Of a DNA stretch of 64,000 bases, positions 1 through 64,000 are shown one piece after another (the stretch's first letter is position 1; the number at the start of each line of letters is the position of its first letter). Source of the stretch: Burkholderiales bacterium. Lineage in GTDB: Bacteria; Pseudomonadota; Gammaproteobacteria; Burkholderiales; SG8-39. Location of the stretch: assembly GCA_035577785.1 (NCBI GenBank), contig DATLUZ010000019.1, positions 1,498 to 65,497 of the forward strand, in the 5' to 3' direction. The notes under the pieces are model-generated. The model had not been told where the DNA came from and searched no databases. It saw nothing but the letters and a program-made list of their open reading frames with translations. The position numbers were made by a program, and so were the translations under genes.

Positions 1-2782
1 CGACATCGACGGCGCGGCGCGCGACGTGCAGGCGGCGATCAACGCCGCGCGCGGCACGCTGCCGACGAGCCTGCCCGACAACCCGACCTACCGCAAGGTG
101 AACCCGGCCGACGCGCCGATCATGATCATCGGGCTCACCTCCGACACCTATACGCAGGGGCAGATGTACGACGCCGCCTCGACGATCATCGCGCAGAAGC
201 TCTCGCAGGTGAGCGGGGTCGGCCAGGTGACGGTCGGTGGCGGCGCCCTGCCCGCGGTGCGCATCGAGCTCGACCCGGAAGCCGTGAGCAAGTACGGCAT
301 CGCGTTTTCCGACGTGCGCGCCGCCATCAACGCCACCAACGTGAACCGCCCCAAGGGCGCGCTCGACGCGGGCGATCGCCACTGGCAGATCTACGCGAAC
401 GACCAGGCGAGGCGGGCGGCCGACTATGCCCCCATCATCGTGAGCTACCGCAATGGTGCGGCGGTGCGTCTCTCGGACATCGCCGAGGTGGTCGATTCGG
501 TGCAGGACCTGCGCACCGCGGGCTCGGCCAACGGCCGCCCGGCGGTGTTCGTGATCCTCAATCGCCAGCCCGGCGCCAACATCATCGACACCACCGACCG
601 CGTGCGCGAGCTGCTGCCGCTCCTGCGCGCGTCGATCCCGGGCGCGATCAACCTCGAGGTGATGATGGAGCGCACCACGACCATCCGCGCGTCGCTGCGC
701 GAGGTCGAGCTCGCGCTCGCGATCGCGATCGGCCTGGTGATCGTGGTGGTCCTCGTCTTCCTGCGCAACCTGCGCGCGACGCTGATCCCGGCGGTGGCGG
801 TGCCGGTCTCGCTGATCGCCAGTTTCGGCGTCATGTACCTGGCGGGCTTCAGCATCAACAACCTGTCGCTGATGGCGCTCACCATCGCCACCGGCTTCGT
901 GGTCGACGACGCGGTGGTGGTGCTGGAGAACGTGTCGCGCCACATCGAGGAAGGGATGGCGCCGATGCAGGCGGCGCTGCGCGGAGCGCGCGAGGTCGGC
1001 TTCACGGTGCTGTCGATGAGCCTGTCGCTCATCGCGGTGTTCATTCCCATCCTCCTGATGGGCGGCATCGTCGGGCGACTGTTCCGCGAGTTCTCGGTCA
1101 CCCTGGCGGTGGCGATCCTGGTGTCGCTGCTGATCTCGCTTACCACCACGCCGATGATGTGCGCGCGCCTGCTTAAGCCTCGTTCATGCCCGCGACCGGA
1201 GGACCACGGCCGGTGGAGCGGGTGGTTCGACGCGATGCACTCCGGCTACCGCGTGAGCCTGGGGTGGTCGCTGCGCCACCCGCTGCTCATCCTGCTCGTC
1301 CTGCTCGCGACCATCGGGCTCAACGTCTACCTTTACGCCAAGGTGCAGAAAGGCTTCTTCCCGCAGCAGGACACCGGCCGCCTGATCGGCTTCATCCGCG
1401 CCGACCAGGGCATCTCGTTCCAGGCGATGCGCGCCAAGCTTGCCGCGTTCGTCGACATCGTGAAGAGCGATCCCGCGGTCGACAACGTGATCGCCTTCAC
1501 CGGCGGCGGCCAGAGGAACCGCGGCTCGATGTTCATCGCGCTGAAGCCGCTCGCCGAGCGGGGCGTGCCGGCCGCCCAGGTGATCACCCGGCTGCGCATC
1601 AAGCTCGCCCAGGAGCCCGGCGCGCAGCTCTTCCTCAACCCCGTGCAGGACATCCGCGTCGGCGGACGGCTCTCCGACGCGACTTACCAGTTCACGCTAC
1701 AGGCCGACGAGCTCGAGGACCTGCGCCGCTGGACGCCTCGCCTCGAGGCGGAGGTGCGCCGTCTGCCCGAGCTCGCCGACGTGAACACCGACCAGGAGGC
1801 GCGCGGCCTGCAGACCACGCTCGTGCTTGACCGCGAGAGCGCGGCGCGTCTCGGCATCAACACCAACCAGATCGATTCCGCGCTCAATCTGGCCTTCGGA
1901 CAGTCGCTGGTGTCGACCATCTATGCGGAGCTCAACCAGTACCGCGTGGTGCTCGAGGCCGCGCCCCGCTACTGGCAGAGTCCCGACGGGCTGAACGCGA
2001 TCTGGCTGCTGTCTCCGGCGAAGGGGCTGGTTCCGCTCTCGGCGCTCGCCCATTGGGAGACCACGACCGCCGCGCTCTCGGTGAACCACCAGAGCCAATT
2101 CGTCGCGACCACGCTCTCGTTCAACCTCCCGCCCAACGTGTCGCTGTCGCAGGCGACCGACGCCGTGCAGCAGGCGATGGTGAGGATCGGCATGCCTGCC
2201 ACCATCCACGGCAGCTTCCAGGGCACGGCGCGTGCGTTCCAGCAGTCGCTCGAGAGCCAGCCGTACCTGATCCTCGCCGCGCTGATCGCCGTCTACATCG
2301 TGCTCGGCATCCTGTACGAGAGCTTGGTGCACCCGGTCACGATCCTCTCCACGCTGCCCTCGGCCGGCGTCGGCGCGCTGCTTGCGCTGATGGCCTTCGG
2401 CAAGGACTTCAGCATCATCGCCCTGATCGGCGTGATCCTGCTGATCGGCATCGTGAAGAAGAACGCCATCATGATGATCGACTTCGCGCTCGACATCGAG
2501 CGCCGCCAGGGCAGGCCTCCGGAAGAGGCGATCTTCGAGGCCTGCCTGCTGCGCTTCCGGCCGATCATGATGACGACGATGGCTGCGCTCCTCGGCGCGG
2601 TGCCGCTCGCCATCGGCTTCGGCTACGGGGCGGAGCTGCGCCAGCCGCTCGGCATCTCGATCATCGGCGGGCTGGTCCTTTCCCAACTCCTCACGTTGTA
2701 CACCACGCCGGTGGTCTATCTCGCTCTGGATCGCCTGCGCCTGCGATTCACGAGGCAACCTGCGGCACAGGACGCGGCATGA
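1..2782 (+). CDS. mdtC: RND (HAE1) multidrug efflux permease, MdtC/MdtB-like; 5' end cut by window edge
   Basis: Frame is open from base 2 ([16 protein letters not shown]...). It is collinear with MdtC/AcrB from about residue 105 to the C-terminus. Motifs [38 protein letters not shown] and [11 protein letters not shown] are present. The stop overlaps the next start (ATGA). Confidence 0.9.
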
Positions 2783-4179
2783 AAGCCTGGCCGACGATTC
2801 TCATCGCGATCCTCGCCGGCTGCACCATGGGCCCCGACTACCGGCGCCCGGAGACCCCGCCCGCCGAAGCCTTCAGGGAAACCCCGGAGCCCTGGAAGGT
2901 GGCGCAGCCGCGCGACGACATCGCGCGCGGGAATTGGTGGGAGATCTTTGGCGACCCGCAGCTGAACGACCTCATCACGAAGATCGACGTCTCCAACCAG
3001 ACGCTCGCCGCGTCGGAGGCGCAGTTCCGGCAGACGCTCGCTGCGCTCGGCATCTCGCGCGCGGCCCTCTTTCCGACGCTCGACGCGAACGCCACCGTGG
3101 TGCGCAGCCACTCTCCCGGCAGCACGCTCGGGGGAACCACCGCTGGCAAGACCGTTACCAGCTACGGCGGGCGCTTCACCGCGCAATGGGAACTCGACCT
3201 GTGGGGCCGGGTGCGCCGGAGCGTCGAGGCCGCCGAGGCCGCGGCGCGGGCGAGCTCCGCCGACGTCGGGGCAGCCCGCCTTTCGCTCCAGGCGCAGCTC
3301 GCGACGAGCTACTTCCAGCTGCGCTCCCTCGATGCCCAGGCGAGGCTCCTCGACGACACCGTCGGAGCGCTGAAGAAGTCGCTCGAGCTGACCGAGAACC
3401 GCTATCGCGCCGGCGTCGTCGCGCGCTCCGACGTGGTGCAGGCCGATGCGCAGCTCAAGAGCACTCTGGTGCAGACCGTCGACCTCGGCGTGCAGCGCGC
3501 GCAGCTCGAGCACGCGATCGCCGTGCTGACGGGGGTGCCGCCGGCGCAGCTCAGAATCTCAAACTCCGATTCCTTTGAAACCGCAGTGCCGATCGTTCCG
3601 CCCGGGCTGCCCTCCGCGCTGCTCGAGCGCCGACCCGACGTGGCGGCCGCGGAGCGCAGGGTGCATGCATCGAACGCGCAGATCGGGGTGGCGAAGGCGG
3701 CCTATTTTCCGCAGGTCACGCTCACCGGCGTCTACGGAGCCACCAGTCCAGATGTGTCGCTTTTCTTCGTCGGCGCCAGCCGGACCTGGTCGATCGGCCC
3801 CAGCATCGCGCAGTCGATCTTCGACGCGGGGCTGCGCCGCTCGCAGACCGAGCAGGCGATCGCCGCGTACGACGCGACCGTGGCGAACTACCGCCAGGTC
3901 ACGCTGACCGCGTTTCAGGAAGTCGAGGACAATCTCGCCGCGCTCCGCATTCTCGAGGAGGAGGCGCGCTCCGAGGCGGAAGCGGTGGAGGCGGCGCGCC
4001 TGTCGCTGTCGCTGGTGCTCAACCAGTACAAGGCCGGCACGGTGAGCTTTCTCAACGTGGTGACGGCGCAGACGGCGCTTCTCAACGAGGAGCGTAACGC
4101 CGTCGGCATCCAGGTGCGGCGGCTCGCCGCGGTGGTCGCCCTGATCCGGGCGCTCGGCGGCGGCTGGCACGAAGGCTAG
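2779..4179 (+). CDS. efflux outer-membrane factor lipoprotein, NodT family
   Basis: ATG 2779 overlaps the pump stop. Signal peptide plus lipobox ([15 protein letters not shown]). GPDYRRPE marks the start of the mature protein. Duplicated TolC/OEP-type repeats. Confidence 0.9.
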
Positions 4180-4232
4180 TCGAAAGCTCGGGGTCAGCGT
4201 TGCGCAATGAGGGTGGCCGATCATCCGTCCCC

Positions 4233-4802
4233 ATGAAACCCATTCTTCTCGCTGTTCTAATGATGGTGATGGTGAGCGCCCAGGCGCAGCATCGCGAGTT
4301 TTCGCGCGAGCGTTTCCACACTTCGCACTGGGTGTACGACGATCGGTTCCACCACAACCACTATTACCCGGCGCTCGGTTACTCGATCGCCGTGCTGCCG
4401 CCGGGCAACGTGGCGGTCAGCTTCCGCGGCGGCCGCTTCTGGTTCCATTCCGGCGTGTGGTATCAGCAAGCGGGTCCGACCTATGTGGTCGTCAGGCCGC
4501 CGGTCGGGATCGTGGTTCCGGTGCTGCCGCCGGGGTATACGACGGTTTGGGTCGGCGGCTTCCCGTACTACTACGCAAACGACGTGTATTACAGCAACGC
4601 GCCCGCAGGCGGCTACGTTGTGGCCAACCCGCCGACCGAGGAAGTGGTCGCGCCTGGACCGGCGCCGGTGCCGCAGGCCGCAGCGCCGCAGCCCCAGGCT
4701 GCGAACTGGTATTACTGCGAATCGTCGAAGAACTACTACCCCTACGTGACCGAGTGCAAGGAGGGCTGGCGCCAGGTGCCGGCCACTCCGCCCCAGAAAT
4801 AG
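4233..4802 (+). CDS. secreted Tyr/Pro/Val-rich hypothetical protein with C-terminal two-Cys YYPYV motif
   Basis: Internal ATG 4233 gives a clean signal peptide (MKPILLAVLMMVMVSAQA). Third codon positions are GC-rich like the host. The C-terminus reads WYYCESSKNYYPYVTECKEGWRQVP. Confidence 0.7.
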   Translation: MKPILLAVLMMVMVSAQAQHREFSRERFHTSHWVYDDRFHHNHYYPALGYSIAVLPPGNVAVSFRGGRFWFHSGVWYQQAGPTYVVVRPPVGIVVPVLPPGYTTVWVGGFPYYYANDVYYSNAPAGGYVVANPPTEEVVAPGPAPVPQAAAPQPQAANWYYCESSKNYYPYVTECKEGWRQVPATPPQK

Positions 4803-4812
4803 ACGAGAAAAA

Positions 4813-6141
4813 TCAGGCGAGCGGCAGCTCGATCTTCACGACAAGCCCGCCGCCCTCCCGGTTGTGTGCGCTGATGTGCCCGCCGTGCGCCAGCACCGCG
4901 CGCCGCGCGATGGCGAGCCCCAGCCCGAATCCCTTCACGGTGTCGCCGCTGATGCGATAGAAGGGCTCGAACACGCGCTCCAGCTCGGCCGGCGGAATGC
5001 CGGGTCCGCGATCCGACACGACGAACGCCGCTCGCGCGCCGGCCATGTGCAGGTCGAGCTCGACCTCGGTGCCGGCCGCCGTGTACTTCACCGCGTTGCG
5101 CACGATGTTCTCGACCGCGCGATGCAGGAGCTCGCTGTGCCCGCGCGCCAGCAGCTTGTCGACCGATCGCAGCGCCAGCCCGCGCCCGAGCGCCTGCGCC
5201 TCGAAGCGCGCGTCCTCGGCGACGTCGGCGACCAGGTCGGCGAGGTCCACCGTCTCGACCGCCGCCTCGGGCGCGCCGCTTTCCAGCCGGGCGAGCGTCA
5301 GCGCTTCGCCTAGCAGCTCGTCCAGCCGCGTCGCCTCGCGCTCGATGCGCTCGAGCGAGGCCTCGAGCTTGTCGGGGTTCTGGCGCGCGAGCCCGATCGC
5401 CGCCTGCAGCCGCGCGAGCGGCGAGCGCAGCTCGTGCGACACGTCGTGCATCAGGCGCCTCTGCGCCGCCACCAGGCCCTGCAGCTGCTCCGCCATGCGG
5501 TCGAAGTCGTCGCCGAGGTCGGCGATCTCGTCGCGGCGGCCTTGCATGAGCGGCCGCGCCCGCGTCTCCAGGCGTCCCTCGGCGGCCGCGCCGAACGCCC
5601 ACCGCAGCGCCCGGATGGGCCGCGACAGGTACCAGGCGAGGAGGCCGCTCACCGCGAAGCTCGCGATGCCGACGATCAGCGCGAGCTCCCACGGCGGGGG
5701 CGGAGGCGCCGGGCGCCGCGGCCGGCGCGGCTCGCCTTCGAGCGGGGTGAAGAGAAGATAGCGCTCGCCGCCGGCGGCAGTCACTTCACGGGCTACGCGG
5801 GTACCCTCTTCCGAAGCCGCGAGCTCGCGCGCGCGCGCGAGGGCATTCGTGGGAACGGGGCGATCGAGCAGATCCCGACCCTGCGCGTCGACGGCGAGGA
5901 GCGAAGGCCGCTGCGTGCGGCGCGTCTCCTTCAGCCACTCGCGCAGCGCCTCGACCCCGCCGTGGCGCAGCGTAGCGGAGGCAAGCTCGCCCGCGAGCAT
6001 CGCGCCCGGTCCCTGCGCAAGCTCGGGCTCCGCCGCGCCGAGGGGATGATGCTGCAGCCACACCGCGGTGCCGGTGACCGCCGCGGCCGCGAGCGCGGTG
6101 AGCCAGAAGGCGAAGAAGATCTTCCAGAACAGGCGCCCCAT
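4813..6141 (-). CDS. cpxA: two-component sensor histidine kinase, CpxA-like
   Basis: Two TM helices flank a periplasmic loop of about 130 aa, followed by HAMP. H-box LMHDVSHELRSPLARL, N-box NIVRNAVKYT, G-boxes DRGPGIP and GFGLGLAIA. It lies 3 nt downstream of the regulator gene. Confidence 0.85.
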   Translation of the reverse strand: MGRLFWKIFFAFWLTALAAAAVTGTAVWLQHHPLGAAEPELAQGPGAMLAGELASATLRHGGVEALREWLKETRRTQRPSLLAVDAQGRDLLDRPVPTNALARARELAASEEGTRVAREVTAAGGERYLLFTPLEGEPRRPRRPAPPPPPWELALIVGIASFAVSGLLAWYLSRPIRALRWAFGAAAEGRLETRARPLMQGRRDEIADLGDDFDRMAEQLQGLVAAQRRLMHDVSHELRSPLARLQAAIGLARQNPDKLEASLERIEREATRLDELLGEALTLARLESGAPEAAVETVDLADLVADVAEDARFEAQALGRGLALRSVDKLLARGHSELLHRAVENIVRNAVKYTAAGTEVELDLHMAGARAAFVVSDRGPGIPPAELERVFEPFYRISGDTVKGFGLGLAIARRAVLAHGGHISAHNREGGGLVVKIELPLA

Positions 6142-6144
6142 CGG

Positions 6145-6819
6145 CTATTCCCGCGCGAGGTGATAGCCCTGGCCGCGCACGGTGCGGATCAGCGAGGCGG
6201 CGTCGCCGAGCTTGTGCCGGATGCTGCTCAGGTGCACGTCCACGCTGCGCTCGAAGCGCGCGAGCGGCCGGCCGAGCGCCTGCTCCGAAAGGTCCTTCTT
6301 GCTGACGACGCGGCCGGCGTTGCGCATCAGGACTTCGAGCAGGTTGAACTCCATGCTGGTGAGCTCGATCGGCCGGCCCTGCCATTCGACGCGACGCTTC
6401 TCCGGCCACAGCGCGAGGCCGCTGACGGTGAGCGGTCCTCCGTTCTCCGCGTGCGGCTGCACGCGCCGCAGGATCGCGCGCAGCCGCGCCGCGAGCTCCC
6501 GCGGCGTGCACGGCTTCGCCACATAGTCGTCGGCGCCGAGCTCGAGGCCGATGATGCGGTCCACGTCGTCGCCGCGCGCGGTCAGCATGATGACAGGCAC
6601 CCGGCTTGCCTGCCGGATGCGGCGCAGCGCTTCGACGCCGTCGATGCGCGGCATCATGACGTCGAGCACCACGATCTGGTAGGCGCCCCCGGCCGCGAGG
6701 CGGGCGGCGCTCTCGCCGTCGTGCACCGCGGTCACGGCGAACCCCTCCCGCTCGAGGTACTCCGCGAGCATGTCGGAGAGCTCGATGTCGTCGTCCGCGA
6801 GGAGGACCGCCGTCGTCAC
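6145..6819 (-). CDS. cpxR: OmpR-family response regulator, CpxR-like
   Basis: Receiver motifs LLADDD, LDVMMP and PVIMLTARG. Winged-helix output (ERSVDVHLSSIRHKL, VRGQGYHL) closely tracks E. coli CpxR. A divergent LTXXQ gene and a CpxR-type box are adjacent. Confidence 0.8.
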   Translation of the reverse strand: MTTAVLLADDDIELSDMLAEYLEREGFAVTAVHDGESAARLAAGGAYQIVVLDVMMPRIDGVEALRRIRQASRVPVIMLTARGDDVDRIIGLELGADDYVAKPCTPRELAARLRAILRRVQPHAENGGPLTVSGLALWPEKRRVEWQGRPIELTSMEFNLLEVLMRNAGRVVSKKDLSEQALGRPLARFERSVDVHLSSIRHKLGDAASLIRTVRGQGYHLARE

Positions 6820-6858
6820 GGCGCGATGATACTAAGCGGTTACTTCGGTCAGCGCCTC

Positions 6859-6873
6859 TTTACCCAGATTTAC
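6859..6873. promoter_or_regulatory. CpxR-box-like direct repeat TTTAC-N5-TTTAC (GTAAA-N5-GTAAA on the minus strand)
   Basis: Exact match TTTACCCAGATTTAC in the 132-nt divergent intergenic region between cpxR (ATG at 6819) and the LTXXQ gene (ATG at 6952). Confidence 0.55.
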
Positions 6874-6951
6874 CGCCTGCTTACGCACCTTTGGAGGCCG
6901 CGGGACGAAACTCCGCAGGGGCGCAGCGGCCCGCCGATCAGGGGACGATCC

Positions 6952-7263
6952 ATGCGTGAGCACATCAAGGCTTTCCTGCTGGCAAGCAGCCTCGCCTTCG
7001 GCATTGCTGCCTTCGTCGAAGCCGATCCGCTCGAGCGCGCTCCGGACGGGGCTCACGAGATGAGGGCCATGCGATGGCTGCGGCGCCTCGACCTGAGCGG
7101 GGCGCAGCGCGACCAGATCTTCAGCATCTTGCACAGCCTCGTCGAGGCCGAGGCCGACGCGCACTCCGAGCTGACCTCGATGCGCGCCGAGACCCTGAGC
7201 CGCGTCGCGGCGATCCTCACGCCCGCACAGCGCGAGAAGCTGGCGCTGTTTCATCTGCATTAA
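6952..7263 (+). CDS. periplasmic Spy/CpxP-family (LTXXQ motif) protein
   Basis: The last 103 aa of a spurious 609-aa ORF. Signal peptide MREHIKAFLLASSLAFGIAAF. Two LTXXQ-type motifs (LSGAQRDQI, LTPAQREKL). Divergent from cpxRA, as cpxP is in enterobacteria. Confidence 0.75.
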   Translation: MREHIKAFLLASSLAFGIAAFVEADPLERAPDGAHEMRAMRWLRRLDLSGAQRDQIFSILHSLVEAEADAHSELTSMRAETLSRVAAILTPAQREKLALFHLH

Positions 7264-7277
7264 ACGGCAACAAACGG

Positions 7278-7292
7278 ATTACGCGACTTTAC
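7278..7292. promoter_or_regulatory. possible second CpxR-type box ATTAC-N5-TTTAC, with a further TTTAC at 7309-7313
   Basis: ATTACGCGACTTTAC lies 74-88 nt upstream of the OMP gene start (7366). It has one mismatch to TTTAC-N5-TTTAC. Confidence 0.3.
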
Positions 7293-7365
7293 CTCGGGCT
7301 GACCGCGCTTTACGCGCCCCCGGTCCAAGCTTCGCGCCGGGTAATCCAGCCCACCATAGAAAGGG

Positions 7366-7926
7366 ATGATCATGCTGAAAAGGCTCATGGTTGCAGCATC
7401 ACTCGCGCTCGGCGCGTCCGGAGCGTACGCGCAGCACGCGCAGGAAGCCGGCTGGTACGGCGGGATCGACGTCGGCGGCAGCCATCTTTCCGGAGTCAAC
7501 ACGGACTCGCTCGACTCGTTCGACAAAAGCGACACCGCCTTCGACGTAAACCTCGGCTACCGGCTTAACCGCAACTTCGCGGTCGAGGGCGCCTATACCG
7601 ATCTCGGCAAGTTTCATTTCAGCTCCGCCGCTCTGGGCGACGGCGATGTGAAGCCGACGGCGGTCTCGCTTTCGGCGGTCGGCATTCTGCCGCTGCAGTC
7701 GAGCTTCTCGCTCTACGGCAAGGCCGGCATAGCGCACACCGAAACCAAGGCCCTCGGTGCGTCCGACACGAAGGATGGCCTGCTCGCCGGCGCCGGCGTG
7801 ATGTACGACTTCAACCGCAACGTCTACGCCAAGGCGGGCTGGGACCACTTCGACGATGTCGGCAACGACGCTGTCGGCAAGGGCCACGCCGATCTCTATT
7901 CGCTGGGCGTCGGCTACCGCTTCTGA
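7366..7926 (+). CDS. small outer-membrane beta-barrel protein (OmpA-like/OmpW-like 8-strand type)
   Basis: Signal peptide ending AYAQ, alternating hydrophobic strands, and a terminal GVGYRF aromatic OMP signature. Confidence 0.8.
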   Translation: MIMLKRLMVAASLALGASGAYAQHAQEAGWYGGIDVGGSHLSGVNTDSLDSFDKSDTAFDVNLGYRLNRNFAVEGAYTDLGKFHFSSAALGDGDVKPTAVSLSAVGILPLQSSFSLYGKAGIAHTETKALGASDTKDGLLAGAGVMYDFNRNVYAKAGWDHFDDVGNDAVGKGHADLYSLGVGYRF

Positions 7927-9116
7927 GGCTTGAGCTTTGTTTCCACGGCCCGGACGAAGAAAGCGGCACCGTACGCCAACGCGGCGTCGTTGAAATCGTA
8001 GCCCGGGTTGTGGACCTCGCAGGCGCCCTCGCCGTCGCCGTTTCCGATGTTGATGTAGCAGCCCGGCACCTCCGCGAGCATGTACGAGAAATCCTCCGAG
8101 GCCATGATGAGCGGCGGGTCGCGCCGCACCTTGTCCGAGCCGACGAGTTCGGCGCAGATCCCGGCGGCGAACTCGGCCGCCGCGGGATCGTTGATGAGCG
8201 GCGGAAAGATCGGACGGAAATCGGTCTTCGCGCCCGCGCCGAAGCCGGCCGCCACGCCCTGCGCGATGCGCGCGAGGTTGCGGCCGATCATCTCCATCAC
8301 CTCGGTTGAAAAAGCCCTCACCGTGCCCGAGAGGCGCGCGCTCTGCGGGATCACATTGTAGGCGTCGCCGGCATGGATCTGCGTCACGGAGACCACCGCG
8401 GTCTCTATGGGGCGCACGTTTCTCGAGACGATGCTCTGGATCGCGGTCGCGATGTGCGCGGCCGCGAGCACAGGATCGATGCCGGACTCCGGCCGCGCGC
8501 CGTGCGCGCCGCGGCCCGCGACGTCGATGTCGAAGAAGGCGCCGCCCGCCATCATGGGCCCGGAGCGCACCGCGAAGCGCCCGAGCCCCATGCCCGGGCG
8601 GTTGTGCATGCCGAAGAGCGCCTCGCACGGGAAGCGGCGGAAGAGGCCGTCCTCGACCATCGCCTTGGCGCCGCCGATCCCTTCCTCGGCGGGCTGGAAG
8701 ATGAAATGCACCGTGCCGTCGAAACCGCGCGTGCGCGCAAGGTGCTGCGCCGCGCCCAGCAGCATCGCGGTGTGGCCGTCATGCCCGCACGCGTGCATCA
8801 CGCCCTCGTTGCGCGAGCGGTAGGCGAACGTGTTCGCTTCCTGGATCGGCAGCGCGTCCATGTCCGCGCGCAGCCCGATGCTCCCTGGCGATTGACCGTT
8901 CTTCAGGACACCCACTACACCTGTCTTGCCGATTCCCCGATGCACCTCGATGCCGAACGACTCGAGCCGCGCCGCCACCAGCTCCGAAGTTCTTTTCTCG
9001 TGGAAGCCGAGCTCCGGATGCGCGTGAATATCGCGCCGCCACTCGCGCATCTCCTCCTGGTTCTCAAAAAAGGGGGCGAGATGAAGGCTATTCAGGACGG
9101 AGTCTGATTGATTCAT
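7914..9116 (-). CDS. M20/M25/M40 amidohydrolase (hippurate hydrolase / N-acyl-amino-acid amidohydrolase type)
   Basis: Real start is MNQSDS at 9116; the upstream part of the 528-aa ORF is Arg-rich junk. Motifs IHAHPELGFHE, MHACGHDGH and IFQPAEEG. Confidence 0.85.
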   Translation of the reverse strand: MNQSDSVLNSLHLAPFFENQEEMREWRRDIHAHPELGFHEKRTSELVAARLESFGIEVHRGIGKTGVVGVLKNGQSPGSIGLRADMDALPIQEANTFAYRSRNEGVMHACGHDGHTAMLLGAAQHLARTRGFDGTVHFIFQPAEEGIGGAKAMVEDGLFRRFPCEALFGMHNRPGMGLGRFAVRSGPMMAGGAFFDIDVAGRGAHGARPESGIDPVLAAAHIATAIQSIVSRNVRPIETAVVSVTQIHAGDAYNVIPQSARLSGTVRAFSTEVMEMIGRNLARIAQGVAAGFGAGAKTDFRPIFPPLINDPAAAEFAAGICAELVGSDKVRRDPPLIMASEDFSYMLAEVPGCYINIGNGDGEGACEVHNPGYDFNDAALAYGAAFFVRAVETKLKPQKR

Positions 9117-10174
9117 GGATGAACGTCCTCGGAAAACCACTCGTCGGGCAATTCGGTTCCGATCTTCATCTGCCTCGCCTTGGCGAGGACCGCGGCGCCC
9201 GCGGCGGCGAACTGCAGGCCGGTGCCGACGTTGTTGGCGAAACAGGTGATCTCCGCGTCCTCGCGCCGCGCCGGCGCCTTGCCCGTAAGGAGGTCGCCGA
9301 GATCGGGGTAGCGGTGCGCCGGGTCCTTCCACCAGCCCTCGTCGTTCTCCTTCCTGACGTTCGACGTGCCCGGCATTACATTGCTGATCTGCTTCGCCTG
9401 CTGGCGGTTGTGCACGAACACGCGCTCGCAGCGGCCGAGCACCTCGGCGTCGATTTCCTGCACCTTGATGCAGCCCACATGCATGCCCGGCCTGAGCCAC
9501 TTCGGCTCGATCACGCGCACCATGGAGGAGGTGGCGGCGAGGATCACGTCGGCGCCTTTGACGCAGTCCTCTGCCGAGTCGACCGTCCTGACGTTCTCGT
9601 ATTGGGCAGCAAATGCGTCGCGGCTTTCCGCTCTTGGACTGAAGACTCGGACTTCGTTGAAACGGCGAACTGCGCGCGCCGCCATGAGCTGGGCGCCCGC
9701 CTGCCAGCCGGTGCCGATCAGGGCGAGGGTGGAAACGTCCTCGCGCGCGAGGTGCTTGAGGGCGAGCCCGCTCGCCGCGCCGACGCGCAGGCGCTGCATC
9801 ACGCCGTCCGGGAACATCGCCAGCAACGCGCCGGTGTCGGTGCTGAAAAGGAGCACCAGGCCGACCCAGCGGCCCTTGCCGTCCGGTCCCGGGGCGAGCG
9901 GCTGCTTCACCCGGCGGGGCTTGCCGGCCACGAGCGGGTGCGTCACCACGTCGGAGTTAATGCGCAGCGCGTGGATCTTGCGCGCCGGCCAGGTGCCGCC
10001 CATGTGCTTGAAGCCGTAGTAGCCGCCGGTATGCGCCGTTGGCGAGATGTTGTCCACGCGCGGCGAGAGCAGGGTCTGGCCGTTCGCGTAGTCCCGGTAC
10101 ATGGGCTCGAGCGCGGCCATGCAGTCCTCGATGCTGAGGAGCTGCGCGACCTCGTCGTTCGTCAGGACGAGCAT
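9113..10174 (-). CDS. ornithine cyclodeaminase / mu-crystallin family protein
   Basis: Start MLVLTNDEV at 10174. Rossmann segment LALIGTGWQAGAQL. Its stop overlaps the downstream amidohydrolase start (ATGA). Confidence 0.8.
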   Translation of the reverse strand: MLVLTNDEVAQLLSIEDCMAALEPMYRDYANGQTLLSPRVDNISPTAHTGGYYGFKHMGGTWPARKIHALRINSDVVTHPLVAGKPRRVKQPLAPGPDGKGRWVGLVLLFSTDTGALLAMFPDGVMQRLRVGAASGLALKHLAREDVSTLALIGTGWQAGAQLMAARAVRRFNEVRVFSPRAESRDAFAAQYENVRTVDSAEDCVKGADVILAATSSMVRVIEPKWLRPGMHVGCIKVQEIDAEVLGRCERVFVHNRQQAKQISNVMPGTSNVRKENDEGWWKDPAHRYPDLGDLLTGKAPARREDAEITCFANNVGTGLQFAAAGAAVLAKARQMKIGTELPDEWFSEDVHP

Positions 10175-11091
10175 TGGAGCTGGCGTTCTTTTGCGTGGAC
10201 CAGGGCGGTGATCGCCTGGTTCACCGGCGCCGCGGCGCCGACATCGCGCCCGACGCGCGGAATCGAGCCGTTGATCACGTCGATCTCGCTCTTTCGGCCG
10301 GCCATCAGGTCGAGCAGGACCGAGGGGCGCGCGCCCGGGATTTTCGAGGCGAATTCGCGCGTGTAGGCGACCGGGTCGTCGAAGCCCAGTCGCACGCCTT
10401 TCTTGCGCGCAACGCTGAATGCCTCGGTGGCACAAGCGGCGGAGACGCCCGCCATGTCCGGATCGGCCATGACCTCACCCACCGTCTGGCCGGTGAGCGC
10501 GCACGGTCCGGACACGGAACAGTTGCAGATCAGCTTCTCCCACACCAGCTGGTCGATGTCGTCGAACACCTTGACGCGGAAGCCGGCGCTCTTCCAGGCC
10601 TCCTCGACTTTCTTCAGTCGCTCGGTAATCGGACCGCCGAACTCGCCCAGGCGCACAAGCTCCATGCCGTTGTGGTGCGCGTGGCCCGGCGCGCGCATCG
10701 AGGCGCCGAAGCCGCCGACCACACCCACCATTACGCGCTCTTTTCCGAGGACCGATGCTGCCGTTTCCGGTCCGCCGAGGCCGTTTTGGATCGAGAGGAC
10801 CGGGGTCTCGCCTTTCAGCAGAGGTTTCAGCGATTCTGCGGCTGCCGTGACGTGCATGGCTTTAGTAGCGAGAACCACCAGATCGCAAGCCCCGGCTTCG
10901 CGGGCATCGGTCGTGGCGTTCAGGCGCACCGTGCGGTCGCCGGAGGCGCCTTCCACCCGCAGTCCGCGCGAGCGCATCGCGTCCACGTGCTCTTTCCAGC
11001 GATCGATGGCCCACACCTCATGGCCGGCGGACGCGAAAAGCGCGGCGTACACGGAGCCCATGGCTCCCGTGCCTACGATGGCAATCTTCAT
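10162..11091 (-). CDS. 2-dehydropantoate 2-reductase family (PanE/ApbA) oxidoreductase
   Basis: N-terminal MKIAIVGTGAMGSVYA dinucleotide fold and family-typical length. 13-nt overlap with the next gene in the operon. Confidence 0.75.
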   Translation of the reverse strand: MKIAIVGTGAMGSVYAALFASAGHEVWAIDRWKEHVDAMRSRGLRVEGASGDRTVRLNATTDAREAGACDLVVLATKAMHVTAAAESLKPLLKGETPVLSIQNGLGGPETAASVLGKERVMVGVVGGFGASMRAPGHAHHNGMELVRLGEFGGPITERLKKVEEAWKSAGFRVKVFDDIDQLVWEKLICNCSVSGPCALTGQTVGEVMADPDMAGVSAACATEAFSVARKKGVRLGFDDPVAYTREFASKIPGARPSVLLDLMAGRKSEIDVINGSIPRVGRDVGAAAPVNQAITALVHAKERQLQCSS

Positions 11092-11103
11092 TCAGGGAAG
11101 ATC

Positions 11104-11126
11104 AAAACGTGGTCTGTCCCTGTTTT
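11104..11126. repeat. R1 repeat unit AAACGTGGTCTGTCCCTGTTTTT (single copy)
   Basis: Identical 23-mer occurs in reverse orientation at 24315-24337; the 18-nt core recurs at 24360-24377. The copy is intergenic, between the reductase start and the thiolase stop. Confidence 0.8.
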
Positions 11127-11128
11127 TC

Positions 11129-12307
11129 CTAAATGACTTCGAAGAGGCCCGCGGCGCCCATGCCGCCGCCGATGCACATGGTGACCACCACGAGCTTCGC
11201 CTTGCGGCGCTTGCCCTCGATGAGCGCGTGGCCGACCAGCCGCGCGCCGCTCATGCCGTAGGGATGGCCGAGCGCGATCGCGCCGCCGTTCACGTTGAGG
11301 CGCTCGTTCGGGATGCCGATGCGGTCGCGGCAGTAGATCACCTGCACCGCGAAGGCCTCGTTCAGCTCCCACAGGTCGATGTCGGCGACGCCCTTGCCGG
11401 CCTTCTCGAGGAGCTTCGGCACGGCGAACACCGGGCCGATGCCCATCTCGCGCGGGTCGCAGCCCGCCACCGCGAAGCCGCGGAAGACCCCGAGGGGCGT
11501 GAGTCCCCTGCGGCTCGCTTCCCGCTCGCTCATGACGACCGCGGCCGAGGCGCCGTCGGAGAACTGGCTCGCGTTGCCGGCGGCGATGCAGCCGCCCTCG
11601 ATCGCGGGCTTGATCTGCGACACGCCCTCGTAGGTGGTGTCGGGGCGGATGCCCTCGTCCTCGGACACGGTCACTTCGTGGATCGATTCCTTGCCGGTGT
11701 TCTTGTCCGCCACCTTCATCTTGGTGGTGATCGGCACAATCTCGTCCTTGAACTTGCCCGCGACGCGCGCCTTTGCCGCGCGGCTCTGGCTCTGCACGCC
11801 GAAGCGGTCCTGGTCCTCGCGCGTGATCTCGTGAGAGCGAGCCACGTACTCGGCGGTCTGCAGCATCGGCCAGTAGATCTCGCAATGGTGCCGGTGCAGC
11901 CATTCGTCCTGGAAGTGGTGCTTGTTCATCTCGTTCTGCACCAGCGAGATCGATTCCACGCCGCCCGCCACGAACACCTCGCCCTCGCCGGCGATGATGC
12001 GCTGCGCGGCGAGCGCGATGCTCTGCAGCCCCGAGGAGCAGAAGCGGTTCACCGTCATCCCCGGCACCGTGAGCGGGCAGCCGGCGCGAATGGCGATCTG
12101 CCGCGCGATGTTCCAGCCGGTGGCGCCCTCGGGGTTGGCGCAGCCCATGATCACGTCTTCGACCTCGTCGGCGTCGAGCTTCGCGCGGTTCAGCGCCGCG
12201 TGCACCACGTGCCCGCCCATCTTGGCGCCGTGGGTGTTGTTGAGCGCGCCACGCCAGCTCTTGCACAGTGGCGTGCGCGCCGTGGACACAATGACAGCTT
12301 CGGTCAT
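11129..12307 (-). CDS. acetyl-CoA C-acyltransferase (3-ketoacyl-CoA thiolase)
   Basis: Thiolase signatures [11 protein letters not shown] (active Cys), [17 protein letters not shown] and CIGGGMG. Confidence 0.9.
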
Positions 12308-12322
12308 CTCCTGTACCTCCTC

Positions 12323-14416
<2,094 letters not shown>

Positions 14417-14438
14417 CTCCCCCTAGCATAATCCAACC

Positions 14439-14459
14439 GGGACGATCCGGGCTCGTCCC
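14439..14459 (-). terminator. possible hairpin terminator downstream of the small lipoprotein gene
   Basis: GGGACGA-N7-TCGTCCC, a 7-bp stem. The tail on the minus strand (GGTTGGATTAT) is only moderately T-rich. Confidence 0.3.
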
Positions 14460-14517
14460 GGTACGCGCGCCGCAAGCCGTCTACTGAATCCCCGGAACGG
14501 CCAGGCCCGCCCCCTGC

Positions 14518-14721
14518 TCAGAACGCGTCCGGCTGTTCTTCGATGCGGGTCGCCTGATTGATGTGCTGCGCCGGGACGTAGAAGTTTTCGAGGGCCGGCG
14601 TGGGCGTTTGGACGACGGGAAGCGAGGCGTCCGACTGGTATGGCCGCGGCGAGCACGCCGTGACGGAGAGGATGCCCAGGACCAGAATCGCTGCGGGGAT
14701 GGCCAGTTTGATGTTGCGCAT
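14518..14721 (-). CDS. 67-aa lipoprotein with conserved C-terminal tail (tail protein 1)
   Basis: AGGAGA Shine-Dalgarno sequence 7 nt upstream. Signal peptide plus lipobox (ILSVTAC). The tail LENFYVPAQHINQATRIEEQPDAF is repeated in the protein at 20241-20765. Confidence 0.7.
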   Translation of the reverse strand: MRNIKLAIPAAILVLGILSVTACSPRPYQSDASLPVVQTPTPALENFYVPAQHINQATRIEEQPDAF

Positions 14722-14811
14722 GTCGGTCTCCTGTTTTGTGGGTTCGGGTTAACGCGAGGCCAGTATCGCGACCTCTCCCGACGCGATCAGCGCCGCGTTA
14801 CACTGGCTTTT

Positions 14812-14826
14812 TGTGCCGTAATCACA
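14812..14826. promoter_or_regulatory. CRP-type palindrome A: TGTGC-CGTAA-TCACA (extended arms TTTTGTG-N7-CACAAAA, 14809-14829)
   Basis: Lies in the divergent region between tail protein 1 and CRP paralog 1. Same 15-bp architecture as the sites at 15489, 19923 and 20846. Confidence 0.6.
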
Positions 14827-14843
14827 AAATCGCGTCCTGACGC

Positions 14844-15485
14844 ATGCCTCCGGACCAGGCTCCGTTCGCGCATCTCGACGAGCAGGCACTGCGCGGCCTT
14901 GCCCCGGGGGGCGCGGTCAGGTCGTACCCGCGCAACGTCGTGGTGGTGAGCGAAGGCGACCCGACCGACTCGCTGTACGTGGTGTTGTCGGGACGGGTGA
15001 AGGTCTTCGTCGCCGACGAGAACGGCAGGGAGCTCGTCGTCAATACCATCGGCACGGGCGACTACTTCGGCGAGCTGGTGCTGGACGGCCAGGCGCGCGC
15101 GGCTTCCGTCATGACGCTCGAGGCGTCGCGTTTTTTCGTGATTCCGCAGCGCGACGCCGACGCGCTGCTCTCCGGCAACCCTCAGTTCGCGCGGCACCTG
15201 GTGCGCAAGCTCATCGGCAAGGTGCGCTCTCTCACCGAGCAGGTGCGCAACCTCGCGCTGAGGGACGTCTATGCCCGCTTGGTGCGCTTCCTCGAGGAGC
15301 AGGCCGTGGAGGACGGCGGCAGGCGCATTGTGCGCGAGCGCCTCACGCAGGCCGACATCGCTGCGCGGATCGGCGGCTCGCGGGAAATGGTGAGCCGCAT
15401 CCTGAGCGACCTTTCCGCGGGCGGTTACATCCGCGTCGAGGCCAAGCAGATCGTGCTGCTGCGCAAGCTGCCGGCGCACTGGTGA
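14844..15485 (+). CDS. Crp/Fnr-family cyclic-nucleotide-binding transcription factor (CRP paralog 1)
   Basis: cNMP beta-roll (GDYFGELVLDGQARAASV) and C-terminal HTH with CRP-type recognition helix GGSREMVSRIL. No FNR Cys cluster. Confidence 0.85.
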   Translation: MPPDQAPFAHLDEQALRGLAPGGAVRSYPRNVVVVSEGDPTDSLYVVLSGRVKVFVADENGRELVVNTIGTGDYFGELVLDGQARAASVMTLEASRFFVIPQRDADALLSGNPQFARHLVRKLIGKVRSLTEQVRNLALRDVYARLVRFLEEQAVEDGGRRIVRERLTQADIAARIGGSREMVSRILSDLSAGGYIRVEAKQIVLLRKLPAHW

Positions 15486-15488
15486 CGG

Positions 15489-15503
15489 TGTGCATGCGTC
15501 ACA
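15489..15503. promoter_or_regulatory. CRP-type palindrome B: TGTGC-ATGCG-TCACA
   Basis: Starts 4 nt after the CRP1 stop, within a block of about 50 nt conserved with 19921-19970. TAGGGT lies 52 nt downstream of the site centre. The micro-ORF ATG is 89 nt downstream. Confidence 0.6.
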
Positions 15504-15584
15504 GAACTGGCGTGCCGCAGGGCGTCGAGGCCGCGCGCGCCGAGGGCTAGGGTAGCTCCGTCAACTGAACGGAGGAGGTGGCGG

Positions 15585-15770
15585 ATGGATACCCTGGTCG
15601 ATGCGCTCACAATAGCAATGGCGCTTCTGTGCGTGGTCTTTATCGGGTACGGCGCCTGGCTATGCCTGCCGCCGCTTCAGCGTAAGCGGCCCGCCGAGGC
15701 GTCTGCACCCACCTCCGTCAGGAAGCGCGTCCGGTCCATATCGGAGAGGCTTTCGGCAAGCAGCAGGTAG
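15585..15770 (+). CDS. 61-aa single-TM micro-protein (TM unit 1)
   Basis: GGAGGAGG Shine-Dalgarno sequence before the ATG. MDTLVDALTIAMALLCVVFIGYGAWLCL is paralogous to 20035-20166 and to an internal helix of 20241-20765. The 3' 94 nt run antisense into the kinase gene. Confidence 0.5.
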   Translation: MDTLVDALTIAMALLCVVFIGYGAWLCLPPLQRKRPAEASAPTSVRKRVRSISERLSASSR

Positions 15771-17116
15771 AACCGCTCCGACGAGGTCGTCTGGGCGGCC
15801 GCCTTCTTGACCAGGATCTTGGCGATCGGCCCGATGTACGTGGCAAGCCGGCGCTGCGCCGCCTCGATCCGCTCCGCGGTGAGCGCGGCGTCGGTCGGGA
15901 TGCCGGGACGCGGGCCGGTGCCGGAGGCGCGCGGGCCGGTGCCTGACGCGGCGCGCGGCGCGCCGCTGAGCGCGCCGCGCGTCGCCATGAACGCCTTGCG
16001 CTGCTCCTCCGTGTCGAGCTCGCGCGCCATCGTGGCGTAAAGCTCGTCGACGTCGAGCGTACGCCGGCCCGCGCGGCGGACCATCACCTTCGCGACCGGC
16101 CCGACAAAGCGCGCGAGCTGGGTTTCGATCTGCTTGAGGAGCGCGGGGTCCCAGCCCGGCGGCGGCGCGGTGCTGCGTCCCGCGGTCGGCGTGGCGGGGT
16201 TGGAGCCGCTGCCTGGATTGGTGGGCTCGATCTTCGCGGCACGCGGAGCCTCGGAAATGATGGTTTCCTCGGAGAGCGTCGCGCTGACGGGCGCAGCGTG
16301 CGCGTCGAGCAGCGCGCCGAGGAACGCGTTCGCGCTCTCGAAGCGTTCGACCGGCTTCTTGGCGATGGCGCGGGCGATGACGGCGTCGTAGGCGGGCGGG
16401 ACCGGTGGATCGCGGCGCACCTGCGAAGGGGGCAGCGGATTGTCGTGGCAGACCTTGTACGCGGCGGCCTCCACCGAGCCGGCGAAGGGCTTGACGCCGG
16501 TGAGCAGCTCGTACATCACGACGCCGGCGGAGAAGACGTCGGCGCGCCAGTCGATCGTCCCGCCGGTGTAGTGCTCCGGCGCCATGTAGCCCGGCGTGCC
16601 GATGACGAAGCCGGTCTGGGTGAGGTTCGACGAGTCGATCCGCGCGATGCCGAAGTCCGCGATCTTGAGCTTGCCGTTGCGCATCACGATGAGGTTGGCG
16701 GGCTTGATGTCGCGGTGCCAGACGCCCTGCTCGTGCGCGTAGCTGAGCGCTTCGAGAAGCTGGGTCATCGTCGACACGGCGTCGCTCTCCCCGAAGCGCG
16801 TGCCGCGGGCGAAGTATTCGCGCAGGCTGTTGCCCTGGATGAACTCCATCGCAATGTAGGCGAGCCCGTTCTCCTCGCCGTATTCGTGGACCCCGACGAT
16901 GCCTGGGTGCGTGAGGCGCCCGGCCGCCTGCGCCTCGTTCCTGAAGCGCGCGAGCAGGGCCTGGGTGGTGTCCTCCTCGGTCCCGTCCAGGCGGATGGTC
17001 TTGATCGCGACGGTGCGGCGGATGTTGGGGTCGAAGGCCTTGTAGACGACGCCCATGGCGCCGCGGCCGACCACCTCGGTGATCTGGTACTTGCCGATCC
17101 GTTCGATCTGCGCCAT
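15677..17116 (-). CDS. Hanks-type Ser/Thr protein kinase, no TM segment, two tandem C-terminal repeats
   Basis: GRGAMGVVYKA, VAIK, HRDIKPANL, DFGIA and GTPGYMAPE. After a Pro-rich linker there are two units of about 55 aa sharing LAxx[VI]GP[VI]AK[VI][ML]V[RK][RK]A. Confidence 0.9.
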   Translation of the reverse strand: MAQIERIGKYQITEVVGRGAMGVVYKAFDPNIRRTVAIKTIRLDGTEEDTTQALLARFRNEAQAAGRLTHPGIVGVHEYGEENGLAYIAMEFIQGNSLREYFARGTRFGESDAVSTMTQLLEALSYAHEQGVWHRDIKPANLIVMRNGKLKIADFGIARIDSSNLTQTGFVIGTPGYMAPEHYTGGTIDWRADVFSAGVVMYELLTGVKPFAGSVEAAAYKVCHDNPLPPSQVRRDPPVPPAYDAVIARAIAKKPVERFESANAFLGALLDAHAAPVSATLSEETIISEAPRAAKIEPTNPGSGSNPATPTAGRSTAPPPGWDPALLKQIETQLARFVGPVAKVMVRRAGRRTLDVDELYATMARELDTEEQRKAFMATRGALSGAPRAASGTGPRASGTGPRPGIPTDAALTAERIEAAQRRLATYIGPIAKILVKKAAAQTTSSERFYLLLAESLSDMDRTRFLTEVGADASAGRLR

Positions 17117-17123
17117 CCGCGGG

Positions 17124-18023
17124 CTACTCTTCGAGCATCTTCATCGCCTGAGCGACGCTTTTCTTCATGCGGTTGAAGGAGTCGGCGAGCGTGCGGATCT
17201 CGTCCCGGGAGCGCAGATGGAAGTCGGGGACGTCCATGTTGCCCATGCTGACCTGGTCGGCGAGCTTCGCCAGCCGGGACACCGGCATGATGACCATCGA
17301 AAGGAGCATCGCATTGAGGACAATGCCGACGAAGAGGAAGACGCCGGCGAGCGACAGCATGAACGTGCGGAAGACGGTGCGTGCGCGCTGCGTCGGAACT
17401 TCGGTCGGCACCGACACCACCTGCGCACCGATGATTTCGTTCATCTTCCAGCCGAAGCCGTTCGCCGGCCCGTACCGGTCGATCAGCGTCTTCGGCGCGG
17501 CGTCGACGGTGCTGTGGCAGGTCAGGCAGGCGCCGTCGCGTATCTGGATCGGCCTGGCAATGTACAGCAGGCGCCCGGCGGGGGTGTCGCGCTCGCCGAT
17601 GATCTCGGTGCTCTCGGCATTGTTGCGAAACTGGTTGACCACGTCGGTCTCCCAGTCCACCGCGCGGTTGCGCGGATTCGTCGGGTTGAGCGTCGCCTCC
17701 TTGTAGGCGTACTCCGGAAACTTCTTGCGCAGGCCGTTGAAGACTTCGGCGGCGGAGTAGGCAGGCACCGACTGCGGCAGGAAGCCGTATTTCATCTGGG
17801 TCTGGAGCAGGGGGCCGACCTGGCTCGACGTGTAGCTGCGCGTGGCGAGCGCCGCTTCCATGATCAGCCGCGCGCTGTGCTGCATTTCCTCGCGTGCGTT
17901 TTGCTGCAGTAATGCTTCCGCCACGTAGGCCGCGATGCCTAGGCCGAGCAGGAAGACGGCGACGAACACCAGATTGAACTTGACGATCAGTCTCATTTGA
18001 GCTCCAACGTTGCGCTCATTCAT
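17124..18023 (-). CDS. membrane sensor: periplasmic DUF3365 (Tll0287-like, CxxCH heme-c) domain + HAMP, no output domain
   Basis: TM1, then a periplasmic domain of about 190 aa with ACLTCH, then TM2, then HAMP (PVSRLAKLADQVSMGN...IRTLADSFNRM), then the stop. It ends 7 nt before the kinase start. An alternative start exists at 17996. Confidence 0.75.
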   Translation of the reverse strand: MNERNVGAQMRLIVKFNLVFVAVFLLGLGIAAYVAEALLQQNAREEMQHSARLIMEAALATRSYTSSQVGPLLQTQMKYGFLPQSVPAYSAAEVFNGLRKKFPEYAYKEATLNPTNPRNRAVDWETDVVNQFRNNAESTEIIGERDTPAGRLLYIARPIQIRDGACLTCHSTVDAAPKTLIDRYGPANGFGWKMNEIIGAQVVSVPTEVPTQRARTVFRTFMLSLAGVFLFVGIVLNAMLLSMVIMPVSRLAKLADQVSMGNMDVPDFHLRSRDEIRTLADSFNRMKKSVAQAMKMLEE

Positions 18024-18948
18024 TCGGCCTTGCGGGCGTCGCCTCGGCTGCAGTCGGCGGTGCTTTTGCCGCGTCCACCAAGGGCGGGGGCTTGGGCAGG
18101 TGCTTCTCCGGGAAGAGGATCGGGTCCCATTCGGGATGGAACCGCAGGTTGGCGATAAGCGCCTTGCGAAACTCGGGGTCCTGCGCCCGGGCGCGCATGC
18201 GCTGCATCAGCGGGCGACGCAGCTCCGGCGGGCCTTTCAGCCAAGGCTCGACCTCCTCGTAGGTGAGGTCTCCGAGCCGACGCGGCGACACGTCCCGGTC
18301 CTTGAACGCGGCCAGCCGCTCGGGCAGGTTGTCGCGGTAGTAAGGTGGCATGGCCGCAACAAAGGCCGGCGCCGGACGCGGCTGGAGGACGCCCCTCTGG
18401 TCGGCCCGGCGCATATAAAACTGGCCCGCGCCGACCGCGACCGGACTGGCCGGAGTCGCCCGAACGAAGCCCTCGGCGAGCCGCAGGGCGCCGCTCTCGA
18501 CGAACAGGCTGGCTTCAGCGCTCTCGACGTGCAGCACGAGCACCCCGTCGGCGCTGCCGAAGCCGAAGAGCGGCGTGGTGACGCGCAGCGGCGCCGCCTT
18601 CGGGGCGAGAGCGAGCTTGGTCCAGCCCTGCAGCAGGTAAAAGTCCGAGACCGCCGCCGCCTTGGCGCCTCGGCCGGTGGCGCCGGCGAGCGCGGCCACG
18701 TGGAACCGACTCCGCGGCCCGAGGCTCACCCGCGCGCCATCGGCGAACGCGATCTGAACCAGCCCCTTGTCCGGCACCTCGACGATGTCGCCGACGTGCA
18801 TGCGCACGCCTTCGGCCAAAGCGAACCGGCCGGTAGCGCGCAGCAGAGCGGCGGGCCCCTCCACCAGCGTGACAACCGGTGGCGCTTCGGCGCCCATCGC
18901 GAGCATAGGAACCACCAGGCAAGCCGCCGCAAATGCCCCCGCAAGCAT
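18016..18948 (-). CDS. periplasmic FecR-domain protein
   Basis: Start at MLAGAF (18948) gives a signal peptide; the ORF extends to 19005. FecR-like pattern VTLVEGPAALLRATGRFALAEGVRMHVGDIVEVPDKGLVQIAFADGARVSL. 8-nt overlap with the next gene. Confidence 0.7.
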   Translation of the reverse strand: MLAGAFAAACLVVPMLAMGAEAPPVVTLVEGPAALLRATGRFALAEGVRMHVGDIVEVPDKGLVQIAFADGARVSLGPRSRFHVAALAGATGRGAKAAAVSDFYLLQGWTKLALAPKAAPLRVTTPLFGFGSADGVLVLHVESAEASLFVESGALRLAEGFVRATPASPVAVGAGQFYMRRADQRGVLQPRPAPAFVAAMPPYYRDNLPERLAAFKDRDVSPRRLGDLTYEEVEPWLKGPPELRRPLMQRMRARAQDPEFRKALIANLRFHPEWDPILFPEKHLPKPPPLVDAAKAPPTAAEATPARPNE

Positions 18949-19022
18949 TGAGCTCGGCGCCCTTTCTAGAATTCCGGGCGATACTATTCCGCGCGATCCA
19001 TTCACGTCAATTTGTCAGCGCC

Positions 19023-19904
19023 ATGTCAGAGCCGTTTTCCTGCGCGGTACTGTTTGCCGATATCAGCGGTAGCACTCGGCTGTACGAGGAGCTCGGAGAC
19101 GCCCAGGCGCTCTCCCGGATCGACCGCTGCCTGCGCCTTCTGCGCGATGCCGCCTTGGAATTCGACGGACGCGTAGTTAAGACGACGGGTGATGGCGTCA
19201 TGTGCTCCTTCGAGCAGGCAGAGTCCGCGCTGCAGGCGGCGCGGTTCATGCAGACGCGGCTGGCCGAGCAGGCGGCGCTCGGCGGCCCGTCCCTCGCCAT
19301 CCACGTTGGCTGCCATTACGGATCGGTGCTCGAGAACGGCGGCGACCTCTACGGCGACTGTGTGAACGTCGCCGTGCGCGTGGTCGGCCTGGCCAAGCCG
19401 GGTCAGGTCATAGCGACCCAGGAGGTGGTCGGCAGGATCGGCGAGAGCCTGCGAGGCAGGGTCCGCGTGCTCGACCACGTGGCCCTGAAGGGAAAGCGCG
19501 AGCCGCTGCAGATCTACGAGCTTTCGTGGCAGGATTCCGAGGAGCTGACCACCGTGGGTACCCGCCTGCAGGAGGCGCCGTCCCGCCTCAAGCTGGTGTT
19601 CGGAAGCCGGGAGATGTGGTTCGACGCGGCCGGGGGGAACGACCTCAGGCTTGGGCGCGACGCGGCGTGCGACATCGTGATCGTGGACCGCCGGGTGTCG
19701 CGGCAGCATGCCCGCATCGAGAAGCGCCGCGACAAGTTCATGCTCATCGACCAGAGCGCTAACGGAACCTACGTTGCCGTGAACGGGGAGTCCGAGATCT
19801 GCCTGCGGCGCGAAGAGCTGGTTCTGCGCGCGAGCGGACGCATCTGCATCGGCCACCGCACCGGCGACGCCGACGCTATCGTGGTGGAGTTCTATTGCCT
19901 GTAA
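19023..19904 (+). CDS. class III adenylate/guanylate cyclase fused to a C-terminal FHA domain
   Basis: Cyclase motifs: VLFADISGST and VKTTGDG (metal Asp residues, Lys), GDLYGDCVNVAVR (Asp, Asn, Arg). FHA motifs: LRLGRD...VSRQHARI...IDQSANGTYVNG-type. Confidence 0.85.
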   Translation: MSEPFSCAVLFADISGSTRLYEELGDAQALSRIDRCLRLLRDAALEFDGRVVKTTGDGVMCSFEQAESALQAARFMQTRLAEQAALGGPSLAIHVGCHYGSVLENGGDLYGDCVNVAVRVVGLAKPGQVIATQEVVGRIGESLRGRVRVLDHVALKGKREPLQIYELSWQDSEELTTVGTRLQEAPSRLKLVFGSREMWFDAAGGNDLRLGRDAACDIVIVDRRVSRQHARIEKRRDKFMLIDQSANGTYVAVNGESEICLRREELVLRASGRICIGHRTGDADAIVVEFYCL

Positions 19905-19922
19905 TACGCGCACCTGCCGGGG

Positions 19923-19937
19923 TGTGCATACGGCACA
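19923..19937. promoter_or_regulatory. CRP-type palindrome C: TGTGC-ATACG-GCACA
   Basis: Perfect 5-bp arms, 19 nt after the cyclase stop. TAAAGT lies 52 nt downstream of the centre, the same spacing as at site B. Confidence 0.6.
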
Positions 19938-20034
19938 GAACCGCAGTGCCTTGCGGCGTCGAGGTCCGCCCCGGTCGGACCTAAAGTGGTCTGCGACGGG
20001 CGGCACCCGCCCCCGCAGCCACCGAGGAGGTTCC

Positions 20035-20166
20035 ATGGACGCACTGGTGCTCGACATCGCTGTTCGTATCCTGTCCGGACTCTGCATGGCCCTGCTTATC
20101 TGGGGCGGATGGCTTTCCATCCGCGGCACCCCGCGCTGGACGGCCGGCGCCACGGTCCAGAGCTGA
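20035..20166 (+). CDS. 43-aa single-TM micro-protein (TM unit 2)
   Basis: GAGGAGG Shine-Dalgarno sequence before ATG 20035. MDALVLDIAVRILSGLCMALLIWGGWLSI is paralogous to 15585-15770. The upstream part of the listed 80-aa ORF is Arg-rich and unlikely to be coding. Confidence 0.55.
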   Translation: MDALVLDIAVRILSGLCMALLIWGGWLSIRGTPRWTAGATVQS

Positions 20167-20240
20167 GGCTCTCCCCCTACTTTCCCCGCCGCCTGGCAAG
20201 ACCCTGGGCCGGGCCGAGCGCCCGCAGAAACCGCCGGCGC

Positions 20241-20765
20241 TCAGAACGCATCCGGCTGTTCCTCGACGCGCGTCGCCTGGTTGGCGTGCTGTGCCGGGAC
20301 GTAGAACTTCTCCAGCGCCGGCGCCGTCGGCGCGGGATTCTCGCTCTGCGTCACCTGCTCGCGGCTCGGCTGGTGCGCGAAAGTCGCGCCCAGGACCGCG
20401 CCGAGCGACACGAGCGCCACGGCCGCGGCCGCGAGCGCGATGCCACGCTTCAAGCTCCAGAATTGACTGGCTGCGGTTCCCTGACCGATGCCGTGACGAT
20501 GTTTGCCGATTCTCATGACGACCTCCTGTAGCGTGCGAACGACGACGAGATACGCCCCGTACGCGAGAAGCGCAGCGGAGCAGATTTCCAGGACACGGAC
20601 CGCGAGGTCCAGCAATTCGGGCAGCCATTCCGTGGTGCTCGCGGCCATCTGCTGGAGCGCGATCCCGCTCCCGTCGGCAAAGACCTCGGCGCGAGCGTGC
20701 GAGCACGGCATCAGGGCCGCGGCGAGCGCGCCGCGGCTCAATCGCAGGACTTGGATGCGGTTCAT
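20241..20765 (-). CDS. 174-aa membrane protein: TM-unit-like helix fused to tail protein (tail protein 2)
   Basis: Start MNRIQV at 20765 with a GGAAGG Shine-Dalgarno sequence. The internal helix LLDLAVRVLEICSAALLAYGAYL matches the micro-proteins. A second TM follows, then the tail LEKFYVPAQHANQATRVEEQPDAF. Confidence 0.65.
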   Translation of the reverse strand: MNRIQVLRLSRGALAAALMPCSHARAEVFADGSGIALQQMAASTTEWLPELLDLAVRVLEICSAALLAYGAYLVVVRTLQEVVMRIGKHRHGIGQGTAASQFWSLKRGIALAAAAVALVSLGAVLGATFAHQPSREQVTQSENPAPTAPALEKFYVPAQHANQATRVEEQPDAF

Positions 20766-20845
20766 GTGGGCCCCTTCCGTGAAACTCTCGGGCCCAGTGT
20801 GCGCAAGCCGGGCGTCCGGTTCAGCGTCGCGTCGCACCCGATTCA

Positions 20846-20860
20846 TGTGAACTAATCACA
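20846..20860. promoter_or_regulatory. CRP-type palindrome D: TGTGA-ACTAA-TCACA
   Basis: Lies in the divergent region between tail protein 2 and CRP paralog 2. Its half-sites match the canonical CRP half-sites. Confidence 0.6.
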
Positions 20861-20919
20861 CAGCCGGGCGTTGCTTGCGCACGCTCCGGACCGGTACCAG
20901 AATGTCCGAAGAGGGGTAG

Positions 20920-21573
20920 ATGCAGGCATCGAAGCCGAAAGAGCCGTCGCCCTGCGACGTCCTGAGCGACGCCGAGCTCAAGGCGCTGTCCGAGCGCGCG
21001 ATCATGCGCGCGTTCGCGAAGAACACGGTGATCGTGAGCGAGGGCGACCGGGCCGATTCGCTCTACATCGTCCTTTCCGGCCGTGTCCGGGCCTACGTGA
21101 GCGACGACCAGGGCAAGGAGATGTTCCTCAGCGAGGCGGGCAAGGGCGAGTATTTCGGCGAAATGGCGCTCGACGAGGGGCCGCGCTCGGCCTCCGTGAT
21201 CACGCTCGAGCCGACCCGGCTTCTGGTCGTGCCGAAAGACGATTTCGCGGCCTTCCTCGCGAAGAGCCCCGAGTTCGCGCTGCACCTCGTGCGCAAGCTG
21301 ATCCGCCGGGTGCGCGCGCTCACCCACGACGTCAAGAGCCTGGCGCTCATGGACGTCTACGGCCGCGTGGCGCGCATGCTCCTCGATCTCGCCGTCGAGC
21401 GCGACGGCGCGCTCGTGATCGAGGACCGGCCGACGCAGCAGGAAATGGCGAACCGGGTCGGCGCTTCGCGCGAGATGATCAGCCGGATCCTCACCGAGCT
21501 GGCCGCCGGCGGCTACATCGAGGTCGCCCGGGACCGCATCACCATCTCCCGCACTTTGCCGTGCGGCTGGTGA
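20920..21573 (+). CDS. Crp/Fnr-family cyclic-nucleotide-binding transcription factor (CRP paralog 2)
   Basis: GEYFGEMALDEGPRSASV (canonical Glu...Arg-Ser cNMP contacts) and recognition helix GASREMISRIL. Clear paralog of 14844-15485. Confidence 0.85.
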   Translation: MQASKPKEPSPCDVLSDAELKALSERAIMRAFAKNTVIVSEGDRADSLYIVLSGRVRAYVSDDQGKEMFLSEAGKGEYFGEMALDEGPRSASVITLEPTRLLVVPKDDFAAFLAKSPEFALHLVRKLIRRVRALTHDVKSLALMDVYGRVARMLLDLAVERDGALVIEDRPTQQEMANRVGASREMISRILTELAAGGYIEVARDRITISRTLPCGW

Positions 21574-21590
21574 AGCTAAGATAGCCGGGC

Positions 21591-22166
21591 GTGCGTCTGT
21601 TCATCAAAAACAGGACCTTCGGGGGAGAAGGCCCGGCCGGGGGGAAGCTCAACCTCCGGCTGTCCGGTTTCGCCGCGCAGCAGATCGTCCCGGTTGACGA
21701 CATCGTGCGGGCCATCGACCGGCTTCCGGATTTTCATCTCGAGGGTCTGCGCGAGATCGCCTATCTGCCCGAATACGCCCCGGACGTGCGCGCCTACCCC
21801 GCCTACCCGCGCTGTGCGCCGCAGGGCGAGTTCGTTCAGTCGGAGAGGCGCATTTTCGTCTACGGGTTCGACCGTCCCGCGATGTTCTTCCATATGCTGC
21901 ATCACGAGATCGGCCATTTCGTGTTCTTTCTGGTGCTCGGCAGCCGCATGAAGAAGCAGTGGGTCACGCAGCTCTTCCCGGAGTCCACTTGCGTGACGGC
22001 GTACGCCGGCAGGAATCCCTGGGAGGACTTCGCGGAGAGCTACGCTTACTACGTGCTCCAGCCTCGGCTTCTCGAGAGGAAGCTGCCCGAAAAGCACGCC
22101 TTCATGCGCGAGTGCGTCTTCTCCGGAGAGGCGTGGGCGCTCAAGGAAAGCGATCGCCTGGGATAA
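21591..22166 (+). CDS. HExxH metallopeptidase-like protein (MtfA/M90-like motif arrangement)
   Basis: GTG start 17 nt after the CRP2 stop. MLHHEIGHFVF plus a downstream NPWEDFAESYAYY. No signal peptide. Confidence 0.5.
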   Translation: MRLFIKNRTFGGEGPAGGKLNLRLSGFAAQQIVPVDDIVRAIDRLPDFHLEGLREIAYLPEYAPDVRAYPAYPRCAPQGEFVQSERRIFVYGFDRPAMFFHMLHHEIGHFVFFLVLGSRMKKQWVTQLFPESTCVTAYAGRNPWEDFAESYAYYVLQPRLLERKLPEKHAFMRECVFSGEAWALKESDRLG

Positions 22167-22197
22167 ACTTGCCCCGAGCGTTCGAGGAGGAGCTTCG

Positions 22198-23850
22198 ATG
22201 CACGGCCTGATGATGGACACGCCGCTCCTGATCAGCGACCTGATCCGGCATGCCGATCGGCACCACGGCGCCGGAGAGATCGTCTCGAAGACGGTCGAGG
22301 ATGGCGCGCTTCACCGATACAGCTACCGCGACGCCCACCGCCGCGCCCGCCGCCTGGCGAACGCGCTGAAGGCGCTGGGCGTCGGCATGCACGACCGGGT
22401 CGCGACGCTCGCCTGGAACGGCTTCCGGCATTTCGAGATCTACTACGCGGTCGCGGGCTCGGGCGCGGTGATCCACACCATCAATCCGCGCCTATTCCCC
22501 GACCAGATCGCCTATATCGGGAACCACGCCGAGGACCAGGTCGTGTTCTTCGACCTGACCTTCGCGCCGCTCGTGGAGAAGCTCGCGCCGCAGCTGAAAT
22601 CGGTAAAGCACTTTGTGGCGATGACCGATGCGGCACACCTACCGAAAAACAACATTCCGAACCTGCGCTGCTACGAGGAGCTGATCGAGCAGGCCGCCGA
22701 AGAGTACGAATGGCCGAGCTTCGACGAGCGCACCGCGGCGTGCTTGTGCTACACCTCGGGCACGACCGGCAATCCGAAGGGTGCGCTCTATACCCACCGC
22801 TCCACCATCCTGCACGCCTATGCGGCGGCGCTGCCCGATGCGCTCAACGTGTCGGCGCGCGATGTCATCCTGCCGGTGGTGCCGATGTTTCACGTCAACG
22901 CCTGGGGCATGCCCTACAGCTGCGCGCTGACCGGCGCTAAGCTCGTCTTTCCCGGCCAGCATCTCGACGGCAAGAGCCTGCACCAGCTTTTCGAAGCCGA
23001 AGAAGTCACGATGAGCGCGGGCGTGCCGACCGTGTGGCTGGGGCTGCTCAACTACATGAAGGAGCAGAAGCTCGGGTTCTCGACCCTGAAGCGGGTGGTG
23101 ATCGGCGGCTCGGCCTGCCCGCCGGCGATGATCCGGGCGTTCCAGGACGACTTCGGCGTCGAGGTGCTGCATGCCTGGGGAATGACCGAGATGAGCCCGC
23201 TCGGCACCGTGACGACCTTCAAGCGCAAGCACCTGAAGCAGTCGAAGGAAGAGCGTTACGCGCTGCAGAACAAGCAGGGGCGCGCGATCTACGGCGTGGA
23301 CTTCCGGGTAGTCGACGAAAACGGCGCCGACCTTCCGTGGGACGGCGCCGCCATCGGGGACCTCCAGGTCCGCGGGCCGTGGGTGATCAAGAGCTATTTC
23401 AAGGGCGAGGGCGGCGATCCGCTGGAGAAGGACGCGCACGGCGCGCGCTGGTTCCCGACCGGCGACGTGGTGAACATCGACGCCGAGGGCTTCATCCAGA
23501 TCACCGACCGCTCGAAGGACGTGATCAAGTCGGGCGGCGAGTGGATCAGCTCGATCGACCTCGAGAACATCGCCGTCGCGCATCCGGCGATCGCCGAGGC
23601 CGCGGTGATCGGGGTCAAGCACCCGAAATGGGACGAGCGCCCCATCGTGGTCGCGGTGAAGAAACCCGGCCAAGAGGTGTCGAAAGAGGAGCTGCTCAAG
23701 TTCTACGAGGGCAAGATCGCCAAGTGGTGGATGCCCGAGGACGTGGTATTCGTGAGCGAGCTGCCGCACACCGCCACCGGCAAGCTCTCCAAGCTCACGC
23801 TGCGCCAGCAGTTCAAGGATTTTCGGGTTGATTCGAAGCGAGAGCGCTGA
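22198..23850 (+). CDS. long-chain/medium-chain fatty-acid--CoA ligase (AMP-dependent synthetase)
   Basis: Strong Shine-Dalgarno sequence (GAGGAGG). AMP-binding motif [21 protein letters not shown]-terminal TATGKLSK. Confidence 0.9.
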
Positions 23851-23857
23851 TCGCCCG

Positions 23858-24310
23858 GTGGTGACGCCTTCGATAAGAGAGCTTGAAAGGCGGGTCGGCG
23901 AGGAGGTCGCGGTATCGCCCTGGCTCGACGTAAGCCAGGAGCGCATCGATACCTTCGCCAAGGCGATCGAGGACTTCCAGTGGATCCACGTCGATCCGGC
24001 GCGCGCGAAGAGCTCGCCCTTCGGCGGCACCATCGCCCACGGCTTCCTAACGCTGTCGCTGCTGTCGCACCTCTCCGAGATCACCTTCTCCTTTTCCGAC
24101 CGCAGGATGGGCGTCAATTACGGACTGAACCGGGTGCGTTTCACCTCTCCGGTTCCGAGCGGCGCCCGCGTGCGGGCGCGCTTCACGCTCCTGAAGTACG
24201 AGCCCATCGAGGCAAACGGCGTGCAGGTGACCTGGAACGCGACGGTCGAGATCGAGGGCGCGCCGAAGCCGGCGCTCGTCGCGGAATGGATCGGACGTCA
24301 CTATTACTGA
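23858..24310 (+). CDS. MaoC-like (R)-specific enoyl-CoA hydratase, hot-dog fold
   Basis: [25 protein letters not shown]. Start is uncertain: GTG 23858/23861 after the ligase stop, or TTG 23828 overlapping it. Confidence 0.75.
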
Positions 24311-24314
24311 AGCA

Positions 24315-24377
24315 AAAAACAGGGACAGACCACGTTTGTTTTCCGTGGCATTGAGAGAAAAACGTGGTCTGTCCCTG
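24315..24377. repeat. R1 inverted pair (18-nt arms 24320-24337 and 24360-24377) forming a long hairpin
   Basis: CAGGGACAGACCACGTTT ... AAACGTGGTCTGTCCCTG, perfectly complementary with a 22-nt loop. It sits directly after the MaoC stop and could act as a terminator. Confidence 0.8.
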
Positions 24378-24391
24378 ATTTGGAGGCGTTG

Positions 24392-25447
24392 ATGGTCCAG
24401 AGATGGAAGCAAAAACCGCCCGGCTCGAACTGGGGCGAATTCGGCCCCGACGACCAGCGCGGGCGCATGAACTACGTGACGCGCGAGAAGGTGCTGCAGG
24501 GAATCGCGGAGGTGAAGGAGGGCATCAGCTTCCCGCTCTCCCTGCCGCTCGACTATCCGGGCGGCGCCACCCTCAACCCGCGGCGCAGCCCGCCGCGCCT
24601 CGCGGCGACGATTCGCGACGGCAAGAGCGCCGGCAAGCAGAACTTCTGCTTTGCGCTCGCCGAGGACGAGCCCGATCTCACCGACGTCATCTGCGACGAC
24701 CGCGTGCTGCTGACGCTCCAGTATTCGACGCAGTGGGACAGCTTCGCCCACGTCGGCAGCCGCTTCGACGCCGACGGCGACGGCAAGCGCGAGATCGTGT
24801 TCTACAACGGCTTCCGCGCCGGCGAGGATGTCCTACCCTCCAAAGGAGGTGAATCAGGGGAAAGCTGGGCAAGATTCGAGGGCACCGAGGCGAAGGCGCT
24901 CGGCATCCAGAACCTGGCCGAGCACGGCGCGCAAGGCCGCGGCGTGATGATCGATCTGCACCACCACTTCGGCCGCAGCCGCACGGCCGTGGACTACGAC
25001 GCGCTGATGAAGCTGATGGACCAGGACCGGGTCGAGGTCGAAAAGGGCGACATGGTGTGCCTCTATACCGGCTTTGCCGACCTGATGCTCGAAATGCGCA
25101 AGCAGCCCGACGCAAAACTGCTGCACGCGAGCTGCAGCGGGCTCGACGGGCGCGACCCGCGCGTGCTCAACTGGATTTCCGATTCCGGTCTCGCGATACT
25201 GGCGAGCGACAACTACGCGGTGGAGATCATTCCCGTGAGCCTTTCCCGACCCAAGCCGGCGGCGCTGATGCCGCTGCATGAGCATTGCCTGTTCAAGAAC
25301 GGCATCCACCTGGGCGAGATGTGGTATCTCACCGAGCTGGCGCGCTGGCTGCGCAGCCAGCGCCGTAACCGGTTCCTGCTCACGGCACCGCCGCTGCGCC
25401 TGCCCGGCGCGGTGGGCTCGCCCGCGACACCGGTGGGGACCGTATGA
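24392..25447 (+). CDS. putative cyclase-family (kynurenine-formamidase-like) hydrolase
   Basis: ATG 24392 has a GGAGG Shine-Dalgarno sequence; the TTG at 24380 lies inside the repeat. N-terminal NWGEFGPDDQRGRMNYVT is typical of this family. Confidence 0.6.
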   Translation: MVQRWKQKPPGSNWGEFGPDDQRGRMNYVTREKVLQGIAEVKEGISFPLSLPLDYPGGATLNPRRSPPRLAATIRDGKSAGKQNFCFALAEDEPDLTDVICDDRVLLTLQYSTQWDSFAHVGSRFDADGDGKREIVFYNGFRAGEDVLPSKGGESGESWARFEGTEAKALGIQNLAEHGAQGRGVMIDLHHHFGRSRTAVDYDALMKLMDQDRVEVEKGDMVCLYTGFADLMLEMRKQPDAKLLHASCSGLDGRDPRVLNWISDSGLAILASDNYAVEIIPVSLSRPKPAALMPLHEHCLFKNGIHLGEMWYLTELARWLRSQRRNRFLLTAPPLRLPGAVGSPATPVGTV

Positions 25448-26187
25448 AGGTCGCTCTCATTACCGGCGGCTCGTCGGGCATCGGCGAGGCGGCCGCGCGC
25501 GAGCTCGCGAAGCGGGGCTGGCAGGTCGCGATCATGTTCTCGAAGAACAAGGCGCAGGCAGACCGCGTCTCTGGGGACATCAACGGCCTCGCGCTGCAGG
25601 GCGACGTTGCGCAGGACGCGGACTGCCGGCGCGTGGCCAAGGCGGTGCTCGACAAGTGGGGCCGCATCGACGCGCTCGTGAACAGCGCCGGCACCACCAA
25701 GTTCGTGGCGCACGGCGACCTCGAGGGACTCTCGGCCGAGGACATCCTCGGCATCTTCCGCATCAACCTCGTGGGTCCCTACCAGATGATCCGCGCCTGC
25801 GCGGCGGCGCTCAAGGAAGCGCACGGCTGCGTGGTCAACCTGTCCTCGGTGGCCGCCCGTCTCGGCACCGGGTCCTCGGTGGCCTACGCTGCATCGAAGG
25901 CCGCGCTCGACACCATGACGCTCTCGCTCGCTCGCGCGCTCGGGCCGGAGGTCCGCCTGAACGTGGTGGCGCCGGGCTTCGTGCGCACGCCGTGGCAGAT
26001 CGCGGCGCACGGCGCCGATGGCGCCGCCGAGCTCGAGCGCCGCTTCGCCGAGCGCGCGCCGCTCAAGGCCGCGGCCGAAGCGCAGGACGCGGCCGAGACG
26101 ATCGCCTGGCTGATCGAGAGCGCGCGCCGCGTCACCGGCCAGATCGTCTACGTCGATGGAGGCATGCACATCGCCGTGCCGCGCTGA
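25444..26187 (+). CDS. SDR-family oxidoreductase
   Basis: TGGSSGIG cofactor motif, YAASKAAL catalytic motif, and an ATGA overlap with the upstream gene. Confidence 0.9.
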   Translation: MKVALITGGSSGIGEAAARELAKRGWQVAIMFSKNKAQADRVSGDINGLALQGDVAQDADCRRVAKAVLDKWGRIDALVNSAGTTKFVAHGDLEGLSAEDILGIFRINLVGPYQMIRACAAALKEAHGCVVNLSSVAARLGTGSSVAYAASKAALDTMTLSLARALGPEVRLNVVAPGFVRTPWQIAAHGADGAAELERRFAERAPLKAAAEAQDAAETIAWLIESARRVTGQIVYVDGGMHIAVPR

Positions 26188-27723
26188 TTGGTTTTTGACT
26201 ACATCATCGTAGGCGCGGGCTCGGCGGGTTGTGTCCTTGCCAACCGGCTCACACAGGATCCCGCCCGCAAGGTCCTGCTGCTGGAGGCCGGGCCACGCGA
26301 CACCAATCCCTGGATTCACGTCCCGCTCGGCTACGGCAAGCTCTTCGCGCGCACCGACGTCAACTGGGCCTACCAGTCCGAGCCCGAGCCGGCGCTGAAC
26401 GGCCGGCGCGTGTTCACGCCGCGCGGCAAGGTGCTCGGCGGCTCCTCGTCCATCAACGGCCTGGTCTACATCCGCGGCCAGCGAGAGGACTTCGACGGCT
26501 GGGGGCTGGCGGGATGGGATTTCGATTCGCTCGCACCGTACTTCGGCAGAGCCGAAGCCGAGCTGAAGGTCTCGTGCCTCGAGCGGCACGAGCTCTGCGA
26601 CGCCTTCATCGCCTCCGCCGCCTCGCTCGGCATTCCCTTGAACCGCGAAGGCTTCAACGGCGCATCGCAGGAGGGAACCGGCTACTACCACGCCACCTGC
26701 CATCGCGGGCGACGGCGGAGCGCGGCGGTCGCTTATCTCAGGCCGGCCGCGCGCCGGTCCAATCTCTCGGTCGAGGTCAACGCGCTCGCCACGAGGATCC
26801 TCTTCGATGGGAAGCGCGCTGCCGGAGTGGAGTTCGTCCAGGGAGGCCGTGTGCGAAAGGCGAGCGCAGCGGCCGAGGTGCTGCTTTGCGGCGGCAGCTT
26901 CAATTCACCGCAACTTCTCGAACTTTCCGGCGTGGGAAGGCGATCACTGCTGGAGGAAAACAACATTCAGGTGGTGCACGACTTGCCCGCGGTGGGCGAG
27001 GACCTGCAGGACCACTTCTACGTGCGCACGTTCTGGCGCTGTCGACGGCCGATCACCATCAACGACGAGCTGGCGAGCTGGTGGCGCAAGGCGAAGATGG
27101 CACTGCAGTACGCGCTGTTCCGCGGCGGCTCCCTCGCCGTGGCTGCCGGCCACGCGGCGGCATTCGTGCGCACGCGGCCGGAGTCGAAGCGGCCGGACGC
27201 GCAGCTGTACTTCATCAATTTCTCGAGCGCTGAGCGCGGCGGAGCGCTGCATGCGCATTCCGGATTCACCACCTCGGTGTCGCAGCTCCAGGTCGAATCG
27301 CGCGGCTCGGTCCACGTCGGCTCGGCCGACCCCGCAGTGCCGCCCGTGATCCGGTACAACTATCTCGCCACGGAGAACGACCGGCGCGTGATGGTGGAAG
27401 GGCTGAAGATGCTCCGGCGCATCGCCGCGGCGCCGCCGCTTTCGGGCTATATCCTCGACGAATACCTTCCCGGGCCGAAGGTGCAGACCGACGCGGAGTG
27501 GCTCGCCTTCTGCCGCGAGGCCGGCTCGACCGTGTTCCACCCGACCTCGACCTGTCGCATCGGCGCCGTGGTCGACGAGCAGCTGCGGGTGAAGGGCGTG
27601 TCGAGCCTGCGCGTCGTCGACGCCTCGGTCATGCCTTGCGTGCCTTCCGGAAACATCAACGCCGCGGTGCTCGCCGTCGCGGAAAAAAGCGCCGACCTGA
27701 TCAGGCAGGCGAGGGACGGGTAG
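26188..27723 (+). CDS. GMC-family FAD oxidoreductase (choline-dehydrogenase-like)
   Basis: TTG start directly after the SDR stop. DYIIVGAGSAGCVLANRL. C-terminal STCRIG...VVDASVMP signature. Confidence 0.9.
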   Translation: MVFDYIIVGAGSAGCVLANRLTQDPARKVLLLEAGPRDTNPWIHVPLGYGKLFARTDVNWAYQSEPEPALNGRRVFTPRGKVLGGSSSINGLVYIRGQREDFDGWGLAGWDFDSLAPYFGRAEAELKVSCLERHELCDAFIASAASLGIPLNREGFNGASQEGTGYYHATCHRGRRRSAAVAYLRPAARRSNLSVEVNALATRILFDGKRAAGVEFVQGGRVRKASAAAEVLLCGGSFNSPQLLELSGVGRRSLLEENNIQVVHDLPAVGEDLQDHFYVRTFWRCRRPITINDELASWWRKAKMALQYALFRGGSLAVAAGHAAAFVRTRPESKRPDAQLYFINFSSAERGGALHAHSGFTTSVSQLQVESRGSVHVGSADPAVPPVIRYNYLATENDRRVMVEGLKMLRRIAAAPPLSGYILDEYLPGPKVQTDAEWLAFCREAGSTVFHPTSTCRIGAVVDEQLRVKGVSSLRVVDASVMPCVPSGNINAAVLAVAEKSADLIRQARDG

Positions 27724-27775
27724 CCGCAACAGCGCTCGGGAAAGCCCCCTCCGCAGCAGTAAAATCGCGTGCTCC

Positions 27776-28084
27776 ATGTGGGAAGGCGCCGCGATTGTTC
27801 TCATCGCCGCAGGGCTATTGCTTTGGGCCGACAGCCTGAAGGCCCGCGAACGCGCCGTGCGCGCCGGGCGCTCGGCCTGCGAGCGCTATCAGCTCCAGTT
27901 TCTCGATGACACGGTGTCCTTCGCCCGCATGCGCCTTGGGCGCAACCACGACGGAGAGCTGCGCATCGCCCGGACCTACACGTTCGAGTTCTCCGACACC
28001 GGCAACAACCGGCGCCAGGGCGCGATCGTGATGCTCGGCGGCGAGGTGCAGGACCTTCATCTGGAGCCCTATCCGGTCCAATGA
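27776..28084 (+). CDS. small membrane-anchored protein, DUF3301-like
   Basis: One N-terminal TM helix, 102 aa. The stop overlaps the fpr start (ATGA). The family call is from memory only. Confidence 0.5.
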   Translation: MWEGAAIVLIAAGLLLWADSLKARERAVRAGRSACERYQLQFLDDTVSFARMRLGRNHDGELRIARTYTFEFSDTGNNRRQGAIVMLGGEVQDLHLEPYPVQ

Positions 28085-28824
28085 GCGCATGGCTTGAAGG
28101 CGAAATCGTCGAAAACCGGCACTGGACCGATGCATTGTTCTCCCTTCGCGTGCAGGGAGCAGCGCTCTCCTTCCAAGCCGGCCAGTTCGTGCGCATCGCG
28201 CTCGATATCGACGGCGAGCGGGTGGCGCGCGCCTTCTCGATGGTGAGCGCGCCGGGGGAGCCGCTGCTCGAGTTCTACGGCATCGTGGTGCCCGAGGGGC
28301 CGCTTTCGCCGCGGCTCGCGCGCCTGAAGCCGGGCGAGCGGCTCTTCGTCGCCTCCAATCCGGCCGGCTTTCTCGTCCTCTCCGAGCTTCCGGACGCCGA
28401 GACGCTCTGGCTCATGGCCACCGGCACCGGGATCGCGCCGTTCGTGTCCATGCTCCGCGCCGACACCCCCTGGCAGCGGTTCGAGAACGTCGTCCTGGTC
28501 CATGCGGTTCGGCATGCGCAGGAGCTCGTCTATCGCGACGATGTCGAGCGGGCCCGGGTGACGCACGGCGCGCGCTTCCGGTATGTCCCCATAGTGAGCC
28601 GGGAAGACGCGGCTCACGCGCTGCGCGGTCGCATCCCCGCGCTGCTCCGCGACGCCCGCCTCGAAGGCGCGGCGGGCCTCAAGCTTGCTCCGGCGGATTC
28701 CCAGGTCATGCTGTGCGGCAATCCCGACATGCTGAAGGACACGAGCGCGGCGCTCGCCGAGCGCGGCCTGCGCAAGAACCGGCGCCGCTCGCCGGGCCAG
28801 ATCACGGTGGAGAGCTTTTGGTGA
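28081..28824 (+). CDS. fpr: ferredoxin--NADP(+) reductase
   Basis: RAFSMVS (FAD RxYS-type motif), GPLSPRL, MATGTGIAPF (NADP), C-terminal ITVESFW. Confidence 0.85.
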   Translation: MSAWLEGEIVENRHWTDALFSLRVQGAALSFQAGQFVRIALDIDGERVARAFSMVSAPGEPLLEFYGIVVPEGPLSPRLARLKPGERLFVASNPAGFLVLSELPDAETLWLMATGTGIAPFVSMLRADTPWQRFENVVLVHAVRHAQELVYRDDVERARVTHGARFRYVPIVSREDAAHALRGRIPALLRDARLEGAAGLKLAPADSQVMLCGNPDMLKDTSAALAERGLRKNRRRSPGQITVESFW

Positions 28825-29681
28825 AGGCCGTGACGAAAGTCACGGGCGCGCTGGCGCTGGCGTGGCTGCTGGCCGGCTGCACCGCGCTGCGGCTCGCCTA
28901 CGACAACGCCGACACTTATCTCCATTTCCGGGCGCAGAGCTATCTCGACCTCGACGCGAAGGGCTCGGACGAGCTCGACGCGCGCATGGGCGAGTTCTTC
29001 TCCTGGCACAGGCGCGCCGCGCTGCCGCAGTACGCGCGCGTTTCAGACGAGGCGGCCAAGCGCTTGGCGAAAGGACTCTCGCGCGAGGACGTGGTTTGGG
29101 GTTACGATTCCCTGGTGGCGCACGCGCGGCAAAGCCTGCGCTACGCCGCCGAGCGCGTGGCACCGCTGCTCGATCGCCTGACGCCGCAGCAGGTCGCGCA
29201 CATGGAGAGGCGGTTCGCGGACGACAACCGCAAGTTCGCGCGCGAGTACCTGCGCGGAAGCGAAGCCGAGCGGCGCAAGCGCCGCGCCAAGCGGTGGGAG
29301 CAGAGGCTGGAGGACTGGGTGGGGAACCTGTCGCCGGTTCAGGCGGAAAAAGTCAGGCAGTTTTCCGAGCGCGCGCCGCTCTACGACGAGATGCGCGCAA
29401 AAGACCGCCAGCGCATGCAAACCGAGTTCGTCGACATGATCCGCAAGCGCGAAGCGCAGAAGCGCCTGCCCGACTGGATCGCCAACTGGGAGCGCGGCCG
29501 GGACCCGGCGTACGCCTCCGCGAGCGAGCGCTTCCACCAGGAGTTCCTGACGCTGATCCAGGAGCTCGACAAGACGCTCGCACCCGAGCAGCGCAACCGG
29601 GCGGTTGCCAACTTCCGGCGCTACGCCGAGGACTTCAGCGTTCTGGCGCGCCGCGCGCGCGCCGAGCCGCCCCGAAAGTGA
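28821..29681 (+). CDS. lipoprotein, DUF6279-like
   Basis: GTG 28821 overlaps the fpr stop. Lipobox LLAGC. Helical, Arg/Glu-rich body. Confidence 0.6.
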   Translation: MKAVTKVTGALALAWLLAGCTALRLAYDNADTYLHFRAQSYLDLDAKGSDELDARMGEFFSWHRRAALPQYARVSDEAAKRLAKGLSREDVVWGYDSLVAHARQSLRYAAERVAPLLDRLTPQQVAHMERRFADDNRKFAREYLRGSEAERRKRRAKRWEQRLEDWVGNLSPVQAEKVRQFSERAPLYDEMRAKDRQRMQTEFVDMIRKREAQKRLPDWIANWERGRDPAYASASERFHQEFLTLIQELDKTLAPEQRNRAVANFRRYAEDFSVLARRARAEPPRK

Positions 29682-32278
29682 CCGAGACCGCCCCGCTGCG
29701 CGGCGCCCCCGACCGTTCCCAGGGTGCCGAGTCGCCGCCGGCTGGCTACGCCGGCCGCACGCGCTACACCCAGCTCGAGTACGACGCGCTGCTCGCCAAT
29801 CTCTCGATCGGCATCGCGTTCACGCGCGAGCGCCGCTTCTTCCTGTGCAACGCCCGCTTCGCCGCGATGCTCGGCTACGAGCCCGACGAGCTCATCGGCC
29901 ATCCCGGCGAGCTCATCTGCGCGAGCCCGGAGAGCTATGCGGCGCTTGGGGAGATCGCCGGGCCGCTGATCTCGGGCGGCGGCCAGCTCGACGTCGAATG
30001 GGAGCTCAGGCGCAAGGACGGCTCGACGTTCGTCGCGCGCCTGATCGCGAAGTCCCTCGATCCCGCGAGCCCGCAGCAAGGCACGGTGTGGATCGTCGAG
30101 GACATCACCGACAGGCGGCGCGACGCCGACGAGCTCGCGCGGCTCCTGCGCGAACAGGAAGCGATCCTCGCCACCGCCTCGATCGGCATCGTGTTCATCA
30201 GGGACCGGCGCATCGTGCGCTGCAACCGGCGCTACGAGGAGATGTACGGCTACGGCCCGGGCGAGCTCGAGGGCAAGCCCACCGCGGTGCTGTACACCGA
30301 CATTTCGGAGCACGCGAAAGCGAGCGCAGTCTACGAGCCGCTGGCGCGCGGCGAGACCTCGCGCCGCGTCGAGCTGCGCCGGCGCAAGGACGGGACCGCG
30401 TTCTGGGGCCGCGTCGAGGGCCGCGCGGTCGATCCGCTCGATCCGCACCGCGGCTCGGTGTGGATCGTGGAGGACGTCACCGAGCGCCGCCGCGCCGAGG
30501 AGGACCTCCGGCGGCTGGTGCGCGAGCAGCACGAGAGCGAAGAGCGCGTGCAGCGCGCGCTCGGCGAGCAGGAGCTGATCCTCGACAATGCGGCCGTAGG
30601 CATCGCCTTCGTGCGCGCGCGCGAGATCCAGCGCTGCAACCGCTTCCTCGAGGAGATGGTCGGCGCGGAGCCGGGCGAGCTCGTTGGAAAGAGCTCGGCG
30701 GTGCTGTTCGCAGCGCAGGCGGACTGGGAGGAAGCAGGCCGGCGCGCCTATCAGCACACCGCGCCGGGCGAGACCCACGACGCGGAGTGGCTCTTCAGGC
30801 GCCGCGACGGCTCGACCTTCCGCTGCCGCACCCGCGGCCGGCGCATCGATCTCGGCGAGTCCGAGCAGGAGTGGATCTGGAGCCTGGAGGACGTGACCGT
30901 CGAGCACGCGGCGCGCGAATGGCTGCAGTCCTCGCGCGACGCGCTGGAGCGCGCCGTGGCCGAGCGCACCGCCGAGCTGCGGGAAGCCAATGCGCGCGCG
31001 CGGCACCTCGCCGACCACGACGCGCTCACCGGGCTGCCGAACCGCAGGCTGCTGGAGGACCGTCTTACACAGGCGCTCGCGCTCTCGTACCGCAACCGCA
31101 AGCAGACCGCGGTGATGTTCGTCGACCTCGACCGCTTCAAGGCGGTCAACGACTTGCTCGGCCACGCGGCGGGCGACATCCTGCTGAAGGAGGTCGCCCA
31201 GCGCCTGGTCAGGCAGCTGCGCGTGGGCGACACCATCTGCCGCATCGGCGGCGACGAGTTCGTGGTGGTGCTCCCCGAGCTGAAGCGCGCCGCGGACGCC
31301 GCGCAGGTCGCCCGCAAGGTGCTCGAGCAGCTTTCGCAGCCGCTGATGGTCGAGGAGCGCGAGCTCATCGTCACGCCGTCGATCGGCATCGCGGTGTTCC
31401 CCGACGACGGGCGCGACGCCGAGACGCTGATCCGCAACTCCGACGCCGCGATGTACCACGCCAAGGAGCTGGGGCGCGCCAACTACCAGTTCTTCACCGC
31501 CGAGATGAACCAGGCGGCATCGCGCCGGCTCGCCCTGGAGGCCGACCTGCGGCGCGCGCTCGGAAGGGACGAGCTGCGCGTGTTCTATCAGCCGATCGTC
31601 GATGCCAGGACCGGCCTCGTCGCCGCCCACGAGGCGCTCGCGCGCTGGCAGCACCCCGAGCGCGGACTCGTCGAGCCCGGCGAGTTCATCCAGCTCGCCG
31701 AGGAGAGCGGCATGATCCTCAAGCTCGGCGAATGGGTGCTGCGCCAGGCGTGCCGCTGGGCCACCTTCATCGGCGTGGAGCGGGGGCTGCCGGTCTCGGT
31801 GAACCTGTCGCCGCGCCAGTTCAACGATCCCAAGCTCGTGCACACGGTCGCCGCCGCGCTGCGCGAAACCGGGCTGCCGGCGCGCCTCTTGCAGCTCGAG
31901 ATCACCGAAACCACCGCCATGCAGCACACCGACGTCACCCTCGCCACCCTCAACCGCCTGAAGGCGCTCGGTGTGTCGATCGCCATAGACGATTTCGGCA
32001 CCGGCTACTCGAGCCTCTCGTATCTGAAGCGCTTCCCGGTGGACCTCCTGAAGATCGACCGCTCGTTCACCACCGAGCTGCCCGCGGACGCCGACCAGTG
32101 CGCGATCGTGTCCGCCATCGTCGCGCTGGCGCACGCACTCGAGCTGCAGGTAATCGCCGAAGGCGTGGAAAACGCGGAGCAGCGCGAGTTTCTCGCGAGC
32201 TGCGGCTGCGACTTCATCCAGGGTCATCTCACCGGCGCGCCGCTCGATGCCGACGCCGCGGCGAAGGATTTCGTCTAG
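29678..32278 (+). CDS. PAS/PAC x3 - GGDEF - EAL cyclic-di-GMP signalling protein
   Basis: GTG 29678 overlaps the upstream stop. Three PAS repeats (…WIVEDITDRRR, WIVEDVTERRR, WSLEDVT). RIGGDEFVV. EAL motifs HEALARW, QLEITE, DDFGTGYSSL and EGVE. Confidence 0.9.
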   Translation: MTETAPLRGAPDRSQGAESPPAGYAGRTRYTQLEYDALLANLSIGIAFTRERRFFLCNARFAAMLGYEPDELIGHPGELICASPESYAALGEIAGPLISGGGQLDVEWELRRKDGSTFVARLIAKSLDPASPQQGTVWIVEDITDRRRDADELARLLREQEAILATASIGIVFIRDRRIVRCNRRYEEMYGYGPGELEGKPTAVLYTDISEHAKASAVYEPLARGETSRRVELRRRKDGTAFWGRVEGRAVDPLDPHRGSVWIVEDVTERRRAEEDLRRLVREQHESEERVQRALGEQELILDNAAVGIAFVRAREIQRCNRFLEEMVGAEPGELVGKSSAVLFAAQADWEEAGRRAYQHTAPGETHDAEWLFRRRDGSTFRCRTRGRRIDLGESEQEWIWSLEDVTVEHAAREWLQSSRDALERAVAERTAELREANARARHLADHDALTGLPNRRLLEDRLTQALALSYRNRKQTAVMFVDLDRFKAVNDLLGHAAGDILLKEVAQRLVRQLRVGDTICRIGGDEFVVVLPELKRAADAAQVARKVLEQLSQPLMVEERELIVTPSIGIAVFPDDGRDAETLIRNSDAAMYHAKELGRANYQFFTAEMNQAASRRLALEADLRRALGRDELRVFYQPIVDARTGLVAAHEALARWQHPERGLVEPGEFIQLAEESGMILKLGEWVLRQACRWATFIGVERGLPVSVNLSPRQFNDPKLVHTVAAALRETGLPARLLQLEITETTAMQHTDVTLATLNRLKALGVSIAIDDFGTGYSSLSYLKRFPVDLLKIDRSFTTELPADADQCAIVSAIVALAHALELQVIAEGVENAEQREFLASCGCDFIQGHLTGAPLDADAAAKDFV

Positions 32279-32287
32279 CTGGCCTAG

Positions 32288-32926
32288 CTAGGTAGAGCGG
32301 CTGCCCAGCAGCGCTTCCAGGCGGCGCACCTGGGCTTCGATCGAGCTCATGTTGGGGTTGACCTCGAGCGCGCGGCGGAACCAGTCGAGCGCCTGCCGCT
32401 GCTGCTCGAGCTCGAGGCTGACTAGGCCGGCGCCGGAGAGCGCGCCGAAGTGGCGCGGATTGCGCCGGATGACCTCGGCGCAGTCGGCGAGCGAGCGCTG
32501 GTACTCGCCCGAAAGGTAGAGCGCCGTGGCGCGCTTGTTCCAGCCTTCGGCGAACTCGGGCTTGCGCCGGATCACCTCCGAGAAGGTGGCGATGGCCTCG
32601 GCGTGGCGGCCGGACTGCATCTCGTCGACGCCGCGCTCGAGCAGGCGGTCGACCGCTTCGTCGCCGGAGCGGCTCCACAGCAGCCAGAGCGCCTGCTCGG
32701 CGAAGCTGCGCACCATCGGGTGCTCGTCGCGCAACCGCTCGTACAAGGGGGCCGCGTCCGCGGCGGCGCCGTTCTGCGCGATCCACACCACGCCCGCGGC
32801 GCGCGTCGGAGCGTCGGCGCTCGCGAGCGCAGCCAGCGCTTCCTGACGCGATGCTGGCGCCTGCGGGAGTGCCGGCGCGGCCAGCATTGTCAAAGCGACA
32901 AGGAGTAGGATTTGTATCCGGCGCAT
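32288..32926 (-). CDS. secreted HEAT/TPR-repeat protein
   Basis: Signal peptide MRRIQILLLVALTMLAAPA. TPR units (AIATFSEVIRRKPEFAEGWNKRA..., ADCAEVIRRNPRHFGA...). Confidence 0.75.
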   Translation of the reverse strand: MRRIQILLLVALTMLAAPALPQAPASRQEALAALASADAPTRAAGVVWIAQNGAAADAAPLYERLRDEHPMVRSFAEQALWLLWSRSGDEAVDRLLERGVDEMQSGRHAEAIATFSEVIRRKPEFAEGWNKRATALYLSGEYQRSLADCAEVIRRNPRHFGALSGAGLVSLELEQQRQALDWFRRALEVNPNMSSIEAQVRRLEALLGSRST

Positions 32927-33040
32927 TTCGCTTCGCCGCAGTAGTAGATCCGGGCGCGGTAATCTGCTTCCGATTCGCCGCGTCGATTCCTACAACGGGG
33001 GAGTTTGCTCCAAACCATTACGACACACCAGGGACCTGAC

Positions 33041-33496
33041 ATGAAAGCTTCGATCCTTCTCTTCGCCGCGCTTCTCCTCGCACCGGCCGCCGCGCTGCCG
33101 GCCGACTCGCAGCCCGTCGTGCGCACCGACCCGGTGCTCGAGCAGGCGACCAAGACCATCGCCGCCAAGGACTGGCCGCAGGCGCAGGCGCTCCTCAAGG
33201 ACGCCATCGCCCGCAACCCGAACAACGCCGACTATCACAACCTCTACGCCTACTCGGTCCGCAAGGGCGCCAATCCCGACATGAGCCTCGTGTTCCAGCA
33301 CTACAACGAGGCGCTGCGCCTGGATCCGCGCCACCGCGGCGCGCACGAGTACATCGGCGAGGCCTATCTTGAGGTCGGCAACGTGGCGAAGGCCAAGGAG
33401 CACCTGAGCTCGCTCGACAAGATCTGCTTCTTCCCGTGCACGGAGTTCTCGGACCTGAAGAAGGCGATCTCCGAGTACGAGGCGAAGCCCAAGTAA
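33041..33496 (+). CDS. secreted TPR-like protein with CxxxC C-terminal motif
   Basis: ATG 33041 gives the signal peptide MKASILLFAALLLAPAAA. TPR-like helices. KICFFPCTEFSDLKKAI. Confidence 0.7.
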   Translation: MKASILLFAALLLAPAAALPADSQPVVRTDPVLEQATKTIAAKDWPQAQALLKDAIARNPNNADYHNLYAYSVRKGANPDMSLVFQHYNEALRLDPRHRGAHEYIGEAYLEVGNVAKAKEHLSSLDKICFFPCTEFSDLKKAISEYEAKPK

Positions 33497-33521
33497 CGAC
33501 CGAAGACAATAGAATCGGGGG

Positions 33522-34490
33522 ATGCAGGTCCCCCGTTCGATTCGCCTTGCGCTGACCGGCGCGGCGCTTTGCGCCGCGCAGGCCGCCGGCGCGCAGCAGT
33601 GGCCGGTGAAGCCGGTGCGCATGCTCGTCACCTTTCCGCCGGGCGGGCCCTCCGAGATCGTGACCCGCATGCTGAACGAGCGCCTTCAGGGCGCGCTGAA
33701 GCAGCCCTTCGTGCTCGAAAACCGCGTCGGCGCGACCGGCAACGTCGGTGCCGACGCGGTCGCGAAGGCGCCCCCCGACGGCCATCTGTTCGGGATCACC
33801 ACCGACACCGTTTTCACCGTGAACCCGCTGGTGTTCGGCAACATGCCGTTCGATCCGTGGAGCGATCTCGCGCCCGTCACGCTCCTCGGCAGCTTCTCGC
33901 AGATGCTGGTGTGCAATCCCTCGGTGCCGGCAAAGACGCTCGCCGAGCTGCTCCAGCTTGCACGGCGCGAGAAGCTCACGTACGCCTCCGGCGGGCCCGG
34001 TGCGCCGGGGCACCTCGCGGCCGAGCTGCTGCTCTCGAGCGCCGGTGTCACCATGCTGCACGTGCCGTACAAGGGGCCGGCGGCCGCGACGGCCGACGTC
34101 GTTGGCGGCCAGGTGCATTGCGGCTTCCTCGCCACGCCTACGGTGATGCCGCAGGTCAGGGCCGGCAAGCTCAGCGCGCTCGCGGTGTCGACGGCGAAGC
34201 GCTCGCCGCTCGCGCCGGACGTTCCGCCCGCGGCCGAGGCTGGGTCTCCCGGATTCGACGCGCCGTTTTACCTGGTGCTCTTCACCTCGGCCCGCGTGCC
34301 GCAGGCCATCGTGGCGCGCATGAGCGCCGAAACAGCAAAGGCACTCGAAAGCCCCGAGGTCAAGGACCGCGCCGCGGCGATGGACGTCGTCACGGTCGGC
34401 GGATCGCCCGAAGACGCGCGCAAGGTCCTGAAGCAAGCCGCCGCCAAGTGGGCCCCCGTCGTGCAGCGCATCGGCCTGAAGCTCGACTGA
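33522..34490 (+). CDS. Bug-family (TctC) tripartite tricarboxylate transporter substrate-binding protein
   Basis: Signal peptide followed by QQWPVKPVRMLVTFPPGGPSE, the Bug-family hallmark. Confidence 0.9.
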   Translation: MQVPRSIRLALTGAALCAAQAAGAQQWPVKPVRMLVTFPPGGPSEIVTRMLNERLQGALKQPFVLENRVGATGNVGADAVAKAPPDGHLFGITTDTVFTVNPLVFGNMPFDPWSDLAPVTLLGSFSQMLVCNPSVPAKTLAELLQLARREKLTYASGGPGAPGHLAAELLLSSAGVTMLHVPYKGPAAATADVVGGQVHCGFLATPTVMPQVRAGKLSALAVSTAKRSPLAPDVPPAAEAGSPGFDAPFYLVLFTSARVPQAIVARMSAETAKALESPEVKDRAAAMDVVTVGGSPEDARKVLKQAAAKWAPVVQRIGLKLD

Positions 34491-34493
34491 CAG

Positions 34494-35396
34494 TCACCTT
34501 TCGCGTGCCAGTCGGCGGGCAACCGCGGTGATTGCCTGCGTCATCGCGCGCGCAGCCGGCGTGAGCGGGGTGTCGGCCCGCATATACAGGCCGATGAGCG
34601 GTGCTGGAATCGTCTCCTCGATTTCGATGGCCTGCAGGTAGCGCTGTCCCCACACTTCAGCGACCATCTGCAGGCTGAGCAGCCCCAGAACGTCGGTCTT
34701 GGCGACGAGCGACAGCGCGGTAGCGAAGGACTCGCAGTGGACGATCGGGCGCGGCAAAGGCAGTCCTGCGGAGGCGAAGAGCTTCTCAAGCATCGCGCCG
34801 GAGCCCGGAGGGTAAAACATCAGCCAAGAAGAGGCGGCGAGGTCGCGCAGCTGAGTGGCGCCACGCAAGGGATGCCCGCGCCTTGCAATCACGGCTAGCC
34901 GCGGCCTGAACAGCGGCTTGAACCGCAGCGCGGCGTCGAGGGTGGCGCTCGGGCTCTGGCTGATGCAGAAGTCGAGCGTCTCATCGCGCACCAGCAGGAT
35001 GAGCGCGCCGCTGGCGCCTTCGACCACACGCACATCCGCAGCAGGTTGGCTGCGCCTGAAATGCTGCAACGCCTCCGGCACGATCAGCATGCCGGCAACC
35101 GGCGCGACACCGAAGCCGACCGTGCCCCGCTCCCCGCCACGAAGCTCCTGAAGGTCGTCGTCCGCCTTGCGCAGCTCGCTCTGGATCACGCGTGCCCGCG
35201 CTAGGAACGTCTTGCCGGCCAGGGTCAACGCGGCGCCGCGCGCGTTGCGCTGCAGGAGCTGCACGTGCAGCTCCTGCTCGAGCTGCCGGATGCTCTTGCT
35301 CATCGCGGGCTGCGACACGCCCACCTTGGCGGCGGCGGAGCGGAGGCTGCCGGCCTCGACGACCGCGACAAAATGGCGTATCTGGTTCAGGCGCAT
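34494..35396 (-). CDS. LysR-family transcriptional regulator
   Basis: N-terminal HTH MRLNQIRHFVAVVEAGSLRSAAAKVGVSQPAMSKSIRQLE and an LTTR substrate-binding body. Confidence 0.9.
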   Translation of the reverse strand: MRLNQIRHFVAVVEAGSLRSAAAKVGVSQPAMSKSIRQLEQELHVQLLQRNARGAALTLAGKTFLARARVIQSELRKADDDLQELRGGERGTVGFGVAPVAGMLIVPEALQHFRRSQPAADVRVVEGASGALILLVRDETLDFCISQSPSATLDAALRFKPLFRPRLAVIARRGHPLRGATQLRDLAASSWLMFYPPGSGAMLEKLFASAGLPLPRPIVHCESFATALSLVAKTDVLGLLSLQMVAEVWGQRYLQAIEIEETIPAPLIGLYMRADTPLTPAARAMTQAITAVARRLARER

Positions 35397-35398
35397 CT

Positions 35399-35413
35399 AT
35401 AACTCCCGGTTAT
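35399..35413. promoter_or_regulatory. LTTR box ATAAC-N5-GTTAT (T-N11-A)
   Basis: Perfect 5-bp inverted arms directly upstream of the LysR start, in the divergent region to the second Bug gene. Confidence 0.5.
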
Positions 35414-35468
35414 CGCAGTGCATGCGCGGTCATCTTACGCGCTGCCGGCGGCGATGGTTCACTGCGGC

Positions 35469-36419
35469 ATGCGCTCACTCCCTCTCGTCTTGTGCTTCGC
35501 GGTCGCCTCTGCGGCCGCACAATCCCAATACCCGAGCAAGCCGGTGCGGCTGATTGCAGGCGCGCCTCCAGGAACTCCGGGCGACGTCGTGGCGCGGATC
35601 ATCTCCGAGCCGCTCAGCGCTGCGCTCGGTCAGCCGGTTGTGATCGAGAACCGTCCTGGTGCCATCGGCACCATCGCCCTGGGCGCCGTGTCCAAGGCAC
35701 CTGCCGACGGGCATACCCTGGGCGCCATCACGATGCCTCAGACGATCGCTCCGCACCTGCTGCCGAAGCTGCCCTATGAGATCGCCAGCGACCTCGCCCC
35801 CGTACGCCAGCTCGCCTGGGTCTCGAATGTCCTGGTGGTGAGGCCTTCGGCTCCATTCCGCTCGGTTGCCGAGCTGGTAGCGGCAGCCAAGGCGCGTCCG
35901 CAGTCGCTTACATTCGCTTCCGGCGGCAACGGGACGCCGGCGCACGTCGCGGGCGAGCTCTTCGGCCTCAATGCGGCGATCGAGATGCGCCACGTCCCGT
36001 TCAACGGTGCCGTGGCCGGGGTCGCTGCGGTCATGGGCGAGCAGGTCGACATGATGTTTGCCATCGCGCCGGCCGTGATCCCTCATCTCAAGGCGGGAAA
36101 GCTGCGCGCCTTGGCGACGCCGGCACCCTCGCGGCTTCCCGCACTGCCGGACCTGCCGACGCTCGCGGAGCTCGGCTACGCGGTGGATGTACGCGACTGG
36201 ACCGGGATCGTCGCGCCGGCGCAGACGCCGAAGCCCGTAATCCGGCGCCTGGAAAGTGCGATCGCAACCGTTCTCGCGAAGGACGAGGTCAAGCAAAGGC
36301 TTGCCGCGGCCGGCTTCGAGCCTGCAGAATCGAGCGCCGATGCGTTCGGTAAACTGATTCGCACAGAGCTGCAAAAATGGGGCAAAGTCGTCAACCAGGC
36401 GAAAATCAAACCTGACTAG
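35469..36419 (+). CDS. Bug-family (TctC) substrate-binding protein
   Basis: Start MRSLPLVLCFAVASAAA (35469) gives a signal peptide, then QYPSKPVRLIAGAPPGTPGD. The ORF is listed from GTG 35418. Confidence 0.85.
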   Translation: MRSLPLVLCFAVASAAAQSQYPSKPVRLIAGAPPGTPGDVVARIISEPLSAALGQPVVIENRPGAIGTIALGAVSKAPADGHTLGAITMPQTIAPHLLPKLPYEIASDLAPVRQLAWVSNVLVVRPSAPFRSVAELVAAAKARPQSLTFASGGNGTPAHVAGELFGLNAAIEMRHVPFNGAVAGVAAVMGEQVDMMFAIAPAVIPHLKAGKLRALATPAPSRLPALPDLPTLAELGYAVDVRDWTGIVAPAQTPKPVIRRLESAIATVLAKDEVKQRLAAAGFEPAESSADAFGKLIRTELQKWGKVVNQAKIKPD

Positions 36420-37695
36420 ACCGAACTTCATCTTCATCGTCGCCGACGATCTCGGTTACGCCGACCTCGGCTGCTACGGCGGCCGAAGCTCGTGCTCTCC
36501 CAACCTGGATCGGATGGCCGCCGAAGGCCTGCGTTTTACCGACGGTTACTCCAATTCTCCGGTGTGCTCGCCGACGCGCTTTGCGCTCGCCACCGGCCGC
36601 TGGCAGTACCGGTTGCGCGGCGCCGCCGACGAGCCTATCGCCAGCCGCATCGGCCGCGGCCGCCCGGACCTCGGGCTGCCCGCCTCGCACCCGACCTTGG
36701 CATCGCTTCTACGCGACGCGGGCTACGCCACGGCGCTCGTCGGCAAGTGGCACCTCGGATTCCCGCCGCACTTCGGCCCGCTGAAGAGCGGCTACCAGGA
36801 ATTCTTCGGGCCGATGAGCGGCGGGGTCGACTACTTCCGCCATTGCGACTCCGCCGGAAAGCATGACCTGTACGAGGGCGAGGACGAGGTTCATCGCAGC
36901 GGGTACATGACCGACCTCCTGTCGGAGCGCGCGGTGTCGTTCGTGGAGCGCCGGAAAGGCGGGCCGTTCCTGCTCTCGCTTCACTACACCGCGCCGCACT
37001 GGCCGTGGGAAACGCGCGACGACGCCGAGGAATCGGCCCGGATCTCGAACATCGCGCACCTCGACGGCGGCTCCGTGCAGACCTACCTCGCCATGATTCG
37101 CCAGATGGACGAGGGGATCGGGCGCGTGCTCGGCGCGCTCGACGAGACGGGACCCCGCGAGAATACTTTTGTAGTGTTTACAAGCGACAACGGCGGCGAG
37201 CGCTTCTCCGACAACTGGCCGCTGGTCGGCGGCAAGATGGACCTATTGGAGGGCGGCATCCGGGTGCCCTACATCGCGCGCTGGCCCGCGCGCCTGCCGA
37301 AGGGCAGGACGACTGCCCAGCTCGCAATCACGATGGACTGGACTGCCACTTTTCTAAGCGCCGCCGGCGTCGATCCTCACCCTGACTATCCGCTGGACGG
37401 CATCGACCTATTGAAAGAAGAAAAGCCACGCAATCTCTATTGGCGGATGAAGTTCCGGGAGCAGAAGGCGGTGCGCTCGGGGAGCTGGAAATACCTTGCG
37501 ATCGAAGGCAACGAGTTCCTGTACGACCTTTCGCGCGACCCGCGCGAGCGCGCGAACATGAGGCGCCGCGAGCCCGCAAGGTTCGAGAAACTGAAGTCGG
37601 AGTACGCCGCCTGGGAAGAGGCGATCCCGCCCATCCCGGCGGATGCGAACGTCTCCCTGGTGTACGGTCCCGCCGAGATGGCCAAGCCGTCTTGA
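36412..37695 (+). CDS. Cys-type sulfatase (arylsulfatase family); start codon unresolved
   Basis: CSPTR formylglycine motif (VCSPTRFALATGR). The conserved N-terminus PNFIFIVADDLGYADLGCYG is encoded at 36421-36480, upstream of the first ATG/GTG/TTG (36514). CTG 36412 is the only plausible in-frame start. Confidence 0.7.
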   Translation: MTRPNFIFIVADDLGYADLGCYGGRSSCSPNLDRMAAEGLRFTDGYSNSPVCSPTRFALATGRWQYRLRGAADEPIASRIGRGRPDLGLPASHPTLASLLRDAGYATALVGKWHLGFPPHFGPLKSGYQEFFGPMSGGVDYFRHCDSAGKHDLYEGEDEVHRSGYMTDLLSERAVSFVERRKGGPFLLSLHYTAPHWPWETRDDAEESARISNIAHLDGGSVQTYLAMIRQMDEGIGRVLGALDETGPRENTFVVFTSDNGGERFSDNWPLVGGKMDLLEGGIRVPYIARWPARLPKGRTTAQLAITMDWTATFLSAAGVDPHPDYPLDGIDLLKEEKPRNLYWRMKFREQKAVRSGSWKYLAIEGNEFLYDLSRDPRERANMRRREPARFEKLKSEYAAWEEAIPPIPADANVSLVYGPAEMAKPS

Positions 37696-38744
37696 GGAAA
37701 CTCCTGCTTTTCCTGGCGGCGATCCCCGCGGCGTTGTGCGCCCAGCCGTCGATGGAGCAGGCCGAGCGCATTTACCTCGATCAGAGTCCCGAGCGCGAGC
37801 AAAGACTCGTTGCCGCGGCAAAAAGGGAAGGCACGGTCTCCCTCTACACCTCGATGCAGATGCCCGATTCGCTGCCGCTTGCCCAGGCGTTCGAAAGAAA
37901 GCACGGAGTGAAGGTTTCGCTCTGGCGCGCGAGCGGGGAAAAGGTGGTCCAACGCGCCCTGACCGAGGCGCGCGGCGGCCGCTTCGACGTCGACGTGTTC
38001 GAAACGGACGGCGCACAGATGGAGATTCTGTATCGCGAGAAGCAGCTCGCGCCGTTTCACAGCCCCTCGCTCCAGGACATTCCGGCGGCGCTCGTCCCGT
38101 CGCACAGGCACTACGTCCCGACGCGTGTCACCCTGTATGTGCTCGCTTACAACACCGCGCGGCTTGCGCCGGGGGACGTGCCCAATTCGTACCAAGACCT
38201 GCTCCAGCCCAGGTGGCGCGGCCAGCTCGGGCTGGAGGCGGCCGACGTCGCCTGGTTCGCCGCCGTGACGAAGGCGATGGGCCGCGAAAAAGGCCTCGAC
38301 TACTTTCAAAAGCTCGCGGCGTCAGGCCCGGCGATGCGCAGCGGCCACACGCTTCTCGCGGAGCTGGTGGCCTCCGGCGAGATCCTGATCGTGCCGGACG
38401 CTCACGTTCAGGGGGTGGAGCGCTTGAAGAAGCGCGGCGCGCCGATCGAATGGAAGCCGCTCCAGCCCGCTTTCGGACAGCCGAGCTCGGTCGGTCTCTC
38501 GCCGCGCGCGCCGCACCCGCACGCCGCGCTCCTCTTCGCCGACTTCATCCTCTCGAAGGAAGGCCAGGAAATCATCAAGGCGCGCAATCGCGTGCCCTCG
38601 AGCCGGGCGGCCGACAGCCCGCTCAACAAGTTCGACTACGCTTTGGTCGATCCGGTGATCGTGCTCGACGAATGGGCGCAATGGGAAAAGCGCTGGTCGG
38701 CGCTCTTCCTCAAGGGCCAGAAGCTGCGGCGGGAAACCGATTAG
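37692..38744 (+). CDS. periplasmic ABC-type solute-binding protein (family 1, iron/polyamine-like)
   Basis: TTG 37692 overlaps the sulfatase stop. Signal peptide LRKLLLFLAAIPAALCA. SBP-like body. No permease or ATPase genes nearby. Confidence 0.6.
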   Translation: MRKLLLFLAAIPAALCAQPSMEQAERIYLDQSPEREQRLVAAAKREGTVSLYTSMQMPDSLPLAQAFERKHGVKVSLWRASGEKVVQRALTEARGGRFDVDVFETDGAQMEILYREKQLAPFHSPSLQDIPAALVPSHRHYVPTRVTLYVLAYNTARLAPGDVPNSYQDLLQPRWRGQLGLEAADVAWFAAVTKAMGREKGLDYFQKLAASGPAMRSGHTLLAELVASGEILIVPDAHVQGVERLKKRGAPIEWKPLQPAFGQPSSVGLSPRAPHPHAALLFADFILSKEGQEIIKARNRVPSSRAADSPLNKFDYALVDPVIVLDEWAQWEKRWSALFLKGQKLRRETD

Positions 38745-39070
38745 CGGCCGAGCTTGGCGAGCGTCTTGTCGCAATACGCAGACTCGATTCGCGTCCTAAG
38801 CAGGGCAAGCTTGCGGACTGCCTTCGCGCGCGCGGCGGCGTCCACCTCCTGCTGATTCACGAACCGCTCCAGGGTTGCGATGTCGTTGAGGGCTTGGACT
38901 TCGGGCGGAACGAAGCCCGCGTTCTTGAGGATGCGGTAAGCCGCGCGCAGCTCTTCCGGGATCAAGGCGTCGTCGTCGAGCTCGAGCGGCCGGCCCTCGC
39001 CGGGGAGATTGTCGAGCTCGCCGCGAGCGAGCGCTTCGGCGATCTTGCGTTCGGCGATCAGGTCGAACAT
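38741..39070 (-). CDS. DUF1992 (DnaJ-C28-like) protein
   Basis: IAERKIAEALARGELDNLPGEGRPLELDDD is typical of this family. Confidence 0.7.
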   Translation of the reverse strand: MFDLIAERKIAEALARGELDNLPGEGRPLELDDDALIPEELRAAYRILKNAGFVPPEVQALNDIATLERFVNQQEVDAAARAKAVRKLALLRTRIESAYCDKTLAKLGR

Positions 39071-39074
39071 GCCG

Positions 39075-40661
39075 CTAGTATCCCACCGCGGCGCCGTCGC
39101 TGCGCGGATCGGCGCCGCCGGCCAGCACGCCGCTCTCGCCGTCGATGGTGATGCCGTGGGCGTGGCCGGCGAGCTCGTTCCAGTCGCCCCAGCGGTCCAG
39201 CGGATGGCCGCGGCGAGCGAGCTCTTCGATGGTCGCCTCTGGATAGCGCGCCTCGATGTGCAGCGTGTCGCGTGCCTCGCCGAGCGCGAAACGCCCCGAG
39301 AGCCAGCGCGGCATCGCGAGCGCCTGCTGGATGTTTTGCCCGAAGTCGATCATGGCGACGTAGGTCTGCACGTGGATCTGCGGCTGGCCGTCCGCGCCCA
39401 TGCAGCCGACGAGCGCCCAGAGCTTTTCGTTCTTGAATGCGAGCGAGGCGATCAACGTGTGCAAGGGAACCTTGCCGGGCTCGAGCCGGTTGGGGTGTCG
39501 AGGGTCGAGCGAGAAGTACGCGCTGCGGTTCTGCATGACCACGCCGGCCTCGGCCGCGGTGACGCCGGCGCCGAAGATGCCGTACAGGCTGAAGATCAGG
39601 GACGCCGCATTGCCCTTCGCGTCCACCGCCGCGACGTAGACCGTGTCGCCGGCGAGGCTGCCTTCGGACGGAATCTTGTCCCACGGCAACGCGCGCCCCG
39701 CGTCGATCAACGCGCGGCGGGAATCGGCGTAGGCCTTCGACACGAGCCGCTCGATGGGCACTGCTGCGAAGGCCCGATCGGCAAGCCAGCGGTCGCGATC
39801 GTGGTAGGCAATCTGCTTCGCCTGCACCAGGAGATGGACGTGGTCGGGACCGAGAAACTCCCGCTGCGCCAATTCGAGCGGCTCGAGCAGGTTGAGCATC
39901 TCGAGCACCGTGAATCCCTGGGTCGGTGCCGGCGTCTCGTAAAGGGTCACGCCGCGGTAGCCGCCGCGGATCGGCTCGCCCCAGTAAGCGCCTTGTGCGG
40001 CGAGATCGCTCTCGCGGAAGAATCCGCCGAGCGCGGCGAGCTGCCTAGCGACCTCGCCTTCATAGAATCCGGCGCGACCCTGCGCGCCGATCGCTTCCAG
40101 CGTTCGCGCGAGGCTGGGATTTCGCAGCCGTGCGCCCGGACGCGGCGCCTGGCCCTGGGGCAGGAACAGCGCCGCCGATGCGGCGTCCAGCTCGTTGGCG
40201 GTCTCGCCGATCCAGCGGGAAAGGCGTGCCGTGACCGGGAAGCCATCGCGCGCATGGTGGATGGCGTCGTGCAGGCAGCGCGCCAGCGGCAGTTTTCCGT
40301 GTCGGGCGTGCGCTTCGCAAAAGCTCGCCACGGCGCCGGGCGTCGTGAGCGTGGCGGGCACGAGCCCGCGGAAGGGAATCTCCTTCTGCCCGCGAAAGCG
40401 CTCGAGCGTAGCGGCCGCGGCCGCGCGGCCGCCGCCGTCGAGGTACGACACCTTGCGCGCGCCTGCGTCGTAGATCAGCCAGAAAGCATCGCCGCCGATG
40501 CTGCACATGTGGGGGTAGACGACCGCGAGCGTAGCCGCGGCGGCGATGGCAGCGTCGACCGCCGAGCCGCCGGCGCGCAGCGCATCCGCGCCCGCGGCCG
40601 AGGCGAGCGCATGAGGCGAGGCCACCATGCCGCGCGTGGCCAGGGTGGGCGTGAAGATCAC
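39075..40661 (-). CDS. gamma-glutamyltransferase-family Ntn hydrolase
   Basis: MVASPHALASAAGADALRAGGSAVDAA. Nucleophile region GDTVYVAAVD. 528 aa. Confidence 0.85.
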   Translation of the reverse strand: MIFTPTLATRGMVASPHALASAAGADALRAGGSAVDAAIAAAATLAVVYPHMCSIGGDAFWLIYDAGARKVSYLDGGGRAAAAATLERFRGQKEIPFRGLVPATLTTPGAVASFCEAHARHGKLPLARCLHDAIHHARDGFPVTARLSRWIGETANELDAASAALFLPQGQAPRPGARLRNPSLARTLEAIGAQGRAGFYEGEVARQLAALGGFFRESDLAAQGAYWGEPIRGGYRGVTLYETPAPTQGFTVLEMLNLLEPLELAQREFLGPDHVHLLVQAKQIAYHDRDRWLADRAFAAVPIERLVSKAYADSRRALIDAGRALPWDKIPSEGSLAGDTVYVAAVDAKGNAASLIFSLYGIFGAGVTAAEAGVVMQNRSAYFSLDPRHPNRLEPGKVPLHTLIASLAFKNEKLWALVGCMGADGQPQIHVQTYVAMIDFGQNIQQALAMPRWLSGRFALGEARDTLHIEARYPEATIEELARRGHPLDRWGDWNELAGHAHGITIDGESGVLAGGADPRSDGAAVGY

Positions 40662-40664
40662 GGA

Positions 40665-41699
40665 TTACCGCTTGCGCTTCTTTGCCAGATTCTTTCGGGC
40701 GAGCGCCGCGCCCGCGGCGAGGGCCTTGAGCTTCGCCACCGCGATCTCGCGGTCCATCGGCGCCATGCCGCAGTTCGTGCAGGCATAGAAGTGCTTCGCC
40801 GGAACGTATTTCAGCGCGGCGCGGATCGTGCCTGCGACCTCTTCGGGGGTCTCGACCCGATCGTTGGCAACGTCGATCACGCCGACCAACACATCCTTGC
40901 CTTTCAATAGCTTCAATAATTCCAGGGGGACGTGCGAGTGTATGCACTCGAGCGACACCTGGTCGATCCTGCTCTTCGCGAGCGCGGGGAAGATCTCCTC
41001 GTACTGGCGCCATTCGTCGCCCAGGGTATTCTTCCAGTCGACGTTGGCCTGGATGCCGTAGCCATAGCAGATGTGGACCGCGGTGGTGCATTTCAGGCCC
41101 TGGATCGCGCGGTGCAGGGCATCGATGCCCCAGCGCTTCACGTCGTCCATGTAGACGTTGAAGGCGGGCTCGTCGAACTGGATCACGTCGACGCCGTCCT
41201 TCTCCAGCGCGCGCGCTTCCTGGTTGAGCAGCGCGGCGAAAGCCATCGCGAGCTTGACCTTGTCGCCGTAGTGCTCGTCGGCAATCGTGTCGACGATCGT
41301 CATCGGCCCCGGCAGGGTGATCTTGCGCGGCTTGTTGGTGTGATTCTTCAGCAACAGCGCCTCGGTCCGGTGCACGCGGCCCTTCAGGCGCAGCTCGGCG
41401 GTGACCACCGGCACCATCGCGTCGTAGCGGTTGTTGCGGATGCCCATCTTCACCTTGCGGCCGAAATCGATGCCGTCGACGAACTCGAGAAAGCCGTGGA
41501 CGAAATGCTGGCGCGACTGCTCGCCGTCGGTGACGATGTCGATGCCCGCGTCCTCCTGCTCCTTGAGCCAGAGCAGGGTGGCGTCGCGCTTCGCGCGCTC
41601 GAGCTCGGCGCCCGCGCCGCGCCACGTCGGCCAGAGCTTCTTCGGTTCGGCGAGCCACTCGGGCTTGGGCAGGCTGCCGGCAATGGTAGTTTTTAGCAT
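40665..41699 (-). CDS. cobalamin-independent methionine synthase family protein (MetE catalytic-domain-only type)
   Basis: TTIAGSLPKPEWL, DIVTDGEQSRQHF and C-terminal CTNCGMAP zinc-ligand region. Confidence 0.8.
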   Translation of the reverse strand: MLKTTIAGSLPKPEWLAEPKKLWPTWRGAGAELERAKRDATLLWLKEQEDAGIDIVTDGEQSRQHFVHGFLEFVDGIDFGRKVKMGIRNNRYDAMVPVVTAELRLKGRVHRTEALLLKNHTNKPRKITLPGPMTIVDTIADEHYGDKVKLAMAFAALLNQEARALEKDGVDVIQFDEPAFNVYMDDVKRWGIDALHRAIQGLKCTTAVHICYGYGIQANVDWKNTLGDEWRQYEEIFPALAKSRIDQVSLECIHSHVPLELLKLLKGKDVLVGVIDVANDRVETPEEVAGTIRAALKYVPAKHFYACTNCGMAPMDREIAVAKLKALAAGAALARKNLAKKRKR

Positions 41700-41760
41700 G
41701 GGTGTCGGGTGCTCCTGTCGGGAATTTTGGACAGCGACTAAATCGCGATACGCAAATATA

Positions 41761-42045
41761 ATGCGCGGCTACAAGGCGTGCTTCAGCACGGCTTCGATGG
41801 GGAGGCTTCTCGTGGCGTTGGGTGTGATCGTGGGGACGTTCTTTTCGTTCGTGCTGGGCATCTTCAACCCGTATGTGAGCAACAAGGCCGGCCCGGACTG
41901 GATGTGGACCGGCGGCCGCGACGACGTCATCCGCAACCTCTATTTCAAGCCGAACGGCAGCTTCCGCCGCTACGGCCGCGCGGCGCTTCTCGCGACGCTC
42001 TCGCTCGGCCCCGTCGCGCTCTACTGGCTGCTCACGCACGCCTAG
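41761..42045 (+). CDS. small membrane protein, hypothetical
   Basis: Two hydrophobic segments (LLVALGVIVGTFFSFVLGIF, LLATLSLGPVALYWLL). Start could be 41761 or 41797. Followed by a terminator-like hairpin. Confidence 0.45.
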   Translation: MRGYKACFSTASMGRLLVALGVIVGTFFSFVLGIFNPYVSNKAGPDWMWTGGRDDVIRNLYFKPNGSFRRYGRAALLATLSLGPVALYWLLTHA

Positions 42046-42062
42046 ACCGGAACAATTCCACA

Positions 42063-42092
42063 GTGGCCGTCTTCACGGCGGCTTTTTCTTTT
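42063..42092 (+). terminator. rho-independent terminator candidate
   Basis: GTGGCCG-TCTTCA-CGGCGGC stem-loop (5 of 7 bases paired) followed by TTTTTCTTTT. Confidence 0.5.
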
Positions 42093-42151
42093 GTGGAGTA
42101 GAGTGCCGCCCACGGTCCTCACGGACACTATTAGAAAAGAAGGGAGTCATC

Positions 42152-42382
42152 ATGGTCCGAGTCATCGTGGCGGTGATGGTGTTGGGTCTGGCGGGTGCGG
42201 CCTCGGCGCAGTCGACGAGAAAGCCCTGCGACGAGCTGAAGGCCGAGATCGACGCCAAGATCAAGAAGAACGGCGTGGACAAGTTCACCCTCGACGTGGT
42301 CGACACCGAGGCGCAGGCCGAAGGCAAGGTGGTCGGCACCTGCGACGGCGGCACGAAGAAGATCGTCTACAAGCGCGGGTAA
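42152..42382 (+). CDS. DUF1161-family small periplasmic protein
   Basis: Signal peptide, then CDELKAEIDAKIKKNGV...GKVVGTCDGGTKKIVYKRG. Confidence 0.75.
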   Translation: MVRVIVAVMVLGLAGAASAQSTRKPCDELKAEIDAKIKKNGVDKFTLDVVDTEAQAEGKVVGTCDGGTKKIVYKRG

Positions 42383-42389
42383 GGCTGTA

Positions 42390-42453
42390 GCAGCACCCCA
42401 ATTGCAGCACCCCAATTCGGGGTCCGGATCGCGATTATTCGATCCTGACCCCG
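42390..42453. repeat. tandem 14-mer (GCAGCACCCCAATT x2) followed by a 14-bp-stem hairpin
   Basis: 14-mer copies at 42390-42403 and 42404-42417. Hairpin CGGGGTCCGGATCG-N8-CGATCCTGACCCCG (one mismatch), followed by ATTTCATTT. Confidence 0.75.
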
Positions 42454-42460
42454 ATTTCAT

Positions 42461-43078
42461 TTGCGGTTCCCGGGTAACCTAGCGGCCGTGAAGAAGCGGC
42501 TGATCGTGGGGATCACGGGGGCCACCGGCGCCATCTACGGCGTCGAGCTGCTGCGCACGCTGAAGACGCTGGACGACTGGGAGAGCCACGTCGTGCTTTC
42601 GGACGCCGGCGCGCTCAATCTCTGGCACGAGCTCAAGATGCGCCGCAAGGACCTCGAGAAGCTCGCCGCCGAGGCCTACAACCCCAAGGACATCGCCGCC
42701 ACCATCGCTAGCGGGTCGTTCCTTACCGAGGGCATGGTCATCGCCCCCTGCTCGATGAAAACGCTCGCCGCCGTGGCGCACGCGCACGCCGACGACCTGA
42801 TATCACGCGCCGCGGACGTGGTGCTGAAGGAGCGCCGCCGGCTGGTGCTGGTGCCCCGCGAGACGCCGCTCAACCTCGCGCACCTGCGCAACATGACCGC
42901 CGTGACCGAGATGGGCGCGATCGTGATGCCGCCGGTGCCCGCGTTCTACGCCCTGCCGAAATCGATCGAGGACCTGGTCGCGCACACGGTGGGCAGGATC
43001 CTCGACCTTTTCGGCGAGCACTCCGCCAGGCTCAGCCGCTGGCAAGGGATGAAAGGAAGTCCCCAAGAGCGCGATTGA
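42461..43078 (+). CDS. ubiX: UbiX-family flavin prenyltransferase
   Basis: RLIVGITGATGAIYGVELL, MVIAPCSMKTLAAVAHAHADDL, VLVPRETPL. The true start may be GTG 42488. Confidence 0.9.
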   Translation: MRFPGNLAAVKKRLIVGITGATGAIYGVELLRTLKTLDDWESHVVLSDAGALNLWHELKMRRKDLEKLAAEAYNPKDIAATIASGSFLTEGMVIAPCSMKTLAAVAHAHADDLISRAADVVLKERRRLVLVPRETPLNLAHLRNMTAVTEMGAIVMPPVPAFYALPKSIEDLVAHTVGRILDLFGEHSARLSRWQGMKGSPQERD

Positions 43079-43832
43079 ACGCCTCGGGCTGCTCGATGTT
43101 GGAAAGGTGGGCGGCCTGCGGGATCAGGGTGAGCTTCGCGCCGGGGAGGTTCTGCTGGATCTCGCGCGCCATCGCCGGCGGCGTGCCCGGGTCGTTCTCG
43201 CCGCAGATGACGAGCGCCGGCGTCTTGATCTCCTTCAGCCTCGCGGTGACGTTGATCTTCGGAATCGCCGCGCAGCAGCCGGCGTAGCCCGCCACCGGAG
43301 TGTTCCCGATGAGATCGGCGACCTGCTTCACCTTTTCGGGATGACTTTTGCGAAAGGGCTCCGTGAACCAGCGCTCGAGCGTCGGCTGGACGAGCGGCGC
43401 CATGCCCTTCGATTCGGCGGTGCGGATGCGCTCTTCCCACATCGGCGCGGCTTCCGCCGGGTAGCGGCTGGTGGTGTCGGCGAGCGTCATGCTGCGGAAG
43501 ATGCCGGGATACTTGAGCGCCGCGGTCTGCCCGATCATCCCGCCCATCGACAGGCCAACATAATGCGGTTTTTCTATTTTCAAATGCCTAAGAAGCGCTT
43601 GCAGATCATCGGCGAGCGCTTCAAGCGTATACGGGCCTTTCGGCGCCGCGCTCTGGCCGTGGCCGCGCGTGTCGTAGGCGAGCACGCAGTGCTTCGCCTT
43701 GTGCCGCTCGATCTCGCCGTCCCACATGCGTACGCTGCACGCGAGCGAGTGGCTGAAGACCAGCCAGGTGGGCGCGTTCCTGTTGCCATGGATTTCGTAG
43801 TAGGTCTCGATGCCGTTGACGGTCGCTTTCAT
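43032..43832 (-). CDS. alpha/beta hydrolase (3-oxoadipate enol-lactonase-like)
   Basis: Start MKATVNGIETYY at 43832. GLSMGG nucleophile elbow. Distal His in AAHLSNIEQPE. Confidence 0.8.
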   Translation of the reverse strand: MKATVNGIETYYEIHGNRNAPTWLVFSHSLACSVRMWDGEIERHKAKHCVLAYDTRGHGQSAAPKGPYTLEALADDLQALLRHLKIEKPHYVGLSMGGMIGQTAALKYPGIFRSMTLADTTSRYPAEAAPMWEERIRTAESKGMAPLVQPTLERWFTEPFRKSHPEKVKQVADLIGNTPVAGYAGCCAAIPKINVTARLKEIKTPALVICGENDPGTPPAMAREIQQNLPGAKLTLIPQAAHLSNIEQPEAFNRALGDFLSSLASG

Positions 43833-44983
43833 GCGGTCTCCACGATTAAGGGAATCACCATCTCGTCGGCGGTCGGGCCGCCGTGGTTGCCGATATGCAG
43901 GTGGCGGGCCTCGCCCGCGATCCAGTCCTTCACGGTGTAGGGCCCGTTCATGACCAGGGCGACGTCGCCGACGCGCTCGGCGAAGCGCGGATGCGCCTCG
44001 CCCGGTCCGAACCAGCCTTCGCGCACGAGCTGCGCGCTCGGCTTCACCTCCGCCCGCTCGCCCAGCCAGTCGCGCGCCTTTTGCGCGAACGCATCGCTGT
44101 CGTGCACGTGGCAGTAGGCCACGCGGCGCTCGCCGCACAGCGGAAAGCGCAGCATCGCGGCGAGCGACGCGGGAAGCTCGAGCGCCGCTTCGAGCGGCAC
44201 GTCGATGAAGCCGTGGTCCGCGGTCGCGACCACCGTGGTCTCGGTGCCCGAAAGCCTCTGCAGCAGGTCTCCGAACGCGGCGTCGATGCGCTCGAACTCG
44301 CGCGCGGCTTCGGCGCTGCGCGAGCCGTAGCGGTGCGAGGTGGCGTCGTACGCGGGCCAGTAGGCGTAGACGAACTTGCGCTCCGGGCCCGATTTCACCG
44401 CGGCCTCGACCTCGGCCACGAAGCGCTCCAGGCTGTCGTACGCGCGGCGCTCGGCGGCCGCGCAGTGGTACAGGTTGTACTCGGAGGCGATGATCTCGGC
44501 GGAGGAAACGATGATCGCGCGCGCCTGCATGCTCTCGAAGATCGGTCTCGCCGTGAACGCGCGCTCGGGGGTGAAGCCTTTCTCGCGTAGGGGCAGCATG
44601 TCGCCGCGCGTGCGAAAGGGCAGCGGCGCGGCCACGTAGCCGGCCTCGCCGAAATAGGTGTACCAGCCCGTGATGCCGTGCTCGACCGGGGTGCAGCCGG
44701 TGTACGAGGTGGTAATCGCGGACGCGGTGGTGGATGGAAACACCGACGTGAGCGCCCCTCGCCGCCGGCGCGCCAGCTCGCCGCCCTTGCCCTGCCGCAT
44801 CAGGTAGTTGTCGCCCAGCCCGTCGAGGATGACGAGCACGACATTGCGCGCGCGCTCTAGTTCCCGGGGCTCGAGCAGCGCGGCCGCCGGGTGCCGCGGC
44901 GGCCCGCCGCACGCCTCGACCAGCGACGCGACGAGATTGACCAGGCTGCCGCCCCCGTACGCGGGCAGGACGCGGGCTTCCAT
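43829..44983 (-). CDS. alkaline-phosphatase-superfamily protein (type I phosphodiesterase / nucleotide pyrophosphatase-like)
   Basis: VLVILDGLG, FPSTTASAITT (nucleophile Thr) and ATADHGF. Confidence 0.7.
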   Translation of the reverse strand: MEARVLPAYGGGSLVNLVASLVEACGGPPRHPAAALLEPRELERARNVVLVILDGLGDNYLMRQGKGGELARRRRGALTSVFPSTTASAITTSYTGCTPVEHGITGWYTYFGEAGYVAAPLPFRTRGDMLPLREKGFTPERAFTARPIFESMQARAIIVSSAEIIASEYNLYHCAAAERRAYDSLERFVAEVEAAVKSGPERKFVYAYWPAYDATSHRYGSRSAEAAREFERIDAAFGDLLQRLSGTETTVVATADHGFIDVPLEAALELPASLAAMLRFPLCGERRVAYCHVHDSDAFAQKARDWLGERAEVKPSAQLVREGWFGPGEAHPRFAERVGDVALVMNGPYTVKDWIAGEARHLHIGNHGGPTADEMVIPLIVETA

Positions 44984-45036
44984 GACGGCGAAATTTTAAA
45001 GGTAGAATGCGGCCATCCCCTCCCGAGGTTCTCGCC

Positions 45037-45591
45037 ATGCGGCTCGAAGTCCACGTCCACGCGGACATCCCGATTCTCGAAGGCGTCTCCAAGCGCCAGC
45101 TCGAGCAGGCCTTCGCGCCGCTGCTCGAATACCTGGACGCGGACGGCCTCTCCGACGTGAAGAGCCTGGAGCCCGACGAGCCCGGCATCCGCTACGACGA
45201 AAAGGACCTGCTGCTGTACCTCTGCTGGACCGGCGAGATCGGCCGCAGCTTCCACGGCGCGCTCGAGGCGACGCTCGAGAACCTCGGCCCCTACTGCTAC
45301 GAGGCGGTCGAGGTCGACGTCACCACCTATCTCGAGAACGGCGAGCAGGAGTCGAAGCTGCTCTTCGTCGGCCCGACCGCGCAGGCGATCCACGAGGCGC
45401 AGCGCCGCTGCATGGTCGAGGATGTCGCCGCGATCCTGGGGCGCCAGTTCGACAAGACGGCGATCGCCCAGGTCACCGCGCTGGTGAACGAGCTGTTCGA
45501 CCGCGACTGGAAGGACAAGGCTTCGCAGGAGAAGAAGCCCGAGCGCGCGTTCGAGACTTATACGCGCCCGTCGCGGAAGAATTTGCATTGA
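45037..45591 (+). CDS. conserved hypothetical acidic protein
   Basis: ATG 45037 is preceded by GAGG and by a TAGAAT -10-like box at 45003-45008. Host-like codon usage. No recognised motif. Confidence 0.55.
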   Translation: MRLEVHVHADIPILEGVSKRQLEQAFAPLLEYLDADGLSDVKSLEPDEPGIRYDEKDLLLYLCWTGEIGRSFHGALEATLENLGPYCYEAVEVDVTTYLENGEQESKLLFVGPTAQAIHEAQRRCMVEDVAAILGRQFDKTAIAQVTALVNELFDRDWKDKASQEKKPERAFETYTRPSRKNLH

Positions 45592-46899
45592 GTGGCGGGG
45601 CCAAAGTACCCCCGATTTGAAACGCTGGCCCTGCACGCGGGCCAGTCGCCCGACCCGGCGACCGGCAGCCGCGCGGTGCCGATCTACCAGACCACCTCGT
45701 ACGTCTTCCGCGACACCGAGCACGCCGCGTCGCTCTTCAACATGGAGCGCGCGGGCCACGTCTACTCGCGCATCTCGAACCCTACAGTCGCCGTACTGGA
45801 AGAGCGGATAGCGGCGCTCGAGGGCGGCGTTGGCGCGATTGCCACTGCCTCCGGCCAGGCGGCGCTGCACCTGGCGGTCGCGACGCTCATGGGCGCGGGC
45901 GACCACGTAGTCGCCTCGGGCTCGCTCTACGGCGGCTCGCACAACCTGCTCGGCTACACGCTGAAGCGCTTCGGCATCGAGACGACCTTCGTCAATCCGA
46001 GAGAGCTCGATGCGTGGAAGAAGGCGATCCGGCCCAATACCCGCCTGCTGTTCGGGGAAACGCTCGGCAATCCCGGGCTCGACGTGCTCGACATCCCTTC
46101 GGTCGCGGCGATAGCGCACGCGGCCAAGCTGCCGCTGCTCGTCGACGCGACTTTCACTACGCCCTATCTCATGAACCATTTCGGGCTCGGCGCCGATCTG
46201 CTCTACCACTCGGCGACCAAGTTCCTCGGCGGCCACGGCGTGGCGATCGGCGGCGTGCTGGTGGACTCGGGCCGCTTCGACTGGGAGGCCTCCGGCAAGT
46301 TCGCCACGCTCACCGCGCCCTACGAGGGCTTCCACGGCATGGATTTCGAGGAGGAGTCGGGCACGCGTGCTTTCCTGCTGCGCGCGCGGCGTGAGGGCTT
46401 GCGCGACTTCGGCGCCTGCATGGCGCCGATGACCGCGTTCCAGATCCTCCAGGGCGTCGAGACGCTGCACGTGCGCATGCCGCGGCACGTCGAGAATACC
46501 CGGGCCGTTGTCGGTTTTCTCTCCAACCATCCTCAAGTAAGTAAAGTGATCTACCCGGAGCTCGAGTCTCACCCGGACCACGCGCTGGTCAAACGCCTGC
46601 TGCCGAAAGGCGCCGGCGCGGTGTTCTCGTTCGAGATCAAGGGCGGCCGGCCCGCCGGGCGCAAGTTCATCGAGTCGCTGCGCGTGTTCTCCCACCTCGC
46701 CAATGTCGGCGACGCCAAGTCGCTGGTGATTCACCCGGCAACCACGACCCACTACCGCATGAGCGACGCGGATCTCGCAAAGTCCGGCATCACCGCCGGC
46801 ACGGTGCGCCTGTCGATCGGGCTCGAGGCGAGCGCCGACCTGATCGAGGACCTGGACCGCGCCCTCCAGGCAGCAAGTCGGGCGGCGGCGAAGGCCTGA
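45592..46899 (+). CDS. metY: O-acetylhomoserine aminocarboxypropyltransferase (sulfhydrylase)
   Basis: RFETLALHAGQ, YSRISNPT and the PLP lysine motif HSATKFLGGHG. 435 aa. Confidence 0.9.
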   Translation: MAGPKYPRFETLALHAGQSPDPATGSRAVPIYQTTSYVFRDTEHAASLFNMERAGHVYSRISNPTVAVLEERIAALEGGVGAIATASGQAALHLAVATLMGAGDHVVASGSLYGGSHNLLGYTLKRFGIETTFVNPRELDAWKKAIRPNTRLLFGETLGNPGLDVLDIPSVAAIAHAAKLPLLVDATFTTPYLMNHFGLGADLLYHSATKFLGGHGVAIGGVLVDSGRFDWEASGKFATLTAPYEGFHGMDFEEESGTRAFLLRARREGLRDFGACMAPMTAFQILQGVETLHVRMPRHVENTRAVVGFLSNHPQVSKVIYPELESHPDHALVKRLLPKGAGAVFSFEIKGGRPAGRKFIESLRVFSHLANVGDAKSLVIHPATTTHYRMSDADLAKSGITAGTVRLSIGLEASADLIEDLDRALQAASRAAAKA

Positions 46900-47705
46900 T
46901 GGAGCTCGTCGTCGACCGCAGACGGGCTTTCGCCTACACGGCCTCGCACGCGTTCGATCCGAAGAAACCGACGCTCGTGTTCGTGCACGGCGCCGGGCTC
47001 GACCACTCGCTGTTCGGCCTGCAGAGCCGCTATTTCGGCTATCACGGCCGCAACGTGCTGGCGCTCGACCTCCCCGGCCACGGCCGCTCCGAAGGGCCGC
47101 CGCTTCCCACCGTCGCCGCGATCGCCGACTGGGTGTTCGGCGTGCTCGACGCGCAGGGCATCGGCACGGCGGGCATCGTCGGCCATTCCATGGGTGCGCT
47201 CGTCGCCCTCGAGGCGGCGAGCCGCCGGCCCGAGCGGGTCGAGCGGATCGCCTGCATCGGCGTCGCCTACCCGATGAAGGTTTCGGAGGCGTTCCTGGAA
47301 GCGGCGCGCAGGAACGACCAGGCGGCGTTCGACATGGAGACGATCTGGGGCCACGCGCCGCAGGTCCCGTTGGGCGGCAACCCGAACCCCGGGATGTGGA
47401 TGTACGGCGACGCGCTGGCGCGGCTCGCGCGCCTCGCCCCGGGCGTGCTCTACAACGACCTCAAGGCGTGCGACGACTACGCCTCGGACTTCGCCGGCGT
47501 GAAGTGCCCGGTGCTGCTCTTGCTTGGAAAGCGGGACGTGATGACGCCGCCGCGCGCAGCTGCTCTGCTGCAAAAATTACCCACTGCGAAGACCGTGCTG
47601 GTCGAGCTTTCGGGCCATTCGCTGATGGCCGAGGCGCCCGACGCCACCCTCGATGCGCTGGTGGCGTTCTTCAGCGAAATTCCGACAGGTCGACCCGGCC
47701 GCTGA
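46899..47705 (+). CDS. alpha/beta hydrolase
   Basis: ATGA overlap with metY. HGAGLDHS and the GHSMGA nucleophile elbow. Confidence 0.8.
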   Translation: MELVVDRRRAFAYTASHAFDPKKPTLVFVHGAGLDHSLFGLQSRYFGYHGRNVLALDLPGHGRSEGPPLPTVAAIADWVFGVLDAQGIGTAGIVGHSMGALVALEAASRRPERVERIACIGVAYPMKVSEAFLEAARRNDQAAFDMETIWGHAPQVPLGGNPNPGMWMYGDALARLARLAPGVLYNDLKACDDYASDFAGVKCPVLLLLGKRDVMTPPRAAALLQKLPTAKTVLVELSGHSLMAEAPDATLDALVAFFSEIPTGRPGR

Positions 47706-49026
47706 GGCCGCTCGTCGCGAAGTCCAGAAAGCTGGAGGCGCGCGCGGCGGGCCAGCCGCCGTACGCGCAGTTGAGCCTGAACTTCTCTTCGAGGTCCGCG
47801 CGCGACAGCGGCTCGTGCGCGCCGCCGCGGAAGTGCGCCTGGCGCTCCTCGAGCACGGCGCCATCCTTCATCCGCACGCGCACGTGGCCGGTGAATTCGT
47901 CCGGGTAGGGGTTGTCGGGGTCGATTTCGTAGCGCACCTTCGAGGCGACCGCAAGCAGCCGCGGGTCGCGCACGCGCTCCTCGGTGAAGGCCTCGAGCCC
48001 GGCATGGCCCAGCACGAAGCCGGCGGCGATGCAGTAGGGCTGGCTGAACTTGGCGCCGTAGGCGTTCGGCGGCTGGCGCTTGGCCGCGAGCGGTTCCCAC
48101 AGGCGGTGCACCGTGCCTTCCCCGACCTCGCAGACGATTTCCGCTATCTGGTTCAAGTCGATTTTTGGGGCCAGTCGGCGAGCGCAGTCGACGTACGGAT
48201 GAGTCATCGTGCCGCAGGCGTAGACCTTGAAGGCGAGCGACTCGGCGATCCAGCGGCTGCCGAAGCCTTCGGTGAGCTTCGCCCACTCGCCCTGCGTGGT
48301 GTGCGCGAAGGCGTGGAAGAAGCCGTGTGTTCCCTCGAACACTGAGCGCGGACCGACGAAGCCCGAGCGCGCGAGGTCGGCGGCGCGGATGCCCGACTGC
48401 GCTGCCCAGCCCGGGTGCAGCCGCTTGGTCCAGGCGCCTTCGGCCAGGTATTCGATGATTCCCGAGGCCATCGAGCCTGCGATGCCGAGCGCGTTCACGA
48501 ACTCGCCTTTCGAAAGCCCGAGCAGCGTTGAAACGGCTGCGGCGGCACCCATTGCGCCGAGCACCGCCGTGGGATGGAAGCCTGCCTTGTGGATGAGCTT
48601 GGGCGCTACGAGGCTCGCCCGGCACATCACTTCTACTCCAATGGCAATGGAACGGGCTGCATCTGAACCCGAAATCTTTTCCCGCTCGGCGACCGCAAGG
48701 ACCGCGGGGACGATCACGGCGCCGGAGTGCACCGGTCCGCCTTCGAACGTGTCGTCGAAGTCCTCGCCGTGCGCGGCGGTGCCGTTGACGAACGCCGCGC
48801 CCGCCGCGTCCAGCGTGCGGGCGTGCCCGATGGCGGTGCAGCGCCCGTCCGCCTCCCAGGCCGCGAGCGCCGCCTGCACGTAGTCGGCCTTGCGAGCGGC
48901 GACGCAGAGCCCCGCAACGTCGACGAGAAGCCTTTCCGCCACTGCGGCCATTGCCGGCGAAAGCTTGGCCCGCTGCGCTCCCGCGGCGAGCGATTCGGAT
49001 ATCGATTCGGATATCGATTCGGTCAT
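47671..49026 (-). CDS. MmgE/PrpD-family protein (2-methylcitrate-dehydratase-like)
   Basis: Family-typical length and segments (DFDDTFEGGPVHSGAVIVPA, GFHPTAVLGAMGAAAA). Confidence 0.85.
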   Translation of the reverse strand: MTESISESISESLAAGAQRAKLSPAMAAVAERLLVDVAGLCVAARKADYVQAALAAWEADGRCTAIGHARTLDAAGAAFVNGTAAHGEDFDDTFEGGPVHSGAVIVPAVLAVAEREKISGSDAARSIAIGVEVMCRASLVAPKLIHKAGFHPTAVLGAMGAAAAVSTLLGLSKGEFVNALGIAGSMASGIIEYLAEGAWTKRLHPGWAAQSGIRAADLARSGFVGPRSVFEGTHGFFHAFAHTTQGEWAKLTEGFGSRWIAESLAFKVYACGTMTHPYVDCARRLAPKIDLNQIAEIVCEVGEGTVHRLWEPLAAKRQPPNAYGAKFSQPYCIAAGFVLGHAGLEAFTEERVRDPRLLAVASKVRYEIDPDNPYPDEFTGHVRVRMKDGAVLEERQAHFRGGAHEPLSRADLEEKFRLNCAYGGWPAARASSFLDFATSGLSGRVDLSEFR

Positions 49027-49037
49027 GGTTCATCTTG

Positions 49038-50345
49038 CTATGACCAGCGGGTTCGCGCAACGAACCAGATCGTCAGCAGCCCGGATACCGCCATCGCGGC
49101 CGCGATCACGATGAAGATGCCGCCGAGCGAGGCTGCCGCTGCGCCGCCGGCGATGACGATCACGAGGCGCGCCGTGCCGGCGAGGACCGGCCACAGGACC
49201 CTGCCGGCGCCCTGGGAGGCGAAATAGAGCGCGATGTTCGCGGCCAGCATCGGATAGAACGGCGCCACCGCGCGCAGATAGTGCGAGCCGCTCTCGAGCA
49301 CACCGCGATCGGAGCTGAAGAGCCCCACCCAGGCGAGCGGAGCAAGGCTCGCTACGAGCCCGATCGCGAGGCTGATCGAGGCGGCGAACGCCGTCCCGAT
49401 CCAGGCGATGCGCTTGGCGCGCCCGGGGCGCTTCGCTCCTATGTTGACGCCTACCAGCACCACCATCGCCTGGCCGACTGCGAAGACGAGCGGAATCTGC
49501 AGCAGCTCCAGGCGCAAGCCCACGCCGTAGCCCGCGAGGGCCGCGGCGCCGTAGCCGCCGACCAAGCCGGTGAGGATCACGGCGGTAAGCACGGTCTGGA
49601 ACGAGGACAGCACCGAAATGCCGCCCACGCGCAGGATCTCGCGGAAAAGGCGCCTGTCCAGGCCCAGGTCGCCGCGCGACGGTCGCAGCGCGCTCGAACG
49701 CCTGAAGACCACGACCGCCATCGCCGCGGCCGCGATGCCGAAGCTCGCGATGTAGGCGAAGCCGGCGCCGGCGATGCCGATGCGGCTGACGAGGAATCCG
49801 CAGAGCGGCACCTGCACCACCGCGGCGGCGATCAGGGTGACAGCGGGCACCAGCATGTTGCCCGTGCCGCGCAGCACGCTCGAGAGCGTGTTCGCCATCC
49901 ACACCGTGATGGCGCCGGCGAACACCACGGTGCTGTAGCGCGTTGCGTTCGCGAGCGTCTCGTCCCTGCCGCCGAGCAGGGCGTAGATCGCGGGACCGAG
50001 AGCGAGGACAAGGACGCTGAACGCCCCGCCCATGAGGGCGGCGATGACGAGCGCATGGACGACGAGGCGCCGTGCGGTCGGCAGGTTGCCAGACCCGAGC
50101 GCGCGCGCGATAGCGGAAGAGACCCCGCCTCCCATTGCGCCCGCGGAGGTCATCTGCAGCAGCATGATCAACGGGAACACCAGCGCGAGGCCGGCGAGGG
50201 GCGCCGTGCCGAGGCGGCCGACGAAATAGGTGTCGCCGATCGATACCAGCGACTGGAACGCGACCAGCAGCACGCCCGGCGCCGACAGCCGCGCGAGCGT
50301 CGGCACGATGGGCGCGGCGAGCAGCCGCTCGGTGCGCGGATTCAA
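49038..50345 (-). CDS. MATE-family efflux transporter
   Basis: 12-TM pattern and GDTYFVGRLG. The listed ATG (50399) lies inside the R2 repeat. TTG 50345 is a more plausible start, but it remains uncertain. Confidence 0.8.
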   Translation of the reverse strand: MNPRTERLLAAPIVPTLARLSAPGVLLVAFQSLVSIGDTYFVGRLGTAPLAGLALVFPLIMLLQMTSAGAMGGGVSSAIARALGSGNLPTARRLVVHALVIAALMGGAFSVLVLALGPAIYALLGGRDETLANATRYSTVVFAGAITVWMANTLSSVLRGTGNMLVPAVTLIAAAVVQVPLCGFLVSRIGIAGAGFAYIASFGIAAAAMAVVVFRRSSALRPSRGDLGLDRRLFREILRVGGISVLSSFQTVLTAVILTGLVGGYGAAALAGYGVGLRLELLQIPLVFAVGQAMVVLVGVNIGAKRPGRAKRIAWIGTAFAASISLAIGLVASLAPLAWVGLFSSDRGVLESGSHYLRAVAPFYPMLAANIALYFASQGAGRVLWPVLAGTARLVIVIAGGAAAASLGGIFIVIAAAMAVSGLLTIWFVARTRWS

Positions 50346-50354
50346 GAAAGAGAA

Positions 50355-50447
50355 GAAAAAGGGGTCAGAGGAATTTTCCTGCAACACATTGCAGCGCATG
50401 CGCGCTTGCCGGAAGTGTTACAGGAAAATTCCTCCGACCCCTTTTTC
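50355..50447. repeat. R2: 33-bp inverted repeat (31/33 complementary) around a 27-nt spacer
   Basis: GAAAAAGGGGTCAGAGGAATTTTCCTGCAACAC (50355-50387) pairs with GTGTTACAGGAAAATTCCTCCGACCCCTTTTTC (50415-50447). The spacer contains the palindrome GCGCATGCGC. Confidence 0.85.
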
Positions 50448-50451
50448 GTGC

Positions 50452-50808
50452 TTACCGCGCTCCGGGCAACGCCCTGGGGATGACGAGCGCAGCAGTCCAG
50501 CCGAGAGCGACACCGATGCCATCGGCCAGCATGTCGAGGAGCTCGAAGCTGCGATAGCCGGTCCAGCCCTGGATGAATTCCAGCGCCACGCCCATCGCGG
50601 CGAAGCCGGCCGCATAGGCGAGCTGCGTGCTTCGCCGGCCGTAGAGCTGCGAAAACCAGAACATCACGCCGCCGTACGCGATGAAGTGACCCACCTTGTC
50701 GCTCTGCTCGAAGTCGACCTTCGGCGGCGAAGGCGTGAGCGAGAGCCATATGATGGCCGCGACCAGCCCCCAGCCGACAGCCAGCCAGACCGGCCGCAGG
50801 TTTTTCAA
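50452..50808 (-). CDS. VanZ-family membrane protein
   Basis: Four TM segments. DKVGHFIAYG and EFIQ motifs typical of VanZ-like proteins. Confidence 0.7.
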   Translation of the reverse strand: MKNLRPVWLAVGWGLVAAIIWLSLTPSPPKVDFEQSDKVGHFIAYGGVMFWFSQLYGRRSTQLAYAAGFAAMGVALEFIQGWTGYRSFELLDMLADGIGVALGWTAALVIPRALPGAR

Positions 50809-50817
50809 AAATAACCT

Positions 50818-51909
50818 TTAGAAAAGCGTCATTTGACCATCGATAGGCGGCGGCCTGAAGCGCGAGCAATCGAGCTCGGCTCGCGCCCGCGGTGCTTCTC
50901 GCGAGTTGAGACCGTACTTGCGGCACGCTATGTCGAAGCGCTTGGCGATCAGCTCGGCGTAGTTGCCCGTGCCGCTCATGCGCGTCCCGAAGCGCGGGTC
51001 GTTGTCCTTGCCGCCGCGCAGGTCTCGAATGACGCTCATCACGTGCTCCGCGCGCTGGGGATAGTGCTCCGCCAGCCATTCCTTGAAGAGCTCGCGCAGC
51101 TCGTTCGGCAACCGCATGATGACGTAGGCCGCTTCGCCCGCGCCCGCTGCGGCCGCGGCCTCGAGGACGTGCTCGAGGGTCTTGTCGTTCAGCGCAGGGA
51201 TGAGCGCTGCTACCATCACCCCGCAGGGAACACGGTGTTCATTTAGCTTTTTCAGGATATCAAGCCGTCTTTGTGGCGCCGCCGCGCGCGGTTCGAGCTT
51301 CCGGGCGAGCTCACGGTCGAGCGTGCCGATGGAGACGAATACCTTCACCAGGTTCTTTGCCGCCATCGGTCCGAGCAGATCGAGGTCCCGTTCCACCAGC
51401 GCGGACTTGGTGACGATGGTGACCGGATGCTCGCACGCGGCCAGGACCTCGAGAATCTGGCGCGTGATCTTGAATTTGCGCTCGATGGGCTGGTAGCAGT
51501 CCGTGTTGGCACCGAGCGCGATCGGCTGCGGCCTGTAGCCCGGACGGGCGAGCGCCTCGCGCAGCAGCTCGGCGGCGTTGGTCTTGGCGAAGAGCCTGGT
51601 CTCGAAGTCGAGGCCGGGCGAGAGCTCGAGATAGGCGTGGCTGGGCCGCGCGTAGCAGTAGATGCAGCCGTGCTCGCAGCCCCGGTACGGATTGATCGAG
51701 CGGTCGAACCCGACGTCCGGCGAGTCGTTGTGCGAAACGATGGTGCGGGCGCGCTCGATGGTGACCTCGGTCTTCAACTCGCTCGCCGGGGGCTCGTCCG
51801 CAGTCCAGCCGTCGTCGAACGGCTCGCGCGCCGCGGTTTCGAAACGGCCCTGCATGAAGGAGCGCGCGCCCCGCATGTGGAGCCGCGGTTTCGTAGAATC
51901 AGGGGGCAT
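50818..51909 (-). CDS. PA0069-family radical SAM protein
   Basis: CEHGCIYCY (CxxxCxxC) and an N-terminal ...GRFE segment. The start could be 51909 or 51876. Confidence 0.8.
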   Translation of the reverse strand: MPPDSTKPRLHMRGARSFMQGRFETAAREPFDDGWTADEPPASELKTEVTIERARTIVSHNDSPDVGFDRSINPYRGCEHGCIYCYARPSHAYLELSPGLDFETRLFAKTNAAELLREALARPGYRPQPIALGANTDCYQPIERKFKITRQILEVLAACEHPVTIVTKSALVERDLDLLGPMAAKNLVKVFVSIGTLDRELARKLEPRAAAPQRRLDILKKLNEHRVPCGVMVAALIPALNDKTLEHVLEAAAAAGAGEAAYVIMRLPNELRELFKEWLAEHYPQRAEHVMSVIRDLRGGKDNDPRFGTRMSGTGNYAELIAKRFDIACRKYGLNSREAPRARAELDCSRFRPPPIDGQMTLF

Positions 51910-53128
51910 GGCGGATACTGTATATCCAGACAGTAATGAACGCAATGAGCGCACGACCAGGCGCAATATCGGCCTGCTCGCCGCGTGTCAGGCGCTGCTG
52001 TTCACGAACAACTCCACCCTCATTGCAATCAACGGCCTGGCCGGCCTGTCGCTCGCGCCCTACGCGGCGCTCGCCACGCTGCCGGTCACCTGCTGGGTGC
52101 TGGGCGGAGCCCTCGCCACCATGGCGGCGTCGTTCTACATGAAGCGCGCCGGCCGCCAGGCGGGCCTGACGCGGGGCACCTTCTTCGGCATCGTGGGCGC
52201 GCTGATCTGCGCAGCGGCGATTCTCCTGCACAGCTTCTGGCTCCTGTGCCTGGGTACGCTGGTATGGGGCGTCTACAACGCATTCGGCCAGTACTACCGC
52301 TTTGTCGCGGCGGACATCGCGACGCCGGACCTGCGGGCCAACGCGATCTCGATCGTCCTGGCGGGCGGCCTGGTCGGGGGCATCGTCGGCCCCGCGACGA
52401 GCCGCTATACGATCGATCTCGTCCAGCCGAAGTTCATGGGCGCCTACGTCGCGCTCATCGGCTTCGCGCTCTTCACGATGCTGCTGCTGCGCTTCATTCG
52501 CATCCCGACGCCGAGCGCGGCCGAAAGAGCGGCGTCGGGCCGGCCGCTCGCCGTGATCGCCGCACAGCCCAAGTTCATCATCGCGGTGTTCTCCGGGGCG
52601 GTGAGCTACGGGGTCATGAACTTCCTGATGACCTCGACCCCGATCGCCATGCAGGCCTGCGGCCACCCGTTCGGCGACGCGGCCTTCGTGATCTCATCGC
52701 ACATCGTCGGCATGTTCGCGCCCTCGTTCTTCACCGGCAGGCTGATCCGGCGCTTCGGCGTGCTGCCGGTCATGCTGACCGGGGCGGCGCTCAACCTCGT
52801 GTGCATCGGCGTGGCGCTCGCCGGCATTGCGGTAGCCAATTTCTGGTGGTCGCTCGTGCTGCTGGGTGTAGGCTGGAACTTCCTTTATATCGGAGGCACC
52901 ACGCTCCTCACCGACACCTATCGACCCGAGGAACGCGCCAAAGCGCAGGGCGCCAACGACCAGGCCATCTTCATCGTGATGGTGATCTCTTCCTTCACCT
53001 CGGGCATGACAGTGACCACCGCCGGGTGGGAGCGCGTCAACCTCATGGCGCTGCCGCTCATCGGCCTGGTCGCGGCAGCGCTCGCCTGGTTCGCCCTCCA
53101 CCAGCGGGCACAGCGGGCGCCAGCATGA
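51908..53128 (+). CDS. MFS transporter
   Basis: Start MADTVYPDSNE at 51908. About 12 TM segments. The ATG overlaps the divergent radical-SAM candidate start. Confidence 0.8.
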   Translation: MADTVYPDSNERNERTTRRNIGLLAACQALLFTNNSTLIAINGLAGLSLAPYAALATLPVTCWVLGGALATMAASFYMKRAGRQAGLTRGTFFGIVGALICAAAILLHSFWLLCLGTLVWGVYNAFGQYYRFVAADIATPDLRANAISIVLAGGLVGGIVGPATSRYTIDLVQPKFMGAYVALIGFALFTMLLLRFIRIPTPSAAERAASGRPLAVIAAQPKFIIAVFSGAVSYGVMNFLMTSTPIAMQACGHPFGDAAFVISSHIVGMFAPSFFTGRLIRRFGVLPVMLTGAALNLVCIGVALAGIAVANFWWSLVLLGVGWNFLYIGGTTLLTDTYRPEERAKAQGANDQAIFIVMVISSFTSGMTVTTAGWERVNLMALPLIGLVAAALAWFALHQRAQRAPA

Positions 53129-54219
53129 GCCAAAAACCACCCGCCGTCATCGGTCAGCGCGCCGAGGAGGTCGACACCCCGGCGCTCGTCCTCGACCTCG
53201 ATGCCTTTGAACGCAACCTCGACACGCTCGCCCGGGCAGTGGCGGGAAAGGTCCGGGTGAGGGCGCACGCCAAGACGCACAAGTCACCCGACATCGCAAG
53301 GCGCCAGATCGCGGCGGGCGCGGTCGGCGTGTGCTGCCAGAAGGTCTCGGAGGCGGAAGCGCTGGTGGAGGGCGGGGTGCAGGACGTCCTCGTCAGCAAC
53401 GAGATCGTTGGGCCGGCGAAGATCGCGCGCCTCGCCGAGCTTTCGCGGCGCGCACGTCTCGGTGTGTGTGTCGACAACCTCGACAATCTGCGGCAGATCG
53501 CCGCCAGCGGCGCGCGCCTCGACGTCTATATCGAGCTCGAGGTCGGCATGGGCCGCTGCGGCATCGCGCCCGGCGAGCCGGCGCTCGCGCTCGCGCGCGA
53601 GATCGCGAAAGCGCCCGGCCTGCGCTTCGGCGGCCTGCAGGCCTACCACGGCCGCGCGCAGCACGTGCGCTCGATGAGCGAGCGCCGCGCCCACATCGCG
53701 CGCGCCGCCGAAGCGGTGAACGCGACCAGGGCGCTTTTCAGCCGCCACGGCATCGAGACCCCGATCGTCACCGGCGCCGGCAGCGGCAGCTTCATGTTCG
53801 AGGTGGAGTCGGGCGCCTGGGACGAGATCCAGCCCGGCTCGTACATCTTCATGGACGGCGACTACGCGCGCAACGAATGGGCCGCGCCGCTGCCGCGCTT
53901 CGATCACGCGCTCTTCGTGCTGGCCACCGTGATGAGCCGGCCTTCGCCCCATGCCGCGGTCGTCGACGCGGGCCTGAAGGCTTCGAGCGTCGACTCCGGC
54001 ATGCCTACGGTGTGGGGAAAGGAAGTGCTCAAGTTCACCAAGGCCTCGGACGAGCACGGCTTCATCGAAGGACCCGACCCGCCGGCGCTCGGCGAGAAGC
54101 TCTTCCTCGTCCCAGGGCACTGCGATCCGACCGTGAACCTTTACGACTGGTACGTCTGCGTTCGCAAAAATGTCGTAGAGGATTTGTGGCCGATAACTGC
54201 CAGAGGGGCTTTGACCTAG
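53125..54219 (+). CDS. DSD1/D-threonine-aldolase-family PLP enzyme (alanine-racemase-N fold)
   Basis: ATGA overlap with the MFS stop. PLP lysine region VRAHAKTHKSP. C-terminal PGHCDPTVNLYD. Confidence 0.8.
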   Translation: MSQKPPAVIGQRAEEVDTPALVLDLDAFERNLDTLARAVAGKVRVRAHAKTHKSPDIARRQIAAGAVGVCCQKVSEAEALVEGGVQDVLVSNEIVGPAKIARLAELSRRARLGVCVDNLDNLRQIAASGARLDVYIELEVGMGRCGIAPGEPALALAREIAKAPGLRFGGLQAYHGRAQHVRSMSERRAHIARAAEAVNATRALFSRHGIETPIVTGAGSGSFMFEVESGAWDEIQPGSYIFMDGDYARNEWAAPLPRFDHALFVLATVMSRPSPHAAVVDAGLKASSVDSGMPTVWGKEVLKFTKASDEHGFIEGPDPPALGEKLFLVPGHCDPTVNLYDWYVCVRKNVVEDLWPITARGALT

Positions 54220-54250
54220 CAGGAAAAGTTGTCTCCGCAAGGGCCGGAGA

Positions 54251-54676
54251 ATGGCGAGCAAACCACATGTCCTAGCAGCGTTTACGCACCACATCATTCC
54301 ATACCTGGAACGGACGCTCGGAAGCTACGTCGATGTGGTGTCGGCCCATACGGTCGAAGACGCTCTAAGGACGCTGGAGGACGATCGCGCGATAGCTCTC
54401 GTCCTGTGCGGCGTCTTTTTCAACGGGTCGCGCATGTTCGAACTGATGCGCGCCGTCAGGAACAAGAATCCGCGTTTGCCCTTTATCGCTTGTCGCGTGC
54501 TGCCGCTTGAGTTGGCGCAAGTCTCCATCGACGCACTAACTATTGCGCTGGAGAGTCTTGGCGCCCGTTATGTCGACGTGCCTCGACTCGAGGAGCAGTA
54601 CGGCGAGGAGCAGGCGCAGGCGGAGTTTCGCTCGGTCGTTCTGTCCAAAATTCCTCGAGCGGCCGGCAAGAGGTGA
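54251..54676 (+). CDS. hypothetical protein, possible degenerate CheY-like (pseudo-receiver) fold
   Basis: The alternating strand/helix pattern resembles a receiver, but the acidic pocket is absent (VLAAFTHH, LVLCGVFF). Third codon positions are mixed, unlike the host-typical GC-rich pattern. Confidence 0.4.
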   Translation: MASKPHVLAAFTHHIIPYLERTLGSYVDVVSAHTVEDALRTLEDDRAIALVLCGVFFNGSRMFELMRAVRNKNPRLPFIACRVLPLELAQVSIDALTIALESLGARYVDVPRLEEQYGEEQAQAEFRSVVLSKIPRAAGKR

Positions 54677-54904
54677 AACTGATGCCGCTCGATCAGCTTC
54701 TCATTCCGGTCCAACCGGTTTGCCGTAGCCGTTCTACCACAGTCGGGCACGCTGCTCCGGGCTTTTTTATTTCTGCTCGGCCAACGAACTGGAACAGCTC
54801 GTCGAATTGCATCCGTCGAAGACATTTTGAGCAAGGACGGCGAACGGCTGTCGCTATGATGATCCGCTTCCTCGACACGACGCGAACAGGCAAGAAGAAA
54901 GTAA

Positions 54905-55234
54905 ATGGCTCAGCCAATGATTGCTCTAGCCATTGTGGCCAAACTTGCCTACCAAGCCGTGACCGGCAGCGAGCAGGCCGATGAAGAGATCCTGAACAAT
55001 GTGGCTGCTGCTATCGCAGGCTGGGTGGATGTTTTTGATTGCCGGCCCGTTCAGTCTGGAGGCGAGCCCATCTTGTTGGCATCGCATGAAGTTCGCTCCG
55101 GGAGCTTCGGCGGCGGCGGTATGACGCTCGACTTCAACGACGGCCGGCCAAGCAAGTCGAACCTTTGCATAGGGGTGAACGACGTAAGCCGGGTCATCGT
55201 CGAAATCGGTCACCGATTCAAGCCGCCGTTATGA
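54905..55234 (+). CDS. hypothetical protein
   Basis: 109-aa ORF in the lower-GC islet. No motif recognised. AAGAAAG lies about 8 nt upstream of the ATG. Confidence 0.35.
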   Translation: MAQPMIALAIVAKLAYQAVTGSEQADEEILNNVAAAIAGWVDVFDCRPVQSGGEPILLASHEVRSGSFGGGGMTLDFNDGRPSKSNLCIGVNDVSRVIVEIGHRFKPPL

Positions 55235-55397
55235 AGAGCGCCGCAAGCGGAAGTACCCGGCCTGCGCCATGCGGCGGGCGCCTTTTCTTCCTGCCTGAGG
55301 GGCGACGAGCCGCTGGTGAAACGAGGGCTCAATCAGCATTCGCGGCTGGACCCTCGAGCAGCTCAGATCGCTGATACGGCTTGCAAAATAAGCGCGG

Positions 55398-55589
55398 TCA
55401 CTCCTCGCGCTTGTGCCCGCCGCCGCCATAGATCGGCCGGTATTCGGGATTCACGGGAATCACGCCGGCGAGGCAGTTCGAAGGCTGCGCGCAGCGGCCC
55501 GCGCGCGTGCAAATGAGAAAGTTGCACTGCTCCGGCGCTCCCGCCTGGAGCTCGGGCTTGCGATCGTTCGAATCCGGCGACGTGGCCAT
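55398..55589 (-). CDS. 63-aa four-Cys mini-protein, hypothetical
   Basis: GC-rich third positions and balanced composition, whereas the opposite-strand ORF is Arg-rich. C-x4-C-x5-C-x5-C (CNFLICTRAGRCAQPSNC). No signal peptide. Confidence 0.45.
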   Translation of the reverse strand: MATSPDSNDRKPELQAGAPEQCNFLICTRAGRCAQPSNCLAGVIPVNPEYRPIYGGGGHKREE

Positions 55590-55683
55590 TCAAAGCCTTG
55601 ACGAAACTTTTCGCATTGTCCAACGATCCGCGCGGATTGGGTTCTTGAAATGAACCCGCGCCTGTGTTTTCCTCTTACCTACC

Positions 55684-55938
55684 ATGCGAACCCGGCGCGT
55701 CGATCAAGGCGAAGAGCTCGTCACCCTATGGCACGTCGGCGGCGCGAGCCCCTGCAACGGGCCTGCGCTCAAGGTGCCGGCGGTTTTCCTGGAAGTCGAG
55801 GACCCGGCGCTGCCCGAAGGTTGCGAGCTTCCCGACGGGTCCAAGCTCGATGCCGGCGCCGACCCGGTGTGCGGCACCTGCGGCCACCACCTCGGAGACG
55901 ACCTGGGCGCCGAGCTGGCGCTGTCCAGGGGGCGCTAG
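55684..55938 (+). CDS. 84-aa Cys-containing hypothetical protein
   Basis: GC-rich third positions. Cys residues at SPCNG, EGCEL and VCGTCGH. Divergent from the 63-aa gene. Confidence 0.4.
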   Translation: MRTRRVDQGEELVTLWHVGGASPCNGPALKVPAVFLEVEDPALPEGCELPDGSKLDAGADPVCGTCGHHLGDDLGAELALSRGR

Positions 55939-55962
55939 AGGGTTTCCGGGTAGCTTTTCCGG

Positions 55963-56292
55963 TTAGTGCCAGACGCGGGCGAAGGTGCGGCCCGGCAGCA
56001 GGTCGGCCGCCTTGGGCTCCCGCTGCAGCAGGTCCTCGAGCGCAACGGAGATCTCGCCGATGAAGCCGTTCGTCTGCTCGGGGCTGAGCTCGGGGTACGC
56101 GGTCTCGACCCCGCTCACGTAAAGCTCCCATTCCCGGGGGCCTTCCTTGGCGCTGTCGGAGACGAGCCGCTCGGCGATCGAAAAGCCGCATAGACCCGGC
56201 GAGCGGTCGAAGATCAATTCGATCCGCGCGCTAAGTGCTGCCTCGAGCTCCGCCCGCTGCCCCTTCCCCATGAAACCCCCCATGAAACCCAC
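55963..56292 (-). CDS. hypothetical protein
   Basis: 109-aa ORF with host-like codon usage and acidic composition. No motif recognised. Confidence 0.45.
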   Translation of the reverse strand: MGFMGGFMGKGQRAELEAALSARIELIFDRSPGLCGFSIAERLVSDSAKEGPREWELYVSGVETAYPELSPEQTNGFIGEISVALEDLLQREPKAADLLPGRTFARVWH

Positions 56293-56403
56293 CCTACCGC
56301 GCCGGCGCGCGGGCGCCTATCCAGTAGTTCCTGCCGGCGGCGGCGGCGGGCAAAAGTTCGTGAGATTTTTCCTACGCACCGTACGCACTATCATGGCGGC
56401 GCC

Positions 56404-57159
56404 GTGAAAAAAAACCTCCCGACCATAGCGGTCAGCGACGAGCGCGGCGTGCGCTCGCTGCACGTCGGCGGCGAGGCGATCCAGAGCTCGATGCGGCTGG
56501 GCGACCCGTTCGCGCTGGCGCTCGACTACACCCGCTGCATGATGGCTTTCCTGCTGTTCCACCCGGAGCCGCGCCGCGCGCTGATGATCGGGCTGGGCGG
56601 CGGCTCGCTGCCGAAGTTCTTTCTCAAGCACCTGCGGCGCACCAAGGTGCGGGTGGTCGAGCTCGATCCCCGCATCGTGGCGACCGCGCGTACCCATTTC
56701 TCGCTGCCGGCGGACGACGAGCGCCTCGCGGTCGAGATCGGCGACGGCGCCGAGGCGCTCGCGCCGGAATGCTGCGACGTCCTGGTCGTAGACGCTTACC
56801 ACGACGAGGCGCACGTGCCGGAGCTCGCCGCCGCCGAGTTCTACGACGCCGCCTTTCTCGCGCTCGAGCCGCGCGGCGTGCTCGTGGTGAACTTCATGGA
56901 CGACGATCCGCGCCTCGGTCAGTACATGCGCCGGCTCGAAAGCGCGTTCGGCGGCGCGGTCGTCTCGATGCGTGCGCTCTACGACCAGAACATCTCCGCC
57001 TTCGCCCTCAAAGGGATGCCGCCGAGGCTCGAATGGGAGGAGCTGCGCCGGCGCGCCGGCCGGCTCGAGTCGCGCCTCGGCCTGCCGTTCACGAAGTACC
57101 TGCGGCGCCTGCGCTCGATGAACCGCTCCGAGGGCGCGAGCCTGGTCCTCGGCGCCTGA
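56404..57159 (+). CDS. spermidine-synthase-like SAM-dependent transferase fold protein
   Basis: GTG start. ALMIGLGGGSL, VVELDP and VLVVDAYH match the polyamine aminopropyltransferase-like pattern. Confidence 0.65.
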   Translation: MKKNLPTIAVSDERGVRSLHVGGEAIQSSMRLGDPFALALDYTRCMMAFLLFHPEPRRALMIGLGGGSLPKFFLKHLRRTKVRVVELDPRIVATARTHFSLPADDERLAVEIGDGAEALAPECCDVLVVDAYHDEAHVPELAAAEFYDAAFLALEPRGVLVVNFMDDDPRLGQYMRRLESAFGGAVVSMRALYDQNISAFALKGMPPRLEWEELRRRAGRLESRLGLPFTKYLRRLRSMNRSEGASLVLGA

Positions 57160-57893
57160 TGGGCCTCGGCGAGCTTGCCGGGCTTGGCGCGATCGCGTTC
57201 GCGGGCGCGCTCATCTTCGGCCTTACCGGGTTCGGCGCCGCGCTCGTCACCATCCCGCTCGCGAGCTACATCGTGCCGCTGCCGTTCGCGCTCGCGCTCT
57301 TCGCGCTCTCCGACCTGGTGAGCGCCTTGGGCGTCGGTCTCGAGAACCCGCGCAACGCGGTGCGCGGCGAATGGACGCGGCTGGTGCCGATGATCGTCGC
57401 GGGCACGGCGCTTGGGGTGACCGCTCTCGTCAACCTGCCGCGCGCCGCGGGCATGCTGCTCCTCGGCGTCTTCGTGGTCTCGTTCGCGCTATACAGCCTG
57501 GTACGGCGCCACGGCTCGCGCGTCATCTCGGCTCGCTGGGCCTGGCTCGCGGGGTTTGCGGGCGGCGTCACCAGCAGCCTGTTCGGCGCCGGAGGACCGC
57601 CTTATGCGATCTATCTTTCGCAGCGCGGGCTCACCAAGGAGCAGTTCCGCGCCACGCTCGGCTTCGCGATCATCACGAGCATTTCGCTGCGGGTGCTTGC
57701 GTTCCTGGTCACCGGGCTGCTGCTCGATGCTCGCGTCTGGATCGCCGCCGCGGTTGCGGCGCCCTGTGCATTCGCCGGCATCGCGTTGTCGCGGCGCGTG
57801 TTTCAGCGCATCTCGCGCGAAATGCTGCTACGCGCCGTAACCGTCATGCTGCTTGCTTCGGGTACGTCGCTGATCGTGCGGGCGCTCGGCTAG
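57159..57893 (+). CDS. TSUP-family (TauE/SafE) membrane transporter
   Basis: The ATG overlaps the upstream stop. About 7-8 TM segments. Internal duplication with G-rich helices (GLTGFGAAL, LFGAGGPP). Confidence 0.75.
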   Translation: MGLGELAGLGAIAFAGALIFGLTGFGAALVTIPLASYIVPLPFALALFALSDLVSALGVGLENPRNAVRGEWTRLVPMIVAGTALGVTALVNLPRAAGMLLLGVFVVSFALYSLVRRHGSRVISARWAWLAGFAGGVTSSLFGAGGPPYAIYLSQRGLTKEQFRATLGFAIITSISLRVLAFLVTGLLLDARVWIAAAVAAPCAFAGIALSRRVFQRISREMLLRAVTVMLLASGTSLIVRALG

Positions 57894-59365
57894 CGCAGGC
57901 TCACGGTACCGCTTTTCCAGGATGCATCCTGCCAGCGCTGGAACTCGCGCAAGCCCGACGGATCCGCGAAATGCGACACCGTCGCCAGGGTGTCGAGGCG
58001 CACGACTTCGAAGCTGCGCCGGTATTTTCCGTCGCCGCGCGCCTCGCGCGCGACCAGCATGCGGTTGGACGGGGCCCAGCCGGCGAATTCCGCGTAGCCG
58101 ATGTGCGGCGCGGTGGCGGCCGGCGGCAGCACCCGCACGGTCCAGCCGTTCGGAGCCTTGCGGAAGATCCAAAGCTCGCGCCAGGCGGCCGTCGGCTGCA
58201 CCGCGAGCGCAGCCGCGCTGCCCTCCCGGTTGACGCTCGCCGAAGCCGTCCAGACCATGCCATAGGTGCAGCGCCGAGCGAGCGGCCGGCGCGCGTCGTT
58301 CTTCGCGTCAACGAGCAGCACGCACGTCTCGCCCGAGGGCCCGGCCGCGGTAACGAACCGGGGCCGCCTCTCGTCGGCGACGCGGCTCGGCTGTACGGCG
58401 GCCCAGCGCGACGCGCCGACCTGCATCGCCGCGTCGTTATAGATGCGCGCATCGTCGTCGCCGAACTTGGCCTTGTCGACGTCCGCGAGCGCGGCCAGTG
58501 CGCGGTTGGCAGCCGCCTGTGGCGGCTCCCCATTGCGCGCCTGGAGGTAGGCGATGCTTGCCCATACCTCGGCGCGGCGCATCAGGATCCGGTTGCGCAG
58601 GGACGCTGGCACGGAAGCCGCCTCGACGCGCTCGAGGACTTCGGCGCGCCACTGGTCCATGCGCCGGCGCTCTTCGGGGCGCAGATCCGTGCTTGTACAT
58701 TCGACACGGGTGAGCGCCAGGGCGGCCCGTGCGCGCTGGGGCGGGCTCGACGGCATCGCGAGCACCCTGCGGTACGCTTCGCCTTCGTAGCAGAAGTGCG
58801 CCCGGCCGTCCGCCTCGTGGTGGGCGAAGCGGATCCCGTAACGCGCGGCCACGTCGAGATGGCCCGCGAGCGTGGCTTGCGCGGCGCGGTCGAGCCTGGC
58901 GCTGCCCGCGCGCTCGGCCAGCCGCTCGGCGAAGCCGCCCAGGGCGTCGAGCGCGTCGGCGCCGAGCTCGCTCGCCAGCACTTCCGCCGGCGCCGCCTCG
59001 ATGTAGGCCGCAGCGAAGCCGATGCCCAGCGCTTCCGCGCCGGGCACACGCCGCAGGAATCGCACGATCGCCAGGAGCTCGGGCGCTTCCTCCGGCCGCA
59101 GCGCGATGCGCTGCACCTCGCTCGCCAGGACAAATCCTCCGCGCTCGCGCCTGTAGTCGAAGACCTCGAGATAGTCGAGGCGCTCGCCGCGCACCTCGAG
59201 CGTTTCTCCCGGCCACAGCAGGGCATTCGCGGGCGCGGCGTTGCGAGGCGCCGCCCGCAGCGCCGTCCGGTCGCGGATCACGATGGCGAGCGCCGCGGCG
59301 TCGGCGGCCGCGGAGAGCGGCAGCGACAGAAGGATCAAACCCGCCAGGACCGCGCGCAGGGTCAT
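57890..59365 (-). CDS. secreted 491-aa hypothetical protein with N-terminal SH3b-like segment
   Basis: Signal peptide MTLRAVLAGLILLSLPLSAAA. Its start overlaps the SPFH gene stop (ATGA). Confidence 0.65.
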   Translation of the reverse strand: MTLRAVLAGLILLSLPLSAAADAAALAIVIRDRTALRAAPRNAAPANALLWPGETLEVRGERLDYLEVFDYRRERGGFVLASEVQRIALRPEEAPELLAIVRFLRRVPGAEALGIGFAAAYIEAAPAEVLASELGADALDALGGFAERLAERAGSARLDRAAQATLAGHLDVAARYGIRFAHHEADGRAHFCYEGEAYRRVLAMPSSPPQRARAALALTRVECTSTDLRPEERRRMDQWRAEVLERVEAASVPASLRNRILMRRAEVWASIAYLQARNGEPPQAAANRALAALADVDKAKFGDDDARIYNDAAMQVGASRWAAVQPSRVADERRPRFVTAAGPSGETCVLLVDAKNDARRPLARRCTYGMVWTASASVNREGSAAALAVQPTAAWRELWIFRKAPNGWTVRVLPPAATAPHIGYAEFAGWAPSNRMLVAREARGDGKYRRSFEVVRLDTLATVSHFADPSGLREFQRWQDASWKSGTVSLR

Positions 59366-60585
59366 CGCTTCTGGGCGCCGAGCAGGGTGGCGCCGATGAA
59401 GCCGTTGTCCGCGGGCGGCGGCGCGATGATGACCTGGACCTTGTCGGAGAGCTTGTCCGCGAGCGCTTTCTGGATGAGAAGCGGATGCCGCGTGACCAGC
59501 GCCCCTTCGCGCTCCATCTGCTCGGCGGTGGCCTTGCCGATCTTCTCCAGGCGGTAGGCCTCGGCATCGGCGAGTTTCTGGCGCGCCTGGGCCTCGGCGA
59601 CCGCCTCGATCTGGCGCGCTTCCGCGGATCCCTCGGCGCTGCGGACGCGGGCCACTTTCTCCGCCTCGGCTTCGAGGCGGCGCTGCTCGATCTGGCGCTG
59701 CTTGAAGGGCAGCACGTGCGCCATCGCCTCTTCCTGCGCTCTCGCGGCGATGACCTGCTCGCGCGCCGCGGCTTCGGCGGTCTTCTCACGCCGCACCTTC
59801 TCCGCCTCGGCGTCGAGCGCGCTTTCCTGGACGCGCTTGTCCTTGAGATCGAGCGTGTAGCGCATCTTCTCGGCCGCGAGCTCCTCGGCGAGGAGCGAAT
59901 TCATTCCGCGGCGGTAATCCTGGGGGAGGTCGACCTTGCCGATCACCACGCCGCGCAGCACGAGGCCGTCGGCGGCGAGGCGCGTCCCGACCTCGGACTC
60001 GATCGCCTGCTGGATCTCGACCCGCTTGGTGGAGAAGATCTCGCGTACCGTGTAACGCGCGAACACTTTGTAGATCACCCCCTGCACCGCGGGGTCGACG
60101 ATGTCGGCGGAGATGTCGTCCGGGAGCGTGTTCCACACCGCGCGCAGCCGCGCGGCGTCGAGCGCGTAGCGGACCGTGAGATCGACGCCGAGCGAGAGCC
60201 CCTCGAGCGATTGCAGCGGCGACGTGCCTTCGGCGCTCGCCATCTGCGCCGGCCGGTAGCTGCGGTCGCGCAGGGCGAAGATGCGCGTCTCGTGCAGCAG
60301 CGGCAGGACGAAAACGCTCCCTTCGCGCCATTCGGTGAGCTGGCCCGTAAGGCGGTTCGCGCGCACCCCGAGCTCGCCCCGCTCCACACTCTTGAATGGC
60401 GGATGACGGTAGAGGAGGTAGCCGGCTGCGGCCACGACGACGGCGATCGCGATCAACCCCCTGACCGCGGCGAGTCCGTCCAATCCGCGGCGCGCCCCGT
60501 TTGCCGACACATTGGCAGCATGGCCGGCAGAGCGGGCCAGCGCGTTCTGGACTTGGGAAAGCAGGTGCTTGAGGCGTTCCAGCAT
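59362..60585 (-). CDS. SPFH/band-7 (prohibitin/flotillin-like) membrane protein
   Basis: Start MLERLKHLL at 60585. One N-terminal TM, an SPFH core and a long Ala/Glu/Arg coiled-coil C-terminus. Confidence 0.8.
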   Translation of the reverse strand: MLERLKHLLSQVQNALARSAGHAANVSANGARRGLDGLAAVRGLIAIAVVVAAAGYLLYRHPPFKSVERGELGVRANRLTGQLTEWREGSVFVLPLLHETRIFALRDRSYRPAQMASAEGTSPLQSLEGLSLGVDLTVRYALDAARLRAVWNTLPDDISADIVDPAVQGVIYKVFARYTVREIFSTKRVEIQQAIESEVGTRLAADGLVLRGVVIGKVDLPQDYRRGMNSLLAEELAAEKMRYTLDLKDKRVQESALDAEAEKVRREKTAEAAAREQVIAARAQEEAMAHVLPFKQRQIEQRRLEAEAEKVARVRSAEGSAEARQIEAVAEAQARQKLADAEAYRLEKIGKATAEQMEREGALVTRHPLLIQKALADKLSDKVQVIIAPPPADNGFIGATLLGAQKR

Positions 60586-60729
60586 GTTGTTCTTCCCGGT
60601 TCGATGACGGCGAGCTATTTCAGCCGGCCATTCGGGCACTGCGGGGACGAGCGGATGGAAAAGCGCTGGCGAAGCGTGGCGGGAAACGGCGTGGACGGCG
60701 CCGCCCGGCGGCGCGCACAATAGCGGATC

Positions 60730-61635
60730 GTGCCTGCCGAACCGCATGTCATTGAAGCGGTCGTCACTCCGGCGACGCGCGATCTGGGCGAGGGCTTCCA
60801 GGTGCGCCGCGCGCTGCCTTCCATGCAGCGCCGCATGATCGGTCCGTTCGTTTTTCTCGACGAGATGGGCCCGGTGCGTCTCGCGCCTGGAACCGGCCTC
60901 GACGTGCGGCCGCACCCGCATATCGGCCTCGCGACGCTGACCTATCTCTTCGAGGGGGAGATCCTTCACCAGGACAGCCTCGGCGTGCGCCAACCGATCC
61001 GGCCGGGCGACGTGAACTGGATGATCGCCGGCCGCGGCATCGTGCATTCCGAGCGCACCCCGCAGCCGCTGCGCGCGCAAGGCCCGGCCCTGTGGGGCTT
61101 GCAGTCGTGGGTCGCCCTGCCACAGCCCGACGAAGAGGTCACGCCGAGCTTTCGCCATCATCCCGCCGCCGAGCTGCCGCGAGCGTCGGTCGGCGGGGCC
61201 GAGATACGCCTCATCGCCGGAACGCTCCTCGGCCTGCGCTCGCCGGTGAAGGCTTTATCGCCGCTGTTCTATGCCGACACGACACTGGACGAAGGCGCCG
61301 CGCTCGAGCTCGGGCCTGAGCACGAAGAACGCGGCGCCTATATTGTCGACGGAGCGGTATCGGTGGACGGCGGTGAGTTGTCGCGTGGCCGGCTGGTTGT
61401 CTTCAGGGCCGCGGTCCGCGTCGTGCTCAAGGCGCGCACGCGGGCGCGCCTGATGCTGCTGGGCGGCCAGACGCTCGGCCCGCGCCACGTTTGGTGGAAC
61501 TTCGTGTCCAGCTCGAGGGAGCGGATCGAGCAGGCGAAGCAGGACTGGAAGGCAGGCCGCTTCGGCGCTGTGCCGGGCGACCCGGAGTTCATACCGCTCC
61601 CGGAAGAACGCAAGCCGGCGGTCGACTATCCCTAG
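60730..61635 (+). CDS. pirin-family protein
   Basis: GTG start. GPFVFLDEMGP and HPHIGLATLTYLFEGEILHQDSLG cupin metal site. Confidence 0.9.
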   Translation: MPAEPHVIEAVVTPATRDLGEGFQVRRALPSMQRRMIGPFVFLDEMGPVRLAPGTGLDVRPHPHIGLATLTYLFEGEILHQDSLGVRQPIRPGDVNWMIAGRGIVHSERTPQPLRAQGPALWGLQSWVALPQPDEEVTPSFRHHPAAELPRASVGGAEIRLIAGTLLGLRSPVKALSPLFYADTTLDEGAALELGPEHEERGAYIVDGAVSVDGGELSRGRLVVFRAAVRVVLKARTRARLMLLGGQTLGPRHVWWNFVSSSRERIEQAKQDWKAGRFGAVPGDPEFIPLPEERKPAVDYP

Positions 61636-62072
61636 GGCTTCTCCGGGCCTGGCGTCGAGCCCTGTTCGAAGACCTCCGCGCCCTGCGGGCATGTGAACCA
61701 CTTGTGCTTGGAGCGCGTCCAGACGTGGCGCGAGATCGCCAGCCAGTTCGGATCGTCGAACGCTCCGACGGCGAGCGCGCGCAGGCCGGGATAAAGCTCC
61801 AATGTCCACGTCACGGTGCTGCCGCACTTCGGGCAGAACTGCATTCTCAGCCAGCGACCGCTCTCGTCCGAGCGGTGCTCGTAGGTCCTGAGCTCGCCGT
61901 CGAGCTGGACATCGACCTCGCTGAAGTAGGCGCCCATGCCGAACGCGCTGCCGGTGCGGCGCTGGCAGCTGCGGCAGTGGCACGCGGCTTTGCGCACCGG
62001 CTCGTTCAGCGCGCGAAAGCGCACCGCGCGGCAATGGCAGCCACCCTCTTGGGCTTGTGGGATTGGTGCCAT
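61632..62072 (-). CDS. GFA-family (glutathione-dependent formaldehyde-activating / CENP-V-like) protein
   Basis: Start MAPIPQ at 62072. Cys clusters GGCHCRAVRF, CHCRSCQRRTG and FCPKCGS. Confidence 0.85.
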   Translation of the reverse strand: MAPIPQAQEGGCHCRAVRFRALNEPVRKAACHCRSCQRRTGSAFGMGAYFSEVDVQLDGELRTYEHRSDESGRWLRMQFCPKCGSTVTWTLELYPGLRALAVGAFDDPNWLAISRHVWTRSKHKWFTCPQGAEVFEQGSTPGPEKP

Positions 62073-62083
62073 GCGTCTCCCTT

Positions 62084-62377
62084 TCAGGACCTGCATTGCC
62101 CGGTGACGCTGAACAGGCCGTCGCGGGTCCCGTCGTTGCGCAGCACGTAGCCGTTGCGGCAGATGCGCAGCCGCTCGAGCTCCTCGTCGAGCACCTGGTT
62201 GAATTTCGGGCTGCCGTAGCCGCCCCACTGGCGCAGCAGCTCGGGCTCGACCTCGAAGCGGAACGGGCCCTGTCCCACCACGGCGTAGCGCTTGTTCTGC
62301 AGCTCGGGATGCGGCGTGCTGCACGCGGCAGCGAGCAGTGCGGACAGGACGAGTGAACACGGCCTGGCGTGCTTCAT
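62084..62377 (-). CDS. small lipoprotein, hypothetical
   Basis: Signal peptide with LLAAAC lipobox-like end. 97 aa. Host-like codon usage. Confidence 0.6.
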   Translation of the reverse strand: MKHARPCSLVLSALLAAACSTPHPELQNKRYAVVGQGPFRFEVEPELLRQWGGYGSPKFNQVLDEELERLRICRNGYVLRNDGTRDGLFSVTGQCRS

Positions 62378-62386
62378 CGCAGCCGC

Positions 62387-63745
62387 TCAGCCAACGGACA
62401 CGCGCTCGCGCAGGGTCACGAATTCCTCGGCCGCCGTGGGATGGATGCCGATGGTGGCGTCGAACTGCGCCTTGGTCGCGCCGAGCTTGACCGCGATGGC
62501 GACTCCCTGGATCACTTCGCCGGCGTCGGCGCCCAGCATGTGGGCGCCGACCACCTTCTGGCTGGCGCGGTCCACCACGAGCTTCATGAAGGTGCGCTCG
62601 CCCTTTTCGCCGAGGGTGAGCTTCAGCGCACGGAACGAAGCCTTGTACACGTCCACTGCGCCGAACTTCTCGCGCGCGTGCTCCTCCGACAGGCCGACGG
62701 TCGCGACGTTCGGGTTGGCAAAGATGGCCGTGGGCACGTTATCGTGGTCGACGGCGGTCGGCTGGTTGCCAAAGAGCGTCCTCGCGAGCCACATGGCTTC
62801 GGCCGTCGCGACCGGCGTGAGGTTGAGCCGATTGGTGAGATCGCCGATGGCGTGGATGGAATCCACCGAGGTCTTGGAGTACTTGTCGACGATCACCTCG
62901 CCGTCGGTGGCGAGCTCGACGCCGGCCGCTTCCAGGCCGAGGTTGGCGCTGTTGGGATGGCGTCCGGTCGCGAACATGACGAGCTCGGCCGCCTCGCGCG
63001 ACCCGTCGCCGAGCTCCACCTCCAGGCTGCCGTCGCCGCGCTTCGCGATGCGCAACGGCTCCGCGCCGAAATGCATCTTCACGCCTTTGGCGGCCATCTC
63101 TTCGGCGAGGCGCTCCCCCAGCTCGGCATCGAAGCCGCACAGCAGCCGCTTGCCGCGGTAAGAAAGCTTGGTCTGTACTCCGAGCCCGTTGAAGATGGAG
63201 GCGAACTCGACCGCGATGTAGCCACCGCCGATGAGGAGCACCCGCCGCGGCAGCCGCTCCAGGTGGAACACCTCGTTCGAGGTGATCGCGTGCTCGCGCC
63301 CGGGAATGTCGGGCACCGTGGGCCAGGAGCCGGTCGCAAGCAGGATGTGCCGGGCGGAGAAGCGCCGGCCGCCGATTTCGACGGTGTGCGGGTCGGCCAC
63401 GGTCGCGCGGCCGCGCATGATCTCGACCCCCGCGAGCGACAGCACCCGCTCGTAGACGCCGTTCAGGCGTGCGATTTCCCGGTCCTTGTTCGCGAGCAGC
63501 GTGGCCCAGTCGAAGCGCGGCTCGCCCACGGTCCAGCCGAAGCTCTTCGCAACTTCGAAGTCTTCCCGCATGTGGGCGGCGTAGGAGAAGAGCTTCTTCG
63601 GGATGCAGCCCACGTTGACGCAGGTGCCGCCGAAGCGCCCGGATTCGGCGATCGCCACCTTCGCGCCGTAACCGGCGCTGACGCGGCTCGCGCGCACGCC
63701 GCCCGAGCCGCCGCCGATGGTGAAGAGGTCGAAGTCGTGCTTCAC
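62387..63745 (-). CDS. gor: glutathione-disulfide reductase
   Basis: DLFTIGGGSGG, redox-active GGTCVNVGCIPKK and C-terminal dimerisation domain HPTAAEE. Confidence 0.9.
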   Translation of the reverse strand: MKHDFDLFTIGGGSGGVRASRVSAGYGAKVAIAESGRFGGTCVNVGCIPKKLFSYAAHMREDFEVAKSFGWTVGEPRFDWATLLANKDREIARLNGVYERVLSLAGVEIMRGRATVADPHTVEIGGRRFSARHILLATGSWPTVPDIPGREHAITSNEVFHLERLPRRVLLIGGGYIAVEFASIFNGLGVQTKLSYRGKRLLCGFDAELGERLAEEMAAKGVKMHFGAEPLRIAKRGDGSLEVELGDGSREAAELVMFATGRHPNSANLGLEAAGVELATDGEVIVDKYSKTSVDSIHAIGDLTNRLNLTPVATAEAMWLARTLFGNQPTAVDHDNVPTAIFANPNVATVGLSEEHAREKFGAVDVYKASFRALKLTLGEKGERTFMKLVVDRASQKVVGAHMLGADAGEVIQGVAIAVKLGATKAQFDATIGIHPTAAEEFVTLRERVSVG

Positions 63746-64000
63746 GTGGCAAGCCGGTAGCGCTCGCCTTCGGCGCGCACCGCGCCGTCGGCGAGGAGTT
63801 TCTGCAGGTGCGCGGTCAGCGAGCGCGCCGCAACGCCGTGCAGGCGCGGCGGCACGTCGTCGTAGACGAGCGGCAGCATCTCGGCGAGGCTCGGCTCGCC
63901 CAGCTTCGCGATGGCGTCGCGCACCTTGCCCTCGCGCTTCAGGCGGTGCTGCACCAGGCGCCGCACTTCGTGGTGCGGCTCGCCGATGAGATAGCCGTGC
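63742..64000 (-). CDS. MBL-fold hydrolase, C-terminal part only (gene continues beyond the window)
   Basis: Frame is open to the window edge. The C-terminal winged-helix-like tail (HRLKREGKV...LADGAV) resembles LACTB2-type MBL hydrolases. ATGA-type overlap with gor. Confidence 0.45.
   Translation of the reverse strand, partial: HGYLIGEPHHEVRRLVQHRLKREGKVRDAIAKLGEPSLAEMLPLVYDDVPPRLHGVAARSLTAHLQKLLADGAVRAEGERYRLAT

Follow-up and report, generated by a model that had tools for sequence, protein, structure and literature searches.

Genes for a Cache_heme-HAMP (CHH) receptor, a Ser/Thr kinase, a cyclase with an FHA domain and two CRP paralogues lie side by side at positions 14518–22166 of the window (the whole 64-kb stretch of DNA that was analysed), which raises the question of whether they encode a single route from the periplasm to a set of promoters. 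The ORF list confirmed the coordinates and strands of all eleven ORFs of the island, in the gene order proposed by an initial annotation. As also proposed, the island lies between beta-oxidation genes, bordered by fadA/fadB-like genes on one side and AMP-ligase/MaoC genes on the other. Start sites were revised for the CHH receptor (17996), the FecR-like protein (18948), the cyclase-FHA (19023) and the TM+tail protein (20765). Domains were called with Pfam and NCBIfam, and the relay-type inventory of the initial annotation is real: Pfam supports cNMP_binding with HTH_Crp_2 (twice), Pkinase, Tll0287-like (DUF3365) with HAMP, and Guanylate_cyc with FHA, while FecR (20.3 bits against a cutoff of 24) and the HExxH protein (Peptidase_Mx alone) are weak matches. 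Many independent soil assemblies yield the same island. In summary, these genes form a genuine signalling cluster with two layers. The first, a FecR-like/CHH/kinase operon divergent from cyclase-FHA, is widely conserved in Betaproteobacteria, and the second, with two CRP paralogues, four promoters of one design and small genes, is confined to this soil Burkholderiales clade.

The receptor-kinase operon and the cyclase-FHA gene

The operon runs on the minus strand in the order FecR-like, CHH, kinase, with gaps of 19 and 7 nt, from a sigma-70-like promoter (18981–19010, minus strand, TTGACG-16/18-AATAGT/TAGTAT) within the 74-bp divergent region. The FecR-like periplasmic protein (18016–18948, 310 aa), conserved with the core, carries a signal peptide and a FecR beta-domain and ends in a conserved helical region, and 15 of its 17 orthologues match PF04773 (best E 3e-7). 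The CHH receptor (17124–17996, minus strand, 290 aa), recognised by Pfam and its homologues, combines a periplasmic Cache_heme domain (DUF3365/Tll0287-like), which bears the motif CLTCH, with a TM helix and ends in a HAMP domain that no output domain follows. Its homologues are all 290 aa long, matching the revised start, and C166, C169 and H170 (CxxCH) are invariant in 42/42 sequences. The Hanks-type Ser/Thr kinase (15677–17116, minus strand, 479 aa; Pfam, NCBIfam) has a PknB-like catalytic domain (VAIK, HRD, DFG and a TQT activation loop) and neither a TM helix nor PASTA domains. Its C-terminus holds two helical repeats, bearing FVGPVAKVMVRRA and YIGPIAKILVKKA, that match each other with E = 2e-9, and PF26309 (DUF8082) is annotated on an identical kinase protein.

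On the opposite strand lies the gene for a class III adenylate cyclase with a C-terminal FHA domain (19023–19904, plus strand, 293 aa; Pfam, alignments). The metal-binding Asp pair D13/D57, together with D108, N115 and R119, is at least 95% conserved, as are the FHA residues G211-R212, S226-x-x-H229 and N247-G248, and K53 is invariant among close homologues. The nearest solved relatives are adenylate cyclases, and from its residues the enzyme is predicted to be catalytically intact and of the AC type (K53/D108). Across 83/83 sequences there is no variation at the pThr-binding residues of the FHA domain or at Thr176, part of the linker that joins the two domains (WQDSEELT).

We counted synteny at the 63 species-level cyclase-FHA loci with enough flanking sequence. 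The three operon genes, divergent from cyclase-FHA, are present in 38/63, always all three or none, and in 14/14 loci at ≥60% identity; the genomic context around this core otherwise differs among loci. Hence, where the initial annotation had left it open whether these genes are syntenic or scattered in related genomes, the core proved syntenic, but the CRP and small-gene modules proved clade-specific. The CHH operon is missing at the other 25/63 loci, several of which have no nearby kinase. Another Ser/Thr kinase was found within 5 kb in 7/18 loci without the CHH operon, such as the 804-aa membrane kinase of L038, so cyclase-FHA appears to track kinases in general.

Instead of switching the cyclase under kinase control, the FHA domain could act purely as a scaffold, bringing the cyclase to the receptor complex, or read the pThr of another kinase, with the cyclase otherwise regulated. 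The many homologues with no kinase nearby, at the Azospira, Sulfuricella and Gallionella loci, would fit this, as would the HAMP domain of this clade, in which an alignment of homologues shows no invariant Thr. We think it quite unlikely, however, given the all-or-none co-inheritance with the kinase operon at 38 loci, the alternative kinases that adjoin other paralogues, and the invariance of the pThr-binding residues and Thr176. We thus retain an FHA domain that may act as a kinase-controlled switch.

The CRP and small-gene modules

CRP paralogue 1 (14844–15485, plus strand, 213 aa) and CRP paralogue 2 (20920–21573, plus strand, 217 aa), both called by Pfam and NCBIfam, are 48% identical over 212 aa (E = 5e-74). 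In CRP1, the cNMP-binding domain contains FGE...RAA, and R-E-M-V-S-R lies in the recognition helix of the CRP-type HTH; the corresponding CRP2 motifs are FGE...RSA and R-E-M-I-S-R, so that both retain the phosphate-binding cassette and an R-E-x-x-x-R recognition helix. Among proteins of solved structure, those closest to CRP2 are all true receptors of cAMP (M. tuberculosis CRP, GlxR, CAP and Vfr). Downstream of CRP2, the HExxH ORF (21591–22166, plus strand, 191 aa) is probably co-transcribed with it; this gene is accessory, being missing from L001, L003 and L004 and differently placed in other relatives.

Each CRP gene is accompanied by a tail gene. The lipoTail ORF (14518–14721, minus strand) encodes a 67-aa small envelope protein with a signal peptide, a lipobox (VTAC) and a conserved periplasmic tail, PALExFYVPAQHxNQATRxEEQPDAF. 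It matches no Pfam or NCBIfam family and falls into only 12 protein clusters in 5.8e9 sequences. Orthologues retain the tail core and the C-terminal aromatic residue; the lipobox Cys of this protein, described earlier as a tail lipoprotein, is gone in L002 and L004. The TM+tail protein (20241–20765, minus strand, 174 aa from the gene-caller start, the ORF reaching 20846) has an N-terminus that resembles a signal peptide, followed by a TM helix like that of the micro-proteins; a loop then leads to another TM helix and the conserved tail. L002 and L004 have a periplasmic protein of ~250 aa with a homologous N-terminus, which makes the TM+tail gene a fusion by deletion. The two tails match at 23/26 residues (E = 7e-16).

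Two single-TM micro-proteins complete the set. The 61-aa micro1 (15585–15770, plus strand) is preceded by a strong SD, GGAGGAGG, and its final 94 nt overlap the 3′ end of the kinase gene on the opposite strand; it is annotated as a gene in some assemblies, and its TM part is conserved in L001–L003 and L005 and lost in L004. The 43-aa micro2 (20035–20166, plus strand, beginning MDALVLDIAVRILSGLCMALLIWGGWLSI) follows the SD GAGGAGG, and four independent assemblies annotate it as a gene of this length. Its helix resembles the first TM helix of the TM+tail protein (E = 1e-5) and, weakly, that of micro1 (E = 4e-4).

The flanking modules are thus paralogous, as had been claimed. In the window, L001 and L002, copies stand to either side of the core, which could be read as a three-part module duplicated in mirror image about it, implying symmetric bidirectional control. 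This reading is extremely improbable: the two tail(−)/CRP(+) pairs are oriented alike, and the order of the genes (tail-CRP-micro on the left, micro-tail-CRP on the right) is neither inverted nor mirrored. Furthermore, the two modules lie in tandem on the kinase side in L003, L004 and most metagenome relatives, and L005 has one module only.

Four promoters of one design

The motif TGTG-N7-CACA occurs exactly four times in the 64-kb window (expected 0.28; 0/100 shuffles reached four), always in intergenic DNA of the island. Operator A (TGTGCCGTAATCACA, 14812–14826) lies upstream of both lipoTail and CRP1, with its centre 98 and 25 nt, respectively, from their ATGs; operator B (TGTGCATGCGTCACA, 15489–15503) begins 3 nt past the CRP1 stop and is centred 89 nt upstream of the micro1 ATG; operator C (TGTGCATACGGCACA, 19923–19937) lies 19 nt past the cyclase-FHA stop and is centred 105 nt before the ATG of micro2; and operator D (TGTGAACTAATCACA, 20846–20860) precedes both TM+tail and CRP2, its centre being 88 nt from the ATG of the former (20765) and 67 nt from that of the latter. 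Operators A and C are conserved in L001–L004, and no T-runs follow the palindromes. Each promoter combines the 15-bp palindrome, centred at about −64, with a weak −35 and a −10-like hexamer starting exactly 52 nt from the operator centre: GATACT (14762–14767, minus strand) for A, TAGGGT (15548–15553, plus) for B, TAAAGT (19982–19987, plus) for C and CACACT (20796–20801, minus) for D. For lipoTail, the hexamer and spacing are identical in L001–L004, and across orthologues the TGTG/CACA arms are constant and the operator interiors variable. The composite motif had 18 matches in 1.19 Mb of related loci, all adjoining cyclase-FHA or CRP modules.

The operators had been described as CRP-type. What stands is a set of four palindromes in one fixed architecture, found only beside these genes; they are not the canonical CRP site, since the palindrome is odd and TGTG-N8-CACA does not occur in the 64-kb window. 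To our knowledge, the N7 spacing is 1 bp below every characterised CRP site, and a literature search found no paper with this operator spacing, so the binding of CRP1 and CRP2 is an assumption.

Could the small ORFs and palindromes be non-functional, as chance ORFs in GC-rich DNA and duplication-relic hairpins or terminators? The small proteins match no Pfam or NCBIfam family, leader RNA folds no better than shuffles, the overlap with the kinase gene inflates the apparent conservation of the micro1 C-terminus, and the four sites are two paralogous pairs and hence not four independent events. Nonetheless, we consider this very improbable, as the 52-nt spacing is constant in the four paralogous and about 14 orthologous promoters despite divergence of the sequence between, and the composite motif occurs nowhere else in the other ~1.2 Mb. 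The strong SD sequences, the TM helices that survive many substitutions and the missing T-runs also argue for function, as does the reappearance of operator, CRP and a distant lipoTail-like tail (E = 3e-6) in L062, itself a distant locus.

The link between the two layers is less uniform. Rather than belonging to the conserved core, the CRP and small-gene modules are an addition specific to this clade, and close relatives differ in how many they carry, in what order and on which side. In most core-bearing genomes no CRP gene was found within 10 kb, and what is proven of the CRP link is therefore just adjacency, in a few clades. TGTG-N7-CACA is also absent from the 74-bp divergent region and hence from upstream of the core operon and the cyclase gene. 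All this could mean that the layers are unrelated neighbours, with an autonomous core whose cAMP acts on receptors encoded elsewhere, and CRP/small-gene cassettes forming a separate, fast-evolving regulon that answers to another cyclase or ligand. We think this rather unlikely, because operator C keeps its place 19 nt past the cyclase-FHA stop in all close relatives, and CRP genes of the same subfamily (63–75% identical) lie immediately next to paralogues of cyclase-FHA in three further clades (L030, L062 and L067), with an operator before the L030 paralogue and both operator and tail-motif proteins in L062. Moreover, the L033 clade has the promoter type beside cyclase-FHA with no CRP gene nearby, and no tail gene was found outside this island among the protein clusters or the metagenome loci (24/24 from the island, with CRP adjacent in all those with enough flanking sequence).

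A proposed relay and its likeness to the CHH-STPK system

Hence, we return to a connected pathway. To the gene content, conservation, motif integrity and promoter architecture established above we add, as what we infer, pThr reading by FHA, cAMP switching, CRP activation and a role for the small proteins. A heme ligand, perhaps NO by analogy with the Pseudomonas azotoformans receptor, would bind the periplasmic Cache_heme domain, with the FecR-like protein as a possible co-sensor. The HAMP conformation would then shift, and the docked kinase would phosphorylate threonines. The FHA domain of the cyclase would read the phosphothreonine, most likely at the invariant linker Thr176, in cis or in trans within a dimer, or alternatively on the kinase, and this reading would switch cAMP synthesis. 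Finally, cAMP-loaded CRP1 and CRP2 would activate the four small-gene promoters, CRP1 probably also repressing its own gene via operator A. We consider this relay, from heme ligand to small envelope proteins in a two-layer cluster, moderately probable.

The initial annotation knew of no described system of this composition. This is partly out of date, since 2026 preprints describe, with biochemistry and structure, a Cache_heme-HAMP receptor with a HAMP-docking Ser/Thr kinase ("CHH-STPK"), but FHA, FecR and cAMP are nowhere mentioned in them and the output is stated as unknown. In the P. azotoformans system, they report NO binding, kinase docking on HAMP and NO-enhanced HAMP phosphorylation. 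The receptor-kinase pair of the island matches this NO-binding CHH-STPK, including the two HAMP-docking repeats of the kinase: the repeat helices GP[VI]AK..V..A match the published docking helices, IGPLARFLVRKSLN and IGPIARIVVSRALR in P. azotoformans. With Ser-Met at the position of the P. azotoformans phosphosite region, and no invariant HAMP Thr, the published receptor phosphorylation may not carry over to this clade; FHA domains favour pThr over pSer. The genes for a CHH receptor, its kinase, a cyclase-FHA and two CRPs, side by side with four promoters, make cAMP a candidate for the receptor output, which suggests that cAMP is the hitherto unknown output of a CHH-STPK receptor.

Composition and conservation of the island

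All eleven ORFs listed in the initial annotation are present, on the strands given there, between a fadA/fadB-like pair and an AMP-ligase/MaoC pair. Pfam and NCBIfam domains were recognised in the two regulators CRP1 and CRP2 (cNMP_binding and HTH_Crp_2), the kinase (Pkinase, E=1e-51), the receptor (Tll0287-like/DUF3365 and HAMP) and the cyclase-FHA protein (Guanylate_cyc and FHA); the small proteins matched no Pfam or NCBIfam family, and the HExxH protein gave only a faint Peptidase_Mx match. Gene starts were refined by comparing homologues and the gene calls of other assemblies. This placed the Cache_heme-TM-HAMP (CHH) receptor at 17124-17996 (290 aa, from homologues), the FecR-like gene at 18016-18948 (with a signal peptide at its start and a sigma-70-like promoter just upstream), cyclase-FHA at 19023-19904 (from homologues and gene calls in other assemblies) and TM+tail, a small gene encoding a transmembrane protein with a conserved periplasmic C-terminus (the tail), at 20241-20765 (174 aa, from gene calls in other assemblies). 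Since the FecR-like, CHH and kinase genes are separated by gaps of only 19 and 7 nt, they form one operon.

To place these genes among their relatives, a cyclase-FHA homologue alignment was used to collect 80 loci from species-representative genomes, onto which all island proteins were mapped. The FecR-like, CHH and kinase genes lie in the same divergent arrangement beside cyclase-FHA at 38 of the 63 loci whose sequence extends 3.8 kb or more upstream of that gene, and always as all three or none. This arrangement is found at every locus with at least 60% identity (14/14) and persists in MAGs of Casimicrobiaceae and other Burkholderiales at identities as low as about 45%. The core is kept in the more distant genomes, where the surrounding genes are completely different, and we conclude from this that its four genes travel as a unit. 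Hence, the question raised at the outset, whether the homologues are syntenic or scattered, is answered in favour of synteny for the core. Among loci that lack the CHH operon and have at least 5 kb of downstream flank, another Ser/Thr kinase is encoded within 5 kb in 7 of 18, as at L038 (one of the related loci, designated by L-numbers), where the kinase is an 804-aa membrane protein; no kinase was found near the cyclase-FHA loci of Azospira, Sulfuricella and Gallionella.

Two further arrangements were seen in these genomes. At L035, L038, L046, L058, L064 and L068-L071, cyclase-FHA is followed by a convergent gene for a Ser/Thr kinase of about 800 aa in the membrane, with a large extracytoplasmic region, and then by conserved secreted or lipoprotein-like ORFs of about 230-310 aa. 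At L043, L044, L048, L049, L053-L055, L059 and L065 (Casimicrobiaceae and relatives), the core is flanked on its kinase side by a convergent thiolase gene (37-40% identity to the fadA-like gene of the window); in L044, an acyl-CoA ligase is also encoded 8 kb away. This recurrence of a fatty-acid-metabolism context in a second clade may be coincidence.

The source organism is an uncultured soil Burkholderiales. Its nearest genome loci are MAGs (88-95% identity in cyclase-FHA), and the island was recovered repeatedly in many soil metagenome assemblies. We also considered whether the island is a mobile element and rejected this: GC content is even across it (about 68% throughout the window), the window has no tRNA genes and the flanking genes are syntenic in relatives. 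An Rfam scan of the island returned no known RNA. Elsewhere in the window, a low-GC patch (54200-55250, 57% against about 68%) carries small ORFs of 141, 103 and 109 aa of no obvious identity.

The heme receptor, its kinase and the cyclase-FHA protein

In two preprints of 2026, the Crane and Zhulin laboratories rename DUF3365 'Cache_heme' and describe a CHH receptor from Pseudomonas azotoformans that binds NO and whose operon includes a PknB-like kinase without PASTA domains (bioRxiv 10.64898/2026.05.25.727664, 10.64898/2026.02.01.703092). Two C-terminal helical modules of this kinase, IGPLARFLVRKSLN and IGPIARIVVSRALR, dock on the HAMP domain. The kinase's target there is Thr256, at the start of the HAMP connector, and binding of NO enhances its phosphorylation; according to the authors, what this system, CHH-STPK, does downstream is unknown (same preprints). 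FHA, FecR and cAMP are not mentioned in either preprint.

The window receptor matches PF11845 (Cache_heme/DUF3365) at E=8e-41 and carries the CxxCH heme-c motif, whose residues C166, C169 and H170 are invariant in 42 of 42 orthologues. Its HAMP match spans residues 247-289 of the 299-aa ORF, which leaves 10 residues up to the end of the protein and no output domain; the close homologues are all 290 aa long. The kinase gene starts 7 nt past the CHH stop and encodes a soluble protein without TM or PASTA segments, in which the PknB_PASTA model matches only the catalytic part (residues 8-277). Two C-terminal helical repeats follow, FVGPVAKVMVRRA and YIGPIAKILVKKA, which match each other at E=2e-9, and PF26309/DUF8082 is annotated on a protein identical to this kinase.

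The window pair thus shares with that of P. azotoformans a periplasmic Cache_heme domain with CxxCH, a TM segment with a terminal HAMP that lacks an output domain, an adjacent soluble PknB-like kinase with no PASTA domains, and the docking helix (I/V)GP(L/I/V)A(R/K)xxVxxA in two C-terminal kinase repeats (published form IGPxA(R/K)xxVxxA). In contrast to P. azotoformans as reported, the window operon is headed by the FecR-like gene and paired with cyclase-FHA, no PP2C gene lies within 10 kb of the identical locus, and in the HAMP domain, at the putative counterpart of Thr256, the invariant Ser is followed by Met, not Thr. The end of HAMP AS1 in the CHH family reads (V/I)-S-x-G (V-S-M-G-N in the window). 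Its Ser is present in 71 of 82 family representatives and in 42 of 42 orthologues, and the next residue is Thr in 9 of the 82; the HAMP domain of the window's clade has no invariant Thr. An exhaustive search of representatives with cluster look-up gave a Methylacidiphilales protein as the CHH-family candidate with Thr at its own position 256 and identified no P. azotoformans orthologue. A CHH search of a large protein database returned only relatives at least 75% identical, and PDB sequence searches with the CHH receptor and the kinase C-terminus gave only generic HAMP/Tll0287 matches. In summary, the window pair agrees in sequence with a CHH-STPK system in the CxxCH motif, the terminal HAMP and the soluble kinase with its two repeats. 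Binding of NO and NO-enhanced phosphorylation have been shown only for the P. azotoformans protein, and NO would be the ligand in the window by analogy. The initial annotation knew of no described system of this composition; for the receptor-kinase part, this no longer applies after the CHH-STPK preprints of 2026.

The FecR-like protein at the head of the operon scores 20.3-20.5 bits against PF04773, under the cutoff of 24. Its orthologues match PF04773 at E<=0.01 in 15 of 17 cases (best 3e-7), and the assignment of a FecR domain is supported at the family level. The protein begins with a signal peptide and lacks an anti-sigma part; within 10 kb, the identical locus encodes neither a sigma-70 family protein nor a TonB receptor. 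Unlike FecR-type anti-sigma factors and signal transducers, the window protein therefore has neither the N-terminal cytoplasmic anti-sigma domain nor an ECF sigma or TonB-dependent transducer as a neighbour; most simply, it would be a periplasmic co-sensor. A single-sequence AlphaFold2 model was unusable (pLDDT 37), and a profile built from the orthologues found no solved relative.

In the cyclase-FHA protein, D13, D57, K53, D108, N115 and R119 are invariant in the alignment of close homologues, and D13, D57, D108, N115 and R119 are at least 95% conserved in 83 cyclase-FHA sequences. These residues align to those of the adenylate cyclases Ma1120 and 3mr7. The domain has a complete class III catalytic set with the AC-type Lys/Asp pair and is predicted to be an adenylate cyclase. 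The FHA domain (PF00498, E=4e-14) keeps its pThr-contact residues G211, R212, S226, H229, N247 and G248 (the G-R, S-x-x-H and N-G loops) at 95% or more in the 83 sequences. Between the two domains, Thr176 in the linker (W-Q-D-S-E-E-L-T) is invariant in 83 of 83 homologues amid variable surroundings. Hence, we favour Thr176, or the TQT loop of the kinase itself, as the pThr that the FHA domain would read. The FHA domain might instead dock on a phosphorylated HAMP, but we consider this less likely than either of these two sites, since the clade lacks a conserved HAMP Thr.

The CRP paralogues, the TGTG-N7-CACA operators and the small genes

CRP1 and CRP2 exceed the cutoffs of PF00027 and PF13545, with the cassette FGE..RAA/RSA and the recognition helix SREMVSR/SREMISR (R-E-x-x-x-R). 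The closest solved relatives of CRP2 are genuine cAMP receptors. Against the NCBIfam equivalog NF008732 for E. coli CRP (cutoff 266 bits), the two proteins score 98.8 and 117.5 bits; judged by these scores, they are members of the CRP/FNR family and not CRP orthologues.

The palindrome TGTG-N7-CACA occurs four times in the 64 kb (operators A-D, at 14812, 15489, 19923 and 20846), always between genes of the island, against an expectation of 0.28, and a count of four was reached in 0 of 100 shuffles. The canonical CRP spacing TGTG-N8-CACA (TGTGA-N6-TCACA) has no match in the 64 kb. All four operators lie upstream of a small gene, at 88-105 nt from its ATG (lipoTail 98, micro1 89, micro2 105 and TM+tail 88 nt); in addition, the CRP1 ATG is 25 nt from operator A and the CRP2 ATG 67 nt from operator D. 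When aligned on the palindrome, the four regions and their orthologues share one promoter design, consisting of a GTG, a weak -35-like TCGA/CTGA and a -10-like hexamer (A2, T6; GATACT, TAGGGT, TAAAGT/TAGAGT, CACACT) whose first base is exactly 52 nt from the centre of the palindrome. With this spacing, the operator falls near -64, the position of an upstream activator. The arms of the palindrome are fixed among orthologues and its inner seven bases vary. With one mismatch at most allowed in the palindrome, the composite motif of palindrome, GTG and hexamer at +52 has 18 matches in 1.19 Mb of related loci, each beside cyclase-FHA or a CRP module. Since CRP1 and CRP2 keep the recognition helix and the phosphate cassette, and CRP2 is close to genuine cAMP receptors, they are the obvious candidates for binding operators A-D. 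A full-text literature search for a CRP-family operator with 15-bp spacing found nothing.

The GTG stands 8 nt downstream of every palindrome (operators A-D and orthologues) and is followed by GCGNCG(T/C)(C/T)GA; conceivable roles are a third half-site and a contact for the polymerase. Two other functions for these regions were discarded. The palindromes are not followed by T-runs and a terminator scan places no terminator there, and the leaders, considered as riboswitches or attenuators, fold no better than shuffles (z-scores -1.8, -0.5, -0.05 and -3.0).

The paralogy of the two flanks, as first described, was borne out: the CRPs are 48% identical, the two tails match at 23 of 26 positions and the helices of the micro-ORFs show weak similarity (E=4e-4). 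TM+tail also resembles micro2 in its first TM helix (E=1e-5). The description of the flanks as a mirror image did not hold: the two tail genes share the minus strand and the two CRP genes the plus strand, there is no reversal of gene order, and the copies in relatives are in tandem. Two [tail|CRP] pairs stand in tandem on the kinase side in L003, L004 and most of 24 metagenome contigs, L005 has a single CRP and micro module, and tail genes are sometimes duplicated in relatives; the window layout is one variant of a fluid arrangement. The HExxH gene (21591-22166 in the window; 3817-4346 in L002; also in L093, L099, L100 and L106) occurs only in some relatives. It occupies at least four different positions in the island (next to fadB, or after CRP2, micro2 or a tail gene) and behaves like an accessory gene subject to shuffling.

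Strong SD sequences, the conserved promoter design, independent gene calls and a distant parallel in L062 speak for the small genes being real, and the TM helices of their products are kept through many substitutions. The tail family comprises 12 clusters among 5.8e9 proteins, and all 24 metagenome loci with a tail gene come from this island. The lipobox of lipoTail reads VTAC in the window and in L003 and VAAC in L001. In L002 and L004 it is VAAF and lacks the Cys, and lipidation is therefore not conserved. The last 94 nt of micro1 (15677-15770) lie antisense to the 3' end of the kinase gene, and L004 has lost the N-terminal TM part of micro1 and kept the C-terminal part, RKRVRSISERLSASSR. 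The high conservation of this C-terminus may be due to the kinase gene and is not independent support for micro1. The C-terminus of the small proteins is always aromatic and their predicted location is periplasmic; on these grounds, a role of the tail as a feedback ligand is conceivable, as speculation.

A long form of TM+tail (20766-20846) adds a signal peptide homologous to that of a periplasmic protein of about 250 aa (ADWNAIA...), which is encoded between TM+tail and CRP2 in L002 (about 10380-11126, minus strand) and L004. The window TM+tail looks like a deletion fusion whose N-terminus is a remnant of this neighbouring gene. In L002, operator D is predicted to drive the larger gene of about 250 aa.

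In other clades, CRP genes 63-75% identical to CRP1 or CRP2 directly adjoin cyclase-FHA paralogues at L030, L062 and L067. The operator TGTGGAATATTCACA lies 17 nt before the start of the paralogue at L030, where a cAMP-CRP feedback on the cyclase gene is possible. In L062, the order is a tail-motif protein, a CRP gene and cyclase-FHA, with an operator upstream of the first, a 102-aa membrane protein with the motif GYFPDQFVNQAKEIEAMPDTY (E=3e-6 to the window tail). The same palindrome-plus-hexamer promoter is found in the L033 clade, where it precedes a soluble ORF of 65 aa that is convergent with cyclase-FHA and has no CRP gene within 10 kb. Regarding the setting of these loci, L030 (8977-10876) is on the same 2.24-Mb contig as L018 and has a CRP2-like gene (71%) followed by the second cyclase-FHA paralogue, about 170 kb from the four-gene core locus of that genome. 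L067 (2617-8492), from a distant clade, reads kinase, CHH and FecR-like in one direction and cyclase-FHA, CRP (75% to CRP2) and a second cyclase-FHA in the other. In L033 (10941-11253; also L036, L037, L042 and L045), cyclase-FHA is only 47-49% identical.

A possible relay and its relation to known systems

The initial annotation read the island as a closed signalling relay. This reading is plausible and has gained a firmer footing from the conserved four-gene core and the single promoter type, and we infer each of its steps from the kinase on. The CHH receptor would bind a heme ligand (NO by analogy) and thereby activate the docked kinase, which would phosphorylate Thr176 of cyclase-FHA or its own TQT loop. 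The FHA domain would then bind this pThr, either in cis or between the subunits of the cyclase dimer, changing cAMP output, and CRP1 and CRP2 would act at the four small-gene promoters. The complete version, in which a CHH-STPK kinase controls cAMP via a pThr-FHA cyclase switch at Thr176, two private CRPs at a 15-bp operator induce the micro- and tail proteins, and the tails feed back on FecR-like or Cache_heme, we consider unlikely as a whole.

If true, this would be the first Hanks-kinase-to-cAMP relay described in Proteobacteria and would reveal the missing output of the periplasmic heme-c (NO) receptor/Ser/Thr-kinase system. The neighbourhoods in at least 38 species-level betaproteobacterial genomes nominate that output, an adenylate cyclase with a built-in pThr reader, and in one clade the nominated path is complete down to promoters. 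It would also join gas or heme sensing, Ser/Thr phosphorylation and cAMP, which are usually studied apart in bacteria, define a phospho-switch residue, and add a CRP subfamily with a half-site spacing 1 bp shorter than any described. If wrong, the island is still a well-documented clade-specific regulon grafted onto a conserved sensory core.

Several known systems resemble parts of this design. With E. coli CRP/CAP, M. tuberculosis CRP, GlxR and Vfr, the window regulators share the cNMP cassette, the R-E-x-x-x-R helix and the TGTG/CACA arms, and the operator lies upstream of a weak -35, as in Class I CRP-dependent promoters. The window operator is 15 bp long and centred on a base (TGTG-N7-CACA), whereas CRP-type sites are TGTG-N8-CACA, and its centre is at about -64 compared to -61.5 in Class I promoters. 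Unlike CRP/CAP, GlxR and Vfr, the window has two dedicated paralogues and a tiny local regulon.

In the type VI secretion threonine-phosphorylation pathway, reportedly PpkA-PppA-Fha1 with the periplasmic TagR, a periplasmic accessory protein, a Hanks kinase and an FHA reader are likewise encoded together, but the output is assembly of a secretion machine, and neither a second messenger nor a heme sensor is known to take part. Cyanobacterial Cya1 is said to combine FHA with a class III adenylate cyclase and to have Sycrp1 as its cAMP receptor; as proposed here, a CRP-family regulator reads cAMP and controls cell-surface genes. However, the FHA domain is N-terminal in Cya1 and C-terminal in the window, Cya1 is not known to have a partner kinase or heme receptor alongside or to be clustered with the CRP gene, and its operator is of the canonical type. 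In the actinobacterial GarA/OdhI, PknB and PknG are reported to phosphorylate an N-terminal ETTS motif, which is then bound by the protein's own FHA domain. The window likewise pairs a Hanks kinase with an FHA protein that has an invariant Thr after acidic residues (EELT176) outside the FHA domain, and this likeness suggests an intramolecular or intradimer pThr-FHA switch at Thr176. The effector of GarA/OdhI is an inhibitor of metabolic enzymes, whereas that of the window is a nucleotide cyclase with putative phosphorylation at Thr176.

What the first reader, a model, noticed from the sequence alone, without database searches (positions are those of the whole stretch)
14518..14721. Near-identical 24-aa C-terminal tail on two otherwise unrelated small envelope proteins
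The 67-aa lipoprotein ends LENFYVPAQHINQATRIEEQPDAF. The 174-aa membrane protein at 20241-20765 ends LEKFYVPAQHANQATRVEEQPDAF (21/24 identical). Their N-terminal parts align only as generic hydrophobic anchors. Over the last 83 nt I count 71 identities. Eight of the 12 differences are synonymous third-position changes, so the peptide sequence itself looks to be under purifying selection rather than freshly copied. Predicted topology puts both tails in the periplasm, behind Pro-rich linkers, and both end in a free aromatic residue. That arrangement fits a tethered or released peptide ligand for a periplasmic receptor. The FecR domain and the heme domain encoded next door are obvious candidates, but this link is inference.
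Basis: partly seen in the sequence, partly recalled or inferred. Interest (0 to 1): 0.7.

Follow-up and report, generated by a model that had tools for sequence, protein, structure and literature searches.

The report
Conserved peptide tail on small envelope proteins
Two small envelope proteins share a near-identical 24-residue tail because both belong to an undescribed family of membrane-anchored proteins whose only conserved part is a short peptide at the very C-terminus, and both genes sit behind CRP-type operator sites in a cAMP signalling locus.

Summary
The similarity is not fresh copying. Codon identity at the shared residues (14/21) matches what codon bias alone predicts (13.1±2.1), and tail dN/dS is 0.05–0.2.

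The two proteins are not unrelated. Profile searches found about 110 clusters of 63–154-aa proteins built the same way: one membrane anchor, a variable linker of about 20 aa, then a fixed 23-mer ending the protein (consensus EFVYFPSQYVNQATEvEEHIQAF). The family has no Pfam, NCBIfam, PDB or literature match.

The "174-aa" protein is probably a 91-aa family member starting at M84. That start has a perfect AGGAGG, and it is the start used by a relative. The upstream part includes the remnant of a neighbouring gene.

TGTG-N7-CACA palindromes occur four times in the 64 kb (0.28 expected). All four lie in this locus, each 88–105 nt upstream of a small membrane-protein ORF: the two tail genes and two others. 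Positions are conserved in relatives. A distant locus with CRP and a CHASE2 cyclase has the same arrangement.

Best reading: a CRP-controlled, membrane-tethered periplasmic peptide motif that binds a partner. The partner is unidentified, and the FecR/heme-domain idea is untested.

The parts
14518..14721 (-). Gene A: 67-aa family member with a lipoprotein signal peptide (lipobox SVTAC), a Pro-rich linker and the tail
   Evidence: ORF and translation. SD AGGAGA lies 6 nt before the ATG. 12 orthologue clusters were found.
14521..14592 (-). Tail of A (last 24 codons, LENFYVPAQHINQATRIEEQPDAF)
   Evidence: Pooled dN/dS is 0.09 in the type-1 clade, against 0.61-0.66 for the signal peptide and linker.
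20241..20765 (-). It is a composite of a D-gene remnant, TM1 and the family member.
20241..20516 (-). B core: 91-aa family member starting at M84 (MRIGKHRHG...). It has an N-terminal cytoplasmic segment, one TM helix, a linker and the tail.
   Evidence: It matches the ~90-aa family architecture. The collection holds the window's own product as the 91-aa P0070. Its start is homologous to the start of B-short in L031.
20522..20527 (-). Shine-Dalgarno AGGAGG, 5 nt upstream of the M84 ATG
   Evidence: Read from the sequence.
20244..20315 (-). Tail of B (last 24 codons, LEKFYVPAQHANQATRVEEQPDAF)
   Evidence: Pooled dN/dS is 0.12-0.14.
20658..20765 (-). First ~36 codons of long ORF B. They are orthologous, together with the promoter region, to the 5' end of gene D (a 222-231-aa secreted protein present in L005 and L031 and absent here). 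They evolve neutrally.
   Evidence: Protein z=14-18. blastn gives 77% over 249 nt to the L005 D 5' region. dN/dS is 0.97 for codons 1-45.
14812..14826 (.). CRP-like palindrome TGTGCCGTAATCACA between A and CRP1, centred 98 nt upstream of the A ATG
   Evidence: It is conserved at 96-100 nt in L001, L002, L005, L007, L009, L010 and L013.
15489..15503 (.). CRP-like palindrome TGTGCATGCGTCACA, 89 nt upstream of small ORF E
19923..19937 (.). CRP-like palindrome TGTGCATACGGCACA, 105 nt upstream of small ORF C
20846..20860 (.). CRP-like palindrome TGTGAACTAATCACA between B and CRP2, 88 nt upstream of the long-ORF ATG
   Evidence: It is conserved, with at most 1 mismatch, in L005, L008, L016 and L018.
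14844..15485 (+). CRP1, a CRP/FNR-family regulator (cNMP-binding + HTH_Crp_2; recognition helix SREMVSR), divergent from A
20920..21573 (+). CRP2, a paralogous CRP-family regulator (48% identical to CRP1), divergent from B
15585..15770 (+). Small ORF E (61 aa, one TM helix, basic C-terminus). It has its own palindrome and SD GGAGGAGG. Its 3' third overlaps the STK gene in antisense.
   Evidence: It is called as a gene in L032.
20035..20166 (+). Small ORF C (43 aa, one TM helix) with its own palindrome and SD GAGGAGG. It resembles TM1 of long ORF B.
   Evidence: It is a called gene in L002-L005 and L031. C vs B TM1 gives z=5.9.
15677..17116 (-). Ser/Thr protein kinase (Pkinase, with a DUF8082-type C-terminus in relatives)
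17124..18023 (-). Membrane sensor: Tll0287-like (DUF3365) periplasmic domain with CLTCH (CxxCH), plus HAMP, with no output domain
   Evidence: The motif is read from the translation.
18016..19005 (-). FecR-like periplasmic protein (weak PF04773 hit, below the cut-off)
   Evidence: It is the fastest-evolving protein of the locus.
18933..19904 (+). Class III nucleotide cyclase fused to an FHA domain
21591..22166 (+). 191-aa HHEIGH (HExxH) zincin-like protein that travels with the CRP2-(D)-B module

Best explanation
A and the C-terminal 91 residues of 'B' are paralogous members of an undescribed family of small envelope proteins. Each member has a membrane anchor (a bitopic N-in/C-out helix, or in A a lipoprotein signal peptide), a fast-evolving linker of about 20 residues, and an invariantly C-terminal 23-residue peptide. 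The family consensus is EFVYFP(S/A/G)QYVNQATExEEHIQAF and the local variant is E-x-FYVPAQH-x-NQATR-x-EEQPDAF. Only the peptide is under strong selection. It is displayed in the periplasm as an unstructured short linear motif with a free aromatic C-terminus. In this locus both genes, and two further small membrane-protein ORFs (C and E), are transcribed from promoters carrying a conserved TGTG-N7-CACA palindrome. The likely chain, all inferred, is: envelope signal, then FecR-like and heme-Cache/HAMP sensor with the Ser/Thr kinase, then the FHA-cyclase, then cAMP, then CRP1/CRP2, then these small proteins. The tethered tail most likely acts by binding a periplasmic protein, either as feedback on the sensor or as the envelope output of the pathway. 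This would work like small membrane-protein regulators such as MgrB. Shown here: family membership, selection pattern, topology signature, operator-like sites and their conservation, and the composite nature of B. Inferred: CRP binding, the signalling order, and binding of the tail to a partner. Unknown: the partner.
For: Family: a profile search of 1.84e9 representatives gave 34 hits. A profile search of 5.8e9 proteins gave 113 clusters, all small proteins of 63-154 aa. Of 143 sequences, 135 end exactly 23 residues after the motif start. Y4, P6 and N11 are invariant in the independent alignment A4, and the last residue is F in 129 and Y in 14. Selection: tail dN/dS is 0.09-0.14 pooled, against 0.5-1.0 for the anchors and linkers. 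For A vs B tails, dN is 0.04-0.10 while dS is 0.5-2.2. Identical codons number 14/21, against 13.1±2.1 expected from codon usage. Topology: K+R density is 0.116 at the N-terminus against 0.043 in the linker, and A has a lipobox. Structure: AF2 predicts only the TM helix, with the tail as coil at pLDDT about 70. Regulation: 4 TGTG-N7-CACA sites occur in 64 kb against 0.28 expected, and 0/100 shuffles reach 4. All four lie in the locus, 88-105 nt upstream of ORFs A, E, C and B. The distances are the same in the relatives examined, among L001-L017. Both CRPs keep the R-E-x-x-x-R recognition helix. In the distant locus L024 (CRP, CHASE2-cyclase, FecR-like), the only such site in 18 kb lies 121 nt upstream of the family member. 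B core: SD AGGAGG precedes M84, the start is homologous to that of B-short in L031, and P0070 is a 91-aa call.
Against: No binding partner was identified. No periplasmic domain is shared by all locus types: the FecR-like and Tll0287 proteins are absent from the five LuxR-RR/hybrid-HK loci. The palindrome has 7, not 8, bases between TGTG and CACA, so it is one bp shorter than the E. coli CRP consensus, and binding by CRP1/2 is assumed. No sigma-70 consensus promoter was found near the sites. The family is known only from metagenomes and MAGs, so expression is unproven. The monomer AF2 model cannot show binding. The tail's C-terminal half differs sharply between close lineages (type 1 against type 2), which needs an extra assumption of partner co-evolution or tail replacement.
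Confidence: 0.5

Rival explanations
1. The shared tail is merely the trace of a recent partial duplication or gene conversion between two neighbouring genes and has no function of its own.
For: The two genes are 5.5 kb apart, and similarity begins abruptly 83 nt before the stop. The anchor of window A is close to that of L001 A (dN 0.06) while the tails differ (dN 0.57), so a tail replacement did occur at some time.
Against: Synonymous sites are randomised: 14/21 identical codons against 13.1±2.1 expected, and dS between A and B tails is 0.5-2.2. The same 23-mer is conserved in about 110 clusters with unrelated anchors. The tail is the most constrained part of both gene families. A and B tails from one genome are no closer at synonymous sites than tails from different genomes.
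Confidence: 0.04
2. The tail is a C-terminal recognition tag for a housekeeping periplasmic protein that reads free C-termini, such as a PDZ-domain protease of the Prc/CtpA or DegS/DegP type. Recognition would trigger regulated proteolysis of the anchor or activate the protease. The conserved partner would then be encoded elsewhere, not in the locus.
For: The motif is always at a fixed distance from the free C-terminus (135/143), and the last residue is always aromatic. The motif is far more conserved than any neighbouring sensor and occurs in unrelated regulatory contexts. This fits a universal partner better than a locus-specific one. Typical members have a conserved cytoplasmic N-terminal motif (M-x-I-S-K/R-Q-x-L-S-V-I-P-G) that could be released.
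Against: Position -3 is Q/D/E, not the aromatic residue of the OMP-type YxF signal. A has no cytoplasmic part to release. No protease gene is linked: the linked HExxH protein has no signal peptide. Nothing here tests binding.
Confidence: 0.15
3. The tail is the core of a ribosomally made, post-translationally modified peptide or cofactor precursor, or a signal peptide that is cleaved off and released.
For: A B12-type radical SAM gene lies two genes away in at least four loci: L026, L027, L028 and L030. Aromatic, Asn and Gln positions are invariant. In relatives without the lipobox Cys, the A-type precursor could be cleaved by signal peptidase I and become soluble.
Against: There is no radical SAM or other maturase in the window locus, in L001-L005, L031 or L024. 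The radical SAM gene is on the other strand, with the kinase and regulator. A Sec/TM-anchored, exported precursor is atypical for cytoplasmic maturases. No transporter or peptidase with a signal peptide is linked.
Confidence: 0.1
4. The ORFs are not expressed, and the conservation reflects a DNA or RNA element such as a terminator, sRNA or operator.
For: The ORFs are small, all relatives are uncultured, and the GC-rich genome produces many spurious ORFs.
Against: The pattern of change is codon-periodic, with 8/12 differences at synonymous third positions, and dN/dS is far below 1. There are strong SD sequences. Rfam gives no match in 14000-22000. Conservation holds at the protein level across nucleotide-diverged relatives.
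Confidence: 0.02

Closest known systems
MgrB, a 47-aa PhoP-regulated membrane peptide that inhibits the sensor kinase PhoQ (PMC2789325, PMC8404706)
   Same: It is a small bitopic membrane protein with a short periplasmic C-terminal region that matters for function. Its gene is controlled by the transcription factor of the pathway it acts on, giving a feedback logic.
   Different: There is no sequence relationship: no Pfam or NCBIfam hit. The pathway here is Ser/Thr kinase, cyclase and CRP rather than a two-component system. The conserved element is a 23-mer fixed to the C-terminus, and the anchor is interchangeable (TM helix or lipoprotein). Interaction with any sensor is not shown.
cAMP/Clr regulon of Sinorhizobium meliloti, in which CHASE2-type cyclases and a CRP-like regulator control a target gene of unknown function, smc02178 (PMC5498481, abstract only)
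   Same: Local class III cyclases and a CRP-family regulator drive a small set of nearby target genes of unknown function.
   Different: The operator is different (TGTG-N7-CACA here). No homology between targets was tested. The comparison rests on that paper's abstract only.
OMP C-terminal signals (terminal Phe; YxF peptides that activate DegS). This comparison is from general knowledge.
   Same: There is an invariant aromatic last residue with a free carboxylate, located in the periplasm.
   Different: There is no aromatic residue at -3 and no alternating hydrophobic beta-signal pattern. The carriers are small anchored peptides, not beta-barrels.
Heme-c Cache (DUF3365/Tll0287) sensors, proposed NO or redox sensors (bioRxiv 10.64898/2026.02.01.703092)
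   Same: The neighbouring gene 17124-18023 has this domain with CxxCH, fused to HAMP. This is the 'signalling' subclass described there.
   Different: This describes the neighbour, not the tail family. The paper's abstract and outline do not mention small tail proteins.

Membership tests
New tail family (defined here: anchor + linker + C-terminal 23-mer) | C-terminal motif x-x-x-Y-[FV]-P-x-Q-x-x-N-Q-... ending in F/Y exactly 23 residues after the motif start | tested here: met
   Both A and B fit. 135/143 family sequences have the same length to the C-terminus. Profile E-values reach 1e-28.
New tail family (defined here: anchor + linker + C-terminal 23-mer) | A single hydrophobic anchor N-terminal to the motif, and a small size (63-154 aa) | tested here: met
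   A has a lipoprotein signal peptide, and B core (91 aa) has one TM helix (AF2 helix 16-47). The long 174-aa reading of B does not fit, but its upstream part is a gene remnant.
Any curated protein family (Pfam-A, NCBIfam) | A hit above the curated cut-off | tested here: not met
   There are no hits for A or B at E<=0.01 and none for six distant members (P0113, P0072, P0076, P0082, P0066, P0068) at E<=0.1 to 1 above cut-off.
MgrB-type feedback small membrane proteins | Sequence homology to MgrB | tested here: not met
   No Pfam hit.
MgrB-type feedback small membrane proteins | The gene belongs to the regulon of the pathway's transcription factor | tested here: inconclusive
   Conserved CRP-like palindromes lie at fixed distance upstream. 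Binding and regulation were not demonstrated.
MgrB-type feedback small membrane proteins | Binds and modulates the sensor in the membrane or periplasm | not testable with these tools
Bacterial lipoproteins | Lipobox [LVI][ASTVI][GAS]C at the end of a signal peptide | tested here: met
   A has LSVTA-C. It is not a family trait: L007, P0036-38, P0040, P0073 and L031 A have F in place of C.
RiPP precursor peptides | A maturase gene (radical SAM, YcaO, lanthionine synthetase and so on) in the same cluster | tested here: not met
   There is none among the 9 neighbours in the window or in L001-L005, L024 and L031. A B12-type radical SAM gene is nearby only in the LuxR/HK context.
OMP-type C-terminal signal (DegS-activating YxF / BAM beta-signal) | Aromatic residue at the last position and at -3 | tested here: not met
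   The last residue is F/Y in 143/143, but -3 is Q/D/E/P.
E. coli-type CRP operator | TGTGA-N6-TCACA (8 bases between TGTG and CACA) | tested here: not met
   The half-sites are present but the spacing is 7 in all sites here and in relatives. It is treated as a CRP-family-like operator of unknown cognate regulator.

The most novel reading that the evidence does not exclude
The 23-residue C-terminal peptide defines a new class of membrane-tethered periplasmic ligands. These would be small proteins whose interchangeable anchors (inner-membrane helix, lipoprotein, possibly cleaved soluble form) present one conserved peptide with a free aromatic C-terminus to a periplasmic receptor. Their synthesis would be set by local cAMP-CRP or two-component modules, giving a peptide-mediated feedback or output layer for envelope signalling. 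The specificity-determining C-terminal half would be exchanged between paralogues (type 1 against type 2 tails).
Probability: 0.3. Interest if true: 0.75.

Novelty: new variant of a known kind. Interest (0 to 1): 0.6.

Why it matters
Small membrane proteins are an under-annotated layer of bacterial signalling, and few families are defined by a conserved extracytoplasmic peptide rather than by their transmembrane helix. This report defines a family with a sharp, testable motif: 23 residues with a free aromatic C-terminus. It offers a plausible regulatory input, four conserved operator-like sites in a locus with a Ser/Thr kinase, an FHA-cyclase and two CRPs. It also offers natural experiments: anchor swaps, two tail types, and a fused against a stand-alone form. 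If the tail binds a sensor or a periplasmic protease, it would link cAMP signalling to envelope sensing in Betaproteobacteria. It would also give a peptide handle for finding the receptor. The report further corrects a likely mis-annotation (174 aa against 91 aa) and adds two unannotated small ORFs to the same putative regulon.

Tried and rejected
1. Whole-length homology of A to the C-terminal 69 aa of B beyond the tail is not significant (z=1.4). It is supported only by shared architecture and the family profile.
2. Recent copying or gene conversion as the cause of the nucleotide similarity was rejected. Codon identity equals the codon-usage expectation, and there is no same-genome clustering of dS.
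3. I considered general concerted evolution of A and B tails within genomes, from P0073/P0075 and P0037/P0124. L031 carries a type-2 A tail and a type-1 B tail in one genome, and L032 shows no adjacent B. Only a lineage-specific replacement or co-evolution can be claimed.
4. The ~105-130-aa TM 'partner' gene found downstream of distant members has no homologue in the window or in the close relatives L001, L005, L008 and L013 (hmmsearch, best E=0.41).
5. TM1 of long ORF B as a copy of ORF C or E is supported at the protein level (z=5.9) but has no nucleotide similarity. It is kept only as a resemblance.
6. Rfam, a PDB sequence search, a literature search for the motif and for CHASE2+FecR+CHAT, and a sigma-70 and terminator scan gave nothing useful.
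7. No conserved palindrome was found upstream of members in the LuxR/HK context.
8. The two DNA-pattern scans required FYVPAQH-x-N-[QK]. They therefore recovered only the local variant: 3 Burkholderiales MAG species, 12 metagenome contigs and one chance hit. The wider family came from the profile searches.

Full report
**1. The observation**

ORF A (14518-14721, minus strand, 67 aa) and ORF B (20241-20765, minus strand, 174 aa) exist as described.
- Their last 24 residues are 21/24 identical and their last 83 nt are 71 identical.
- The 12 nucleotide differences are 8 synonymous third-position changes and 4 changes in 3 non-synonymous codons.
- Upstream of that point the nucleotide identity drops to background, 19/67.
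- Without the tails, A's anchor and linker do not align significantly with B (z=1.4).
- The motif occurs nowhere else in the six frames of the window.

**2. Selection, not recent copying**

Across orthologues recovered from metagenomes and MAGs, the tail is the most constrained part of both genes.
- In the A family, pooled dN/dS is 0.09 for the tail, against 0.61 for the signal peptide and 0.66 for the linker.
- In the B family, it is 0.12-0.14 for the tail, against 0.5-0.6 for the loop and TM2 and about 1 for the first 45 codons.
- Between A and B tails, dN is 0.04-0.10 while dS is 0.5-2.2.
- Among the 21 identical residues, 14 use the same codon. The genome's codon usage alone predicts 13.1±2.1.

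Synonymous sites therefore carry no residual signal of a shared copy. The nucleotide similarity is explained by the conserved peptide plus codon bias.

**3. The two proteins belong to one family**

A profile made from A orthologues and the C-terminal 69 aa of B was run against 1.84 billion representative proteins. It returned 34 hits. An alignment of those hits, run against 5.8 billion proteins, returned 113 clusters.

All are small proteins (63-154 aa) with the same build:
- an optional cytoplasmic N-terminus, often M-x-I-S-K/R-Q-x-L-S-V-I-P-G;
- one hydrophobic anchor;
- a variable Pro/Ala-rich linker, median 20 residues;
- a 23-residue motif that ends the protein.

In 135 of 143 sequences the motif is exactly 23 residues from its start to the C-terminus. 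The consensus is E-F-V-Y-F-P-(S/A/G)-Q-Y-V-N-Q-A-T-E-x-E-E-H-I-Q-A-F. Y, P and N are invariant in the independent alignment. The last residue is F in 129 sequences and Y in 14.

K+R density is 0.116 before the anchor and 0.043 after it. By the positive-inside rule this puts the tail outside the cytoplasm. AlphaFold2 with a 34-sequence alignment predicts only the TM helix (residues 16-47). It leaves the tail without secondary structure at pLDDT about 70. This is the behaviour of a short linear motif that folds on a partner.

Neither Pfam nor NCBIfam has a model for these proteins. The PDB sequence search gives nothing relevant, and no indexed paper contains the motif strings.

**4. B is probably a 91-aa protein**

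Residues 84-174 of B (MRIGKHRHGIGQG...) match the standard ~90-aa family architecture. Stand-alone 90-aa proteins such as P0035 and P0069 start at the equivalent Met.
- A perfect AGGAGG lies 5 nt upstream of that ATG (20522-20527).
- The start region is homologous to the start of the 68-aa 'B-short' gene of L031, where it overlaps the stop of the preceding gene D.
- The protein collection holds the window's own product as the 91-aa P0070.
- The promoter region and first ~36 codons of the long ORF are orthologous to the 5' end of D. D is a 222-231-aa secreted protein present in L005 and L031 and absent from the window (protein z=14-18; blastn 77% over 249 nt).
- Codons 1-45 evolve at dN/dS=0.97. 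In other relatives the N-terminus is truncated, interrupted or replaced.

The long ORF is therefore best read as a decaying D remnant, then a TM segment of unclear origin, read through into a complete family member. The TM segment resembles small ORF C at the protein level (z=5.9) but not at the DNA level.

A is a family member that has no cytoplasmic N-terminus. Its anchor carries a lipobox (SVTAC). Several close relatives have Phe in place of the Cys (L007, L031, P0036-38, P0040, P0073). Lipidation is therefore a local feature and not essential to the family.

**5. Regulatory setting**

A is divergent from CRP1 and B from CRP2. The two regulators are 48% identical, and both have a cNMP-binding domain and the R-E-x-x-x-R recognition helix. 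Between them lie four genes:
- a Ser/Thr kinase;
- a Tll0287/DUF3365-HAMP membrane protein with a CxxCH motif;
- a FecR-like periplasmic protein;
- a class III cyclase fused to FHA.

The pattern TGTG-N7-CACA occurs four times in the 64-kb window against 0.28 expected (0/100 shuffles reach 4). All four sites lie in this 6-kb locus, and each is 88-105 nt upstream of the ATG of a small membrane-protein ORF:
- A, at 98 nt;
- E (15585-15770, 61 aa), at 89 nt;
- C (20035-20166, 43 aa), at 105 nt;
- B, at 88 nt.

The A and B sites share TGTGNNNTAATCACA (0.06 expected). Sites and distances are conserved in the relatives examined, among L001-L017. In L005, where D is intact, the 'B' site serves the D-B operon. 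All four ORFs have strong Shine-Dalgarno sequences.

In the distant locus L024 the only such palindrome in 18 kb lies 121 nt upstream of the family member. That locus encodes CHAT-TPR, CRP, a family member, a 129-aa TM protein, a CHASE2-cyclase, a FecR-like protein and TpsB/TpsA.

The spacing is one base shorter than the E. coli CRP consensus. Assigning the sites to CRP1/CRP2 is an inference from position, half-site sequence and co-occurrence.

Other members sit in a different context: a hybrid histidine kinase, a B12-type radical SAM gene and a LuxR-type response regulator, divergent from the member and a ~105-aa TM protein (L025-L028, L030 and one contig without DNA). The family is thus associated with envelope-signalling loci in general, not only with CRP, kinase and cyclase.

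**6. Evolution in this clade**

Lineages nearest to the window (locus proteins 80-97% identical) differ in content.
- L001-L004 have A, CRP1, kinase, sensor, FecR-like, cyclase and C, but no CRP2, D, B or HExxH module.
- L005 and the window have that module beyond the cyclase.
- L031 and one further contig have it between A and fadB.

The module is therefore mobile within the locus. A's anchor is nearly the same in the window and in L001 (dN 0.06), yet the tails differ strongly (dN 0.57). Window A's tail is close to B's (dN 0.07). In L031, A carries a type-2 tail (...NAAAADEKPVEEYF) and B a type-1 tail (...NRATKIEEQPDSF).

In the window lineage the C-terminal half of A's tail was therefore either replaced from B long ago or driven to the same sequence. 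Anchor type and tail type are also mixed elsewhere (P0073, P0124, P0126). The data do not distinguish old recombination from co-evolution with a shared partner.

**7. Mechanism**

Shown: a family of anchored proteins in which selection acts on a 23-mer fixed to the extracytoplasmic C-terminus, and conserved operator-like sites in front of both genes and two other small ORFs.

Inferred: CRP1/CRP2 control these genes in response to cAMP from the FHA-cyclase. The cyclase would be controlled by the kinase and the periplasmic sensors. The tail would act by binding a periplasmic protein.

The closest functional analogy is MgrB and PhoQ (PMC2789325, PMC8404706). There is no homology, and no interaction has been shown. 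The fixed distance to a free aromatic C-terminus, together with the motif's conservation across unrelated regulatory contexts, also fits a housekeeping partner that reads C-termini, such as a PDZ protease (rival, 0.15). A RiPP or cofactor-precursor reading has only the radical SAM neighbour in one context in its favour (0.1).

They remain possible but untested, and they are absent from most other family loci.

**8. Verdict**

The finding is real and the selection argument is correct. What is new is an undescribed small-protein family defined by a C-terminal periplasmic peptide. Alongside it come a putative four-gene small-protein regulon of a cAMP-CRP module, and a re-annotation of B. The function remains to be shown.

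Noticed in passing
window 14812-14826, 15489-15503, 19923-19937, 20846-20860: All four TGTG-N7-CACA palindromes of the 64-kb window (0.28 expected) lie in this locus. Each is 88-105 nt upstream of a small membrane-protein ORF. Positions are conserved in relatives, and a further GTG[CT] lies 12 nt downstream of each site.
   Followed up: yes
window 15585-15770 (+): Unannotated small ORF E (61 aa: acidic N-terminus, one TM helix, basic Ser/Thr-rich C-terminus). It has SD GGAGGAGG and its own palindrome. Its last ~31 codons overlap the 3' end of the convergent Ser/Thr kinase gene in antisense. It is conserved in all relatives and called as a gene in L032. dN/dS of the non-overlapping part is 0.36-0.98. 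Its cytoplasmic tail could be a kinase or FHA target (speculation).
   Followed up: partly
window 20035-20166 (+): Small ORF C (43 aa, one TM helix) lies just downstream of the cyclase-FHA gene, with SD GAGGAGG and its own palindrome. It is a called gene in L002-L005 and L031. It is similar to ORF E (z=5.7) and to TM1 of long ORF B (z=5.9).
   Followed up: partly
window 20658-20900 (-); L005 3179-3847; L031 7933-8628: Gene D (a 222-231-aa secreted protein with no Pfam hit) is present between CRP2 and B in relatives and translationally coupled to B in L031. It is deleted in the window. Only its promoter and first ~36 codons remain, fused in frame to B.
   Followed up: yes
window 21591-22166 (+): A 191-aa protein with HHEIGH (HExxH) and no signal peptide has only weak Peptidase_Mx and anthrax-LF-like hits, below cut-off. 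It stays with the CRP2-(D)-B module in the window, L005 and L031 although its position and orientation change.
   Followed up: partly
window 17124-18023 (-): The Tll0287/DUF3365-HAMP protein has CLTCH (CxxCH) and no output domain. The family was recently described as heme-c Cache sensors, with a signalling representative acting as an NO sensor (bioRxiv 10.64898/2026.02.01.703092). Its gene overlaps the FecR-like gene by 8 nt (18016-18023), which suggests one operon with the kinase.
   Followed up: partly
window 18016-19005 (-): The FecR-like protein is the fastest-evolving protein of the locus. It is 80-83% identical to relatives, including L005, where the other locus proteins compared are 93-98% identical.
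   Followed up: partly
window 12323-14721 (-): Gene A lies about 100 nt upstream of, and on the same strand as, a fadB-like (enoyl-CoA hydratase/3-hydroxyacyl-CoA dehydrogenase) and thiolase pair in the window and the near relatives whose contigs reach that far (L001-L005, L032). No terminator-like site was found between them, so read-through into beta-oxidation genes is possible.
   Followed up: no
L024 9296-9685; L025 9409-9735; L026 9319-9651 and 9678-10049; L027 4036-4344; L028 8315-8629: In distant loci the tail gene is followed by a 102-129-aa single-TM protein family (N-terminal ERRKL-like helix, TM with LKCIA, periplasmic E-x-RKVFDERRR-x-YES) with no Pfam hit. It has no homologue in the window. 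It is a candidate cis-encoded partner of the tail in those loci.
   Followed up: partly
L025-L028, L030: Distant members lie beside a conserved block on the other strand (rhodanese, DUF2064, GT2, DUF547, DedA-fused pyridine-nucleotide disulfide oxidoreductase, methyltransferase, DUF3641 radical SAM) and near TauE and FCSD genes. This neighbourhood looks sulfur- or selenium-related. Its relevance to the tail family is unknown.
   Followed up: no

Follow-up and report, generated by a model that had tools for sequence, protein, structure and literature searches.

Operators of FNR-type proteins are 14 bp long, and none of the characterised CRP/FNR proteins is known to use an odd-length operator. 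The consensus of E. coli CAP (CRP) has an A-rich distal flank (AAATGTGA), and in the lac promoter the centre of the CRP site lies 49.5 nt before the -10 element. The operator that serves as the yardstick for CRP is a 16-bp palindrome, TGTGA-N6-TCACA (PMC5449483), and the motifs of Rv3676, Cmr and GlxR are 16-bp CRP-type sites as well (PMC5758884, PMC5449483). Mycobacterium tuberculosis possesses two CRP-family paralogs with overlapping recognition motifs (PMC5758884). The Crp-like regulator Clr of Sinorhizobium meliloti also binds a 16-bp palindrome, GTNNCNNNNGNNAC / TGTTN8AACA (PMC10127613, PMC5498481), and at Clr-activated promoters the site-to-start distances range from -42 to -76 (PMC10127613, PMC5498481, PMC4222275).

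Here we analyse four palindromes of the form TGTG-N7-CACA in a 64-kb stretch of DNA from a Burkholderiales bacterium (the window), which lie near genes for two CRP-family regulators, CRP1 and CRP2. These regulators share with E. coli CRP the two-domain build (cNMP-binding and helix-turn-helix) and the equivalents of R180, E181 and R185, and the sites share the TGTG/CACA arms and the A-rich distal flank. As in class I promoters such as lac P1, a weak -35 element follows the site, which would be centred roughly at -60 to -65. The putative operator is, however, not of the even length (16 or 14 bp) expected of CRP-type recognition. All four sites are 15 bp long and their dyad axis falls on a base pair, so that each GTG is 0.5 bp nearer the centre than in the 16-bp site of E. 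coli CRP and the half-sites are one bp closer together than is known for its characterised relatives. Moreover, the proposed regulon would be local, whereas that of E. coli CRP is global. Clr resembles the present system in being supplied by dedicated class III cyclases (CyaD1, CyaD2, CyaK) and in activating few genes, some of unknown function, with smc02178 as a target. In contrast to Clr, there are two paralogous regulators here, a pair as in M. tuberculosis, the cyclase bears an FHA domain and adjoins a Ser/Thr kinase operon, and the targets would be the tiny membrane proteins of the X and Y types.

A signalling island with four odd-length palindromes

Every TGTG-N7-CACA match of the window falls into a 6-kb signalling island that carries, besides the two CRP paralogs, the operon of a Ser/Thr kinase, the gene of an adenylate cyclase with an FHA domain and the genes X1, X2, Y1 and Y2:

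14518-14721, minus strand: X1, predicted lipoprotein of 67 aa with a VTAC lipobox; predicted target of site A
14812-14826, palindrome: site A, TGTGCCGTAATCACA, in the divergent X1/CRP1 intergenic region; 19.7 bits
14844-15485, plus strand: CRP1, 213 aa, cNMP-binding domain and Crp-type helix-turn-helix
15489-15503, palindrome: site B, TGTGCATGCGTCACA, upstream of Y1, starting 4 nt past the stop codon of CRP1; 18.1 bits
15585-15770, plus strand: Y1, single-helix membrane protein of 61 aa; predicted target of site B
15677-19005, minus strand: sensor operon of three genes
15677-17116, minus strand: Hanks-type Ser/Thr kinase of the sensor operon
17124-18023, minus strand: Tll0287-like protein with HAMP, sensor operon
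18016-19005, minus strand: FecR-like ORF of the sensor operon, start uncertain
19023-19904, plus strand: class III adenylate cyclase with C-terminal FHA domain; presumed effector source
19923-19937, palindrome: site C, TGTGCATACGGCACA, upstream of Y2, 19 nt past the stop codon of the cyclase gene; 18.5 bits
20035-20166, plus strand: Y2, single-helix membrane protein of 43 aa; predicted target of site C
20241-20765, minus strand: X2, membrane protein of 174 aa; predicted target of site D
20846-20860, palindrome: site D, TGTGAACTAATCACA, in the divergent X2/CRP2 intergenic region; 23.0 bits
20920-21573, plus strand: CRP2, 217 aa, 48% identical to CRP1

The coordinates and letters that a sequence-only reading had given for the four 15-mers are all correct. 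Four matches stand against 0.28 expected in 64 kb, and none of 100 dinucleotide-preserving shuffles of the window gave as many as four; since A/D and B/C are paralogous pairs from local duplication, such within-window statistics overstate the independence of the sites. Among TGTG-Nk-CACA patterns with k = 2-13, the window holds nothing besides N7 except for a trivial N9 overlap at site D and an N12 match at 8453. When the 64 kb were scanned with a matrix built from orthologous sites, the four sites scored 18-23 bits and the runner-up position 9.3 bits; with the matrix recast as a 14-mer or a 16-mer, nothing comparable came up. In this sense the earlier notion of a private regulon holds within the window, but in one related MAG an X-Y operon with its site and the gene of the regulator are on separate contigs.

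X1 and X2 had been taken for tail-protein genes. They actually encode a lipoprotein and a membrane protein without any phage-family match, and a phage origin of the window was rejected, its context being a soil Burkholderiales chromosome without tail genes. X1, with the C-terminal motif FYVPAQHxNQATRxEEQPDAF, belongs to a family without a Pfam domain, which numbers more than 350 'hypothetical' proteins; in X2, a transmembrane segment resembling that of the Y proteins is joined to an X-like C-terminus, and the 3' end of Y1 overlaps the convergent kinase gene. Apart from CRP1 and CRP2, the conserved island encodes no further DNA-binding proteins.

The regulators and their presumed effector

The N-terminal cyclic-nucleotide-binding domain (PF00027) is recognised with E values of 7e-22 in CRP1 and 1e-26 in CRP2, and the C-terminal Crp-type helix-turn-helix by PF13545 and PF00325, above the cut-offs in both. 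The two proteins match solved CRP structures over their full length. The closest solved relatives of CRP2 are M. tuberculosis CRP, GlxR, E. coli CAP, Vfr and Clr (structure 7pza); the best-scoring ones, M. tuberculosis CRP (Rv3676; E ~4e-28), Cmr and Corynebacterium GlxR, are homologues and not orthologues in view of their low identity to CRP1/CRP2. Judged by sequence, CRP1 and CRP2 are members of the cAMP-CRP clade.

The residues for cNMP binding and DNA recognition are intact. Both paralogs carry the recognition helix R-E-M-[V/I]-S-R, as had been pointed out before, and in the clade the helix reads S-R-E-M-[VI]-[SN]-[RK] with invariant R and E. The equivalents of CAP E72, R82, R180 and E181 are likewise invariant, and that of R185 is R or K; in CAP, R180, E181 and R185 read the GTG of a half-site. 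In the phosphate-binding cassette, G-E and R do not vary within the clade; at the position that follows (CAP S83), CRP2 has S and CRP1 has A, which gives RAA as in protein kinase A. The positions of the adenine-contacting CAP residues T127/S128 hold L/T, not T/S. Compared with CAP, the phosphate-binding loop is shorter by 2 residues and the AR1-equivalent loop (CAP 156-164) by 3, the sequence of the latter not being conserved. AR1 (activating region 1) is the part of a class I activator that touches the C-terminal domain of the RNA polymerase alpha subunit. For the cyclase, the motifs FADISGST, VKTTGDG and GDLYGDCVNVAVR, with ATP-type K/D residues, suggest specificity for ATP.

The 15-bp site follows one CRP clade

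In orthologous contigs from 4 MAGs, sites A, B and C retain their arms, and spacer and flanks differ. At site A the arms are constant and the spacer letters variable in 4 orthologous contigs; at site C a perfect palindrome is found in 4/4, with the centre changed from AC to TT and unrelated 5' flanks. The orthologs of site D are degenerate (...CACG, TGTGAACTAGTTACG, TGTCAACTATTCACG).

For a broader comparison, loci were fetched by protein similarity alone, without use of the motif. In twelve close relatives (at least 50% identity), 12 palindromes had the N7 spacer and not one had N4-N6, N8 or N9, whereas around 69 distant CRP relatives (at most 43% identity) N7 palindromes occur in background numbers and none adjoins the gene. 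In 80 further betaproteobacterial loci of the clade we counted 47 N7 palindromes, as against 1-8 for each of N4-N6 and N8-N10; 43 of the 47 lie within 250 nt of a CRP-clade gene and none inside one. When all 4-Nk-4 palindromes (k = 0-12) were ranked blindly in the 250 nt downstream of the clade genes, TGTG-N7-CACA came first, with 33 of 80 regions. The association of the sites with this CRP clade is exclusive. The odd 15-bp spacing, which had been remarked upon before, is thus genuine and clade-wide, with no N6 or N8 version in the window and background numbers of both among the clade loci.

Promoter architecture

When oriented, all four sites lie upstream of an X or Y gene and share an ungapped layout, consisting of the palindrome, N8, GTG, N6, GRCGYYGA, N19 and a -10-like hexamer:

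14762-14767, minus strand: predicted -10 of the X1 promoter, GATACT (site A)
14786-14803, minus strand: conserved block equivalent to that of site B (site A)
15512-15529, plus strand: conserved block that separates site B from the -10, comprising GTG, 8 nt past the palindrome, and, at the -35 position, the box GGCGTCGAG
15525-15530: -35 position of the Y1 promoter at 17-bp spacing, TCGAGG
15548-15553, plus strand: predicted -10 of the Y1 promoter, TAGGGT (site B)
19946-19963, plus strand: equivalent conserved block (site C)
19982-19987, plus strand: predicted -10 of the Y2 promoter, TAAAGT, in orthologs TAGAGT (site C)
20796-20801, minus strand: predicted -10 of the X2 promoter, CACACT, weak (site D)
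20820-20837, minus strand: equivalent conserved block (site D)

The hexamers named in the earlier reading are all present, and each starts 52 nt from the centre of its own site, which in turn lies 29 nt before the -35 position. At the X1 promoter, GATACTGGCCTCG is kept in orthologs. The block common to B and C, previously put at about 38 of 50, is identical at 37 of 50 positions. Between the A/D and B/C promoter classes the similarity is modest (24-30 of 70 ungapped positions against a random mean of 19.8, sd 4.1). Stacked without gaps, 31 clade promoters yield the consensus aaTGTG.AT..g.CACA-N7-tGtG-...-TA.agT with a fixed hexamer offset; hexamer positions 1, 2 and 6 are T, A and T in at least 80% each, the constant 52 nt applies to most of the promoters, and the four promoters of the window fit the frame without gaps. 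The GTG of the conserved block resembles a third half-site.

The -10 elements of the X and Y promoters conform to TAnnnT or NAnnnT and the -35 elements match at 3/6 positions. A strict sigma-70 consensus scan misses these promoters, which are too weak, yet the sensor operon, which has no palindrome, possesses a near-consensus sigma-70 promoter (19010-18983). Weakness of this kind is expected of activator-dependent promoters. As to the class I geometry proposed earlier, the fixed 52 nt to the -10-like hexamer stands; the geometry itself is approximate. Class I sites are centred near -61.5, or one or more helical turns further upstream. Here the centre would lie at about -64 if transcription starts 7 nt past the hexamer, and 52 nt instead of the 49.5 nt of lac places the site some 2.5-3.5 bp off the canonical class I register; the AR1-equivalent loop is shortened in addition.

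Alternative explanations

The GTG and the GRCGYYGA box are two conserved extras that a single dimer leaves unaccounted for. It is conceivable, albeit unlikely, that the CRP paralogs bind the sites chiefly to repress, or as part of a more elaborate assembly, such as two dimers or a CRP1/CRP2 hetero-complex on the palindrome plus a third TGTG half-site 7 nt downstream. A second binding centre would then lie near -42, over the -35 box, and A and D could be mainly autoregulatory operators of CRP1 and CRP2. Such an arrangement would fit the half-site-like tG(t/c)G found at a fixed 7-8 nt past the palindrome in most clade promoters, the occurrence of CACA-N7-TGTG in 18 of the 80 loci fetched by protein similarity, the strong conservation of the -35-position box and the identical recognition residues of the two paralogs. 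Some relatives have two tandem sites 51 nt apart, and in locus L015 a site adjoins the cyclase start codon. Furthermore, 17 nt separate the end of site A from the CRP1 ATG that follows it, and a possible TACACT -10 lies just upstream; occupation of the site could therefore block transcription of CRP1. Nevertheless, the 31 stacked promoters contain no matching right arm that would complete a second palindrome, the weak -35 and -10 elements fit activation better than repression, and the constant distance to the -10 is the pattern of an activator contacting RNA polymerase.

Another transcription factor, encoded elsewhere, might bind the palindromes and make the CRP link indirect; LysR-type sites typically are 15-bp interrupted palindromes (T-N11-A) near -65. 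The 4-N7-4 layout, the position near -64/-65 and the second conserved element over the -35 resemble such sites, and an odd-length operator lacks precedent among CRP/FNR proteins. We regard this possibility as quite improbable, since tblastn with Pfam-confirmed LysR-type queries found no such gene in the window or in 88 related loci, all island genes belong to other families, and the motif tracks this CRP clade and disappears in distant CRP relatives. In addition, the TGTG/CACA arms are what CAP R180, E181 and R185, conserved here, read, and the A-rich distal flank is that of the CAP consensus. It is scarcely credible that the palindromes are no protein operators at all, but passive remnants of duplication or RNA hairpins or terminators after the CRP1 and cyclase genes. 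The two loci are indeed duplicates, and B and C closely follow stop codons; but arms, spacing and position are kept across a clade of 50-96% protein identity in which the flanks diverge, and A and D are not downstream of genes. As RNA, each site would fold into a stem of only 4 bp around a 7-nt loop, without a U-tract; a terminator scan did not call them, and Rfam gave no family match.

A putative cAMP-responsive circuit

The initial proposal that the palindromes are putative operators tied to the local CRP paralogs is supported by enrichment, conservation and clade association. From comparative genomics, i.e. the N7 sites near clade genes, the top-ranked motif and the constant hexamer distance, the reading as CRP operators is well supported. 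With a probability of about 0.72, they would be operators of CRP1/CRP2 dimers that activate genes for small membrane proteins and lipoproteins. What we infer is that the proteins bind the sites, that they activate and do not repress, that cAMP is the effector and that the kinase is linked to the cyclase.

Dimers of the locally encoded regulators would thus occupy the four palindromes, CRP1 being the more likely binder; CRP2 probably binds too, as it has the same recognition residues. Each site would be centred some 64 bp ahead of the start predicted for the weak sigma-70 promoter of X1 (site A), Y1, Y2 or X2, from where the liganded regulator would activate these genes in a class I-like position. 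Sites A and D adjoin the CRP1 and CRP2 genes, and by this proximity (25 nt from the centre of A to the CRP1 ATG, as noted earlier) A may also serve autoregulation, as possibly does D. The ligand is probably cAMP from the adjacent FHA-domain adenylate cyclase, and this enzyme could plausibly be controlled by the FecR-like/Tll0287-HAMP/Ser-Thr-kinase operon via binding of phosphothreonine to the FHA domain.

Four 15-bp palindromes in an island with two CRP genes

The proposal that four interrupted palindromes form a CRP-type regulon in this region rests on a real observation, and its core interpretation is probably correct; the comparative support now goes considerably beyond that of the original, sequence-only reading. 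On re-examination, the four TGTG-N7-CACA 15-mers (sites A-D) were found exactly where they had been placed. The pattern occurs four times in the window against 0.28 expected, a count that none of 100 dinucleotide-preserving shuffles reached. When the spacer was varied (TGTG-Nk-CACA, k = 2-13), the window gave no further match apart from an N9 overlap of trivial kind at site D and a single N12 match elsewhere. A matrix derived from orthologous sites gives sites A-D 18-23 bits, with the runner-up position in the 64 kb at 9.3 bits; 14-mer and 16-mer versions found nothing comparable there. The label 'private' thus holds within the 64-kb window, but the confidence placed in it was an error. The top match of the 16-mer control matrix (12.9 bits) is a 16-bp palindrome, CGTGACGAAAGTCACG (CGTGAC-N4-GTCACG), at 28829-28844, within the narrow interval that separates ORF 28081-28824 from ORF 28862-32278; it may be the operator of another regulator.

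The DNA of the window is chromosomal (65-72% G+C), its nearest relatives are uncultured Burkholderiales bins, and no phage-like features were found in it. The island is arranged as follows, with X1, X2, Y1 and Y2 being small membrane proteins or lipoproteins and the predicted targets of sites A, D, B and C, respectively:

FadB-like gene, minus strand, first in island order
14518-14721, minus strand, X1, a 67-aa lipoprotein
14812-14826, site A, between X1 and CRP1
14844-15485, CRP1
15489-15503, site B, between CRP1 and Y1
15585-15770, plus strand, Y1, a 61-aa single-helix protein
after Y1, all on the minus strand, a Ser/Thr kinase, a Tll0287-like protein with HAMP domain and a FecR-like protein
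19023-19904, class III adenylate cyclase with FHA domain
19923-19937, site C, between the cyclase gene and Y2
20035-20166, Y2, 43 aa
20241-20765, minus strand, X2
20846-20860, site D, between X2 and CRP2
20920-21573, CRP2

X1 and X2 had been taken for tail-protein genes, yet neither has a Pfam or PHROG tail match; they have a C-terminal motif in common. CRP1 and CRP2 are 48% identical. The region of site A aligns with that of site D, and the region of site B with that of site C (37/50 identical positions in the B/C block). The four sites thus derive from two ancestral promoters and, contrary to what had been implied, did not arise independently of one another. The distance of 25 nt from the centre of site A to the CRP1 ATG was reproduced, and the proximity of A and D to the CRP genes suggests possible autoregulation of CRP1 and CRP2.

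Y1 (plus strand) and the kinase gene, which converge, share about 94 nt at their 3′ ends (15677-15770), and the tail of Y1 in this overlap, RKRVRSISERLSASSR, is kept in orthologs. In the related locus L004 the N-terminal part of Y1 is absent and site B has a mismatch. About 590 bp separate CRP2 from the AMP-ligase gene (21574-22197), compared with 34 nt in the closest relative, L001; the stretch holds an ORF of 191 aa (21591-22166, plus strand) in which a weak motif of zinc-metallopeptidase type (Peptidase_Mx, E 3e-5) scores below the cut-off. Gene order differs among lineages: some contigs (L221, L223) read CRP1, site, Y2, AMP-ligase and lack the kinase/cyclase module, CRP2 precedes CRP1 in L003 and L004, and L008 has CRP2 only, plus a degenerate D-type site.

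The 15-bp site accompanies a clade of CRP genes

A comparison of orthologous intergenic regions, as had been proposed, showed that the arms of sites A, B and C are intact or carry one mismatch in four orthologous contigs, with differing spacer letters and flanks. This is seen best at site C, where TGTGCATACGGCACA gives way to TGTGCATTTGGCACA and the 5′ flanks are unrelated; site D decays. For the decisive tests, loci were fetched by protein similarity only, and sets selected by pattern were excluded from judging the conservation of imposed positions. Twelve loci of at least 50% identity contained 12 palindromes with the N7 spacer, while N4-N6, N8 and N9 did not occur. Among 69 loci of distant CRP relatives (at most 43%), palindromes occurred in background numbers, none beside the gene. 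A profile search then supplied 80 further betaproteobacterial loci, drawn from at least 548 relatives, which held 47 N7 sites compared with one to eight for each other spacer; 34 of the 47 lie downstream and nine upstream of a gene of this CRP clade, in each case at no more than 250 nt, and the gene itself contains none. When all 4-Nk-4 palindromes (k = 0-12) were ranked blindly, TGTG-N7-CACA came first in the downstream regions (33/80), whereas GC-rich patterns topped the control DNA.

Scanning the collections with the full promoter pattern gave real genome matches exclusively in Burkholderiales loci with CRP1, X and Y genes, and about 43 of 46 metagenome contigs were real. Most genome matches were rejected as coding coincidences in cytochrome oxidase subunit I of Alphaproteobacteria; a conserved stretch of this gene, WAHHMYTVGMDVD, matches the 40-nt promoter pattern in many of these bacteria and dominated the match list of the genome scan (loci L086-L187). 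Other members of the clade have the site ahead of X-family or Y-like genes, an AlgH-like/DyP pair (Pfam-confirmed) and, judging by N-terminal sequences, putative ABC substrate-binding-like proteins. An informative exception is bin JBAVOG01, in which the contig of a site-bearing operon with X-like and Y-like genes (L185) is not the one that holds the CRP gene (L243). This arrangement indicates that the regulator can work in trans, with X and Y as its conserved predicted targets.

More than 350 proteins belong to the X family, every one of them 'hypothetical' and devoid of a Pfam domain. In X2 (20241-20765) an X-like anchor and the C-terminal motif come after a transmembrane segment of Y type, LLDLAVRVLEICSAALLAYGAYLVV, so that the protein looks like a fusion. 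Together with the joint operon of L185, this suggests that X and Y act together. Two further arrangements were seen in relatives: in several (L256, L259, L262, L264, L266) an X-family gene is preceded by tandem sites about 51 nt apart, and in L015 a perfect site, TGTGGAATATTCACA (9008-9022), stops 2 nt short of an adenylate cyclase ATG.

Predicted promoter architecture

With A and D reverse-complemented, all four regions read towards an X or Y gene and align without gaps: the palindrome is followed by 8 nt, GTG, 6 nt, G(G/A)CG(T/C)(C/T)GA, 19 nt and a hexamer. The hexamers named earlier (TAGGGT at B, TAAAGT at C, GATACT at A, CACACT at D) and their 52-nt offsets are correct. If the spacer is taken as 17 bp, the −35 hexamers are TCGAGG, TCGAGG, CTGATC and CTGAAC, with 3/6 matches each. 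Between the A/D and B/C classes, ungapped identity is 24-30/70 against a random mean of 19.8 (sd 4.1), and the window evidence alone would point only weakly to a common design. Among the relatives, 31 promoters could be stacked without gaps, giving the consensus aaTGTG.AT..g.CACA-N7-tGtG.c....g.Cg..Ga-N18-gccTA.agT, in which the hexamer's T, A and T are each conserved to 80% or more, at an offset identical to that in the window.

A strict sigma-70 scan called none of the four X/Y promoters. The same scan did call a near-consensus promoter, without a palindrome, for the sensor-kinase operon, which is the pattern expected if the X/Y genes, and not the sensor genes, need an activator. This promoter (TTGACG-16-AATAGT, 18983-19010, minus strand) serves the FecR-like/Tll0287-HAMP/Ser-Thr-kinase operon, divergent from the cyclase gene; with a promoter here, the start of the FecR-like protein must lie downstream of the GTG at 19005, e.g. 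at the ATG at 18948.

In the lac promoter the centre of the CRP site lies 49.5 nt before the −10 and about 25.5 nt before the −35 element. The corresponding distances in the predicted X/Y promoters are 52 and 29 nt, so that the geometry, assigned earlier with too much confidence, is class I-like but not canonical. On the best reading, a liganded CRP dimer would sit about 64 bp upstream of weak sigma-70 promoters and activate them from this upstream position. A single dimer leaves the conserved third half-site and the −35 box unexplained; these may mark a second, weaker binding centre near −42.

The regulator and alternative explanations

In CAP, recognition residues of the R180/E181/R185 type read TGTG/CACA arms. 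Both paralogs indeed carry the R-E-M-x-S-R recognition helix, and alignment of the clade with CAP shows E72, R82, R180 and E181 to be invariant and R185 to be R or K. Compared with CAP, the clade lacks two residues in the phosphate-binding loop and three in the AR1 loop, has L/T where CAP has T127/S128, and carries an LPxHW extension at the C-terminus. Among proteins of solved structure, CRP2 is closest to M. tuberculosis CRP, GlxR, CAP, T. thermophilus CRP, Vfr and Clr.

Of the rival readings, a LysR-type regulator weighs most, as the sites of this family are also 15-bp interrupted palindromes near −65. However, with Pfam-validated queries neither the window nor any of 88 related loci yielded a linked LysR-type gene, and this reading was rejected; no other DNA-binding proteins were found encoded in the island. 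An ECF-sigma promoter (GAAC-N15-CGTC after B and C) fails on its short spacing and on a GAAC that is not kept in orthologs. The TGGCAC in site C recalls a sigma-54 promoter, yet its GG-to-GC spacing is N9, not N10, and it occurs in C-type sites only. Class II geometry would call for a −10-like hexamer about 30 nt from the site centres, where there is none. A hairpin or terminator in the RNA was also dismissed, with a stem of only 4 bp, no U-tract, no call in the terminator scan and no Rfam match, as were structured leaders with anti-Shine-Dalgarno pairing, whose folds are no better than those of shuffles (z +1.4 to −1.3). The Y2 leader (...TCCGTCGGGCGGCAACCCGCCACCCGCAGAACCGGAGGAGG, 19988-20034; L188-L233) is highly conserved, and its first part resembles X-family leaders. 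Its predicted GGGCGG/CCGCCC hairpin has invariant pairs, none of them covarying, and likewise folds no better than shuffles.

Recognition by the CRP-type paralogs would entail an operator of odd length. FNR-type sites are 14 bp long, and in 16-bp and 14-bp sites alike 4.5 bp separate the key G:C from the dyad; here, in contrast, the distance is 4.0 bp, and the dyad passes through a base pair. We know of no earlier CRP/FNR-family lineage with an odd-length operator. Text searches of a paper library found neither a 15-bp or odd-spaced Crp/Fnr operator nor a match to this gene combination. The characterised CRP-type site, TGTGA-N6-TCACA, spans 16 bp (PMC5449483), as does the Clr site GTNNCNNNNGNNAC (PMC10127613). 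The closest functional analogue is the cyclase-Clr-smc02178 module of S. meliloti (PMC5498481, PMC4222275, PMC10127613).

A putative cAMP loop and its implications

By motif reading, the cyclase has putative ATP-type residues, and its FHA domain, encoded beside a Hanks-type kinase operon, suggests phosphothreonine control of the cyclase. In a joint reading, to which we would give roughly one chance in five, an entire CRP subfamily of the Betaproteobacteria, with 548 or more relatives in genome bins, has moved to operators of 15 bp whose dyad falls on a base pair, so that the dimer-DNA geometry would be unlike that of every solved CRP/FNR complex, possibly with the third half-site recruiting a second dimer or the paralog. 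The tiny exported X/Y targets may then feed back on the sensor leading from FecR/Tll0287/Ser-Thr-kinase to the FHA-cyclase, which would make a self-contained cAMP loop.

If binding is confirmed, the clade would be a natural experiment on the range of half-site spacings open to the CAP fold, and N6-based matrices would miss whole regulons. X and Y, two unannotated families of very small membrane proteins, are assigned their first, predicted regulatory context. The compact module, widespread in uncultured soil Betaproteobacteria, brings together signalling by a Hanks-type kinase, an adenylate cyclase with FHA domain and transcription control of the CRP type.
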